From Squalus acanthias (lineage: Eukaryota): DNA of 64,000 nt. The notes below the pieces were generated by a model, which saw nothing but the letters and a program-made list of their open reading frames with translations, did not search any database and was not told where the DNA came from. The DNA is taken from contig CM059432.1 in assembly GCA_030390025.1 (NCBI GenBank), forward strand, positions 18,292,001 to 18,356,000, given 5' to 3'. A program made the position numbers and the translations under genes. Shown here piece by piece: positions 1-64,000 of the stretch. Positions within the stretch are counted from its first letter, which is position 1. Each line of letters begins with the position of its first letter.

Positions 1-118
1 ACCAAGTACAGCAATAAATCACTGTTGCTAATCTTCTGTATCGAGCTGAAGGAACTGATGTCTGACAAAAGTAGAACTATTGTTTTTAGGGGGCAGAGAC
101 ACTTTGGATGAATAGTGA

Positions 119-553
119 CTGCCCTTGACATCAAGGCAGCATTTGGCTGAGTCTGGCATCAAGGAGCCCTAGTAAAATTGAAGTCAATGGGAATCGGGGG
201 GGGGGGGGGAAACTCTCCACTGGCTGGAGTCATATCTAGCACAAAGGAAGATGGTTGTAGTTGTCAGAGGACAATCATCTCAGCCCCAGGCTCTCGCTGC
301 CGGAGTTCCTCAGGGCAGTGTCCTAGGCCCAACCATCTTCAGCTGCTTCATCAATCACCTTCCCTACATCATAAGGTCAGAAGTGGGGATGTTTGCTGAT
401 GATTGCACCGTGTTCAGTTCCATTCGCAACTCCTCCGATAATAAAGCAGTCCATGCCCGCATGCAGCAAGATCTGGACAACATTCAGGCTTGGCTGATAA
501 ATGGCAAGTAACATTCGTGCCACACAAGTGCCAGGCAATTACAATCTTCAACA
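119..553 (+). mobile_element. LINE reverse transcriptase fragment, second CR1/L2-group lineage ('LINE-B'), interrupted at ~554 by a CR1
   Basis: ORF 251-511 carries [11 protein letters not shown]...MFADD motifs; closely matches the minus-strand LINE at 18382-21188. Confidence 0.85.
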
Positions 554-554
554 A

Positions 555-1195
555 GTGAGACCAGGACCAGTGAGAGCGGTGGGGATAAAGGGAGCGGCGA
601 CCCGAGGCTCGAGCGAGAGCGAGACCAGTGAGAGCGGTGGGGATAAAGGGAGCAGTGACCCGAGGCCCGAGACCAGAGTGAGACCGGGACCAGCGAGAGT
701 GAGAGCAGGACCAGTGAGAGTGGTCGGGATAAAGGGAGCGGTGACCCGAGGCCCGAGACCAGAGTGAGACCGGGACCAGCGAGAGCGGTGGGGATAAAGG
801 GAGCGGTGACCCGAGGCCCGAGACCAGAGCGAGACCAGTGAGAGCGGTGGGGATAAAGGGAGCAGTGACCCGAGGCCCGAGACCAGAGCGGGACCAGTGA
901 GAGCGGCGGGGATAAAGGGAGCAGTGACCCGAGGCCCGAGACCAGAGTGAGACCAGTGAGAGCGGTGGGGATAAAGGGAGCGGCGACCCGAGGCCCGAGC
1001 GAGAGCGGGACCAGTGAGAGCGGTGGGGATAAAGGGAGCGGCGACCCGAGGCCCGAGCGAGAGCGGGACCAGTGAGAGCGGTGGGGATAAAGGGAGCGGT
1101 GACCCGAGGCCCGAGACCAGAGCAAGACCGGGACCAGCAAGAGCGAGAGCGAGAGCGGTGAGAGTGGTGGGGATAAAGGGAGCGGGAGCGAATGA
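555..1195 (+). repeat. Tandem monomer array in CR1 5' UTR (~10 units, mostly ~59 bp, some longer)
   Basis: Ten occurrences of GGGATAAAGGGAGC...GACCCGAGGC. Confidence 0.9.
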
Positions 1196-1434
1196 GAGAG
1201 AGCAAAAAATAAATCAAGGAGTGACATCACAGGACAGCAGGTAGGTGATTGGTTGGTGAGTATTAACTTTTTTTCTCTCTTACCTAGGACAGTGGTTTAA
1301 ACTAGGACAGGAAAATTATAATGTACTGTATTAAATTTATAGCTTAACTAGTTAAACTAATTAATATAACTATAAATAATCATTGAATAAAGACTTTAAC
1401 TAATAAAATAAATAAAATAAGGCTAGACTAAGAT

Positions 1435-2385
1435 ATGGCAGGGCAGGTTGTGTGTCTGGACTGCAGTATGTGGGAGTTTGTGGACAGCGAGACTGTCCCG
1501 AGCGAACACGTCTGCAGGAGATGTCTCCGTCTCGAATCTCTCCGGCTCAGAGTCATTGAACTGGAGTGCGAGATGGAGACACTCCGACACATAAGGGAGG
1601 AGGAGGAATTTCTGGACAGTTTTATCCAGAATACAGTCACAGCCCAGAGGAAAGCACAGGTTCAGGAAAGGGAGGGTGTGACTGTTAGGGAGCTGGGGAG
1701 CAGGGATTTAGGAGAGGTTGAGAAGGAGGTCCCGCAGACACTGGTCCTGTCTAACAGGTACAATGTACTCGTGACCTGTGAGGACAAGGAGAAAGACTGC
1801 AGGGAGGACAGCCACAATGCAGACCAAGGCACCGTGACTCAGAAGGCTGTACAAGGGGGGGAAAGAGCAGAATAGAAATGTGGTAGTGATAGGAGATTCT
1901 ATAGTTAGGGGGATAGATAGTGTCCTCTGCAGCCAAGAACGAGAATCCCGAAGGGTGTGTTGCCTACCCGGTGCCAGGGTAAGGGCTATCTCATGGCGGC
2001 TGGAGAGGAACTTGGAAAGGAAGGGGGTAAATCCAGTTGTCATGGTCCATGTTGGAACAAACGACATAAGTAGGAACAGGGATGAGGTCCTGCTGAAAGA
2101 GTATCAGGAGTTAGGCTCTAAACTAAAAGCAGGACCTCGAGGGTAATAATCTCTGGATTATTGCCTGAGCCACGTGCAAATTGGCATAGAAGCAGACAGA
2201 TCAGGAGAATTAACACGTGGCTAAAGGGCTGGTGTGGGAAAGAGGGGTTCCTTTTCATGGGACACTGGCACCAGTTCTGGGACAGGAAGGAGCTGTACCG
2301 ATGGGACGGGTTCCACCTGAACCGGGATGGGACCCGTGTCCTAGTGGAAAGGGTAAATAGGGAGGTGGCAAAGTCTTTAAACTAG
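1435..2385 (+). pseudogene. CR1 ORF1 (CxxC zinc finger, coiled coil, SGNH esterase) broken by frameshifts
   Basis: Three consecutive ORFs: CLDC..CRRC, GDSIVRG, HVGTND, DGFHLN. Confidence 0.85.
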
Positions 2386-2846
2386 TAAGATGGGGGGAGG
2401 GATCTACAAGAAACGTAACCAGCCTAAATATAAACAAAACAGGAAAAGAGAGCATAGGAAAGAATAAAGTAAAGGAGGGCATTGATGGCAAGGGAATAAA
2501 TAGAGTTATAGAACAGGAGTCTAAAAAGATGGTTAAACATAAAGTGAGAGGAAATCCTATTAAAAATGAGTTAAACTGTCTGTACAGCAATAAAATAGGG
2601 GAGCTGAAGGCAATCATGCGTTGCGAGGAACCAGACATAGTAGGGATTACTCAGACATGGCTACAGAAAAATCAGGAATGGGAATTAAACATTGCAGGGT
2701 ATAACATATTTAGAAAAGATAGAGAGGGAAAAAAGGGAGGTGGAGTAGCTGTACTTATTAGGGATAACATAATGGCAGTAGAAATAGGTGACGCAGCTAT
2801 CAGCAAGACAAAAATAGAATCCACATGGATAGAGATAAAAGATAAT

Positions 2847-3482
2847 GGGCCGTATTTTCCGATCAGAGGCTTCCCGCGTGCGGAGTCCTCCGATCTGGAA
2901 AAAATCTACGCAGTTACCTGAGGGCTCCTGAGGTGCATATAGTTCCGATGCTGGGCCTCTCCAACTCCAAGTGTGCAGGGCCCACGTATCCCAGGGGCGC
3001 ATGCAGTTCGCAAGCGTCCCTGGGATCACGTGGGACATGGGGAGCCAATCAAAGAAGGGAATCTCCCTTCATACACTTGACAGATAGACCTGTCAAATAT
3101 ATGAATGGAGATCACCCCAAAAACACTTTAAAACATTAAATACGTTTTTTTAAAAAATCACATTTTTAAAATTAGTTGAAATTACAATAGATTAAATATT
3201 TTTTACTTTATTCAACTCTTATCCTGGTAAAAGCAAGCCTTACGCCAGGTGTAAGAATTCTAAGGGTTTTCTGCGGGCGGAGGGTCTCCAGAAAGCGGAA
3301 CTATCCGCCGGCAGAGGCCCTTTTCCAGGGCAGGCGTCCAATCTGTCAAGAGCATTCTTGATAGATCGGAAATGCTGGTTTTCAGCGCATGCGCTGTGCA
3401 TGCCTGAAACCGGCATTTCCGATGTCCTTACGGGTGTGTACACAACGCGTACACACCCATAGGGATCGGACTATCCAGGCCC
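2847..3482. mobile_element. Harbinger-type MITE, family M2, inserted in CR1 ORF2
   Basis: Imperfect TIRs GGGCCGTATTTTCCGATC / GATCGGACTATCCAGGCCC; flanks AAT/ACT; internal similarity to 7629-8387; CR1 EN frame resumes after it. Confidence 0.7.
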
Positions 3483-4915
3483 ACTAAAGGATCAATCACA
3501 CTCATAGGCGTAGTCTTTTGACCACCTAAGAGTGGAAGGGAGGTGGAGGAAGAAATATGCAGACAAATTAGGGAAATGAGTAGAAAACATAGAATAATAA
3601 TCATGGGGGATTTCAACTACCCCGATATTAATTGGACAGAAGAGGTAGGTAAAGGGGATAAGGGAATGGAGTTCCTACAATTCGTTTGGGACTCCTTTCT
3701 AACCCAATATGTAAAAAGCCCAACAAGGGAGGATTCGCTATTGGATCTAGTAATGGGAAATGAACCAGAACAGATAAGAGAAGTAAAAGTAGGGGAACAT
3801 CTAGGCAATAGCGACCATAATATAATACGCTTTATGATGATAATTGAGAAGGACATAAGTATGACGAAAACCAGGTTAATAGATTGGAGAAAAGCTGATT
3901 TTGAAGGGCTGAGAATAGAACTTGGGAAAATAAAATGGACAACAATATTGGCAAACAACGATGTAGAACAGCAATGGGAAACATTTAAAACGGTGCTCAA
4001 CAGAGCGCAGAAACAATATATTCTGCTAAAAGGAAAGAACAAACTAAACACTAATGAGACTCCATGGATGAATAAAGCCATAAGGGAACAATTGAGGGTA
4101 AGGAAAGAGGCATACATTAAGTACATGGACAGTAGGGGAGTGCATGATAAGGGAGAATATGAAGAGATTAGGAGAGAAGTCAACAAAACAATTAGGAAGG
4201 CAAAGAGGAACTATGAAATTAAATTATCAAGGAACATAAAACAAAATAGTAAAATATTTTACAGGCACATCAATAAAATAAAGGTTTTATATTATAAAAA
4301 GGATATAGAGGCACTGGAGAGGTTACAGAGAAGATTTACAAGGATGATACCAGAAATGCGAGAGTATACATATCAGGAAAGGATGAACAAGCTGGGTCTC
4401 TCGTCTCTTGAAAAAAGAAGGCTGAGGGGTGACCTAATAGAGGTTTTTTAAATTATGAAAGGTTTTGATAGAGTGGATACAGAGAGAGTGTTTCCACTTA
4501 GAATCATAGAATCATAGAATGGTTACAGCACAGAAGAAGGCTATTCGGCCCGTGGGGCCCATGCCGATTCTCGGCTAGTCCCACTCCCCTGCCCTTTTCC
4601 CGTAGCCCTGCAATTTTTTTTCCTTCAGATACTTATCCAACTCCCTTTTGAAAGATAAGATTGAGTCTGCCTCCACCACCCTTTCAGGCAGTGCATTCCA
4701 GATCTTAACCACTCACTGCGTAAAAAAGTTTTTTTCTTACGTCGCCTTTGGTTCTTTTGCCAATCACCTTAAATCTGTGTCCTCTGGTTCTCGACCCTTC
4801 TGCCAATGGGAAAAGTTTCTCTCTATCGACTCTGTCCAGACCGCTCATGATTTTGAACACCTCTATCAAATCTCCTCTCAATCTTCTCTGCTCCAAGGAG
4901 AAAAACCCCAGCTTC

Positions 4916-5228
4916 TCGATAGGGTGGATGCTGGGAGAATGTTTCCCTTGGCTGGGGAGTCTAGAACCAGAGGCCACAGCCTCAGGATAAAGGGTAGGCC
5001 ATTCAGGACTGAGATGAGAAGAAATTTCTTCACACAGAGGGTGGTGAATCTTTGGAATTCTCCACCCCAGGGGGCTGTGGAGGCTCAGTCATTGGGTATA
5101 TTCAAAACAGAAGTCGATAGATTTCTGACTAGTAAAGGCATCAAGGGATATGGCGATAGGGCCGGTGAATGGAGTTGAGGCAGAAGAATAGCCTACTCCT
5201 GCTCCTATTTCTTATGTTCTTATGTTCT
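4916..5228 (+). mobile_element. CR1 3' fragment with (TTCTTATG)n tail
   Basis: RTRGHSLRIKGRPFRTEMRRNFFTQRVVNLWN C-terminus plus tail. Confidence 0.85.
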
Positions 5229-5415
5229 CCAGTCTATCAACATAACTGAAGTCCTTCATCCCTGGAATCATTCTCGTAGATCTTTCCTGCATCTTCTCGA
5301 AGGCCTTCACATCCTTTCTAAAGTGTGGTGCCCAGAATTGGACACAGTACTCCAGTTGGGGCCGAACCAGTGTTTTATACAGGTTCATCATAATTTTCAC
5401 ACTTTTGTACTCTAT

Positions 5416-6264
5416 GGGCTGGATTTTGAAGTTGGAGTCGGGTTGGGGTCGGGAATCACACATTCTGGCTTGTGAACCCGCCTCCATCGAGATGTGGCCA
5501 ACCCATTGCATTTTCACTTGATTGACCTTGTTGAGCTCGCCCAGTGGGCTCAGCAGGCCAATTAAGGGCCACCCGGCAACAGGTGACGTCACAGACTGAC
5601 ATTTCATCTGTCAAGAGCTTTTGACAGATGAAATATCAGCATTTGACAGCTCTGTGAAGCTGTCAAACACTCACAATATCATTTCTAACTTCAGTCCTTC
5701 CTTTCAGGCTGAGTTAGAAATCATTCCAGCACAGAAAACAGAAGGCTGCTGTTTTTGACAGGTCCACGGCTTTCCTGCTTTCTGTGCCGGTGAGATTTCT
5801 AACTCCCGAGAACTGAAGGGCTGACACTTGCAGGAGGAAGTTAAGGTAAGTAAAACTTTTTTCAACACTTAGCACTTACCTTACACATTTACCTCTGCAC
5901 ACATGCACCCATCACTCACCTGCCCACCGGACATATCGACCCCTCCAACCCCTGCAGACCCACGGCCCGACCCGATAACTTGGAGTGTTTGCCACCTGTT
6001 GGGAAGCCCACACTTTTCTTTTTAAAATAGGGATTATGCCAAAAACTGCCTGTTAACTACCTGTTAACAGGCAGTTAATTGTCAGTAATCCCTTCCCGCC
6101 TCGGGGAGTCGGGTCTCAGACCAGGTCGGGTACCCGCCGCCAGAGAAACTGACATGGAGGCGGGTTGGAGTCGGGATGGGGTCGGGACCCCCGAATCTGC
6201 AACTTTAACACCCCCCCCCACCCGACTCCAAACCCGACTCCACGGGTCATTCAAAATCCAGCCC
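5416..6264. mobile_element. Harbinger-type MITE, family M3
   Basis: Perfect 15-bp TIR GGGCTGGATTTTGAA / TTCAAAATCCAGCCC; 3-bp TSD TAT/TAT. Confidence 0.9.
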
Positions 6265-7628
6265 TATGACTCTATTTATGAAGCCCAGGATCTCGTAAGC
6301 CTCTTTAACTGCTTTCTCAACCTGCCCTGCCACCTTCAACGATTTGTGCATATATACCCCCAGGTTACTCTGTTTGTGCACACCCTTTAGGATTGTACCA
6401 TTTAGTTTATATGTCCTCTCCTCATTCTTTCTACCAAAATGTATCACTTTGCACTTTTCTGCGTTAAATTTCATCTGCCACATGTCCACCCATTTCAACA
6501 GCCTGTCAATGTCTTCCTGAAGTCTATCACTCTCCTCCTCACTGTTCACTATACTTCCAAGTTTTGTGTCATCTGCAAATTTTGAAATTGTGCCCTGTAC
6601 ACCCACGTCCAAGTCATTAATATATATCAAGAAAAGCAGTGGTCCTAGAAGCGACCCCTGGGGAACACCATTGTATACCTTCCTCCAGTCCATAAAACAA
6701 CTGTTCACCACTACTCTCTGTTTCCTGTCACTTAGCAAATTTCGTATCCATGCTTCCACTGTCCCTTTTATTCCATGGGCTTCAACTTTTCTGGCAAGCC
6801 TATTATGTGGCACTTTGTCGAACGTCTTTTGGAAATCCATGTACACTACATCAACCGCATTGCCCTCATCAACCCTCTCTGGTACCTCATCAAAAAACTT
6901 GATCAAGTTGGTTAAACACGATTTGCCTTTAACAAATCTGTGCTGGCTTTCCTTAATTAATCCATACCTATCCAAGTGACTGTTAATTTTGTCCCTGATT
7001 ACTGTTTCTAAAAGCTTCCCCACTACCGAGGTTAAACTGACTGGCCTGTAGTTGCTGGGTTAATGTTTATACCCTTTTTTGAACAATGGTGTAACATTTG
7101 CAGTTCTCCAGTCCTCTGGCACCACCCCCGTATCTATGGAGGACTGGAATATTATGGCCAGTACCTCCGCGATATCCTCCCTCAATTCCCTTAGCATCCT
7201 GGTGATTTATCTACTTTAAGTACAGCCAGCCTTTCTAATACCTCTTCTTTATCAATTTTTATCCTATCAAGTGTTTCCACTACATCCTCCTTCACTATGT
7301 CTATGGCAGCATCCTCTTCCTTGGTGAAGACAGATGCAAGGTACTCATTTAGTACCTCAGCCATACCCTCTGCTTCCATGCATAGGTTTCCTTTTTGGTC
7401 CCTAATCGGCCCCACCCCTCCTCTTACTACCCTTTTACTATTTATATGCCTGTAGAAGACTTTTGGATTACCTTTTATGTTGGCTGCCATTCTATTCTCA
7501 TACCCTCTTTTTGCCCCTCTTATTTACTTTTTCACTTCTCCTCTGACCTTTCTATATATAGTCTGATTCTCAGATGTACTTGCAACCTGACATCTGTCAT
7601 ACGCGCTCTTTTTCTGCTTCATCATGTT

Positions 7629-8387
7629 GGCCCAGAATTTCCAGTCGGAGGCCTCCCGCGGGTGCAAGCCCCCGACCTGCACTTAAGAAGCGCGCCTACC
7701 ATTATGCTCTGGGCCCGCGCAGAATTCCGTTCCTGTGCCTGCTCCAGCTGCCGGTGTGCAGGGCACGCGTATCCCAGGGGCGAAGCTAGTTCGCAGCGTC
7801 CCTGGGATCACGTGGGCCATGGGGAGCCAATCGGAGCAGGGAATCTCCATTCATAGATTTGACAGGAAGACCTGTCAAATCTATGAATAGAGATCGGCCC
7901 CAAAACCTAAGTAAAACTTCAAATAATTTTTTTAAAAACATCACATTTTTAAAATAACTATAAATTACATAAATTAACTACTTTAAACAAAAATTTAAAT
8001 TTTTGAAAAAAATAAAGTTTTTAATGGGGCTAAAAATAAACTTACCTTTCTTTAAAATATTTTAAAATGATAAACCTGTGGAAAAAATGTTTTACTTTTA
8101 CTTTCTTCACCTCTTACCTTGTTAAAAACAGGCCTTGCGCCTGGTTTTTTCACGCGCAGCTGCTAGGGACTTACCCGCACTGCATCAACTGAGAAAAAAC
8201 CGGATGTTCGCTGCGTTCGCGCTGCCTCTCCGGTGCACGCAGTTGACCTGTGAACCCCTTCCTTCAAGAGAACGGAAGTTCCGGTTTCCAGCGCATGCGC
8301 TATGCATGCGCGAAACCGGCACTTCCGTTGGCCCTATGGGTGAGTACACAGCGTGTACGCACCCGTAGGGAACGGAATTTCAGGTCC
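7629..8387. mobile_element. Harbinger-type MITE, family M2
   Basis: Imperfect TIR GGCCCAGAATTTCC / GGAATTTCAGGTCC; flanks GTT/ATT; shares CACG.GTATCCCAGGGGCG..CCCTGGGATCACGTGGG block with 2847-3482. Confidence 0.75.
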
Positions 8388-8699
8388 ATTCTCTATCTCT
8401 TTCGTCATCCAGGGAGCCCTGTCTTTAGTTGCTCTGCCTTTCCCCCTAGTGGGAATGTACCTGAACTGTACTTAAACTATTTTTCTTTGAAGGCAGCCCA
8501 TTGCTCCATTACAGTTTTGCCTGCCAATCTTTGACTCCAGTTTACCCAGGCCAGATCTGTTCTCATCTCACTGAAATTGGCCTTCCCCCAGTTAAACATT
8601 TTTACTCTAGATTGCTCCCTGTCCTTTTCCACAGCTAATCTAAACCTTATGATACTATGATCCCTGTTCCCTAAATGTTCACCTACTGACACTTTGTGT

Positions 8700-11600
8700 T
8701 ACAGGTAGATATTTAATTTCAGTACCCACAACTTAATCTAGATCAAATAAGTAGTTAAGAAACTACACTGTAAACAAAGTTAACTAATTTCAAATTTAAT
8801 TAAATAAAACAAGGTCCTATAGGGATGGCGGTGCAGGTGGTGTGCCGCAACTGCAGCATGTAGAGAGTTTGTGGAGAGCATTGTGATCCCGGACAACCAC
8901 GTTTGCAGGAAGTGTCTGCATATTGAGGAACTTCAGCTCAGAGTTTTTGAGCTGGAGTCTGAGGTGCAGACATTGCGGGGCATCAGGGATGGGGAGAGTT
9001 ACCTGGACACTTTGATCCAGGAGGCAGTCACACTCCTTATGTTAGGTAGTGGTACAGGTCTGGTTAGTGGTCAGGGGCAGGAGGATATGACTGCTAGTCA
9101 GGCAGGTAAGGGGACCCCAGGTGCAGCGCTGGAGGAGCCTCAGCCTTTGTCCTTGTCCAACGGATATGAGGTTCTCGCTGCCTGTGTGGATGAGGGAAAA
9201 GCCTGCAGGATGGATGAGCAAACTGACCATGGCACCATGGTGCAGGAGGCTGTTCAAATGGGGGGAGTGAAAGGGAATGTAGTTGAGGTAGGGGACAGTA
9301 TAGTCAGGGGGATAGATACTGTTCTCTGCAGCCGCGACCGAGAGTTCTGAAGGTTGTGTTGCTTGCCCAATGCCAGGGTTAAAGACATCTCCTCATGGCT
9401 GGAGGAGAGCTTGGAGTGGGAGGGGGAGGATCCAGTGGTCGTGGTCCACGTAGGAACCAACGACATAGGTAGAACTAGGAATGAGGTTCTGCTGAGGGAG
9501 CTTTAAGAGATAGGATCCAAATTAAAAAGTAGAACCTCAAAGTTAATAATCTCTGGATTGTTACCTGAGCCACATGCAGATTGGCATAGGGACAAACAGA
9601 TTAGAGGTTTAAAAGCGTGGATCAAAGAGTGGTGTGGGAGGTTTGGGTTTCAGTTCATGGGGCACTGGTACCAGTACTGGGGAAAGAGGGAGCTGTTCCG
9701 TTGGGATGAGTGTCCTGGCGAACCGAATAACTAGGGCAGTAGACAGGGCTTTAAACTAATGAAGGGGGGGGGGGGGGGAAGCGGTGGGAGGATTCAAGAA
9801 AGAGTAAATTTAAAAGCAGCAAGAGAAATGTCAAGGCTCTCGAGCAGAGTAGAGTTTTCGGTAAAAATAAGCAGATTGGGTCAGGAAGGGACAGAGAGAG
9901 TAACAAAGGTAATAAGGCATCAGTGACGAAGGTGACATCAAGGAAAAATACAAATAAGTCAAAGCTAAGGGCACTATATCTGAATGTGCGAAGCAGTCGC
10001 AACAAAATAGATGAATTAATAGCGCAGATAGAATTTAATAGTTTTGATCTAATAGCCATTACGGAGACGTGGTTGCAATGTGGCCAAGGTTGGGAACTAA
10101 ATATTCCAGGATACTTAACTTTTAGAAGAGATAGGCAAAATGGAAAAGAAGGAGGGGTAGCCCTGATAATAAAGGATGGGATAAAGACAGTAGAGAGAAA
10201 GGGGGAGAAATTCGGTATCACCCCGTTTGGGGCGCAATTATCGGCCGGGCGCAAAGTTTAGCGCCTGGCGCTAATTATCGCTTCCGACTGCAAACTTGGC
10301 TTCTATTGCCCTTGGAGGTGATTGGAGCGCTAAATCAGGCGCTACACACCTCTCTTAAGGCGCTAACGCCGAGGAGTGAGGCGCTACCTCAGAGCGCTGG
10401 CGAAGCTCATGTGATGTCAGTCAGCAATGGAACACAGACACACTGGCGCTGGCCAGTTCTTAAAGGGGAGGGTCGATCTTGCTCTTCTTCCACACCCTGT
10501 TCATTGCAGCCTTGAATCTCGGCCTGGAGAGACCTGTACATCAAATCTGCTGGAAAGAACAATGGAGAGGCCCAGGGAAAGAGCTCAGACTGCAGCCCCC
10601 AAAGTCTCTTCTAAATCGATGCAAGGAAGATCAAACCAGAAAGAACCTGCAAAGTGCTGCTCAGTACCCAAAACTCCTCAACAGAGCTTTGAATATTTCC
10701 TGCAGTCTCTCTCTCTCACTCAGAATGCGTGGTGCAAAAATTTCGCCGACAAAAAAAGGCATGAAGCGGTCGTTTTTAAATAGCACTCCCCCAGTCCCTT
10801 CCCGACTGAAAAACGTTCCCCTCAACCTGTCATTGCTAGCGGCAGGTGGTAAGACAGGGGGCACCACTCAATATCTGCTCTGGGGCGCTACCGGGGTGTT
10901 GCACGCTCGACTGATGTCGCAATCTGCGGGCGCAGGAGATCGTGGCGGTAGTGTTTAGCGCCGCCGCAAAATGTCTAGTCAATTTCGTGAGCGGCGCAAA
11001 CATTGCCGCGCCCGGGCGCTAGTTGCTTTGCGCCCCAGTAGCGCCCTCTTAAGGCGCTAACGGGAGGTGCAAACCAACCGAATTTTTCCCCCAAAGGATC
11101 TTAGGTCCGAAAATCAAGATGTAGAATCAGTTTGGGTGTAGCTGAGAAACAGCAAGGGGCAGAAAACATTGATGGAAGTTATTTATAGGCCCCCAAACAG
11201 TAGTTGTAATGTAGGGCAGAGTAAAAATCAGGAAATTAGAGGTGCATGTAACAAGGGTAATACAGTAATCATGGGGGACTTTAATCTACATATAGACTGG
11301 GCAAACCAAATTTGCAGTAATAGTGTGGAGGACGAATTCATGGAATGTATGCAAGATAGTTTTCTAGATCAGTATGTTGATGAACCAACTAGGGAACAGG
11401 CTATTTTAGATCTAGTATTGTGCAAAGAGAAAGGGTTAATTAATAACCTTATAGTAAAGGGGCATTTAGGGAAAAGTGACCATAATATGATAGAATTTTA
11501 TATTGAGTTTGAAAGTGATTTAGTTAAATCCGAAACTAGGGTCTTAAATCTAAACAAAGCAAACTATGTAGGTATAGGGGGCAAGTTGGCTAAGGTAGAT

Positions 11601-12792
11601 TGGGAAACTACATTAAAAGGTATGACGGTAGAGAAGCAATGGCTAGCATTTAAAGAATTAATACATAATTTACGACAAATATACATTCCTTTAAGGCACA
11701 AAAACCCCACAGGAAAAGTGATCCAACCGTGGCTAAAAGAGAAGTTAACTATAGTATTAGAACAAAGGATGATGCCTATAATGTTGCCAAAAAGAATAGT
11801 AAGCCTGAGGATTGGGAGGATTTTAGAATTGTTAAAGAAAGGGAAAATAGAATATGAGAGTAAACAAGCGAGAGACATAAAAAGAGACGGTAAAAGCTTC
11901 TATAGCTATATAAAAAGGAAAAGATTAGCGAAAGTAAATGTGGGTCCCTTACAGGCTGAGACAGGAGAAATTATAATGGGGAATAAGGAAATGGCAGAAA
12001 AATTAAACAAATACTTTGTGTCTGTCTTCACGGAAGAAGACGCAAAAAACTTCCAGGAAATAGTGGAGAACCAAGGGTCTAGTGAGAATGAGGAACTGAA
12101 AGAAATTAGTATTAGTAAAAAAATAGTACTAGAGAAATTAATGGGACTGAAAGTCGATAACTCCCCTTGGCCTGATGGCCTACATCCTAGGGTTTTGAAA
12201 GAGGTGGCTATAGAGATAGTGGAAGCATTGGTTGTCATTTTCCAAAATTCCATAGATTCTAGAACAGTCCCCGCAGATTGGAAGGTAGCAAATGTAACCC
12301 ACTATTTAAGAAAGGAGGGAGAGAGAAAACGGGCAACTTCAGACCAGTTAGTCTGACATCAGTAGTAGGGAAAATGCTATTATTAAGGACGTGGTAACAG
12401 GGCACTTAGAAAATAATAATAGGATTGGGCAGAGTCAACACGGATTTATGAAAGGGAAATCGTGTTTGACGAATCTGTTAGACTTTTTTGAGGTTGGTGT
12501 TCAGAAGGACCTGGGTGTCCTTGTACACGAATCACTGAAAGTTAACATGCAGGTACAGCAAGCAATTAAGAAAGCAAATGGTATGTTGGCCTTTATTACA
12601 AGAGGATTTGAATATAAAAGTAAAGACATCTTACTGCAATTATAGAGGGCCCTGTTGAGACCACACCTGGAGTATTGTGTACAGTTTTGGTCTCCTTACC
12701 TAAGGAAGGATATACTTGCCATATAGGGAGTGCAACGAAGGTTCACCAGACTGATTCCTGGGATGGGGGGATTGTCCTATGAGGAGAGATTA
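8700..12792 (+). mobile_element. CR1 LINE, decayed ORF1 and ORF2 with RT core deleted; carries a MITE
   Basis: ORF1 remnant 8824-9757 (GDSIVRG, HVGTND); ORF2 pieces 9923-10200, 11169-12356, 12391-12645. Confidence 0.85.
10201..11092. mobile_element. Harbinger MITE, family M1 (892 bp), deletion derivative related to the autonomous element
   Basis: TIR GGGGGAGAAATTCGGT / ACCGAATTTTTCCCCC; TSD AAA/AAA; both ends align to the ends of 24572-28966. Confidence 0.92.
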
Positions 12793-14990
12793 ATAAGAAC
12801 ATAAGAACATAAGAAATAGGAGCAGGAATAGGCCATTTGGCCCCTCGAGCCTGCTCCGCCATTCAATAAGATCATGGCTGATCTTGGGCTCAAAGCCACT
12901 TCCCTGCCCGCTCCCCATAACCCTTCACTCCCTTATCTTGCAAAAATCTGTCTATCTCCATCTTAAATGTATTTAATGACCCAGCCTCCACAGCTCTCTG
13001 CGGTAGAGAATTTCACAGATTTACGACCCCCTGAGAGAAGAAATTCCTCCTCATCTCAGTTCTAAGAGGGCGATCCTTTATTCTGAAACTATGCCCCTGA
13101 GTTCTAGATATCCCCACGAGGGGAAACATCCTCTCTGCATCTACCTTGTCGAGCCCCCTCAGTATCTTACATGTTTCAATAAGATCACCTCTCATTCTTC
13201 TAAATTTCAATGAGTATAGGCCCAACCTGCTCAATCTTTCCTCATAAGTCAAACCCCTCATCTCTGGAATTAACCTAGTGAATCGTCTCTGAACTGCCTC
13301 CAAAGCAAATATATCCTTCCTTAAATAAGGAGACCAAAACTGTATGCAGTACTCAAGGTGTGGTCTCACCAACACCCTGTACAGTTGTGGCAGGACTTCC
13401 CTGCGTTTATACTCCAACCACCTTGAAATAAAGGCCAACATTCCATTTGCCTTTTTGATTACTTGCTGTACCTGCATGCTAACTTTTTGTGTTTCATGCA
13501 CCAGGACCCCCAGGTTCCTCTGAACTGTAGCATTTTATAATCTCTCTCCATTTAAATAATAATTTACTTTTTTATTTTTCCTACCAAAGTGGATAACCTC
13601 GCACTTTCCCACATTATACTCCATCTGCCAAATGTTTGCCCACTCACTTAGCCTGTCTATATCCCTTTGCAGATTCTTTGAGTCCTCTGCACAACTTGCT
13701 TTCCCACCCATCTTTGTATCATCCGCAAACTTGGCTACATTATACTCAGTCCCTTCATCCAAGTCATTAATGTAGATTGTAAATAGTTGGGGCCCCAGCA
13801 CCGATCCCTGTGGCACCCCACTAGTTACCGTTTGCCAAACGGAAAATGACCCATTTATCCCGACTCTCTGCTTTCTGTTAGTTAGCCAATTCTCTATCCA
13901 TGCTAATATATTACCCCCAACTCCGTGAGCTCTTATCTTATGCATTAACCTTTTATGTGGCACCTTATCGAATGCTTTCTGGAAATCCAAATACACCACA
14001 TCCACTGGCTCACCTTTGTCCACCCTGCTCGTTACATCCTCAAAGAACTCCAGCAAATTTGTTAAACATGATTTCCCTTTCATAAAACCATGCTGACTCT
14101 GCTTGACTGCATTATGATTTTCCAAATGCCCTGCTACTGCTTCCTTAATGAAGGTCTCCAGCATTTTCCCAACGACAGATGTTAGGCTAACTGGTCTATA
14201 ATTTCCTGCTTTCTGTCTCCCTCCTTTCTTAAATAGGGGTGTTACATTTGCGGTTTTCCAATCCACTGGGACCTCTCCAGAGTCCAGGGAATTTTGGTAT
14301 ATTGCAACCAATGCATCCACTATCTCTGCAGCCACTTCTTTTAAGACCCTGGGATGCAGGCCATCTGGTCCAGGGGACTTGTCGTCTTTTAGTCCAATTA
14401 TTTTACCAAGTACTATTTCCTTAGTGATAGTGATTGTCTTTAGATCCCCCCTCCCTGTGGCCCCTTGATTATCCATTATTGTTGAAGACAGATACAAAAT
14501 ATTTGTTCAGAGTCTCTGCCATTTCCCCGTTCCCCATTATTAATTCCCCAGTCTCATCCTCTAAGGGACCAATGTTTACTTTAGCTACTCGCTTCCTTTT
14601 TATATACCTGTAGAAGCTCTTACTATCTGTTTTAATATTTCTTGCCAGTTTACTCTCATAATTCATCTTCTCTCTCTTTATTATTTTTTTAGTCATCCTT
14701 TGTTGGTTTTTAAAAAATTCCCAATCCTCTGGTCTCCCACTAATCTTGGCAATATTGTATGCCTTCGTTTTCAATTTGATACCATCCTTTACTTCCGTAG
14801 TTAGCCACGGATGGTGCTCCCTTCTCCTAAAATCTTTCTTTCTTACTGGGATATATTTTTGTTGAGAGTTATGAAATATCTCCTTAAATGTCTGTCACTG
14901 CATTTCAACTGACTTACCCTTTAATTTATTTTTCCTGTCCACTTTATCCAGTTCTGCCCTCAAGCCATTGTAATTGTCTTTATTTAAGAT
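12793..14990 (-). mobile_element. 5'-truncated CR1 LINE (RT and 3' tail)
   Basis: ORFs 13535-14497 (complete RT motifs) and 13013-13501; (ACATAAGA)n tail at 12795. Confidence 0.88.
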
Positions 14991-15042
14991 CAGGTCACTG
15001 GTTTGAGATAAAACTTTCTCACCCTCCCAATGAATTTGAAAT

Positions 15043-16040
15043 TCAACCATGAGCCCTAATCTTGTGTAATAACCTTTTATGTGGCACCTTATCGAATGCC
15101 TTTTGGAAATCCAAATATACGACATCCACTGGTTCCCCTTTATCTACCCTGCTAGTTACATCCTCAAAAAACTCAAATAAATTTGTCAAACACGATTTTC
15201 CTTTCATAAAACCATGTTGACTCTGCCTAATCATGTTATGACTTTCTAAATGACTTGATGCCACTTCCTTAACAATGGATTCCAGCATTTTCCTGACGAC
15301 TGATGTCAGGCTAACTGGCCCGTAGTTCCCTGTTTTTTCTCTCCCTCTTTTCTTGAATAGAGGTGTTACATTTGTGATCTTCCAATCCGCTGGGACCATT
15401 CCAGAATCTAGGGAATTTTGGAAGATCAAAATCAATGCATCCACTATCTCTTCAGCCACCTCTTTTAGAACCCTAGGATGTAGACCGTCAGGTCCAGGTG
15501 ATTTGTCGGCTTTTAGTCCCCTTAGTTTCTCTAGTACTTTTTCTCTACTTATATTAATTACGTTAAGTTACTCATCCTCATTAGACCCTTGGTTCCCTAC
15601 CATTTTGGTATGCTTTTTGTGTCTTCTACTGTGAAGACAGATACAAAATTTTTTGTTTAACGTTTCTGCCATTTCCTTATTCCCCATAATAATTTCTCCT
15701 GTCTCAGCCTCTAAGGGACCAACATTTACTTTTGCTACTCAGTTCCTTTTTACATACTTTAGAAGCTCTTACAATCTGCTTTTATATTTCTTGCTAGTTT
15801 TCTCTCATATTATATTTTTACCTTTTTTAGCAATTGTTTGGCCATCCTTTGCTGGTTTCTGAAACTCTCCCAATCCTTAGGTTTACTATTATTCTTTGCA
15901 ACATTATAAGCTTCTTCTTTCAATCTAATGCTATCCTTAACTTCTTTAGTTAGCCATGGGGTTGGATCACTTTTCCCGTGGAGTTTTTGTTTCTCAATCG
16001 AATGTATTTTTGTTGAGAATTATGAAATATTTCTTTAAAT
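15043..16040 (-). mobile_element. CR1 ORF2 internal fragment
   Basis: ORF 15043-15459 with SLTSVV..QHGFMKGKSCLTNL..DFQKAFDKVPH. Confidence 0.8.
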
Positions 16041-18381
16041 GCTAATTTAACTCCTTGTATTGATGGCTTTCCAATTCAATCTCACAAACAGCACTTAATA
16101 ACAGCCCAACCCAATGAAGTGGCACATTTAATCTAGTCTACTGCTGACTTTTTCCCAATATACTTCTGGTCAGGCTCTCAAGATAGAAATGTGTAACTTT
16201 TGTTTGTAGCAAGTGTGACTTTTAAATTAAAATTCCTGTACTTCTCCACAGATACATCAAGCGGGGATTTTGTTAAATCTGTAACAATGCAGTCTCTCCA
16301 CTGGCTTGTTATCATATAGAGGCTTCAGTCTGTTGATTTAATGGTTGCTGTTGCTAATGTGCGTCCGATCAGATGCCATAAAAGGCTCAATTTCTCACCC
16401 ATTGGAGAGTTTATTGAACGTTCCACATTGGGAAAGGTTATTGCTGCCACCTCATTACAGAATGTCAGTGATCCTATCTCCAGAGAGATTACTTTGCGAG
16501 CCTGATGGAATACAAATGTACAAAGAGCACTGACACATACGGTGTTTGCCTGGCCTTTTATTTAAAGCACCAGTGCCGTGAGGGCCAAACTTTTACAGTT
16601 GTAAATAATGATAAGAAATAGGAGCAGGAGTCGGCCATTCGGCCCCTCGAGTCTCCTCCGTCATTCAATAAGATCATGGCTGATCTTCTACCTCAACTCC
16701 ACTTTCCTGCACTATCCCCATATCCCTTGATTCCCTTAATATCCAAAAAGCTATCGAACTCTGTCTTGAATATACTCAACGACTCAGCCTCCACAGCCCT
16801 CTGGGGTAGAGAATTCCAAAGATTCACCACCCTCTGAGTGAAGAAATTTCTCCTCACCTCAGTTCTAAATGGCCGACCCCTTATTCTGAGACTGTGACCC
16901 CTGGTTCTAGACTCCCCAGCCAGGGGAAACATCCTCCCTGCATCTACCCTGTCAAGCCCTGTAAGAATTTTGTATGTTTCAATTAGATCACCTTTCATTC
17001 TTCTAAACTCTAGGAAATATAGGCCTAGTTTACTCAATCTCTCCTCATAGGACAATCCCCCCATCCCAGGAATCAGTCTGGTGAATCTTCATTGCACTCC
17101 CTCTATGGTAAGTATATCCTTCCTTAGGTAAGGAGACCAAAACTCTACACAATACTCCAGGTGTGGTCTCACCAGGGCCCTATACTCTTGTACTCAAATC
17201 CTCTTGTAATAAAGGCCAACATACCCTTTGCTTTCCTAATTGCTTGCTGTTCCTGCATATTAACTTTCAGTGATTCGTGTACAAGGACACCCAGGTCCCT
17301 CTGAACACCAACATTTCCCAATCTCTCACCATTTAAAAAATACTCTGCTTTTCTATTTTTCCTGCCAAAGTGGATAACTTCACATTTCTCCACATTATAT
17401 TCCATTTGCCATGTTCTTGCCTACTCACTTAGTTTGTCTATATCCCCTTGAAGCCTCTTTGCATCCTCCTCACAACTTACATTCCCACACAGCTTTTTAT
17501 CATCAGCAAACTTGGATATATTACATTTGGTCCCCTCATCCAAATCATTGATACAGATTGTGAATAGCTGAGGCCCAAGCACTGATCCTTGCGGTACCCC
17601 ACTAGTTACAGCCTCCCAACCCGAAAATGACTAGTTTATTCCTACTCTCTGTTTTCTGTCTGTTAACCAATCGCCAATCCATGCTAGTATATTACCCCCA
17701 ATCCCATGAGCCCTAATTTTGTTTAATAACCTCTTGTGTGGCACCTTATCGAATGCCTTCTGAAAATCCAAATACACCACATCCACTGGTTCCCCCTTAT
17801 CTATTCTGTTAGTTACAACCTCAAAAAACTCTAACAGATTCGTCAAACACAATTTTCCTTTCATAAATCCGTGTTGACTCTGTCCAATCCTATTACTATT
17901 TTCTAAGTACCCTGTTACCACGTCCTTAATAATAGATTCTAGCATTTTCCATACTACTGATGCCAGGCTAACTGGTCTGTATTTCCCCGTTTTCTTTCTC
18001 TCTCCTTTCTTAAATAGTGGGTTACATTTGCTACCTTCTAATCCACGGGAACCGTTCTAGAATCTTTGGAATTTTGAAAAATGACAACCAATGCATCCAC
18101 TATCTTTCAAAACCCTAGGATGGAGGCCATCAGGCCAAGGGGATTTATTGGCTTTTAGTCCCATTAACCTCTCCAGTACGATTTTTTAACTAATACTAAT
18201 TTCTTTCAGTTCCTCATTCTCGCTAGACCCTTGGTTCTCCACTACTTCCGGGAAGTTTTTTGTGTCTTCTTCCGTGAAGTATTTGTTTAATTTCTCTGCT
18301 ATTTCCTTATTCCCCATTATAATTTCTCATGTCTCAGCCTGTAAGGGACCCACATTTACTTTCGCTAATCTTTTCCTTTGT

Positions 18382-21188
18382 TTATGCATTCATGGGATGT
18401 GGGTGTCGCTGGCAAGGCCAGCATTTATTGCCTAACACTAGTTGCACTTGAGAAGGTGGTGGTGAGCCTCCTTCTTGAGCTGCTGCAGTCCGTGTGGTAA
18501 AGGTACTCCCACAGTGCTGAGGGAGTTCCAGGATTTTGACCCAGCGACGATGAAGGAACGGCGATATACTTCCAAGTCAGGATGGTGTGTGACTTGGAGG
18601 GGAACTTGGAGGTGATGGTGTTCCCATGCATCTGCTGCCCTTGTCCTTCTAGGTGGTCGAGGTCGTGGGATTGGGAAGTGCTGCCAAAGAAGCCTTGGCG
18701 AGTTGCTGCAGTGCATCTTGTAGATGGTACACATTGCAGCCACGGTGTGCCGGTGGTGGAGGGAGTGAATGTTTAAGGTGGTGGATGGGGTGCCAATCAA
18801 GCGGGCTGTTTTGTCTTGGATGGTGTCGAGCTTCTTGAGTGTTGTTGGAGCTGCACTCATCAAGGCAAGTGGAGCGTATTCCATCACACTCCTGACTTGT
18901 GCCTTGGGTGGGGGATTTGGCGATCGTAATGTCGTTGAATGTCAAGGGGCGGTGGTTAAATGCTCGCTTGTTGGAGATAGTCATTGCCTGGCACTTGTGT
19001 GGCACGAATGTAACCTGCCACTTATCAGCCCAAGCCTGAATGTCATCCAGATCTTGCTGCATGCGGACATGGACTGCTTCATTATCTGAGGAGTTGTGAA
19101 TGGCACTGAACACTGTGCAATCATCAGCAAACATCCCCATTTCTGACCTTATAATGGAGGGAAGGTCATTGATGAAGCAGCTAAAGATGGTTGGGCCTAG
19201 GACACTGCCCTGAGGAACTCCTGCAGCGATGTCCTGGGGCTGTGATGATTGACCTCCAACCACCACAACCATCATCCTTTGTGCTAGGTATGACTCCAGC
19301 CAATGGAGAGTTTTCCCCCCGATTCCCATTAACTTCAGTTTTACTCGGGCTCCTTGATGCCACACTCGGTCAAATGCTGCCTTGATGTCAAGGGCAGTCA
19401 CTTTCACCTCACCTCTGGAATTCAGCTCTTTTGTCCATATTTGGACCAAGGCTATAATGAGGTCTGGAGCCGAGTGGTCATGCCTGAACCCAAACTGGGC
19501 ATCAGTGAGCAGGTTATTGGTGAGTAAGTGCTGCTTGATAGCACTGTCGACGACACCTTCCATCACTTTGCTGATGATTGAGTAGACTGATGGGGCGGTA
19601 ATTGGGTGGATTGGATTTGTCCTGCTTTTTGTGGACAGGACATACCTGGGCAGTTTTCCACATTGTCGGATAGATGCCAGTGTTATAGCTGTACTGGAAC
19701 AGCTTGGCTAGAGGTGCGGCTAGTTCTGGAGCACAAGGGGGAGAAATTCAGTATCGCCCCATTTGGGGCGCAATTATCGGCCGGGCGCAAAGATTAGCGC
19801 CTGGTGCTAATTATCGCCACCGACTGCAAACTTGACTTTTATCGCCCCTGGAGGTGATTGCAGCGCTATATCAGGCGCTTCACACCTGTCTTAAGGCGCA
19901 AAGGCGGAGGAGCGAGGCGCTACCTCAGAGCGCTGGCGAAGCTCATGTAATGTCAGTCAGCAATGGAACACACACACAATGGCACGGGCCAGTTCTTAAA
20001 GGGGATGGTTAATCTTGCTTTCCATCCACATCCTGCTCATTGCAGCCTTGAATCTCGGCCTGGAGAGACTTGCACATCAAATGTGCTGGAAAGAACAATG
20101 GAGAGTACCAGGCAAAGAGCTCAGAGTGCAGCCCCCACAGTCTCTGCTAAATCGATACAAGGAATGGCAAATCAAAATGAACCTGCAAAGTGCTGCTCAG
20201 TACCCAAAACTCCTTCACACAACGTTGAATCTCTCCAGAAGTCTCTCCCTCTCTCTCTCAGAATGCGTAGTCCAAAAATGGCACCAACAATAAAAGGCAG
20301 GAAGCGCTCCCCCTTTCCCTTCATGACTGCAGAACGCTCCCCTCAACCTGTCGTTGCTAGCATCAGGCGGTAAGGCAGGGGGCGCCACTCAATATCCGCT
20401 CCGGGGCGATACCGGGGCGTTGCGCACTCGAGTGACGTCATGATCTGCCGGCGCAGGAGATCGTGGCGGTAGTGTTTAGCGCTGCCGCAAAATGTCTAGT
20501 TAATTTCGCGAGCGGCGCAAACTTCGCTGCGCCTGGGCGCTAGATGCTTTGCGCCCCATTAGCGCCCTCTTAAGGCGCTAACGGGAGGCGCAACCAACTG
20601 AATTTTTCCCCCCAAGTCTTTAGCACGACAGCCAGGATGTTGACGGGGCCCTCAGCCTTTGCTGTATCCAGTGCGCTCAGCCATTTCTTGATATCACGTG
20701 GAGTGAATCGAATTGGCTGAAGACGGGCTTCTGTGGTGGTGGAGACCTCAGGAGTAGGCCGATATGGATCATCCACTCGGCAATTCTGACTGAAGATGGT
20801 TGCAAACGCTTCAGCTTTGTCTTTTGCACTCACGTGCTAGGCACCACCATCATTGAGGATGTGAATATTCATGGAGCCTCTTCCCCCGTTAGTTGTTTAA
20901 TGGCCCACTACCATTCACAACTGGATGTGGCAGGACTGCAGAGCTTTGATCTGATCCGTTGATTGTGGGATCGCTTAGCTCTCTCTATAGCATGCTGCTT
21001 CTGCTTTTTAGCATGTATGTAGTCCTGTGTTGCAGCTTCCCCAGGTTGGCACCGCATTTCTTTCAGGTACACCTGGTGCTGCTCCTGGCTTGCTCTTCTA
21101 CACTCTTCATTGAACCAGTGTTGGTCCCCTGGCTTCATGGTAATGGTAGAGTGAGGGATATGCTGGGCCATGAGGTTACAGATTGTGG
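18382..21188 (-). mobile_element. LINE-B (second CR1/L2-group lineage), RT-bearing 3' part, with MITE insertion
   Basis: ORF 18649-19566 ([32 protein letters not shown]); 3' end AATAAATGCTGGCCTTGCCAGCGAC...CATCCCATGAAT. Confidence 0.85.
19737..20612. mobile_element. Harbinger MITE, family M1 (876 bp)
   Basis: TIR GGGGGAGAAATTCAGT / ACTGAATTTTTCCCCC; TSD CAA/CAA. Confidence 0.92.
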
Positions 21189-21589
21189 TTTACATATCTA
21201 TAGAAGCTTTTACAGTCTGTTTTTATGTCTCTTGCTAGTTTACTCTCATATTCTATTTTCCCTTTCTTTATCAATTTCTTGGTCCTCCTTTGCTGAATTC
21301 CAAAATTCCCCCCAATCCTCAGACTTGGTACTCTTTTGTGCAACATTATAAGCCTCCTCCTTTGATCTAATACTATCGTTACACTCTCTTGTTAGCCACA
21401 GTTGGTCCACTTTTCCTGCGTACAGATAGCGGACTTTGAATTGCCACTGGAATTGCCTGCTTGTAATAACAGACCTGTTAAAAATAAGCAGAAACTGGCG
21501 CTTAAAAACTGAGCTAATCCAGGATTTTGGTTAGTTCAATCAGGTTTTCCACAACTTATAACAGAATTATTTTTTTAAGAAAGAGACCA

Positions 21590-21785
21590 GGGTCTAAAAA
21601 TTCGGTTGCTTTGCGCCTCCCGTTAGCGCCCTAAGATATTCCCTCGCAGCGTCCCAAGAGGGAGGCGGGGCGCTTCCAGTAGCACTCCACTTCCCTCTTG
21701 GAGCGCAACCGATGAATTTCGGCCACGGGGGCGCTAATTTTTTCGAGGCTCTAAAAGTAGTGCCCCGGCTCAATTTTTCCCCCCC
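21590..21785. mobile_element. Short Harbinger-type MITE (~195 bp)
   Basis: Ends GGGTCTAAAAATTCGGTTG..GCGCCTCCCGTTAGCGCC and CTCAATTTTTCCCCC resemble the Harbinger termini; TSD unclear. Confidence 0.6.
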
Positions 21786-22399
21786 GGAAAAGAAAGTTGC
21801 CAACTCGTCACTATCCCGCACAAATGCCAATAAAAACCGAAGCCCCTTCCAAACATCGCTGCTATTCCTGTCCTTGTGAGCCGCTGCACAACTGTGCAGA
21901 CTGCCCATATACCCCTTCCTCACCTAGAGGTTTCTGTTAATGTAATATACTTATACTGGCACAAATGTGCGGATGGGACAGCAATTTCACGAGCTCCTCA
22001 ACTCAGGCGCTTCCTGCTTGCTGGGCACAGTGGTGAAAATTCCTGGAAGGGTTCCATGCCAGCGGTGTGTTTTCTCGCACAGACTGTGCACCCACCTCAT
22101 TATCAATTCAAATATGCTCATGAACGCTACTTAATGTGGAAGCCGGCAATGTTCCCTGCTTTTACACACTGCACATTAATCTCACCCATTTTAAATGGCT
22201 CTTTAAACCAGCAGGCTCTCACATATCAGGAAATGAACAGCATCAGCGTTAATTTGTTGCTAGACACTTGCAAACTACGGGGGTGGGGGGAAGGTTATTT
22301 TTAGTCTTCCCTCTCAGTTGATTTAATGGACGAGGATGAAGAGGAACAAAGAGCTATCAGATGGCACAAGTGGCAGATTGGCCACATTCACCAATATGC

Positions 22400-22665
22400 T
22401 ACCCATCCTATCTGTAGCCTTGTGGGCTTAGGTTCAACCAGGAGCTAGTTACAGAGCTGTGCCATCAACTTCAAGATGTCAACTCCACTCTAGCAATCGC
22501 ACTCTCAGTGGCCGTCAAGGTGACCATGGTGCTCAACTTTTACGCTTCAAACTCCTTCCGGACTAGCGCAGGAGCCATCTGCAGTATCATTCTATTTGCG
22601 GTCCACCAATATATCAAACAAGCAACTGATGTGTTATTCAACAGGGTCAGCACTTCCATCTCCTC
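22400..22665 (+). pseudogene. Old Harbinger transposase N-terminal remnant
   Basis: Hand translation LVTELCHQLQ..ALSVAVKVTMVLNFYASNSF..FAVHQYIKQATDVLF aligns to the intact transposase. Confidence 0.75.
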
Positions 22666-23559
22666 AGCATAACCTTTTAAGTGTGTGAACTCCTGCTTCA
22701 AATTTCTCTCCATTCAATGCCCCAGCCTGTTGAAGTTAGACAAAACAGCCTCCTGTAGATTGGAGCCCAAGACCTGTACACCAGCAGTCTAAGCATTCAT
22801 GGATGAAACTCCGCTGGGCTTAGAAGTGTCCTGCTGCAGATATCCTTGGAGTTGCCATGGACTCTAAGGTAGTCCAGTTCAGAGAAGGCTTTCTGTATAA
22901 CTTCACAGATCTGTCTGGTGGATCCCTCCACACTCCCAGTCAGACCTTACAGGGTGTTATGGACAGACTCAAGTGACTCCTGTAGACGATCATGCTCAGA
23001 CTGCAATCTCCTTTTCTATGCAGTGTTTCTGAGGTCTGAATCTCTAGGCATTGCAGCAGAAGGAGTTGAGCTGGCCCTCTGGCAGCAGGTTCCTGCTTCC
23101 CCTCTATCATTATCAGTTGCTGCTGCTCATCTGTGCACTGATTCACCTGGTGCTTATTCCTCAAGCCGAATTTAACAGCAGGACCTGATTAGCATATTCA
23201 ATCTGTGTCCCGCTCGCAGCCAGCCAGATGGAGAGGCTGGCTGGCTGCCGGGTAGGTAGGCCTGCGGCACCAGGCTGCAGAGAGAAAGGAGGGAGGGATC
23301 GGGGGGGGGGGGCGGTGGGGGTGCGGTTGGAGGCTGGAGGAGGATCGGGGCCGGAGGGGAGAGGTCGGAAGGCCGGAGGGGGGTTCGGAGACCAGAGGGG
23401 GGAGTCGGGGGCCAGAGGGAGATCGGGGGCCGAGGATTGAAGGCCAGAGGGGGGATCGAGATCGCGGCCTCGTGGGGCGGGGGTGGGGGGTCGGAGGCCC
23501 CGGGTGGGCGGTGTTCCAAGCCTTCAAAAAACATAAATTGACCATGGCAGAGATACCAA

Positions 23560-23893
23560 ATAAGTCCTTTGGTTCTTGTTTCACAGAGGAGGTAGATACT
23601 GACAGTGCAGAACCACCAGAGTCAGGTGTAGAGCAGTTGGCGGAGGTTTTTATGCAAAGAGAAATGGTACTAAAGAAGTTACACAAGGTTAAAGTAGACA
23701 AATCACTGGAACTTTATGGTTTACATCAGAAGATCCTGAGGGCAGCTGGAGGAGAAATAACAGAGACTCTGACAAATTTTCCAGAATTCTGTGGAAAGGA
23801 AAATTGTGCCAGAGGACTGAAAGGTGGCAAACGTGATTCCCCTCTTCAAAAAAGGAGTCGAGGATAAGCCAGAAAATTAGAGGCCGATTAATT
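23560..23893 (+). mobile_element. Old CR1 ORF2 fragment, left part; continues inverted at 28967-28994 and at 34241-34886
   Basis: KVDKS..GLH..IL; ends ..PLFKKG..RPIN. Confidence 0.7.
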
Positions 23894-24571
23894 TTAGATC
23901 CCTGATGGCAGCAGGACAGATAGATAAGGTGGTTAAGAAGGCATATGGGATACGTGCCTTCATTAGCTGAGGCATAGAATATAAGAGCAGGGAGGTTATG
24001 AGGGAGCTGTACAAAACGCTAGTTAGGCAGCAGCTGGAATACTGTGTGCAGTTCTGGTCGCCACACTATAGGAAGGATGTGATTGCATTGGAGAGGGTGC
24101 AGAGGAGATTCACCAGGATGTTACCTGGGCTGGAGCGCTTCAGCTATGAAGAGACTGGACAGGCTGGGGTTGTTTTCCTTAGAGCAGAGAAGGCTGAGGG
24201 GGGACCTGATTGAGGTGTACAAAATTATGAGGGGCATAGATAGGGTAGATAGAAAGGAACATTTCCCCTTAGTAGAGGGGTCAATAACCAGGGGGCATAG
24301 TTTCAAGGTAAGGGGCAGGAGGTTTAGAGGGGATTTGAGGAAAAACTTTTTCACCCAGAGGGTGGTTGGAATCTGGAACTCACTGCCTGAAAGGGTGGTA
24401 GAGGCAGGAACCCTCACAACATTCAAGAAGCATTTAGATGAGCACTTGAAACGCCATAGCATACAAGGCTACGGACCAAGTGCTGGAAAATGGGATTAGA
24501 ATAGATAGGGCTTGATGGCTGGCATGGACACGATGGGCTGAAGGGCCACTTTCTGTGCTGTATAACTCTAT
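23894..24571 (+). mobile_element. Younger CR1 3' fragment whose (GACTCTAT)n tail is the Harbinger insertion site
   Basis: ORFs 23998-24213 and 24083-24499 (CR1 C-terminus); tail TATAACTCTAT abuts the TIR. Confidence 0.85.
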
Positions 24572-25083
24572 GGGGTAAAAATTCAGTTGGTTGCGCCTCC
24601 CATTAGCGCCTTAAATGGGCGCTAATGGGGCGTTAAGGCGCTAACGCCCGGGTGCAGCGCTGTTTGCGCCGCTTGAGAACTTAACTTGAGATTGTGCGGC
24701 GGCGCTAAAACTTACCGCTGCGACCACCTGCGCGCGCAGATTGTGACGTCAGTCCGTGGTGCAACGCCCTTGGGGCGCCCCGGAGCGGAAATTGAGTGGC
24801 GCCCCCTGCCTTACCGCCTGGCGCTTCCAACGACCGGAAGACTGGAACGTTATCAATCGGTCTGGGGCTGGGGGGGGCGCTATTTAAAGGGGTCCTCTTC
24901 CTGTCTTTTTCTGTGGTCGACATTTATGCACCACTCGTTCTGAGAGAGAGAGAGAGATTCGGAGAGAGAGAGAGAGAGACTTCTACATTGACTCAACGCT
25001 TTGTGAGGTAGTTTTGCCTAGTTCATCCTAACTTTGCTGCTACTTTCGTTGCTGTACCTCATTACTTTTCTGGCAAAGAGAAG

Positions 25084-26244
25084 ATGGGGGCTGCAATGAT
25101 TGGGGGCGTCGTCCTGCTCCAGCTCAATCGGAGCAGAGTGAGACGCAGACAGAGAGTGGCAATGATGGCCAGACGGAGGAGGCCCATCAGGCGCATGTAC
25201 AGGAGAGCTTACCCTCCCAGGGTATATCGTGAACAGCTCTCCTACATCCACATGTCCGAGGAGCTGTGTTTGCGAAGGCTGCGATTCAGCAAGGAGGTGG
25301 TCACTGAGCTCTGCCACCTGCTGCAGCCAGATCTGCAGCCTCAGCTGAGGTCCAGGACGTCTCTGTCGGTGGCAGTGAAGGTCACAGTGGCCTTGAACTT
25401 CTACGCCACTGGCTCATTCCAAGCTGCTGTTGGGGACCTCGCCAATATCTCCCAGTTTGCGGTGCATCGCTGCATCCGGCAGGTCACCAATGCCCTCTTC
25501 ACAAGGAGACAAGACTTCATCTCCTTCCCTATGACCCCAGACAAGCAGCATGACCGTGCTATGGGCTTTGCGAGGGTAGCGGGCTTCCCCATGGTGCAGG
25601 GCGCCATTGACTGCACGCATGTGGCTTTGCGTGCTCCGCGAGAGAATGCAGAGGAGTTCCGGAACAGAAAGGGGTTCCATTCCTTGAATGTGCAGTTGGT
25701 CTGTGACCACAGACAGGTGATTCTCGCTGTCAATGCCCACTATCCGGGCAGCTGCCACGATGCTTTCATCCTGCGCCAGAGTACTGTGGCAGAAATTTTC
25801 GAGGCACCGCATCAGCCAGTCGGTTGGCTTCTGGGGGACAAGGGGTACGCATTGAGCACCTGGCTGATGACACCGCTCCGTGCGCCAAACACCCCTGCTG
25901 AGCTGCGGTACCAGGAAAGCCAACAAGCAACGAGGAACATTATTGAGCGCACAATCGGCGTGCTCAAACAACGATTCCGCTGTCTGGACCATTCCGGAGG
26001 AGCCCTGCAGTACTCGCCTGAGCAAGTTTCCAAATTCGTAGTGGTGTGCTGCATGTTGCACAACATGGCAATCCTCAGGATGCAGCCAATGCCACCAGGC
26101 CTTGCAGCACCACAAGAGGAGGAGGAGGAAGAGGAGGAACAGGCCGAGGACGATGATCATCAGCAGCACCAAGGCAGGAGGGCGGCCCACAATGGTCAAA
26201 CTGCAAGGGCCGTCCGTCAACGACTAATAGCAAGCCGCTTCTAG
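25084..26244 (+). CDS. Harbinger (HARBI1-like) DDE transposase, 386 aa
   Basis: GAIDCTHV, RKGFHSLNVQLVCD, PGSCHDAFIL, LLGDKGY, RNIIERTIGVLKQRFRCL, CCMLHN. Confidence 0.95.
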   Translation: MGAAMIGGVVLLQLNRSRVRRRQRVAMMARRRRPIRRMYRRAYPPRVYREQLSYIHMSEELCLRRLRFSKEVVTELCHLLQPDLQPQLRSRTSLSVAVKVTVALNFYATGSFQAAVGDLANISQFAVHRCIRQVTNALFTRRQDFISFPMTPDKQHDRAMGFARVAGFPMVQGAIDCTHVALRAPRENAEEFRNRKGFHSLNVQLVCDHRQVILAVNAHYPGSCHDAFILRQSTVAEIFEAPHQPVGWLLGDKGYALSTWLMTPLRAPNTPAELRYQESQQATRNIIERTIGVLKQRFRCLDHSGGALQYSPEQVSKFVVVCCMLHNMAILRMQPMPPGLAAPQEEEEEEEEQAEDDDHQQHQGRRAAHNGQTARAVRQRLIASRF

Positions 26245-26538
26245 GGCCCCTGCCAGTGCTACAAACACGAATCAACCCAGCACGCAACCCCTAAGCCGGC
26301 CAAGGCACCAATAATTCCAACCACCAGCCATGTATATTTTGAATACAGAAACTTATTTATTGTACAAACTCTGTGTGTGTCAATTCCTCATGACAAACTC
26401 ATAGAAATAAACACAAAAAAACAGTCAATAACATAACTGGTTCTCACAACCTGGAGATAATGTCCAAAACACTAAACAAAAGTTGGGCCATGAACCTCGG
26501 CCTTTAATAAAAAAATGACCAGCATTTTGTCACACCTC

Positions 26539-28609
26539 CTACTTTTTGCCCTTCGAGGGTGATCTCCTTCCCTTGCGCACTTCCCCCCTTCTAACCCTAC
26601 TGCTCCTCCGTAATGGGACCTCAGTGGCTGCAGCAAGGCTGGTGGAAGGTTGCTGCTTGTCAGACCCTGACACTGCAGATGCCCCTGAAGGCCGGCCTCG
26701 ACCACTTCTGGGCCTGGAGGGCCCGGCTGCAGACTGCACCAACTCTGCATGGGCGGCAGCAGTCTGTCCTACAGGCGGTGGCAAGTGCAGTGGAGAAGTG
26801 ACAGTGTTGGCAGCAGGAATGCTGTCATTGTGAGAGAGGACAGCAACTCCCTGCTCGCCCGACACACTGGCACTCCCACGGGGCAGCACTTCAGCATCCG
26901 GAGCAATTTGCCTGAGAACAGATTGCTGGCCTGCTGCGGCGCGGTGACAGCCCCGGGGACATGTGCACGAACCATCGAGGATGGCAGCAGTCAGTGCTCG
27001 CGTGGCCTCAATCTGAGTCTGCATGAGAGCAGGCTCAGATGGGTTCCTGGCAGCCAGTGACTGAATTGCAGCAGTAAGCTTTAGTGTGGCATCCGCCTGT
27101 GCTACAGCGAAGTGCTCCACACTCCTTGCCAGTGCCTCAATGCATTCGGGCACCCTTCCCACTGCACCCATGAGCTCAGTGTGCATGACCACCGCCTGGC
27201 TGTTCATTTCTGCAATCATCCGCTCCTCCTCTGCGTCCATTGCATTAGGAGTGTCTGGCATACTCTCCCTCTGGGGAGAAGGCTCCCGTTCTTCCCTCCC
27301 CCCCCATGGCGTTGCTGCAGCCCGCTGGGTCCTGGAACTTCACCATCATCAGCCCCTTCCCCCCTGCTCCCCCGTTCTTCCCTCCCCCCCCCATGGCGTT
27401 GCTGCAGCCCGCTGGGTCCTGGAAGTTCACCATCATCAGCCCCTTCCCCCCTGCTCCCCTCCGGGGAAGGCGTGTTCCCAGTGTGGCCATGGGCTACCTC
27501 GGGAGAGGGTGGCACTGATGCTCCGGCTTCCTCTTCCTCCTCAGCTGCAGCATCACTCCCAGTGGCAGCTTCAGGGACCATCTCCTCAGCTGGTGAATCA
27601 CCATCTGAAAGCAGGGAGGTACAAGAGTGGCTTTAGCGTGAGGACAGGGTGGCAGTAAGGGAGGAATAAGTGCAGCGAGTTAGCAAGTTGGATTGAAAGT
27701 GTCAAAGGCTGGTATTGTGAGGGACAAGTGGAAGGACAGAGGACAAAAAGGTGATGACCTTACCATTGCTGTCCACAACGGGGTCGGCGTCTCCAGTGGC
27801 GACGGGACCGATCACCCGGCTTGCCACAATCCTGTGGACGCGCTCCTCCAGATCGCTGAGGGGTTGCAGCTGAAGCCGCCCTCCACCCGTCCGTTGCTGC
27901 TGTCTCCGATTATGAGCCAGCTTAGCCTGCAAGAAAAAGGACAGCATCTGAGTCAATATACAGCCATGGTCTTGCCTGATGTGCCTCCCATAGGTGAATA
28001 GCCCTTACAATATGCAGCCATGGTCTTGCCTGATGTGCCTCCCATAGGTGAATAGCCCTTACAATATGCAGCCATGGTCTTGCCTGATGTGCCTCCCATA
28101 GGTGAATAGCCCTTACAATATGCAGCCATGGTCTTGCCTGATGTGCCTCCCATAGGTGAATAGCCCTTACAATATGCAGCCATGGTCTTGCCTGATGTGC
28201 CTCCCATAGGTGAATAGCCCTTACTGTATGCAAAGTGTGGAATGTGTGTGTGTGTTTGATGAAAGGGCCATAGGTGTTGGATGAGTGTTGTGCATTGGGG
28301 TTTTAAGACCCTCTGGCCATAGAGTGAGGTTGAGATGGAGGGATGGAGAGGTATTGAGAAAAAGCCACTCACCCTGACGACCCGAGTGAGGTCGTTGAAC
28401 TTCTTGCGGCACTGGACATGGGTCCTGGGCACCATGCTCCTGGAGGAGACGCTCTGAGCCACCTCCCTCCACACTCTTCTGAACTCGCGTGGCAAAGGCC
28501 TCCTGCCACTCTCTGGGAACAGCATGCATCGTCTGCGCTCCACTGCGTCAACCAGAGCATCCAAGGCCCGCTCGGTGAAGCGATGAGCGCGTTCTCTCAC
28601 CCTCTCCAT
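26539..28609 (-). CDS. Harbinger Myb/SANT-like partner gene, copy 1; exons 28609-28373, 27926-27764, 27604-26539; 1-bp frameshift in a G run at ~27298-27305
   Basis: FTERALDALVDAV..W REVA..R..QCRKKFNDL trihelix motif; GT-AG introns; exon 3 is 1066 nt versus 1067 nt in copy 2. Confidence 0.8.
27961..28224. repeat. 54-bp minisatellite, 5 units, in intron 1 of the Myb gene
   Basis: CAGCCATGGTCTTGCCTGATGTGCCTCCCATAGGTGAATAGCCCTTACAATATG repeated. Confidence 0.95.
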
Positions 28610-28994
28610 TCTTGGCAGCAAAATGGATTACAGGTCTCTCCAGGCTGAGATTCAAGGCTGCAATGAGCAGGGTGTGGCTGGGGAGCAAGTGGCCCCCCCC
28701 GCTTTAAGAAGTGTCCGGCGTCAGTGTGTCTGTGTTCCCGCGCTAACTGGCAGCAGCTGCGCTGCGCTCGTGCGCTGAGTTAGCGCCTCACTCCTAGGCC
28801 TTTGCGCCTTAAGAGAGGTGTGCAGCGCCTAATTTAGCGCTCCACTCACCTCCCGGGGCGGTAAAAGTGAAGTTTCCTGTCAGTGCCGATAATTAGCGCC
28901 AGGCGCTAATATTTGCGCGCGGACGATATTTGCGCCCCAAATGGGGCGCGACCTAATTTCTACCCCAAATAGTTTACCAACAACTGAAGTCACA

Positions 28995-29887
28995 GGGGGA
29001 AAAATTCAGTTGGTTGCGTCTCCCGTTAGCGCCTTAAGAGGGCGCTAATGGGGTGCAAAGCATCTAGCGCCTGGGCGCGGCGATGTTTGCGCCGCTCGCG
29101 AAATTAACTAGACATTTTGCGGCGGCGCTAAACACTACCGCCACGATCTCCTGCGCCAGCAGATCGTGACATCAGTCGAGTGCGCAACACCCCGGTATCG
29201 CCCCAGAGCGGATATTGAGTGGCGCCCCCTGCCTTACCGCCTGCCGCTAGCAACGACAGGTTGAGGGGAGCGTTTTGCAGTCAGGAAGGGACTGGGGGAG
29301 CGCTATTTAAAGGCGACCGCTTCCTGCCTTTTATTGTTGGTGACATTTTAGAACCACGCATTCTGAGAGAGAGAGAGAGAGACTTCTGGAGAGATTCAAC
29401 GCTGTGTGAAGGAGTTTTGGGTACTGAGCAGCACTTTGCAGGTTCATTTTGATTTGCCCTTCCTTGTATCGATTTAGAAGAGACTGTGGGGGCTGCACTC
29501 TGAGCTCTTCCCCTGGTACTCTCCATTGTTCTTTCCAGCAGATTTGATGTGCAGGTCTCTCCAGGCCGAGATTCAAGGCTGCAATGAGCAGGATGTGGAT
29601 GGAAAGCAAGATCAACCCTCCCCTTTAAGAACTGGCCCACGCCATTGTGTCTGTGTTCCATTGCTGACTGACATCACATGAGCTTCGCCAGTGCTCTGAG
29701 GTAGCGCCTCGCTCCTCGCCCTATGCGCCTTAAGACAGGTGTGAAGCGCCTGATTTAGCGCTCCAATGACCTCCAGGGGCGATAAAAGTCAAGTTTGCTG
29801 TCGGTGGCGATAATTAGCGCCAGGCGCTAATCTTTGCGCCCGGCCGATAATTGCGCCCCAAATGCGGCGATACTGAATTTCTCCCCC
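28995..29887. mobile_element. Harbinger MITE, family M1 (893 bp), in the spacer of the palindrome
   Basis: TIR GGGGGAAAAATTCAGT / ACTGAATTTCTCCCCC; flanks ACA/ATA (TSD with one mismatch). Confidence 0.9.
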
Positions 29888-30255
29888 ATAGAGTCATAGG
29901 GGTAGAAATTAGGTCGCGCCCCATTTGGGGCGCAAATATCGTCCGCGCGCAAATATTAGCGCCTGGCGCTAATTATCGGCACTGACAGGAAACTTCACTT
30001 TTACCGCCCCGGGAGGTGAGTGGAGCGCTAAATTAGGCGCTGCACACCTCTCTTAAGGCGCAAAGGCCTAGGAGTGAGGCGCTAACTCAGCGCACGAGCG
30101 CAGCGCAGCTGCTGCCAGTTAGCGCGGTAACACAGACACACTGGCGCCGGACACTTCTTAAAGCGGGGGGGGCCACTTGCTCCCCAGCCACACCCTGCTC
30201 ATTGCAGCCTTGAATCTCAGCCTGGAGAGACCTGTAATCCATTTTGCTGCCAAGA

Positions 30256-32273
30256 ATGGAGAGGGTGAGAGAACGCGCTCATCGCTTCACCGAGCGGGCC
30301 TTGGATGCTCTGGTTGACGCAGTGGAGCGCAGACGATGCATGCTGTTCCCAGAGAGTGGCAGGAGGCCTTTGCCACGCGAGTTCAGAAGAGTGTGGAGGG
30401 AGGTGGCTCAGAGCGTCTCCTCCAGGAGCATGGTGCCCAGGACCCATGTCCAGTGCCGCAAAAAGTTCAACGACCTCACTCGGGTCGTCAGGGTGAGTGG
30501 CTTTTTCTCAATACCTCTCCATCCCTCCATCTCAACCTCACTCTATGGCCAGAGGGTCTTAAAACCCCAATGCACAACACTCATCCAACACCTATGGCCC
30601 TTTCATCAAACACACACACACATTCCACACTTTGCATACAGTAAGGGCTATTCACCTATGGGAGGCACATCAGGCAAGACCATGGCTGCATATTGTAAGG
30701 GCTATTCACCTATGGGAGGCACATCAGGCAAGACCATGGCTGCATATTGTAAGGGCTATTCACCTATGGGAGGCACATCAGGCAAGACCATGGCTGCATA
30801 TTGTAAGGGCTATTCACCTATGGGAGGCACATCAGGCAAGACCATGGCTGTATATTGACTCAGATGCTGTCCTTTTTCTTGCAGGCTAAGCTGGCTCATA
30901 ATCGGAGACAGCAGCAACGGACGGGTGGAGGGCGGCTTCAGCTGCAACCCCTCAGCGATCTGGAGGAGCGCGTCCACAGGATTGTGGCAAGCCGGGTGAT
31001 CGGTCCCGTCGCCACTGGAGACGCCGACCCCGTTGTGGACAGCAATGGTAAGGTCATCACCTTTTTGTCCTCTGTCCTTCCACTTGTCCCTCACAATACC
31101 AGCCTTTGACACTTTCAATCCAACTTGCTAACTCGCTGCACTTATTCCTCCCTTACTGCCACCCTGTCCTCACGCTAAAGCCACTCTTGTACCTCCCTGC
31201 TTTCAGATGGTGATTCACCAGCTGAGGAGATGGTCCCTGAAGCTGCCACTGGGAGTGATGCTGCAGCTGAGGAGGAAGAGGAAGCCGGAGCATCAGTGCC
31301 ACCCTCTCCCGAGGAAGCCCATGGCCACACTGGGAACACGCCTTCCCCGGAGGGGAGCAGGGGGGAAGGGGCTGATGATGGTGAAGTTCCAGGACCCAGC
31401 GGGCTGCAGCAACGCCATGGGGGGGGGAGGGAAGAAAGGGGGAGCAGGGGGGAAGGGGCTGATGATGGTGAAGTTCCAGGACCCAGCGGGCTGCAGCAAC
31501 GCCATGGGGGGGGGAGGGAAGAACGGGAGCCTTCTCCCCAGAGGGAGAGTATGCCAGACACTCCTAATGCAATGGACGCAGAGGAGGAGCGGATGATTGC
31601 AGAAATGAACAGCCAGGCGGTGGTCATGCACACTGAGCTCATGGGTGCAGTGGGAAGGGTGCCCGAATGCATTGAGGCACTGGCAAGGAGTGTGGAGCAC
31701 TTCGCTGTAGCACAGGCGGATGCCACACTAAAGCTTACTGCTGCAATTCAGTCACTGGCTGCCAGGAACCCATCTGAGCCTGCTCTCATGCAGACTCAGA
31801 TTGAGGCCACGCGAGCACTGACTGCTGCCATCCTCGATGGTTCGTGCACATGTCCCCGGGGCTGTCACCGCGCCGCAGCAGGCCAGCAATCTGTTCTCAG
31901 GCAAATTGCTCCGGATGCTGAAGTGCTGCCCCGTGGGAGTGCCAGTGTGTCGGGCGAGCAGGGAGTTGCTGTCCTCTCTCACGATGACAGCATTCCTGCT
32001 GCCAACACTGTCACTTCTCCACTGCACTTGCCACCGCCTGTAGGACAGACTGCTGCCGCCCATGCAGAGTTGGTGCAGTCTGCAGCCGGGCCCTCCAGGC
32101 CCAGAAGTGGTCGAGGCCGGCCTTCAGGGGCATCTGCAGTGTCAGGGTCTGACGAGCAGCAGCCTTCCACCAGCCTTGCTGCAGCCACTGAGGTCCCATT
32201 ACGGAGGAGCAGTAGGGTTAGAAGGGGGGAAGTGCGCAAGGGAAGGAGATCACCCTCGAAGGGCAAAAAGTAG
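30256..32273 (+). CDS. Harbinger Myb/SANT-like partner protein, intact; exons 30256-30492, 30885-31047, 31207-32273; 488 aa predicted
   Basis: AGG|GTGAGT ... TTCTTGCAG|GCT (phase 0) and AATG|GTAAG ... TTTCAG|AT (phase 1) give one open frame ending ..RKGRRSPSKGKK*. Confidence 0.85.
30641..30850. repeat. 54-bp minisatellite, 4 units, in intron 1 of the Myb gene
   Basis: Same unit as 27961-28224, reverse orientation. Confidence 0.95.
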
Positions 32274-32567
32274 GATGTGTGCCAAAATGCTGGTCATTTT
32301 TTTATTAAAGGCCGAGGTTCATGGCCCAACTTTTGTTTAGTGTTTTGGACATTATCTCCAGGTTGTGAGAACCAGTTATGTTATTGACTGTTTTTTGGTG
32401 TTTATTTCTATGAGTTTCTCATGAGGAATTGACACACACAGAGTTTGTACAATAAATAAGTTTCTGTATTCAAAATATACATGGCTGGTGGTTGGAATTA
32501 TTGGTGCCTTGGCCGGCTTAGGGGTTGCGTGCTGGGTTGATTCGTGTTTGTAGCACTGGCAGGGGTC

Positions 32568-33728
32568 CTAGAAGCGGCTTGCTATTAGTCGTTGACGGAC
32601 GGCCCTTGCAGTTTGACCATTGTGGGCCGCCCTCCTGCCTTGGTGCTGCTGCTGATCATCGTCCTCGGCCTGTTCCTCCTCTTCCTCCTCCTCCTCTTGT
32701 GGTGCTGCAAGGCCTGGTGGCATTGGCTGCGTCCTGAGGATTGCCATGTTGTGCAACATGCAGCACACCACTACGAATTTGGAAACTTGCTCAGGCGAGT
32801 ACTGCAGGGCTCCTCCGGAATGGTCCAGACAGCGGAATCGTTGTTTGAGCACGCCGATTGTGCGCTCAATAATGTTCCTCGTTGCTTGTTGGCTTTCCTG
32901 GTACCGCAGCTCAGCAGGGGTGTTTGGCGCACGGAGCGGTGTCATCAGCCAGGTGCTCAATGCGTACCCCTTGTCCCCCAGAAGCCAACCAACTGGCTGA
33001 TGCGGTGCCTCGAAAATTTCTGCCACAGTACTCTGGCGCAGGATGAAAGCATCGTGGCAGCTGCCCGGATAGTGGGCATTGACAGCGAGAATCACCTGTC
33101 TGTGGTCACAGACCAACTGCACATTCAAGGAATGGAACCCCTTTCTGTTCCGGAACTCCTCTGCATTCTCTCGCGGAGCACGCAAAGCCACATGCGTGCA
33201 GTCAATGGCGCCCTGCACCATGGGGAAGCCCGCTACCCTCGCAAAGCCCATAGCACGGTCATGCTGCTTGTCTGGGGTCATAGGGAAGGAGATGAAGTCT
33301 CGTCTCCTTGTGAAGAGGGCATTGGTGACCTGCCGAATGCAGCGATGCACCGCAAACTGGGAGATATTGGCGAGGTCCCCAACAGCAGCTTGGAATGAGC
33401 CAGTGGCGTAGAAGTTCAAGGCCACTGTGACCTTCACTGCCACCGACAGAGACGTCCTGGACCTCAGCTGAGGCTGCAGATCTGGCTGCAGCAGGTGGCA
33501 GAGCTCAGTGACCACCTCCTTGCTGAATCGCAGCCTTCGCAAACACAGCTCCTCGGACATGTGGATGTAGGAGAGCTGTTCACGATATACCCTGGGAGGG
33601 TAAGCTCTCCTGTACATGCGCCTGATGGGCCTCCTCCGTCTGGCCATCATTGCCACTCTCTGTCTGCGTCTCACTCTGCTCCGATTGAGCTGGAGCAGGA
33701 CGACGCCCCCAATCATTGCAGCCCCCAT
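32568..33728 (-). CDS. Harbinger DDE transposase, 386 aa, copy 2
   Basis: Same motifs as copy 1; three amino-acid differences (Q/R, M/T, H/Q). Confidence 0.95.
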   Translation of the reverse strand: MGAAMIGGVVLLQLNRSRVRRRQRVAMMARRRRPIRRMYRRAYPPRVYREQLSYIHMSEELCLRRLRFSKEVVTELCHLLQPDLQPQLRSRTSLSVAVKVTVALNFYATGSFQAAVGDLANISQFAVHRCIRQVTNALFTRRRDFISFPMTPDKQHDRAMGFARVAGFPMVQGAIDCTHVALRAPRENAEEFRNRKGFHSLNVQLVCDHRQVILAVNAHYPGSCHDAFILRQSTVAEIFEAPHQPVGWLLGDKGYALSTWLMTPLRAPNTPAELRYQESQQATRNIIERTIGVLKQRFRCLDHSGGALQYSPEQVSKFVVVCCMLHNMAILRTQPMPPGLAAPQEEEEEEEEQAEDDDQQQHQGRRAAHNGQTARAVRQRLIASRF

Positions 33729-34240
33729 CTTCTCTTTGCCAGAAAAGTAATGAGGTACAGCAACGAAAGTAGCAGCAAAGTTAGGATGAACTAGGCAAAA
33801 CTACCTCACAAAGCGTTGAGTCAATGTAGAAGTCTCTCTCTCTCTCTCTCCGAATCTCTCTCTCTCTCTCAGAACGAGTGGTGCATAAATGTCGACCACA
33901 GAAAAAGACAGGAAGAGGCCCCCTTTAAATAGCGCCCCCCCCAGCCCCAGACCGATTGATAACGTTCCAGTCTTCCGGTCGTTGGAAGCGCCAGGCGGTA
34001 AGGCAGGGGGCGCCACTCAATTTCCGCTCCGGGGCGCCCCAAGGGCGTTGCACCACAGAATGACGTCACAATCTGCGCGCGCAGGTGGTCGCAGCGGTAA
34101 GTTTTAGCGCCGCCGCACAATCTCAAGTTAAGTTCTCGAGCGGCGCAAACAGCGCTGCGCCCAGGCGTTAGCGCCTTAACGCCCCATTAGCGCCCATTTA
34201 AGGCGCTAACGGGAGGCGCAACCAACTGAATTTTTACCCC

Positions 34241-34886
34241 TTTGAGTTTATAATATGGGATGAATTCACTAAGCAGTTGGTGAAACATGACTTAATCCGG
34301 GCCAGTCAGTCAGCACATCTATCTGAAAGTCAGGTCATGTTTGACCAATCCAATAGGATTGTTTGAAGAAATTACTTGATAGATAAAGGGAGCGCTGTGA
34401 AAGTGATTTATACTGATTTTCAAAAAAAATATCCAGTACGATAAGAGACTTACGGCAGGATAATAGGACACAGAATTTGAGACCATAAAAAGACAATCGG
34501 TTTTGTATCTAGAGGCATTAAATACAAAAGCAAGGAGGTGATGTTGAACTTATACAAGATCTTAGGCCACAGTTGATGTATAGTGTGCAGTTCTGCCTGC
34601 CACATTATAGCAAGGATATAAAAGCAATGGAAAAAATGCAGTGTAAATTTACTAGGATGTTACCAAAAATGAGGAGTACAGTTATGGGGACACTTGAAAA
34701 GTCTGAACATTTTTTTGCTAAATGTGAGAAGTTAGGAAAAGTCCGTAAATTATTTTAAAATGGAATGAATTAATTGCTTGAAAAAGAGGATTATTAAAAG
34801 GTATGGGGTGTGAGAAGGGCAGTTGAGCTAGACTGGTGGCTCATGTGAAGAAAACCAATGACCTGTTCTGTGCTATAACATTCTAT
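34241..34886 (+). mobile_element. Old CR1 ORF2/3' remnant, right part
   Basis: FEFIIWDEFTKQLVKHDLIRASQ..CLTN; YSVQFCLPHYSKDIKAMEK; tail CTGTGCTATAACATTCTAT. Confidence 0.75.
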
Positions 34887-35617
34887 GGGGTAAAAATTGA
34901 GTCGCGCCCCATTTGGGGCGCTAACCTCGCCGGGGCGCGACTTTTAGCGCCCCGAAAAAATTAGCGGCCCCGCGCCGGAACTTCAGTGGTTGCGCCCCAA
35001 GAGGGAAGCGGGGCGCCACTGGAAGCACCCCGCATCCCTCTTGGGGCGCTGCGAGTGAATATCCTGGCGCTACGTGCCGCGGTATTGCAGGCCTTCCTCC
35101 CCTTCTTAAAGGGGAGGGACCCTGCGCAGCGCGAACCGGGGCCCAGCTGGGCCCCCAGGGATCGGGAGTGCCGGCAAAAGAGCCCGGCACTCAAGAGAAG
35201 TGCCGGGCTCTTGGAGCGCAGCCGGCACTTCACGGTGGGGGGGCTTCACGGGGGCCGGGGACAGCAACGGGGGCAGGTGCTGGCAGGCGGCCAGCAACAA
35301 AAATGGCCGCCTGCCACCTCACTTTAAATATCGCCGCCCCGGCTGCACGTACGCCTCCCTGAACCCGTCGGACATAGCGTCTGGCGGTAAATCAGGGGGC
35401 GCGACTGAAGATCACGGCCGGGGTGCTGCGCACGGCGATGACGTCATCGCCGGCGGCGCAGCGCCACAGGGCGCTACCGGCTGCCGCTGCCGCTAACCTC
35501 CCACTAAATTTTTCGGGAGGCGTGGGCGGCGCTGCGCCCGGGCGTTAGCTGCTTTACGCCCCATTAGCGCCCTCTTAAGGCGCTAACGGGAGGCGCAAGC
35601 AGCTGAATTTTTCCCCC
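34887..35617. mobile_element. Harbinger MITE (731 bp, GC-rich)
   Basis: TIR GGGGTAAAAATTGAG / CTGAATTTTTCCCCC; TSD TAT/TAT; subterminal blocks shared with the autonomous element. Confidence 0.9.
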
Positions 35618-36169
35618 TATGATCCTATAATATGTCACAATACTGTCTACAAGAGATATCTTCATACAGTGCTAACATTGCAGTATCCTGGTCATGATAG
35701 TTTATGGTTGAGCATACACATGAGTGTTCATCAGTGAGAAAGAGGAATAAAACTTGTTAAGAGCATAGTGGTACTAGCCTGAGTTTTGGGAAGGCCTCTT
35801 GCTTTACTCTCCCTGCTACCTTAATGCTCACATACCTAATGATATCAAGAGTGGCCTTCTCAAAAAGAGCCAAGGGCTTTCTCCACTTAGAGTCTGTTCC
35901 TTTTCACTATGCGCCATCTTGTCCTACAAGCAAAGCAGTCTTGAGATGTCGCAAGTTTAAGGAATGAATAGAGTGTTGTTCTGCAGCTCATCTGGCATGT
36001 TAGTAAATTAATATGGATCATACTGCTAGACTGTGTTAGAAGGATGTACTGTGCGAAACCTTTAAGAATTGAATATGACAACACTCTCAGATCTAAGTTG
36101 CAGCTTGTATTTGTCCATGCATGGTAAGGATTCAACAGGCTGTAAGGTTGTATGAAGTTATCAGGAAAC

Positions 36170-36290
36170 ACTTACTTTCCCACATTACAACAGTGACTCC
36201 ACTTCAAAAAGTACTTCATTGGCTGTAAAGCGCTTTGAGACGTCCGGTGGTCATGAAAGGCGCTATATAAATGCAAGTCTTTCTTTCTTT
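36170..36290 (+). mobile_element. 3' fragment of a DeuSINE-type SINE (L2-like tail)
   Basis: ACATTACAACAGTGACT..CTTCATTGGCTGTAAAGCGCTT..AAAGGCGCTATATAAATGCAAGTCTTTCTTT, same as tails at ~50150 and ~55810. Confidence 0.75.
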
Positions 36291-39200
36291 ACTGGTATGC
36301 ACACTTAGTTAAGCTGCTTGGTGCAGGAAACTGATCTGCAGCCTGACCTTGCAAGCTTTCCTTCGATCTGTATTCAGATCCGGGCCCCCTGATGGTGCAG
36401 ACAGCATTGACCCTGTTCCCTATCTCCTGCCTCGCTTACTCTGCCAGTCATTTCTGTGGTGGGCAACTTCGGTTCCAAAGAAGACATCCGTCCTTTCCCT
36501 CGCTCCCTTGCAGTATCACCTGATCTGTCAGTGTGAAGCCTCCATTTTCCAGGAATATTTCCATCAATCCATTCCCTGCTGTCCCAGGTTAGGCCTCAGT
36601 TGTCATTTGACCAGCAAAGTGTGTCATCTGCAGCAAAAGCTCGGCAGGAATTGCGTGACGTTTGCTGTGTTGTGCAAATAGGACAGTAATTGCAATAATT
36701 TGTGACCATTTAAAAAAAAAAAGAACATCTTTGAAAAGATTATTAAAGAGAAAATATTTTTTGCAGAAGGAACAGTGGGTATGCCGAAAGTGGTAACCAG
36801 CTCTGAGATGACTGTGAAATACTTTGAAAGCAGTGCAATTATAATCGTTTTTCTTAGATCTCCAGAATCTTCTGAACTAGTGATCAGCATTGTTCCTGCA
36901 CAGCGAGCAAACGATATGACCTTTACAGTAATCAAAAAATGGTTTGACCTTCAGTACAAGAAAGCCCACTTAATTACTGGCCCGAGGGCTAATTGGGTGC
37001 AGCTGCCCTCTGGGCAGCAGAGTGGTGTGCTGGGTAAGATCAAGGTTTATAGACAGAAGTATAGACACAAACACAGGCAGTTGATTAATCTGCACACAAT
37101 GAATCTATTGCCTGCTTCCCCTGATTATTCTCTCCCACTTGCAACGTGTAATGTGTCTGATGTTAACTCAAACATGCCTCTCGCCTTCAATCAGTCCCTC
37201 TCCATTTTGATGAGTGCAAGTATTTTTATTATGTTTTGTCTCTACTTTCCCCAAGCTTGCCTTCAGTTCCAGCCTATATTCTGTTCAAGCCAGTGTTTGT
37301 CGAGGAATTATCACCATGAATAACAGCGCAGGTTCTTCTAGTGCAGCGCTAATGGCCCATTCTAGGATGCTGAAGGCACTGACTTTGTGTTCCAGTCTCT
37401 GTTTTTAAAATAAAATATCTGCTTCTGCTGCATAAACACATTTGGGAATGGTTTCAAGTATCTTAAAAAAGATGAGCTTAAGCATCCTGATGCAGTCATT
37501 ACAACAGCACAGGATGCTGCCGCCATCATATTTGCTCGGCCCTGGTGTGCAGAGAAGCAGATTCATGCCTGCGGATCCTGGGCTGGTGAGATCTCAATCA
37601 TGACAAATGCTGTCGGAGAGAGACGAGGCTGGGTGCATCCCGCGGGAAGATTGCATCGCTGACTTTTTAATGACCCTCGTCGGCGTTGCTCTGATCCACC
37701 AGCAGAAGGAGTAATCTAAGTGGGGTGGTGGTGGTGGGGGGGGGGGCGGACGGAGCCAACTTGAAGAATTCCAGTTTAACCTTTCCTGATTTAGAAAACT
37801 GTGGGGGGTGAAATTCGATTCGGCCCGAAAACAGGCGGTGGCATCGCAGGGCGAGATTTGCTCGCGCCCGTTTAGAAAGCGCAGGCAGCACGTTAATTTG
37901 GCGCTGCCTGCTGATTTGAATGATTTCAGCGCGCAGCCCAGCGGCGAACGTGCTGCGTCAGGCTGTGCGCTGAGCAGGAGGCCCAATGTCGCATCGCCAT
38001 AGCGACGCTGCATTCTCTTAAAGCAAGGCTGTCATTTTTGAAGGCAGCCTTAAAGGTGAACTGCCTTCTGTAAAATGAATTAAAAATCATTCAAAAATAG
38101 ACAGTCTCTAGCTCTTAAAGCTCAACAACTTCTGAATTTTTTTTTTAAGTCATTCCAAACTAGGCAGTCTTCAGCTCTTAAAGCTGAATTGCCTTCTGCA
38201 CGTAAAAAATGGTAAAAGTGCTTCAGCACAAACACAAATGGCTCAACAGGCCAGGGAAAGGGCACCAAGGGTCTTGCACGCAGCACTCCAGCTTTGTGCA
38301 GGGGGTTAATGGAAAAGAGGTCCTCTACCCACAGGGGACCAGGAGCAACTCCAGAAAGAAGGATGTGGGACCAGATCGCCGAGGCCGTCACTGCCAACAG
38401 TGTTGCCCCTTCCAGGACCTGGCTTCAGTGACCAAAGAAGTTTCATGACCTCAGATGGGTGCTAAAGGTCAGTGAATGCATCTTCAAAAGCCATCTCCTA
38501 CCAATTGCACCACTAGCCTAATACACTGCTTAATGCGCTAACCCCCTCCACCACTCACCTACCAACAATCTCTACCAAACACGAGGCACAACTCACATTC
38601 CTAGCTTCACCTCACCCCCTTGGAGGAGACACTGCTGGCCATTCTTGGCAGGGGCATGGCTGAGCCCTTGGCCAGTGGCGGGGCTGAAAGAATACAAAAT
38701 GCTGGTGTCCTCATACCTTATCCTCCTTTTCAGATCCCACTTCCCCCTCATCCCACATTATTTTCTGATATACAAGCTGCACATGGTGTAAGCATGCACC
38801 TCTTGCATTCCCACCCTCCCCTCACCATAACCCTATCCTTGTGCCTTCCTCATTTCAGATACCCAAGAAATCCAGCCTGCCCAGCCAGTGGTTGACTAAG
38901 AAGAGGGAGAGGAGAGTGAAGAAGAAGAAACACCATCACTCGATTTCACACTCCCAGCCACCACTTCCTCGAGTTCATCTTGTAAGGCCATCTGCAGTGT
39001 CCCTCACTTCCACTAGCCATGCTGCAGCCACTGGGGTAGCACTGTGTAACATCACTAGGATAGGCAAAGGCACATGCAAGACAGTCACTAAGAGAATGCA
39101 CAAGGGTGATTAGATGATTTCTTGATGTAATATTGGATGCATATATAGATAAAGTTGGATTGGAAAGCTTTGTGGCCAAGAGGACGCTGTGAAGGTCAGT

Positions 39201-39560
39201 AACAGAGGGAAGGTAAAGTGTGGGACAGATGTTGAAAGGGGAATTGGGGTTGTGGTCACTGGTACCAGAGGCGGATGATTCCATGCCAGATATCCCAGCC
39301 AGAAAGGGGTTGTCTGGGTTGCCTCTTTCCTTCCGCTTCTTCCTCTTCTGCTTCCTCCTCTTCTGCTTCCTCCTCAAGCGAGCAATGTGTCCCCTTTGCT
39401 GCCTCTGCTCCATCTCCATGTGATGTTGCAGCCCAAGAGGGACTGCAGCTAGAGTCCCCGGGACTGTGAGCACGTGGTCTTCTCAGAGGCCTTCCTTTAA
39501 CATCCAATCCTTGCAAGCATCCAGCAGCACTGCCTGCATTCCCTACACTCTTTACCAAAA

Positions 39561-39858
39561 ATGTGCGGGTTAGGTTGATTTGGCTATGATAAATTGACCC
39601 TTAGTGTTAGGGGGGGATTAAATATGTGGGGTTACAGGGATAGGATGGGATATGTTAGGGGGAATTAAATACGTGGGGTTACAGGGATAGGGTGGGATAT
39701 GTGTCGGTGCAGGCTCGATGGGGATTCTGTGTGAGAAAGCAGGGACAGGGTACTGGATTTGGATGATCAGCCATGATCGTATTGAATGGTGGAGCAGGCT
39801 CGACGGGCCGAATGGCCTACTCCTGCTCCTAGTTTCTATGTTTCTATGTTTCTATGTT
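39561..39858 (+). mobile_element. 5'-truncated HE1-like V-SINE with CR1-derived tail
   Basis: GGGTTAGGTTGAT.TGGCTATG.TAAATTG.CCCTTAGTGT V-domain-like block; GCCTACTCCTGCTCCTA (TTTCTATG)n tail; TTTACCAA on both sides. Confidence 0.6.
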
Positions 39859-40175
39859 TACCAACTTTTTAAATGTATTGCACCAAGCCACTGCTCCAAT
39901 AAAGTATGAAAAAAACTCCCAAAAGTTGAACATAAACATAAGAACATAAGAACATAAGAAATAGGAGCAGGAGTAGGCCAATCGGCCCCTCGAGCCTGCT
40001 CCGCCATTCAATAAGATCATGGCTGATCTGATCCTAACCGCCAATCTACTATCTATCACAGAACCATCTCCTGCATCTAACAGAATTGCACACACGAAAT
40101 AGGAGCAGAATCAGGCTACACAGTCCCTGGGCCCGCTCCACTACCCACAGGGCCATGACCGATCCGAACCTAGAC

Positions 40176-43127
40176 TCATGTCCAAATTCCTGCCCGCTCC
40201 CCGTAACCCTTAATGCCCTTTACTTCCAGGAAACTGTCTATTTCTGTTTTAAATTTAATTAATGTTGTAGCTTCTACAGCTTTTTGTGGCAGCATATTCC
40301 ATGGACCTACCACCCTCTGAGTGAAGTAGTTCCTCCTCATCTCAGTTTTGAAAGAGCAGCCCCTTATTCTAAGACTATGTCCCCTAGTTCTCGTCTCACC
40401 CGTCATCGGGAACATCCTCCCCGCATCCACCCGATCCAACCCCTTCACAATCTTATATGTTTCAATAAGATCGCCTCTCATTCTTCTGAACTCCAATGAG
40501 TAGAGTCCCAATCTACCCAACCTCTCCTCATATGACCACCCCCTCATCCCCGGGATTAACCGAGTGAACCTTTTTTGCACTGCCTCGAGAGCAAGGATGT
40601 CTTTCCTTAAGTAAGGACACCAAAACTGTATGCAGTATTCCAGGTGCGGTCTCACCAATACCTTGTACAACTGAAGCAATACCTCCCTATTTTTATATTC
40701 TATCCCCCTAGCAATGAAAGCCAACATTCCATTGGCCTTCTTAATCACTTGCTGCACCTGCATACTAACCTTTTGAGTTTCGTGCACCAGGACCCCCAGA
40801 TCCCTTTGCACTTCAGTACTCTCCAGTTTCTTGCCATTAAGATAATAAATTGCTCTAGGATTTTTCCTGCCAAAGTGCATCACCTCACACTTTCCAGTGT
40901 TGTATGCCATCTGCCAAATCTCTGCCCACTTACTTAGCCTGTCTATGTCCCCTTGCAGGTTTTTTATGTCCTCCTCACTCACTACTTTCCCTCCCATCTT
41001 TGTATCATCTGCAAATTTTGATATGTTACACTTGGTCCCTTCCTCCAAATCGTTAATATAGATTGTGAAGAGTTGGGGACCCAGCACTGACCCCTGTGGA
41101 ACACCACTAGTTACTGATTGCCAGTCTGAGAATGAACCATTTATCCCAACTCTTTGCTTTCTGTTAGATAGCCAATCCTCTATCCATGCCAGAATATTAC
41201 CCCCAATCCCGTGATTTTTTACCTTAAGCAATAATCTTTTGTGTGGCACCTTGTCAAATGCCTTTTGGAAGTCTAAATACACTACGTCCACTGGTTCCCC
41301 TTTATCCACTCTATATGTTACTTCCTCAAAGAACTCCAGCAAATTTGTCAAACATGACTTCCCCTTCGTAAAACCATGCTGACTTTGTCCTATTAAATTA
41401 TGATTATCCAAATGTCCTGTTACTGTTTCCTTAATAATGGACTCCAAAATTTTACCTACCACAGATGTTAGGCTAACCGGTCTATAGTTACCAGCCTTCT
41501 GTCTACTGCCCTTTTTAAATAAGGGTGTTACATTAGCAGTTTTCCAGTCTGCCGGGACCTTAGCGGAATCCAGGGAGTTTTGAAAAATTATTACCAATGC
41601 ATCTACAATCCCTACCGCCACTTCCTTCAAGACTCTAGGATGTAAGCCATCAGGTCCAGGTGATTTATCCGCCTTGAGTCCCATTATTTTACCGAGTACC
41701 ACTTCCTTAGTGATTTTGATCGTGTTTAGCTCCTCTCCCCCTATAGCCCCCTGTTTGTCCAGTGTTGGGATATTCTTAGTGTCCTCTACTGTAAAGACTG
41801 ATACAAAATATTCATTCAGTGTTTTTGCCATCTCCATATTTCCCACCATTAATTTCCCGGTCTCATCCTCTAAGGGACCAACATTTACTTTAGCCACCCT
41901 TTTTCTTTTTATATAACTATAAAAACTCTTACTATCTGTTTTTATATTTTTTGCTAATTTACTTTCATAATCTATCTTCCCTTTCTTAATCAATCTTTTT
42001 GTTATTTTTTGCTGCCTTTTAAAGTTTTCCCAATCCTCTGTCCTCCCACTAGATTTCGCTACCTTATATGCCCTTGTTTTTAGTCGAATACTATCCTTAA
42101 TTTCTTTACTTAGCCATGGATGACTGTCCTTTCTTTTACACCCTTTTCTTTTCAGTGGAATATATTTTTTTTGGAAGTTGTAAAATAACTCCTTGAATGT
42201 ACACCACTGATCATGTGTCGTCTTACCCTTTAATCTATTTTCCCAATCCACTCTACTCAATTCCGCTCGCATACCTTCATAGTCTCCTTTATTCAAGCTT
42301 AGCACGCTTGTTTGAGATCCAACCTTCTCACCCTCTAATTGAATATGGAATTCAACCATGTTATGGTCACTCATTCCAAGGGGATCCTTTACTAGGACAT
42401 TTTTAATTAATCCTGTCTCGTTACACAGGACCAGATCTAAGGTTGCTTGCCCCCTGGTCGGTTCAGTTACATACTGCTCAAGAAACCCATCCCTAATACA
42501 CTCAATGAACTCATCCTCAAGGCAGCCCTGCCCCATTTGATTTGTCCAATTAATATGATAGTTAAAATCCCCCATAATTATAGATGTTCCCTTATTACAT
42601 GCCTCAACTATTTCCTGATTGATACTCCGTCCAATAGAGTTGCAACTGTTCGGAGGCCTATAGACTATGCCCACTAATGTTTTTTTCCCCTTATTATTCC
42701 TTATCTCCACCCAAACTGTTTCATTATCATGATTTTTTGACCCAATATCATTACTCTGTATTACAGTGATTCCTTCCTTTATTAACATAGCCACCCCACC
42801 TCCCCTTCCTTCCTGCCTGTCCTTCCTCATCGTTAAATAACCTGGTATGTTTAATTCCCAGGCATTGTCACCCTGCAGCCATGTTTCTGTAATGGCCACA
42901 ATATCATAACCATATGTAGTTATTTGTGCCATTAACTCGTCTATTTTGTTACGAATGCTACGTGCATTCAGATAGAGAACTTTCAAATATGCTTTGTGGC
43001 ACTTAGTTCCTGCTTTTTCACTTTTTACCAGTTTACCTTTTACTCCACACACTCTGTCCCTTCCTGCCACGCTCTGATTTGTGATTCCCCTACTGCTACC
43101 TATGTCTATGACCCTCTCTGTTGTCAT
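40176..43127 (-). CDS. CR1 ORF2: APE endonuclease and reverse transcriptase, 983 aa
   Basis: [54 protein letters not shown]. Confidence 0.95.
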   Translation of the reverse strand: MTTERVIDIGSSRGITNQSVAGRDRVCGVKGKLVKSEKAGTKCHKAYLKVLYLNARSIRNKIDELMAQITTYGYDIVAITETWLQGDNAWELNIPGYLTMRKDRQEGRGGGVAMLIKEGITVIQSNDIGSKNHDNETVWVEIRNNKGKKTLVGIVYRPPNSCNSIGRSINQEIVEACNKGTSIIMGDFNYHINWTNQMGQGCLEDEFIECIRDGFLEQYVTEPTRGQATLDLVLCNETGLIKNVLVKDPLGMSDHNMVEFHIQLEGEKVGSQTSVLSLNKGDYEGMRAELSRVDWENRLKGKTTHDQWCTFKELFYNFQKKYIPLKRKGCKRKDSHPWLSKEIKDSIRLKTRAYKVAKSSGRTEDWENFKRQQKITKRLIKKGKIDYESKLAKNIKTDSKSFYSYIKRKRVAKVNVGPLEDETGKLMVGNMEMAKTLNEYFVSVFTVEDTKNIPTLDKQGAIGGEELNTIKITKEVVLGKIMGLKADKSPGPDGLHPRVLKEVAVGIVDALVIIFQNSLDSAKVPADWKTANVTPLFKKGSRQKAGNYRPVSLTSVVGKILESIIKETVTGHLDNHNLIGQSQHGFTKGKSCLTNLLEFFEEVTYRVDKGEPVDVVYLDFQKAFDKVPHKRLLLKVKNHGIGGNILAWIEDWLSNRKQRVGINGSFSDWQSVTSGVPQGSVLGPQLFTIYINDLEEGTKCNISKFADDTKMGGKVVSEEDIKNLQGDIDRLSKWAEIWQMAYNTGKCEVMHFGRKNPRAIYYLNGKKLESTEVQRDLGVLVHETQKVSMQVQQVIKKANGMLAFIARGIEYKNREVLLQLYKVLVRPHLEYCIQFWCPYLRKDILALEAVQKRFTRLIPGMRGWSYEERLGRLGLYSLEFRRMRGDLIETYKIVKGLDRVDAGRMFPMTGETRTRGHSLRIRGCSFKTEMRRNYFTQRVVGPWNMLPQKAVEATTLIKFKTEIDSFLEVKGIKGYGERAGIWT

Positions 43128-43165
43128 TTTTATTTTTTGCTCTCTTGAAACCTCCCCCCCACTAA

Positions 43166-44122
43166 TTAGTTTAAAGCCCTCTCCACAGCCCTAGTTATTC
43201 GATTCGCCAGGACACCAGTCCCAGCACTGGCCAAGTGAAGTCCGTCCCAACGGAACAGCTCTCTCCTGCCCCAGTACTGGTGCCAGTGTCCCAAGAAGCA
43301 AAACCCATTTTTCCCACACCAGTCTTTGAGCCACGCATTCAACTCCCTGATTTTATTTACCCTAGCCAAATTTGCTCGTGGCTCAGGTAGTAATCCAGAG
43401 ATTATTACCCTCGAGGTTCTGCTTTTTAATTTGGCCCCTAGCTGCTCAAACTCCCTCAGCAGAACCTCTTTCCTTGTCCTATCTATGTCATTGGTACCAA
43501 CATGGACCACGACAACTGGATCCTCCCCCTCCCACTCCAAGTTTCTCTCCAGCCCAGAGGAGATGTCCTTAACCCTGGCACCGGGCAGGCAACACAGCCT
43601 TCGGGACTCTCGCTCTTGGCTGCAAAGAACCCTATCTATCCCCCTAATGATACTATCCCCTACCACTACAACATTTCTTTTTACTCCCCCCACTTGAATG
43701 GCCCCCCTTACCACGGTGCTGTGGCCAGGTTGCTCATCCTCCCTGCAGTCCCCGCTCCTATCCACACAGGGAGTAAGAGCCTCGAACCTGTTGGACAAGA
43801 GCAAGGGCTGCGGCTCCTCCAACACTACCTCCTGGATCCCTGTACCTGCCTCACTCGTAGTCACACCTTCCTGTCCCTGACCACGGGCTACTTCTGAATT
43901 AGTTACTCTAATTGGTGTGACTACCTCCTGAAACACGGAGTCCAGGTAACTCTCCCCCTCCCTGATGTGTCGCAGTGTTTGAAGCTCGGACTCCAGCTCA
44001 TCAACACGGAGCCGGAGTTCCTCGAGCAGCCAACACTTACTGCAAATGTGTTCACCGTGAACATCAATGGTGTCCACCAGCTCCCACATATTGCAGCAGT
44101 AACACATCACCTGCTCTCCCAT
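43166..44122 (-). CDS. CR1 ORF1: zinc finger/coiled coil and SGNH esterase, 318 aa
   Basis: CYCC..CSKC, heptad LEELRLRVDELESEL, GDSIIRG, HVGTND, DGLHL. Confidence 0.93.
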   Translation of the reverse strand: MGEQVMCYCCNMWELVDTIDVHGEHICSKCWLLEELRLRVDELESELQTLRHIREGESYLDSVFQEVVTPIRVTNSEVARGQGQEGVTTSEAGTGIQEVVLEEPQPLLLSNRFEALTPCVDRSGDCREDEQPGHSTVVRGAIQVGGVKRNVVVVGDSIIRGIDRVLCSQERESRRLCCLPGARVKDISSGLERNLEWEGEDPVVVVHVGTNDIDRTRKEVLLREFEQLGAKLKSRTSRVIISGLLPEPRANLARVNKIRELNAWLKDWCGKNGFCFLGHWHQYWGRRELFRWDGLHLASAGTGVLANRITRAVERALN

Positions 44123-44331
44123 TCTATGTAATTAATTAAAAATGTATTATTTACCCTTCAGTTAATTTATGCCAGCAGTCTCTGCTACACCACAGATACC
44201 CGAGAAACAATAAAATTGAAGTTTTGTATAAAAAAAAAGAGAAATACTCACCAACCAATCACTTACCTGCTTTCTGGTGACGTCACACTTCGATTATTTT
44301 TTACCTCTCTCCTGCTCTCGGCTTGGTGAAA

Positions 44332-44688
44332 GCCTACCTGGTCGCTGCCGCCTTTTACCGCCGCCGCCTCGCCGCTGTTGCTCCACCCAGGTCCGCCGCC
44401 TCTGTGGGCCTACCTGGTCGCTGCCGCCTTTTACCGCCGCCGCCTCGCCGCTGTTGCTCCACCCAGGTCCGCCGCCTCTGTGGGCCTACCTGGTCGCTGC
44501 CGCCTTTTACCGCCGCCGCCTCGCCGCTGTTGCTCCACCCAGGTCCGCCGCCTCTGTGGGCCTACCTGGTCGCTGCCGCCTTTTACCGCCGCCGCCTCGC
44601 CGCTGTTGCTCCACCCAGGTCCGCCGCCTCTGTGGGCCTACCTGGTCGCTGCCGCCTTTTACCGCCGCCGCCTCGCCGCTGTTGCTCC
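44332..44688 (-). repeat. 76-bp GC-rich monomer array (~4.7 units), CR1 5' UTR
   Basis: GTCGCTGCCG recurs at 44341, 44417, 44493, 44569, 44645. Confidence 0.95.
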
Positions 44689-46058
44689 AAATCGAAACTT
44701 ACCTGAAAGATGTATGTGTCCTTTTAAGAAGCGCTGACAGCATCTCTGTACAACAGCTGCGTGCACGTTCTTCCGTGTGTGGTTAGGGGAAGGCGGTATG
44801 GAGTGCGGCGACATCCAAGATGGCAGTCATGCGTAAATTCAGGTGTTGCCCGCCGATTGACGTCACGATCTACATATTTGCATGGGAGAGGCGAGCGCAG
44901 TCAACTGATGTAATAACAGCCTCGCTAAAATGGCAGGCGCTGTGTCCCGCGCCAGAAGCGGGTGGAAACAAGGCGTCTGCCAATTTTTCAACAAAAATTG
45001 CCTTAACGGCCGGCGCTACATCGAATTTCACGGCCTTTGCTTGCATGTGGCACGGTTGCCGGCCGAAAACTGATCAAACCCATCCAATTAGGTCATGTGA
45101 GTCTGAGTGGTGAAGAGCTCCAGGTCCGAGCCCTCAGGCCACAGAGAAGGCAGCAACAGAGGGGGCCATGCTTTCCGAAGGCCTTACCCACCTCACACAG
45201 GGTCTACAAACACAGGCTCAGATTCCTCGAACCTGTTTGAGGAGCAGTGCTTCAGGAGGCTCAGATTGTCGAGGCAGGTGGTCGCCGACCTCTGCAGCCT
45301 CCTGGATGAAAGCCTCCTGCCTGCTGGACCTGGTAGCCATGCCATGCCAGTGGTAGTGAAAGTCATCACTGCCCTCAACTGTTAAGCCTCTGGATCCTTT
45401 CAGGCTCCCAAGGGGGAACATATCGAGCTTGTCGCAGTCAACCAGTCGATATATCTCCTTCCCAACTGATGACAACAGTCAGACGGAAAGAGCATTAGGG
45501 ATTTGCAGCTCTGTCTGGCTTTCCACAAGTGCAGCGTGCGATAGACTGCACACACGTAGCTATCAGGGCGCTCTCCGACCAGCCAGGAGCCTTTGTTAAC
45601 TGCAAGGGCTTCCACTCCATTAACATACAACTTGTGTGCAACCACAATAAGAGGTTCATGCAGCTCATCTGCTGCTGAAACCCTTATTCATGCCTTTGTT
45701 ACCTCTAGATTTGACTATTCCAATGCTCTCTTGGTCGGCCTCCCATCTTTCACCCTCCATAAACTTGAGCTTATCCAAAGCTCTGCTGCCATATCCTAAC
45801 TTGCACCAAGTCCCGTTCATTCATCACCCCAGCGCTCGCTGACCTACATTGGTTCCCGGTCCACAAATGCCTCAATTTTAAAATGCTCATCTTTGTTTTC
45901 AAATCCCTCCATGGCCTCGTCCCTCCCTATCTCTGTAACCTCCTCCAGCTCTACAGCCCTCCGAGATCTCTGCACTCCTCCAATTCTGGCCTCTTGCACA
46001 TCCCCGATTTTAATCGCTCCATTTTTGTCCGCCGTGCCTTCAGTTGCCTAGGCCCTAA

Positions 46059-48190
46059 GAACATAAGAACATAAGAAATAGGAGCAGGAGTAGGCCATTT
46101 GGCCCTTCGAGCCTGCTCTGCCATTCAATAAGATCATGGCTGGTCTTCTACCTCATCTCCACTTTCCTGAACTATCTCCATGTCCCTCGAGTCCCTTAAT
46201 ATTCAAAAATCTATTGATCTCTGTCTTGAATATACTCAACAACTGAGCCTCCACAGCCCTCTGGGATAGAGAATTTGTAAAATTCGCAATTATCGCGATT
46301 CGAAATAACGAGATAAAGCAGATTCGTTTCATCAGTTTTATTTCAACGAAATGCTGTCATGATTAAACAGGACACAGAAGCCTGTAAAATGGCCGCCGCG
46401 CCTCGTGGCAGAAGCTTCCAGAATTTTCAGTGGGCAGACAAAATGGCGTTCGAATAAACATTTCAGTAAAGATTGGTTAATACGCAGCAAACACTGGTAA
46501 AGACAGGATGCAACCTGTCTGCATTCGACACAATAGCAAAGATATAAGTGCTGGAATCATTTTCCATGCACAAGTAAGGACCATTGTAATGGGCAATCGA
46601 AGGCCCATCCAGATACATCAATACGCAAATTCCCCACGGCTCTACAATGAGAGAGCCATTCTCGGGTGATTAAGTCAGTATTCGAGGAGGCCCCAAAACC
46701 AGTCAGGGAGACTCCTAGCTGGTTCGACAATGGGGAAAACATTAACGAGTAGTTGGCCAGTTTAAGGTGCTACCGAAACCCATTAAAGGAAAGAATCACC
46801 CCATACTGGGAATTTTGAGCGCCAAGATTTTACAAAGGATGAACATTAAGATTTGGGCGGGAGATAAGGGAACACAGCACTATAACTATAGTGAACAAAT
46901 GTCCATCGGTCTCTTGACTCTTATCTTGCTGCTGGCTGCTGAACTCTCTTATTCCTCTTATCCTCCCGGGGCTGATTCGTTTGAACTGACTCTGGACGCG
47001 GGCTGAACTTTTATTCTCCTATGTTGGGTGGAGCTCAATTTGGAGCGAGCCGCCTCAACGAAGGCCAGTGACCGGGTGCACCATCCCGAGGGTCGGTAAC
47101 CGGCGTTCTGGACCCGAAGGCCCGACGAGACGAGATGAGAAGAGAAGAAGAAGAATCCACGTGCCACCGTGGTCAGTAAACCCCGACCGCGCCCGTAAAT
47201 ATAAAGACCATTTTTGAACTCTATCAGGTTGCTGCCGAACCAGTGGAAGACTCTCTTTCGAATTCTATCGACAACCGGTGTCAATACAGGAAGACTCTTC
47301 TTTGAATTTTACCGGCTAACTGGTGTCGGTCCAGAAAGACTTTTCTTTGAGTTCTACAGCCGGGCCCGAGCACTGTCGAATTCTTCATGACAACGGGGAG
47401 CCCAGCCTGCTAGCCGGAGCAGAGAAGATAAACAAGTGGGGTACAGAGACCCCTTCCAACACGTGACAGTCAGGTGTTGCAGCGAAACAAGCCGAGTGCC
47501 TCGTTTAAAATTCTCCGAAGTATCACGAGTGGTGAGCATGTTTCCCGATCCTACAAATCTAGATTAGTGTAGGTATTGATAGGGGAGGGTGGTTTTATTA
47601 AGGATAAATATAATGTGTTCCCCTTTTTATGATGTGCCGTGCGTTCCTCATTACCCTAGACCAAGTTTTATGAATGTATGTATACTTGTACTGTCATTAA
47701 TTTGTGCCTATGACATGTACTTCATGATTTTGGACGTTATGCAATAAAGATTTCCATTTCGTACTATTCAACCGGGTCTATCTGAGTTTTTCTCTGCATT
47801 ACTGCTCTCGCATCTAAGTCCAGTGTTAGAACCGTAAGGGCGAGTGGGTCGAACCACTCACAGGTGCTTATTGCAACAAGGCTGGCCGGAGACCAGAGCA
47901 AGCAATAGTATTAGGCAACGAAGGCCTAACCCCGCACAAGCACCCCGAACCGAAACCCCTTACAAATTCCAAAGATTCACCACCCTCTGAGTGAAGAAAT
48001 TTCTCCTCATCTCAGTCCTAAATGGCTGACCCCTTATTCTGAGACTGTGACCCCTGGTTCTAGACTTCCCAGCCAGGGGAAACATCTTCCCAGCATCTAC
48101 CCTGTCAAGCCCTGTAAGAATTTTGTATGTTTCAATGAGATCACCTCTCATTCTTCTAAACTCTAGAGAATATAGGCCTAGTCTACTAAG
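46059..48190 (-). mobile_element. CR1 3' fragment split by the solo LTR
   Basis: Tail at 46059; AGAGAATT|CCAAAGATTC reconstituted across the LTR; ORF 47960-48151. Confidence 0.85.
46276..47964 (+). mobile_element. Solo LTR (1689 bp) of an LTR retrotransposon or ERV
   Basis: TGTAA...TTACA termini; 4-bp TSD AATT/AATT; TATAAA 47200-47205; AATAAA 47743-47748; no long ORF. Confidence 0.85.
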
Positions 48191-49330
48191 CTCTGGAAAT
48201 CCCTCCCTAAACCGCTTTGCTTCTCTACATCTCTCTCCTCATTTAAGACACTCCTTAAAACCTACCTCATTGGCCCTCATCTGTCCTAATATCTCCTTAT
48301 GTGGCTCGGTATCAAATTTTGTTTGATAACACTCCTGTAAAGCGCCTTGGGCTGTTGTACTACGTTAAAGGTGCTACATAAATGCAAGTTCTACCATGGC
48401 TGATGACACCTCTTTGGAACCCCACCACTCCACAGCAGAACAGGTACAACAGTAGCCACATCATCTCAAGGTGCGTCATGGAGCAGGCCATTGAGATGCT
48501 GAAGTTGAGGGTCAGGTGGCTTGACAGAGCTGAAGGCTGCCTGCAATACTCGCCAGCCAGAGTGTCCAGAATAATAGTAGCATGCTGCATAACATCGCTC
48601 AACAAAGTGGCCAAGAGGTGCAGGACTCGTCATCCGATGAGGACGATGTTTTGGTCCTCATGTCTTATTGACTGAATATGTCCCAGGGTTTTGGAATTCA
48701 ATTCAGTGCTCAATCCTGCACCTCAAAATATTTGCAAATATGTAACTGGAGTCATCCAAGGCCCCCCCCCCCCCCCCACCCCCACGTATCTACACAGCAA
48801 TTTCTTTCACTGTATAAAGAGCGCTGGTCATACCAGCTGCTGTATTGAGTGTTTGACATCTGGCAGATCATAAATCATACTTCTAGAATTTTTGTAATAT
48901 TTGTTCTTGGCAAGAATAACTGTTTCAAATAAGTAGCTGTAAAATGAAACACTATATCACTTTAATTGGTTGTAAATAAAACATGTACTGTACTTTGGTG
49001 ATCTCGAAAATGTAATTTTCACAGAATAGCCCTATCTAATCTCAGCGTTGGCTGGGTTTGAAAATAAATCTCGGAAATCACACAGTAATTTATGAAAAGA
49101 GCTCATATTTAGTTGCAAAAATATTTCAGCTTGTGGTCTGTAAACAACATTCTAATCCCAAGCATTTAACCTGTAGATCTTTGTATTAGTGAGACATTAA
49201 TGAAAGCTCAGTTTTGCCAAAGAAATGATTCATTTTAAAGTGATATTATAGATGGTAAATAGCATGTCAAATATTTTACCAGGTATAGAAGGCCAATCGT
49301 ACAAACAATCAGATACACAACCCCACCTTA

Positions 49331-50165
49331 GGTGTCAGTCGTGGCTCAGTGGGTAGCGTTCTTGCCTCTGAGTCCCACTTCAACCACTTGAACTCAAAAT
49401 CCAGTCTGACACTTCAGTGCAGTACTGAAGTACTGAAGGAGTACTGCACTGGCAGTTGTGCTAGCCTTCTGATGAAATGTTAAACCAAGGCCCCGTCTGC
49501 CCTCTCAGGTGAATGTAAAAGATCCCATGGCACTATTTTGAAGAAGACCAGTGGAGTTCTCCCCGGTGCCCTGGTCAATATTTATCCCTCAACCAACTTC
49601 ACTAAAACAGATCATCTGGTCATTATCACATTGCTGTTTGTGGGAGCTTGCTGTGTACAAATTGGCTGCTACGTTTCATACATTACATAAGAACATAAGA
49701 CGTAGGAGCAGGAGTAGGTCATTTGGCCCCTCGAGCCTGCTCCGCCATTCAATAAGATCATGGCTGATCTGATCTTGGCCTCAACTTCACTTCCCTGCCT
49801 GCTCCCCATAACCCTTGACTCCCTTACCTTTCAAAAATCTGTCTATCTCCACCTTAAATATATTCAATGACCCAGCCTCCACAGCTCTCTGGGGAAGAGA
49901 ATTCCAAAAATTCATGACCCTCAGAGAATAAATTCCTCCTCATTTCCGATTTAAAAGGGTGCCCCCCTTATTCTGAAATTATGCCCCCTAGTTCTAGATT
50001 CCCCCACGAGGGGAAACATCCTCTCTGCATCTACCCTGTTAAGCCCCTTCAGAATCTTATATGTTACAACAGTGACTACACTTCAAAAGTGCTTCATTGG
50101 CTGCAAAGTGCTCTTGAACATCCTGAGGTCGTGAAAGGCGCTATATAAATGCAAGACTTTCTTCT
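49331..50165 (+). mobile_element. tRNA-derived DeuSINE-type SINE (SacSINE1-like), interrupted by a minus CR1 3' fragment (~49685-50063)
   Basis: A-box GTGGCTCAGTGGGTAG; Deu-domain-like GTTAAACC.AGGCCCCGTCTGCCCTCTCAGG..AAAGATCCCATGGCAC; L2-like tail. Confidence 0.75.
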
Positions 50166-51295
50166 TAATGACTGCAGTACCTTAACAATGTGTGACTTTT
50201 TTCCCCACCCATATTCTTCTTCCCATTCTACAGGTAATAACTTATGCTGAGTACATTGCATGGATTCTGACAACTTTCTGTTCTCTCGCTCAAGTGGCCA
50301 TTCTACAAACCTCATAAACTGGTCAGCTGCCTGAATCTCAGCCTCTAAGAATTGGCAAGCTATTTAGCAGCAAAGTGCACCACAGCAGAGCCCAATCCTG
50401 CCCTTACCCGATGTCTGCATACATGCACCTTCTCGCACAGGTTACTGGACAGTGATCAGGAATGGGAATCCTGACGGACTTTTATACCGGGGGCACTCAG
50501 AATGATTGTAGGTTTCTTGCTGCTGTGTCAACTGAGATGAGCCAATCCAGCAAACTCAGACTGGGGACTGAGGCCAGGAATTTCCTCTTCAGTCACTCTC
50601 TGTACCACCCTCGGCAGTGCATTTACCCAGGAGCGAAATATTTTGCCTTTTTCTAACCCAGAATCAGTGCGCTATAAGGGCGGCAAACTCTCTTCCGCTA
50701 CAACCATCCAGTTCCTTGGCTTGGTCATGCAAACGAACTGACCCTGGGGGCGAACAAGTGGTGAAGATGGCTGGAGATGGTGAGATTCTTGAAGAAAGCT
50801 TCGTCCTACTGGTTGCACTTGATGGTTTTGACGTTTTGCAAAGCCTACTTCTGCCATTGGTGGAAAAATGCAGCATTTTGAGGAAAAAAAAACAATTCTT
50901 GTCCCTAAAATCCAAAAGCCATTAAGGATAATTAGCTGGACAAGGATAAGGTATCAAAGCCTGTCAATCAGCCCAACAACTCCCTCAAACAGTAAATATG
51001 GCCTCTAAAAGTTGAAGCAATTTCATTTGAGATTGAATTATAATCAAAAGCAAAAGTCTGCAATGTTAGTGGTGGCAGTTTGGTGAATGTTGTGCTCATC
51101 AAGAAGCAAGGTGTGAACACTGGGAGCAGATCACTTATCCACTTTTGCACCTTTGTGTCAACATCAAGGGCTCTCAGGCCACAGTGAGGGCTAGATCTGA
51201 GGTAAAGCCTCCTTTACATCATCAACAATGGGAGGGCTTACGCTTCACTTGTGTGAGTCTGTTCCACCTATCTATTACTCTGGGGAAACAATCTT

Positions 51296-52023
51296 GGGGG
51301 TGAAATTCCCCGAGAGGGCTGTTTGGGGGCGCTAAGTAAAAAATGTTTGGAAAGTTAGTGCCAGGCGCTAACCTTTTCAAACATTAGTGAAATTTTCATT
51401 TTTTCTTCCAAGAGGGAAGTGGAGCGCTGAATCAAGCGCTCCACTCCTCTTGGAGCGCAAGAGGCAGGGAACGTCCCGATCCAGGGCGAGGTGCTCAGCA
51501 GCGCCGCAAGTGGCCAAGCGTGGCGCTGCCGCGTTGCAGGGGCTCTTCCCTGCATTAAAGGGAAGGGCCCCACGCTGCGAGCTCTGCAGGTTTATATTTA
51601 GATATGTGGGCCACCGGGGAACGGGAGTGCTGCATGGGCGCCGCGACCAGTGGCCAGAAATAACTACAAAAAAACCGGCAGATTTTATTTGGCCGGCCGC
51701 CCACCGCGCCTTTGAGTTGTGCCCTGCGAGCGGCCGGCCGGCCTCAGTGTTCGCGACCCCTGCAGCAGTCGGTAACATCACCCAGCGCTGCTGCGGGGCG
51801 CCAGGGGGAATTTTTCTTCCGAGGCGCTACCGGGGCGCTGCGACGGAGAGGACATCACGATCTCCGGGCACAGAAGATCGGGGCGCTACCTGGTAGCGCC
51901 GCCGCTAACCTCCTGCAGAATTTTGCGGGAGGAGAGGTTATCGCCTCGGGGAGGTGCAAAGCCATTCACACCCCGTTAGCGCCTCCCGCCGGAGGCGCAA
52001 ACAAGGGGAATTTCGCCCCCCCC
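51296..52023. mobile_element. Harbinger-type MITE (~730 bp)
   Basis: TIR GGGGGTGAAATTCCCC / GGGGAATTTCGCCCCC; flanks CTT/CTT; GGCGCTAA subterminal motifs. Confidence 0.85.
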
Positions 52024-52629
52024 CTTATCTCTTGTCTGACTTGAGTCTTGTCCTTTTCAAGCCTGTTGCTCACAATGTAAGTTAAATAGTTTGCTTCCAT
52101 CTACATCATCAATGCTTCTCAGCATTAGCATTCTAAAGACCTGGATTGTGTTCTCCCCTCAATCTTCTTTTCTCCGATGAAAACAAAATGCTTGAGTACA
52201 CAAGCAGTCTGACCTCCACCGGGATCAGCTGGAGTGACAGGCATGACGTGTTTGAGGACAGCATCTGCCACTAAGCCACGAGGTAGCCGGGAATAGAGAT
52301 GCTGCAGGCGGGAGACAACGTTTGGCTAGTCTGCTCGTTCGACTCTTAATGAATACTGCAATCCTGAGCGGGCAGCAAGCAAAAAAGCCGATATGACTTG
52401 CTTTGTGAGGAAATATCTCCAAATCTGTGCCGCACTGAAAGTGATGGCTTCCTCCAATTGCTTTATAAATATTGGTCACTGCCTGGTGTTAAAATGCGCA
52501 CATTGAGATTAAACTTGTGCTACCACAAATCACCTTTTGAGTTTTCATAACTTCAGTGACTACTGCTTCAGATACGACCTTGAAGAGTTGGAAGTGACAT
52601 TTGTTTTAACAAAGCAGCAAATGTTTTTT

Positions 52630-53405
52630 TTTGGATTCGTTTCAGGATGTGGGCGTCACTGGCAAGGCCGGCATTTATTGCCCATCCCTAATTTCCCTTG
52701 AGAAGGTGGTGGTGAGCCGCCTTCTTGAACCGCTGCAGTCCGTGTGGTGAAGGTACTCCCACAGTGCTGTTAGGTAGGGAGTTCCAGGATTTTGACCCAG
52801 CGACGATAAAGGAACGGCGATATACTTCCAAGTCAGGATGGTGAGTGACTTGGATGTGAACTTGGAGGTGGTGGTGTTCCCATGCTCCTGCTGCCCTTGT
52901 CCTTCTAGGCGGAAGAGGTCATGGGCTTCTGAGGTGCTGTCGAAGAAGTCTTGGCGAGTTGCTGCAGTGCATCTTGTAGATGGTACACACTGCAGACACG
53001 GTATGCCGGTGGTGGAGGGAGTGAATGTTTAAGATGGAGGATGAGGTGCCAATCAAGTGGGCTACTTTGTCCTGGATGGTGTCCAGCTTCTTGATTGTTG
53101 TTGGAGCTGCACTCATCCATCACACTCCTGACTTGTGCCTTGTAGATGGTGGAAACGCTTTGGGGAGTCAGGAGGTGAGACACTCGCCGCAGAATACCCT
53201 GCCTCTGACCTGCTCTTGTAGCCACAGTATTTATGTGGCTGGTTCATTAAGTTTCTGGTGACTGCCCACGATGTTGATGGTGGGGGATTCGGCGATGGTA
53301 ATGCCGTTGAATGTTAAGGGGCTGTGGTTAGACTCTCGCTTGTTGGAGATAGTCATTGCCTGGCACTTGTGTGGCACGACTGTTACCTGCCACTTATCAG
53401 CCCAA
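52630..53405 (-). mobile_element. LINE-B 3' fragment
   Basis: Same C-terminus and 3' UTR as 18382-19000. Confidence 0.85.
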
Positions 53406-54934
53406 TTGAACACAATTCTTCATTTATTTTCTGCTCTTCCAAAAAAAACTTTCCATCCACAGCTATTTCCCCTCTTCCTACCTTTTAGACTTTTCTCCCT
53501 TTCTCTCCTGCAGGTGCTGACTCATGTTGGGATGCGATTCCTTGGGAATATTTCGCCTAAGTGGCAGTCGTTCATATTTGGAGCCAGTCAGTAGGGCCCT
53601 GAATTTCCGTGGGATTCTCCCGATCTACCAACGTAACTTTGGCGGAAACAATGGAAAAAAGGCGTAAATGGCTAATTACAGCAGTTTATGTCATTGCTCT
53701 GGCGGTTACACCAATCTCCCACTGGAGAACCTCCGTGGAAATTCCAGGCAAGAGTGTCAGTATGTTAGGAATGCCAGCAGGAAAAGTTGCATTAAAAAAT
53801 ACATTTTATGCTACAGACTCCATTTTGTAACAAATAGATGGCTTTACCAGAATCCGCAGCCACAGGTAAGTGGGAACATGTTGATAAACAGCTCAGACAT
53901 TTAAGGCCTTCACGGCTGGTGCAAGCTGTAATCGCAATGATAGTTGTTTTGTTCTTTGCGCAGTTATGTGTATCATTTCCTCTAATAAATCTGGAAGTGA
54001 AAGATGCTGCATGTAGAGCCCTCATTCTTAGCACAGAGACAACAGTTTCAGGCTTGTCTCTCTGGTGCTTGTCAAATTGTAGGTTATTTGACTGTGTGAG
54101 GCCTCACACTAAGTTCAGTTCTATCCTTATCTAACCTCCACACACATGCATTGGATGGTGATCAAAAATGGGAACCATGGCTGATTTTTTTTCCCCCCGT
54201 CCAGGACTCAGGGGAGCTTTGGCCAGTTCTCATAGCCTCAGCTGATAGCAGCTAGCTGAGCACAGACAAGGGGCCAATTGGGATTTTCGGGTTTGTACGG
54301 TGGAGTTTCACACTATGTAGTGCAATTACCATCTAAGCCAGCAGGGGAGCTTCATTTTAAGTTACATCCGCAATGCTTTAGAAAATATTGACATTTTCCT
54401 AATGTATCATTTTCAACATTATTTCATGTTTAAACCTGCATTTCATTCCCCCCTGGAAGAATGAATCATTTGCATCACTTGCAGCGAAAAATTTGCATCC
54501 TAATAAATTAAGGTTTCAAATCACAAAATGCCACTCATTTTAAATGACAAAACATTTAAAACGTTGAATATTCCATAACTTTAACATCAAGCTAGGCATA
54601 ATAAGTAAAGTTTGAATTTCACATAAAGTTCAACATAGGCATAAAAATACCGGTTGAGCTGGCTCATTCGAAGACTGCTCCTTGGCAATGTGAGTTCCTA
54701 ACACAATATAATCTGAGAGAGTTTCAGTAAATTATGTGGAATAATACATAAAGCCCAATGAGTTAATGATAATCGACACTTGGTAATAAAACATTTTCAG
54801 TTCATTTTTTCCATGCATGTTTTTACATTGGAATGATGATACAGTCATCAGGAGAAGCTCTCTGTTTGATATTAGTGCGCTCTGATCATTCATCACATCG
54901 TTTGGTCCTATTCTTAGGACCTCATTCATCAAAT

Positions 54935-55830
54935 GGTGTCAGCTGTGGCTCAGTAGGTAGCACTCTCACCTCTGAGTCAGAAGGTTGTGGGTTACATAGG
55001 AATATACGAATAATGACGGACAGGTAAAGACTCTCTGGTCCATCAAGCCTGTCCCACACAATTGCGATTGGTTGTGTAGCACAATATATAGACTCCACCC
55101 CACCCAAAACCATGTGATCTCCTGGGAGAGGTAAAAAACCAGGTAAAAACACAGGCCAGTTTGGGAAAAAAAATCTGGGAAATTCCTCTCCGACCCATCT
55201 AGGCGATCGAAATTAGTCCAGGAGATCACTCTGGCCCTGAATTATCCGCAGTACCTACCTTCTGTAAGAGGTGATCTCCGCCCCAGCCAGAAACAAATCC
55301 AGCTCTCGCTTGCAGGAATTCAGCGAGTCCACGTCCACCACACGAGACACCAGCCTGTTCCAAAGGTCACTATTCTCTGGGAAAAGAGCCACCTCCTGAT
55401 ATCTAACCTAGATCTAGGTTCAAGTCCTACTCGAGAGACTCAAGCACAAAAATCTAGGCGGACACTCCAGTGCAGTACTGAGGGAGTGCTGCACTGTCAG
55501 AGGTACTGTCTTTCAAATGAGATGTTAAACCGAGGCCTGTCTGCCCTCTCAGGTGGACGTAAAAGATCCCATGGCATTATATTGAAGAAGAGCAGGGGAG
55601 TTATCCCTGTTGTCCTGCCCAATATTTATCCCTCAATCAACATCACTAAAACAGATTATCTGGTCATTATCACATTGCTGTGTGTGGGAGCTTGCTATGC
55701 GCCAATTGGCTGCCGCCTTTCCTACATTACAACAGTGACTACACTTCAAAAGTGCTTCATTGGCTCTAAAGGGCATTGGGACGTCCTGAGGTCATGAAAG
55801 GTGCTATATAAATGCAAGACTTTCTGTCTT
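54935..55830 (+). mobile_element. DeuSINE-type SINE with a CR1-type 3' fragment (54994-55416, minus) inserted in its B-box
   Basis: A-box at ~54945; GGTT|insert|GGTTCAAG; Deu-like body 55470-55700; tail at 55800-55830. Confidence 0.75.
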
Positions 55831-55979
55831 TCAAATGTGATAAAGAGAGCGTGAATGAGTCTGGAGACATGGAATCACTCCAATAATTAATGTATTGGGA
55901 TTTTTTACTGTGATGCAAATCTATCTAACCGTACTCCACATTGACTATTCTTGATGTGATTTTTATTGCATCTGGTCAA

Positions 55980-58900
55980 CATAAGAAATAGGAGCAGGAG
56001 TAGGCCATTTGGCCCCTCGAGCCTGCTCCGCCATTCAATAAGATCATGGCTGATATTCTATCTCAACTCCACTTTCCTGCACTATCTCCATATCCCTTGA
56101 TTCTCTTAACATCCAAAAATCTATCGCTCTCTGTCTTGAATATACTCAATGACTGAGCCTCCACAGCCCTCTGGGGTAGAGAATTCCAAAGATTCACCAC
56201 CCTCTGAGTGAAGAACTTTCTCCTCATCTCAGTCCTAAATGGCCGACCCCTTATTCTGAGACTGTGACCCCTGATTCTAGACTCCCCAGCCAGGGGAAAC
56301 ATCCTCCCTGCATCTATCCTGTCAAGCCCTGTAAGATTTTTGTATGTTTCAATGAGATCACCTCTCATTCTTCTAAACTCTAGAGAATATAGGCCTTGTC
56401 TACTCAATCTCTCCTCATAGGACAATCCCCCCATCCCAGGAATCAGTCTGATGAATCTTCATTGCACTCCCTCTATGGCAAGTATATCTTCCTTAGGTAA
56501 GGAGACCAAAACTGTACACAATACTCCAGGTGTGATCTCACCAGGGCCCTATATAATTGCAGTAAGACGACTTTACTCTTATACTCAAATCCTCTTGTAA
56601 TAAAGGCCAACATACCATTTGCTTTCCTAATTGCTTGCTGTACCTGCATATTAACTTTCAGTGATTTGTGTACAAGGACACCCAGGTCCCGCTGAACACC
56701 AACATTTCATAAATCCGTGTTGACTCTGCCCAATCCTATTATTATTTTCTAAGTGCCCTGTTACCACGTCCTTAATAATAGATTCTAGCATTTTCCCTAC
56801 TACTGATGTCAGGCTAACTGACTTATAGTTCCCCATTTTCTCTCTTCCTCCTTTCTTATATAGTGGGATCACATTTTCTACCTTCCAATCTGCGGGAGCT
56901 GTTCCAGAATCTATGGAATTTTGGAAGAGGACTACCAATGCATCCACTATCTCTACAGCCACCTCTTTTAAAACCCTAGGATGTAGGCCAACAGGTCCAG
57001 GAGATTTATCGGCTTTTAGTCCCATTAATTTCTCCAGTACTATTTTTTTACTAATACTGGTTTCCTTCAGTTCCTCACACTCACTAGAGCCTTGGTTCTC
57101 TACTATTTCCGGAACGAAGACAGACACACAGTATTTGTTTAATTTCTCTGCCATTTCCTTATTCCCCATTATAATTTTTCCTGTCTCAGCCTGTAAGGGA
57201 CCCACCTTTAATTTTGCTAATCTTTTCCTTTTTACATGCCTATTGAAGCTTTTACAGTCTGTTTTTATGTCTCTCACTAGTTTACTCTCATTCTATTTTC
57301 CGTATCTTTACCAACTTCTTGGTCCTCCTTTGCTAAATTCTAAAATCCTCCCAAACCTCAAGCTTACTACTCTTTTTGGCAACATTATAGGCCTCTTCCT
57401 TTAATCTAATACTATCTTTAATTTCTCTTGTTAGCCACGGGTGCACCATTTTTCCCGTGGTGTATTTTTTCCTTAAGGGAATGTATATTCATTGCAAATT
57501 ATGAATTATTTCTTTAAATGTTTGCCATTGCCTTTCTACTGTCATATCTTTTAATCTAGTTTCCCAACCTACCTTCGCCAACTCACCTCTCATACCTACG
57601 TAGTTTGCTTTGTTCAGGTTTAGGACCCTAGTTTCGGACTTAACTAAATCACTCTCAAACTCAACATAAAATTCTATCATATGATGATGACTGCTCCACA
57701 GAGACTCCTTCACTACAAGGTTATTAATTAACCTTGTCTCATTGCACAATACTAGATCTAAAATAACCAATTCCCAAGTAGGTTCCTCGACATACTGATC
57801 TAGAAAACTATCTTGAATGCATTCCATGAACTCTTCCTCTGCACTATTACTACAAATTTGGCTTGCTCTGTCTTTATGAAAGTTAAAGTCCCCATGATTA
57901 CTGTATTACCCCTGTTACATGCATCTCTAATTTCCTGATTTATTCTCTGCCTGACACTACAACTACTGTTTGGGGGCCTATAAACAACTCCCACTGGTGT
58001 TTTCTGCCCCTTGTTGTTTCTTAGCTCCATCCAAACTGATTCTACATCTTGTTTTTCCAAGCCAAGATCCTTTCTCTCTACTGTTTTTATCCCTTCCTTT
58101 ATTATCAGGGCTACCCCCACTCCTTTTTCATTCTGCCTGTCTCTTTTAAAAGTCAAATATCCTGAAATATTTAGTTCCCAACCTTGGTCACTCTGCAGCC
58201 ACGTCTCTGTAATGGCTATTAAATCAAACCCATTTATTTCTATCTGTGCTATTAATTCATCTATTTTGTTGTGAATGCTTCGTGCATTCAGATATAGTAC
58301 CTTTAGCTTTAACTTTTTTCTATTTTTCCCTGATGTCACTTTAGTCACTGGTGCCCTATTACATTTATTAATCTCTCTGTTCCTTCCTGACCCACTCTGC
58401 TTACCATTACCCAGATCACTACTCTTCTCTACAGCCTTTACATTTCTCTTACTGCTTTTGAAATCACCCTTTCCTGAATCCTTCCACACCCCCCCTATCT
58501 AGTTATTCAATTCGCCAGGACACTGGTCCCAGCCCGGTTTAAGTGGAGGCCGTCCCAACAGAACAGCTCACTCTTTCCCCAGTAATGATGCCAGTGTCCC
58601 ATGCATCGAAACCCCTTCCTCTCACACCACTCTTTGAGCCATGCATTTAACTCTCTGATCTGCTTGTCCCTATGCCAATTGGCAGGTGGCTCAGGTAACA
58701 ATACAGAGATTATTACCTTTGAGGTTCTGCGTTTTAATTTGGACCCCAACTCCTCAAACTTTCTCAGCAGAACCTCACTCCTAGTTCTACCTATGTCGTT
58801 GGTTCCTACGTGGACCACGGCCACTGGATCCTCCCTCTCCCACTCCAAGTTCTTCTCCAGCTGCGATGAGATATCCTTAACCCTGGCACCGGGCAGGCAA

Positions 58901-60060
58901 CACAGCCTTCGGAACTCCTGGTCGTGGCTGCAAAGAACAGTATTTATTTCCCGGACTATACTGTCCCCTACCACAACTACATTCCTTTTCACTACTCCCA
59001 CTTGAATGGCCTCCTGCACCATGGTGCCATGGTCAGTTTGCTCATCCACCCTGCAGTCCTTGTTCTCATCCACACAGGTAGCAAGTACCTCATACCTGTT
59101 GGTCAAAGACAAGGGCAGAGGCTCCTCCAGCACTACATCCTGGATCCCCATACCTTCCTGACTCTCAGTCACACCCTCCTGTCCCTGACCATTGACGAAC
59201 TCTAAAGTACTACTTAACCTAAAGGGTGTGACTACCTCCTGGATCCCTGATGCCCCGCAATGTCTGCACCTCATACTCCAGCTCAACAACTCTGAGCCAA
59301 AGTTCCTCGAGCTGCAGTCACTTACCGCATTTGCGGTTGCTCGGGATCTCGCTGGTCTCCCCAAACTCCCACATGCTGCAGTTACGGCAAACCGCCTGCC
59401 CTGCCATCTCTATCTAACCTTCTTTATTTATTTGATTAGTTCATTATTTCAAAAAAAAAATTTTTAATCAATTATTTTAGTTTTATTACTTAATTGGCTT
59501 ATCTAGTTTTAGTTACTAATTTAATAAAGTAAAGTTACAGCAGTTTACAGTTTCTTAGCTAGCTTAGAGACTAAATAAACTGTAACACTCACCAACCAAT
59601 CACCTACCTGCTGCCCTCTGATGTCACTCCTTGATTTTTCTGTTTTAAGGCTCTTTATAGCGCCACTGATCACGCTCCTCTCGCTGCTCCTCTCGTCGCT
59701 GCTCTCGCGCTCTTTATAGCGCCACTGATCACGCTCCTCTCGCTGCTCCTCTCGTCGCTGCTCTCGCGCTCTTTATAGCGCCACTGATCACGCTCCTCTC
59801 ACTATTCCTCTCGTCGCTGCTCTCGCGCTCTTTATAGCGCCACTGATCACGCTCCTCTCACTATTCCTCTCGTCGCTGCTCTCGCGCTCTTTATAGCGCC
59901 ACTGATCACGCTCCTCTCACTATTCCTCTCGTCGCTGCTCTCGCGCTCTTTATAGCGCCACTGATCACGCTCCTCTCACTATTCCTCTCGTCGCTGCTCT
60001 CGCGCTCTTTATAGCGCCACTGATCCCGCTCCTCTCGCTGCTCCTCTCGCCGCTGCTCTC
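55980..60060 (-). mobile_element. 5'-complete CR1 LINE, decayed, RT core deleted
   Basis: Monomer array, ORF1 58507-59364, EN 57800-58489 and 57489-57827, ORF 56651-57277 joined directly to the post-RT region, tail at 55980. Confidence 0.88.
59650..60060 (-). repeat. 59-bp monomer array (7 units), CR1 5' UTR
   Basis: CTCTTTATAG recurs at 59651, 59710, 59769, 59828, 59887, 59946, 60005. Confidence 0.95.
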
Positions 60061-60287
60061 AGTGTGAGTGAATGTTCTGTTGAGGTATATGCTCTGCAAT
60101 AGCAATCGAGCTGGAAAGGGTTGAGATTTGGGAAGGAATTTAAAAAAACACAAAACAAAAAAAAATCCCAATGAATTAATTATTGGAGTCACTTGATTAG
60201 TGGAGCCAGTTGATGCTTTAGAACTGTGAAGATAGAAAGACATGAGTTTTGTTCTGCAGTTTTTTTTCGTGTTGAAAAGTACAGCAG

Positions 60288-60755
60288 AACATAAGAACAT
60301 AAGAAACAGGAGCAGGAGTAGGCCATTCGGCCCTTCGAGTCTGCTCTGCCATTTAATAAGATCATGGCTGATCTTTTACCTCAACTCCACCTTCCCGCGC
60401 TATCCCCATATCCCTTGGTATCCAAAAATCTATCGATCGCTGTCATGAATATATTATGACTGAGCATCCACAGCTCTCTGGGCTAGAGAATTCCAAAGAT
60501 TCATAACCTTTGAGTGAAGAAATTTTTCCTCATCTCAGTCCTAAATGGCCGACCCCTTATTCTGAGACTGTGAACTCTAGTTCTAGACTCCCCCGCCAGA
60601 GGAAACATCCTCGCAGCATCCACCCTGCCAAGCCCTTTATGGATTTTATATATTTCAATGAGATCATCTTTCAGTCTTCTAAACTCTAGGGAATATAGGC
60701 CTAGTCTAATAAATCTCTCCTCATGGGACGATCTCCTCATCCCAGGAATCAGTCT
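60288..60755 (-). mobile_element. CR1 3' fragment
   Basis: ORF 60501-60740 and (ACATAAGA)n tail. Confidence 0.85.
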
Positions 60756-60852
60756 TAGGCTGAGACAGGGGATCCCCCAATGAATTGGTTTTCAGGAGAT
60801 CTAAAAAAACGATCTTTGAAAGATTTGCATCTATATACAACAACAACTTGCA

Positions 60853-62287
60853 TCATAGAATCATAGAATCATAGAAAGTTACAGCACGGAAGGAGGCCAT
60901 TTTGGCCCATTGTGTCCCCGTCGGCCAACAAAGAGCTATCCAGCCTAATCCTACTTCCCAGTGCTTGGTCCGTAGCCCTGCAGGTTAGAGCATTCCAAGT
61001 GCACATCCAAGTACTTTTTAAATGAGGTTAGGGTTTCTGCCTCTACCACCCTTTCAGGCAGTGAGTTCCAGACCCCTACAACCCTCTGGATTAAGAAATT
61101 TCCCCTCAAATCCCCTCTAAACCGTCCACCAATTACTTTAAATCTGTGCCCCCTGGTTTTTGACCCCTCTGCTAAGGGAAATAGGTCATTTCTATCCACT
61201 TTATCTAGGCCCCTCATAATTTTATACACCTCAATAAGGTCTCCCCTCAGCCTCCTCTGTTCCAAGGAAAACAGACCCAGCCTATCCAGTCTTTCCTCAT
61301 AGGTAAGATTCTCTACTCCCGGCAACATCCTTGTAAATCTCCTCTGTACCCTCTCTAGTGCAATCACATCTTTCCTGTAATGTGGTGACCAGAACTGCAC
61401 GCAGTACTCTAGCTGAGGCCTAACTAATGTTTTATACAGTTGAAGCATAACCCCCCTGCTCTTGTATTCTATGCCACAGCTAATAAAGGCAAGCATTCCG
61501 TATGCCTTCTTAACCACCTTATCTACCTGGCCTGCTACCTTCAGGGATCTGTGGACATGCACTCCAAGGTCCCTTTGTTCCTCTACACTACTCAGTGTCC
61601 TACCATTTAATGTGTATTCCCTTTCCTTTTTAGCCCTCCCCAAATGCATTACCTCACACTTCTCCGGATTGAATTCCATTTGCCACTGTTCTGCCCACCT
61701 GACCAATTTATTGATATCTTCCTGCAGTCTACAGCTTCCTTCTTCAGTATCAACCACACAGCCGATTTTAGTATCATCTGCAAACTTCTTAATCATACCC
61801 CCTATATCAAGTCAAGATCATTTATATATACCACAAAAAGCAAGGGACCTAGTAATGAGCCCTGCGGAACCCCACTGGAAACAGCCTTCCAGTCACAAAA
61901 ACACCCATCAACCGTTACCCTCTGCTTCTTGCCACTGAGCCAGTTTTGAATCCAACTTGACACTTTGCCCTGGATCCCATGGGCTTTTAACTTCGTGACC
62001 AGTCTGCCATGTGGAACCTTATCAAAGGCCTTGCTAAAGTCCATGTACACTACATCAAACGCACTACCCTCATCTACCCTCCTTGCTACCTCCTCAAAAA
62101 ATTCAATTAAGTTTGTCAGACACGACCTTCCCTTAACAAATTCATGCTGACTATCCTTGATTAATCCGTGTCTTTCTAAATGAAGATTTATCCTGTCCTT
62201 CAGAATTCTTTCCAATAATTTTCCCACCACCGAGGTTAGGCTGACTGGCCTATAATTACTCGGTCTATCCTTTTCTCCCTTTTTAAC
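60853..62287 (-). mobile_element. 5'-truncated CR1 (RT and tail (ATCATAGA)n)
   Basis: ORFs 61802-62350 and 60951-61796 with RT motifs. Confidence 0.88.
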
Positions 62288-64000
62288 ATAGAGAAATGTC
62301 TCAAGGCGTTTCACAGAGGTGTAATCAGGTAAAAATGGGCACCAAACCAAAAGGGCAACATTATGATGGATGAGGTTGGCTTTGAAAGGACAGCGGGCTC
62401 AAGGGTACATATTTTGAGGAGGGGGAGATGGTGGCAGTTTTGAAAGGGTGGGACACGGTACCTGAGGAGAGCAAACCGTGTAGAATGTCAGCTAGCATGG
62501 AGGCCAGAAGGGAAGTTGGGTGGTCAGCAATTTAGTGTGAATGGGGTCAAGGGAGAAGGAAGTGGGGTAATGGACAAAATGAGCTCAGAGGGGGTTTGAG
62601 GAGAGATGGGAGAGAAACTAGAGAGATGCTACCTAACCTGCTGTGTGTTTTCCAGCATTTTCTGTTTTTATTGGCGAGATGACGGTTCAGGGTTGGGGTG
62701 GGGGGTTGAGGGGTGCAGTGGTGGGTGGTGGGGATGGGTCTGGGGGGTAGTTTAGTTTTGTGGATAAGGGGTAAGGACAAATGTCTACGCTTAAATGAGT
62801 GGGGTAGATTTCATAATAGTGTAGATTGTACATGGCCCAAAGTCTTTGGAAGGTTTGGGCTTGATGGGCCAAATGGCCTTTACTCGTTTCAGACTTTCTT
62901 CTGATTTTGATTCACTCCCTGATTCTGTACATGTTGCGCTCACAGTTGGGCTGTGTGAGTTAGCCAGGAGTGGAACTGACGGACTTCTCTACCTGAAGGC
63001 AGGAAAGAATCACAGGGCAAATCTTTCCACTCTGGTCTTTCACACTTTCCAGAGGACACTAGGAAAGCACTGTGCACAGTTACCAGAGAGCAGGTCGCTG
63101 CATTGCAGCTCAGTCAGGCTATATAGTGGTACATGAGAGAGACAGAAAAGAAAAGTATCCCAAGTGAGTGGGCAAAAATTTGGAGACCTGTGTTGCTGAC
63201 GTGAATGAGAAGGGGGGCTTTGAGTTTTAGCCTTCAGTAAATTGTTCTTTGTAAAACAAAAATGATGTTGTTTTGAACTTGGATTTGTGCCTGAATCACT
63301 CTACACAGAAGCCTATTCATTAAACGTTCTCCTTTCAACTCTGTCTCGCACAAAACAATTTATTTTCTCTTAAATTGTGATTTCAGGATCCTTGCCAGAA
63401 AATTAGTTGGAACCCTGAAGGATATTTCTTGCAAACTAAATTTGGTTACGACCAGAGTTCATGAGGTTGCTGCGCTCATGTCATTGCGGAGAAGAGCACA
63501 AGCTCTTTAATATTATATACCACACCTACAGAAACAAATCAGCTGCTATTGGAAAATGCGTGAAATTGCTAGAGTGGGGCATTCTGTTTATTTTGCGTTG
63601 AGACAAAATTGGTTCAGGAAAATTGTTGCACCATATGCACTAAAAAAAATTCAGTGCATACTAATAGTACCTTCCACAAGCAATCTATTCTCCAGATGGG
63701 AGGGTGGAGCTAAGACTGCCCTTTATATTTCATATTAGTCATAGAACCTCTGACGTAAACCATCTGTGGCGACCTTAAGTGTAGTCAATTGTAAAATGCA
63801 TCAACGTGAAAACATGGTCCTTGAAATTGTGCTATGGGAATATTGAAGTACGACAGATTGTTTAAAATAAATGCATTAACACCTCCCTTGCTAGAGTGGA
63901 CAAAAAAAATTCCACAGCGTAGAATTTCTGTGGGGATTCCTGGCTCTCCTGCTGTGATTCCAATGGAAACCCCAGAGAAAAGACTGTTCCCTCTATTCTC

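Follow-up and report, generated by a model that had tools for sequence, protein, structure and literature searches.

Exchanged target-site duplications and a flipped spacer in a Harbinger palindrome of Squalus acanthias: probable origin by recombination between two insertions

In a stretch of 64,000 nucleotides of S. acanthias DNA (the window), two Harbinger copies lie in opposite orientation, their target-site duplications (TSDs) are exchanged and the spacer between them is flipped. This raises the question of how the arrangement arose. In IS26, Tn3 and Mu, intramolecular replicative transposition produces a duplication with an adjacent inversion and exchanged target duplications, and the daughter copies are identical. 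A preliminary description of the locus took the exchanged TSDs as a sign of such replicative transposition. It proposed either a one-step origin, replicative or through hybrid ends on sister chromatids, or a local hop followed by recombination between the arms. Our analysis favors a simpler history. Two independent insertions 0.9 kb apart and in opposite orientation, followed by a crossover between the arms that inverted the spacer, are the likely origin.

Structure of the palindrome and its spacer

Self-comparison of the window found a single long inverted repeat, 24572-28966 against 29899-34240. The repeat, the spacer and the surrounding CR1 elements contain the following features.

23480-23893, plus strand: old CR1, upstream piece, ending at RPIN (about 23880); read out from its frame, with an approximate left boundary
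23894-24571, plus strand: young CR1, 5'-truncated, ending in a tail repeat whose final 3 bp are the outer site-1 TSD (TAT)
24572-28966, plus strand: Harbinger arm 1, 4395 bp, full length, with an alpha1 outer part and a beta inner end
25084-26244, plus strand: transposase ORF of arm 1, 386 aa, Pfam DDE_Tnp_4 (E=5e-38)
28967-29898, no strand: inverted spacer, 932 bp between the arms
28967-28994, minus strand: old CR1 reverse transcriptase piece, 28 bp, translating to VTSVVGKLF and carrying the inner copy of the site-2 TSD
28995-29887, plus strand: non-autonomous Harbinger (MITE), 893 bp, with a decayed TSD (TAT/TGT, minus strand)
29888-29898, minus strand: CR1 tail repeat piece, 11 bp, carrying the inner copy of the site-1 TSD
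29899-34240, minus strand: Harbinger arm 2, 4342 bp, full length, belonging to the very young beta sublineage in its outer part and to alpha1 at its inner end
30256-30495, plus strand: first coding stretch of the Myb/SANT-like gene in arm 2, Pfam Myb_DNA-bind_5 (E=1e-09)
34241-34886, plus strand: old CR1, downstream piece, starting FEFIIWDEF; its initial 3 bp are the outer site-2 TSD (TTT)

Between the arms there are 26 substitutions, a 1-bp homopolymer indel and a difference of one 54-bp repeat unit; identity across aligned columns is 99.4%. The transposase ORF recurs in mirror orientation in arm 2, at about 33728-32568, and the reading frame is open in both arms. The Myb/SANT-like stretch is mirrored in arm 1 at about 28609-28370, on the strand opposite to the transposase. 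The termini carry imperfect terminal inverted repeats (TIRs) of about 12 bp. A transposase paired with a Myb/SANT-like gene is the two-gene anatomy of Harbingers described in the available text of PMC9179366. Judged by their DDE_Tnp_4-type transposase, Myb/SANT-like ORF, short TIRs and 3-bp TSD, both arms are PIF/Harbinger (PHIS) transposons.

The TSDs are exchanged between the arms, as the preliminary description stated. In element orientation, arm 1 is preceded by TAT and followed by AAA, and arm 2 is preceded by AAA and followed by TAT. A self-matching 3-bp TSD is present in 36 of 39 solo family copies with both ends, picked by left-end similarity (35/38 plus locus L015; the truncated L032 was left out). 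The mismatch at the palindrome, with its swapped ends, is therefore not the family norm.

The CR1 pieces report the orientation of the spacer. On the minus strand, 29888-29898 prolongs the CR1 tail repeat that stops at 24571, and VTSVVGKLF (28967-28994) supplies what is missing between RPIN and FEFIIWDEF. At the position of VTSVVGKLF, further CR1 copies from the window and from fetched loci have RPVSLTSVVGK (30 motif matches, 14 inspected). Both links had been proposed earlier and both hold. Since the tail piece and the reverse transcriptase piece are each reversed relative to the flanks, the 932-bp spacer is inverted against both flanking CR1s in the assembly, again in agreement with the preliminary description. 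This orientation at 24572-34240 rests on one assembly, with no read spanning an arm. The CR1 tail and reverse transcriptase pieces are all accounted for, and flanking sequence was neither lost nor gained. The earlier description overlooked that 893 of the 932 bp in the spacer belong to a Harbinger MITE, which is 90-93% identical to window copies at 10201-11092 and 19737-20612. The young CR1 is 95-96% identical to copies in four other loci (L007, L008, L018 and L033). The inverted DNA consists of repeats only, and genes are unaffected by the inversion.

Sublineages in the two arms

The arms were compared with 76 other full-length copies, chosen by left-end similarity to the arms or by position on one contig (C1) and thus a biased sample of at least 1192. 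Thirteen diagnostic sites separate a beta sublineage (22 copies) from an alpha1 sublineage (5 copies) in this set. Of the ten outer sites, which extend to element position 1965, nine have the alpha state in arm 1 and the beta state in arm 2; at the tenth both arms are beta. The inner sites, from position 3832, have the reverse pattern, with arm 1 beta and arm 2 alpha at 3/3; this inner lineage switch comprises three sites spanning 335 bp. Such combinations are rare among the 76 copies. A beta right end occurs in 0/10 alpha1-left copies and in 1/46 of the copies classed as other. An alpha1 right end occurs in one of the 22 beta-left copies, L023, whose TSD is also mismatched. To judge from these sites, the arms are reciprocal chimeras of two genome-wide sublineages, not sister copies.

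The outer parts of the arms also differ in their closeness to other copies. In its left 369 bp, arm 2 shows 100% identity to every one of the 39 other copies scored. The corresponding stretch of arm 1 matches 39 other copies at 99% and is separated from arm 2 by 7 sites. The copies closest to arm 2 across element positions 1-2900 are one change away from it, compared with about 20 changes for arm 1. Outside masked repeats, arm 1 has six changes absent from all other copies, the last at position 2925. These private changes of the alpha copy are all confined to the outer two thirds, an uneven spread that speaks against a simple crossover unless it arose by chance or with the help of some conversion. 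The exchange between the arms can be placed between the last arm-1-private site (27496) and the first beta site (28403):

27497-28402, plus strand (arm 1), with 30463-31314 in arm 2: putative crossover interval, element positions 2926-3831

The lineage-diagnostic sites alone place it within 26537-28402.

Chimerism separates the possible origins. According to PMC2775673, exchanged TSDs of a cut-and-paste element have two possible sources, ectopic recombination and hybrid element insertion; chimeric copies indicate the former and identical copies the latter. Reading exchanged TSDs as a mark of replicative transposition was thus too narrow. The closest parallel in that text is the Galileo inversion 2z3 of Drosophila buzzatii, to which the same test was applied. 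It likewise has opposite cut-and-paste copies with exchanged TSDs, both of them chimeric. Galileo 2z3 is a chromosomal inversion made by P-superfamily elements, and non-inverted chromosomes were sequenced; the Squalus case involves 0.9 kb of repeat DNA between Harbingers in one assembly, and its ancestral state is inferred. The same source describes how hybrid element insertion of P elements gives the same inverted pair, flipped interval and exchanged TSDs. However, hybrid element insertion predicts identical, non-chimeric copies, unlike the Squalus arms.

A one-step origin by hybrid element insertion or replicative transposition, with the arms diverging later through conversion by ectopic copies, would produce exactly this geometry of TSDs and spacer (PMC2775673, in the part available). 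However, the arms at 24572-34240 come from different sublineages, and the same alpha1 type would have to have served as the source of two complementary conversions. We consider this origin very improbable. Still less credible is a local hop in which one copy moved about 0.9 kb, followed by arm recombination. The close spacing suits it and the recombination step fits, but a donor and its hopped copy should share lineage and private changes, and no rare variant common to both arms was found in the comparison with the 76 copies. Both origins fail at the same point, as both require arms that started as sister copies. From the preliminary description, the one-step origin is thus set aside; in the second proposal, the recombination agrees with the reciprocal chimerism and the local hop is contradicted by the different sublineages, barring a later overwriting of the arms. 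The route known from IS26, Tn3 and Mu also needs identical daughter copies, and nothing in the Squalus locus calls for it.

Target sites and neighboring copies across the genome

The family is abundant. The 3.7-Gb genome contains 8781 exact matches to a 24-mer from the right end and 1192 to a left-end marker for young copies of the full-length type. A target matrix built from 59 TSD-intact insertions is palindromic, about 15 bp long, with an A/T-rich center (mostly WWW); it is blind to orientation because the target is palindromic. Zebrafish Harbinger3_DR (PMC3016246) and the PIF/Harbinger elements of PHIS (PMC4482050, PMC9179366) likewise have a DDE transposase, a Myb-like ORF, short TIRs, a 3-bp TSD and a palindromic target of ~15 bp, in the available text of these sources. 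The center triplet in this comparison is CWG, in contrast to mostly WWW in the Squalus family.

On a modeled empty locus, the arm sites score 15.2 and 11.4 bits and the MITE site 12.2, and the next-best position scores 5.0. At most 0.003% of window positions equal the scores of the three insertion sites. By the matrix, the three insertion points are a hotspot, the top matches to the palindromic target of the family. Closeness of the two arms is explained by target-site strength, which argues further against a local hop. A beta and a non-beta copy at L063-L064 are similarly spaced, about 0.9 kb apart, in direct orientation.

Side-by-side insertion is common, without bias to the inverted orientation. 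Element ends lie 3-33 bp apart in 11 right-to-right, 6 left-to-left and 22 direct pairs, and about 0.6 are expected under uniform placement. The 17 inverted against 22 direct tight pairs contain no inverted excess (binomial p=0.52). Wider patterns found 52 tight inverted pairs (32 right-to-right, 20 left-to-left). We retrieved 34 of them, and 31 could be scored; the second batch, comprising 17 pairs, was selected mostly for matching end variants. Three pairs with 3-bp spacers (L094, L109 and L112), two of them 30-34-bp fold-backs and one ambiguous, are omitted from the flip counts. Unflipped calls for L091, L092, L104, L110, L114 and L115 rest on one side only or on a decayed TSD. For spacers between 34 bp and several kb, the survey covered coordinate lists from contig C1 only (the first 100 of 8781 right ends and the first 100 of 1192 young left ends).

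Swapped TSDs with a flip are found in two of the 31 scorable tight pairs, L084 and L085, both full-length. The preliminary description had proposed scoring TSD swaps in inverted pairs genome-wide, with a mix of swapped and unswapped pairs supporting secondary recombination. The outcome is such a mix, mostly unswapped. Among inverted neighbors 5-160 kb apart on contig C1, 0/18 have swapped TSDs. Flips occur in 2/6 other full-length tight palindromes versus 0/25 pairs with a short arm (p=0.04 for arm length when the outer L095 pair counts as a seventh unflipped full-length pair). The arms are 99.8% identical in L084 and 99.5% in L085. In the unflipped full-length pairs, identity is 99.5% (L096), 98.5% (L103), 98.9% (L110, inner 1.9 kb) and 94.4% (L114). 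Unflipped short-armed pairs include MITE pairs at 97.4-99.6%. With a threshold of at least 99% identity, set after the fact, 3/4 full-length pairs are flipped, the 24572-34240 locus included. The 0/25 short-armed flips and the lack of inverted excess among tight pairs speak against a one-step origin of the 24572-34240 palindrome.

The two flipped pairs differ in character. The L085 arms are identical over positions 40-2366 and differ at lineage sites further in, a pattern that points to conversion between separate insertions. L084 (G000:C2:166.21 Mb) is flipped, and its arms are of equal length (4396 bp) with 10 substitutions. They share a variant present in five copies genome-wide, which fits a sister origin or full homogenization. 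At the family level, this flipped pair with sister-like arms is the evidence in favor of a one-step route. A sister origin for the arms of L096 was also considered and dropped, as other copies are 99% identical to them.

The flip might instead be an artefact of the assembly or library, in which the real locus has two intact insertions with their own TSDs and the stretch of identity between the arms led to a wrong orientation of the spacer. An artefact would yield identical reciprocal chimeras and swapped TSDs, and it would likewise need long near-identical arms. However, the arms are uninterruptedly identical over only about 0.9 kb and retain 26 distinct sites. In the same assembly, near-identical beta copies that have both ends carry self-matching TSDs in 18 of 19 cases, which implies reads spanning whole elements, and the full-length palindrome L096, with arms 99.5% identical, was assembled unflipped. 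We therefore regard an artefact as unlikely. Public sequencing gives further views of the locus. Five runs from two samples contain 0.86-0.90 of the flank words. Contigs of three runs placed on 28940-35000 are short only and swamped by other copies of the family. The junction of arm 2 with its flank (34221-34536) lies within one contig of runs X1 and X4, from one sample that is possibly the source of the assembly. The empty-site joint is absent among the 15 of 82 joints inspected, a result that carries no weight for or against, as the placement was swamped by other copies.

Proposed history and its meaning

With independent insertions and a crossover as the preferred origin, the history of the locus would run as follows. 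A young CR1 would have inserted into the old CR1 and so placed three strong target sites inside a stretch of about 45 bp. The MITE, the alpha1 copy (at the TAT site) and lastly the beta copy (at the TTT site) would then have occupied them. Homologous recombination in the ~0.9-kb identical stretch of the arms would finally have swapped everything inward of it and flipped the spacer. Side-by-side insertion and ordinary recombination suffice, so an unusual copying mechanism is not needed. With its opposite copies, exchanged TSDs and reciprocal chimerism, the locus has the features of an inversion by ectopic recombination between transposable elements (NAHR).

The mechanism is ordinary and the example is clean: transposon-mediated inversion by ectopic recombination is of a kind already known. 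In human, 10.1101/2021.12.20.472354 attributes to NAHR those balanced inversions whose boundaries are mobile elements of high identity in inverted orientation (22 L1 and 9 Alu pairs). Those involve retroelements, and recurrence was shown on population haplotypes; the Squalus case involves Harbingers in one assembly. A literature search found no inversion made by Harbingers and no alternative transposition of Harbingers, which is weak evidence.

These results remove the seemingly striking claim of a replicative-type Harbinger transposition, and haplotypes across the family tell the routes apart. A very active, target-specific Harbinger family piles up its insertions within a few bases of one another, and flips are found only in long, near-identical inverted pairs. 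It is conceivable, although doubtful, that the site preference of the family keeps producing multi-kb palindromes that toggle and homogenize, and that L084, if no other, arose through a single step of hybrid-end transposition. A one-step origin of L084, if true, would be a natural vertebrate case of alternative transposition by a Harbinger. The series of palindromes could serve for measuring rates of inversion and arm conversion against arm length.

The Myb-like gene and further MITEs in the window

In arm 2 of the window's Harbinger pair, the Myb-like gene has an unbroken long open frame. In arm 1, this frame is split at position 27297, where one homopolymer base is absent compared to arm 2. 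This 1-base loss may be a sequencing error. The window also contains further non-autonomous Harbinger elements (MITEs):

10201-11092: Harbinger MITE
19737-20612: Harbinger MITE
34887-35617: Harbinger MITE inside another CR1 tail, with TAT as TSD

Target-site duplications and element ends at other loci

TSD mismatch is found in the full-length copies L023, L001, L077 and L080. L023 is a chimera with a beta left end and an alpha1 right end, and the other three are each 4375 bp in length. On contig C1, six young full-length copies (L061-L066) lie inside or close to an array of 8-bp tandem repeats (G000:C1:160.5-160.9 Mb), four of them with mismatched TSDs. Two further copies on this contig (L075-L076, 260.56 Mb) are in direct orientation, 7.2 kb apart, with identical flanks. 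This is a tandem segmental duplication that includes the element.

Three elements have direct duplications on both sides, of 33 bp or 11 bp:

L090, 5018-9423
L113, 4807-5699
L116, 4807-5707

These lengths equal the spacing of two adjacent target sites. The duplications may have arisen by crossover between alleles with insertions at adjacent sites.

Other Harbinger left ends are followed by a 3-bp spacer:

L109, 4799-4836
L112, 4770-4803
L094, 4999-5003

L109 and L112 each have, as partner of the element end, a 30-34-bp inverted copy of that same end, and the spacer between the two equals the outer TSD in reverse complement. Their termini look like template-switch fold-backs. The L094 end is ambiguous.

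Flipped full-length palindromes

Inverted spacers are found in two full-length Harbinger palindromes:

L085, 848-9260 (G000:C3:182.84 Mb): flipped
L084, G000:C2:166205702-166214504: 8.8 kb, 11-bp flipped spacer, swapped TSDs

The L085 arms are identical over 2.3 kb and differ at lineage sites farther inward, a pattern that would reflect conversion between the arms or consensus collapse. The L084 arms are sister-like, equal in length, 10 substitutions apart and with one rare variant in common. L084 is the strongest candidate for an origin in one step or for arms that have been fully homogenised.
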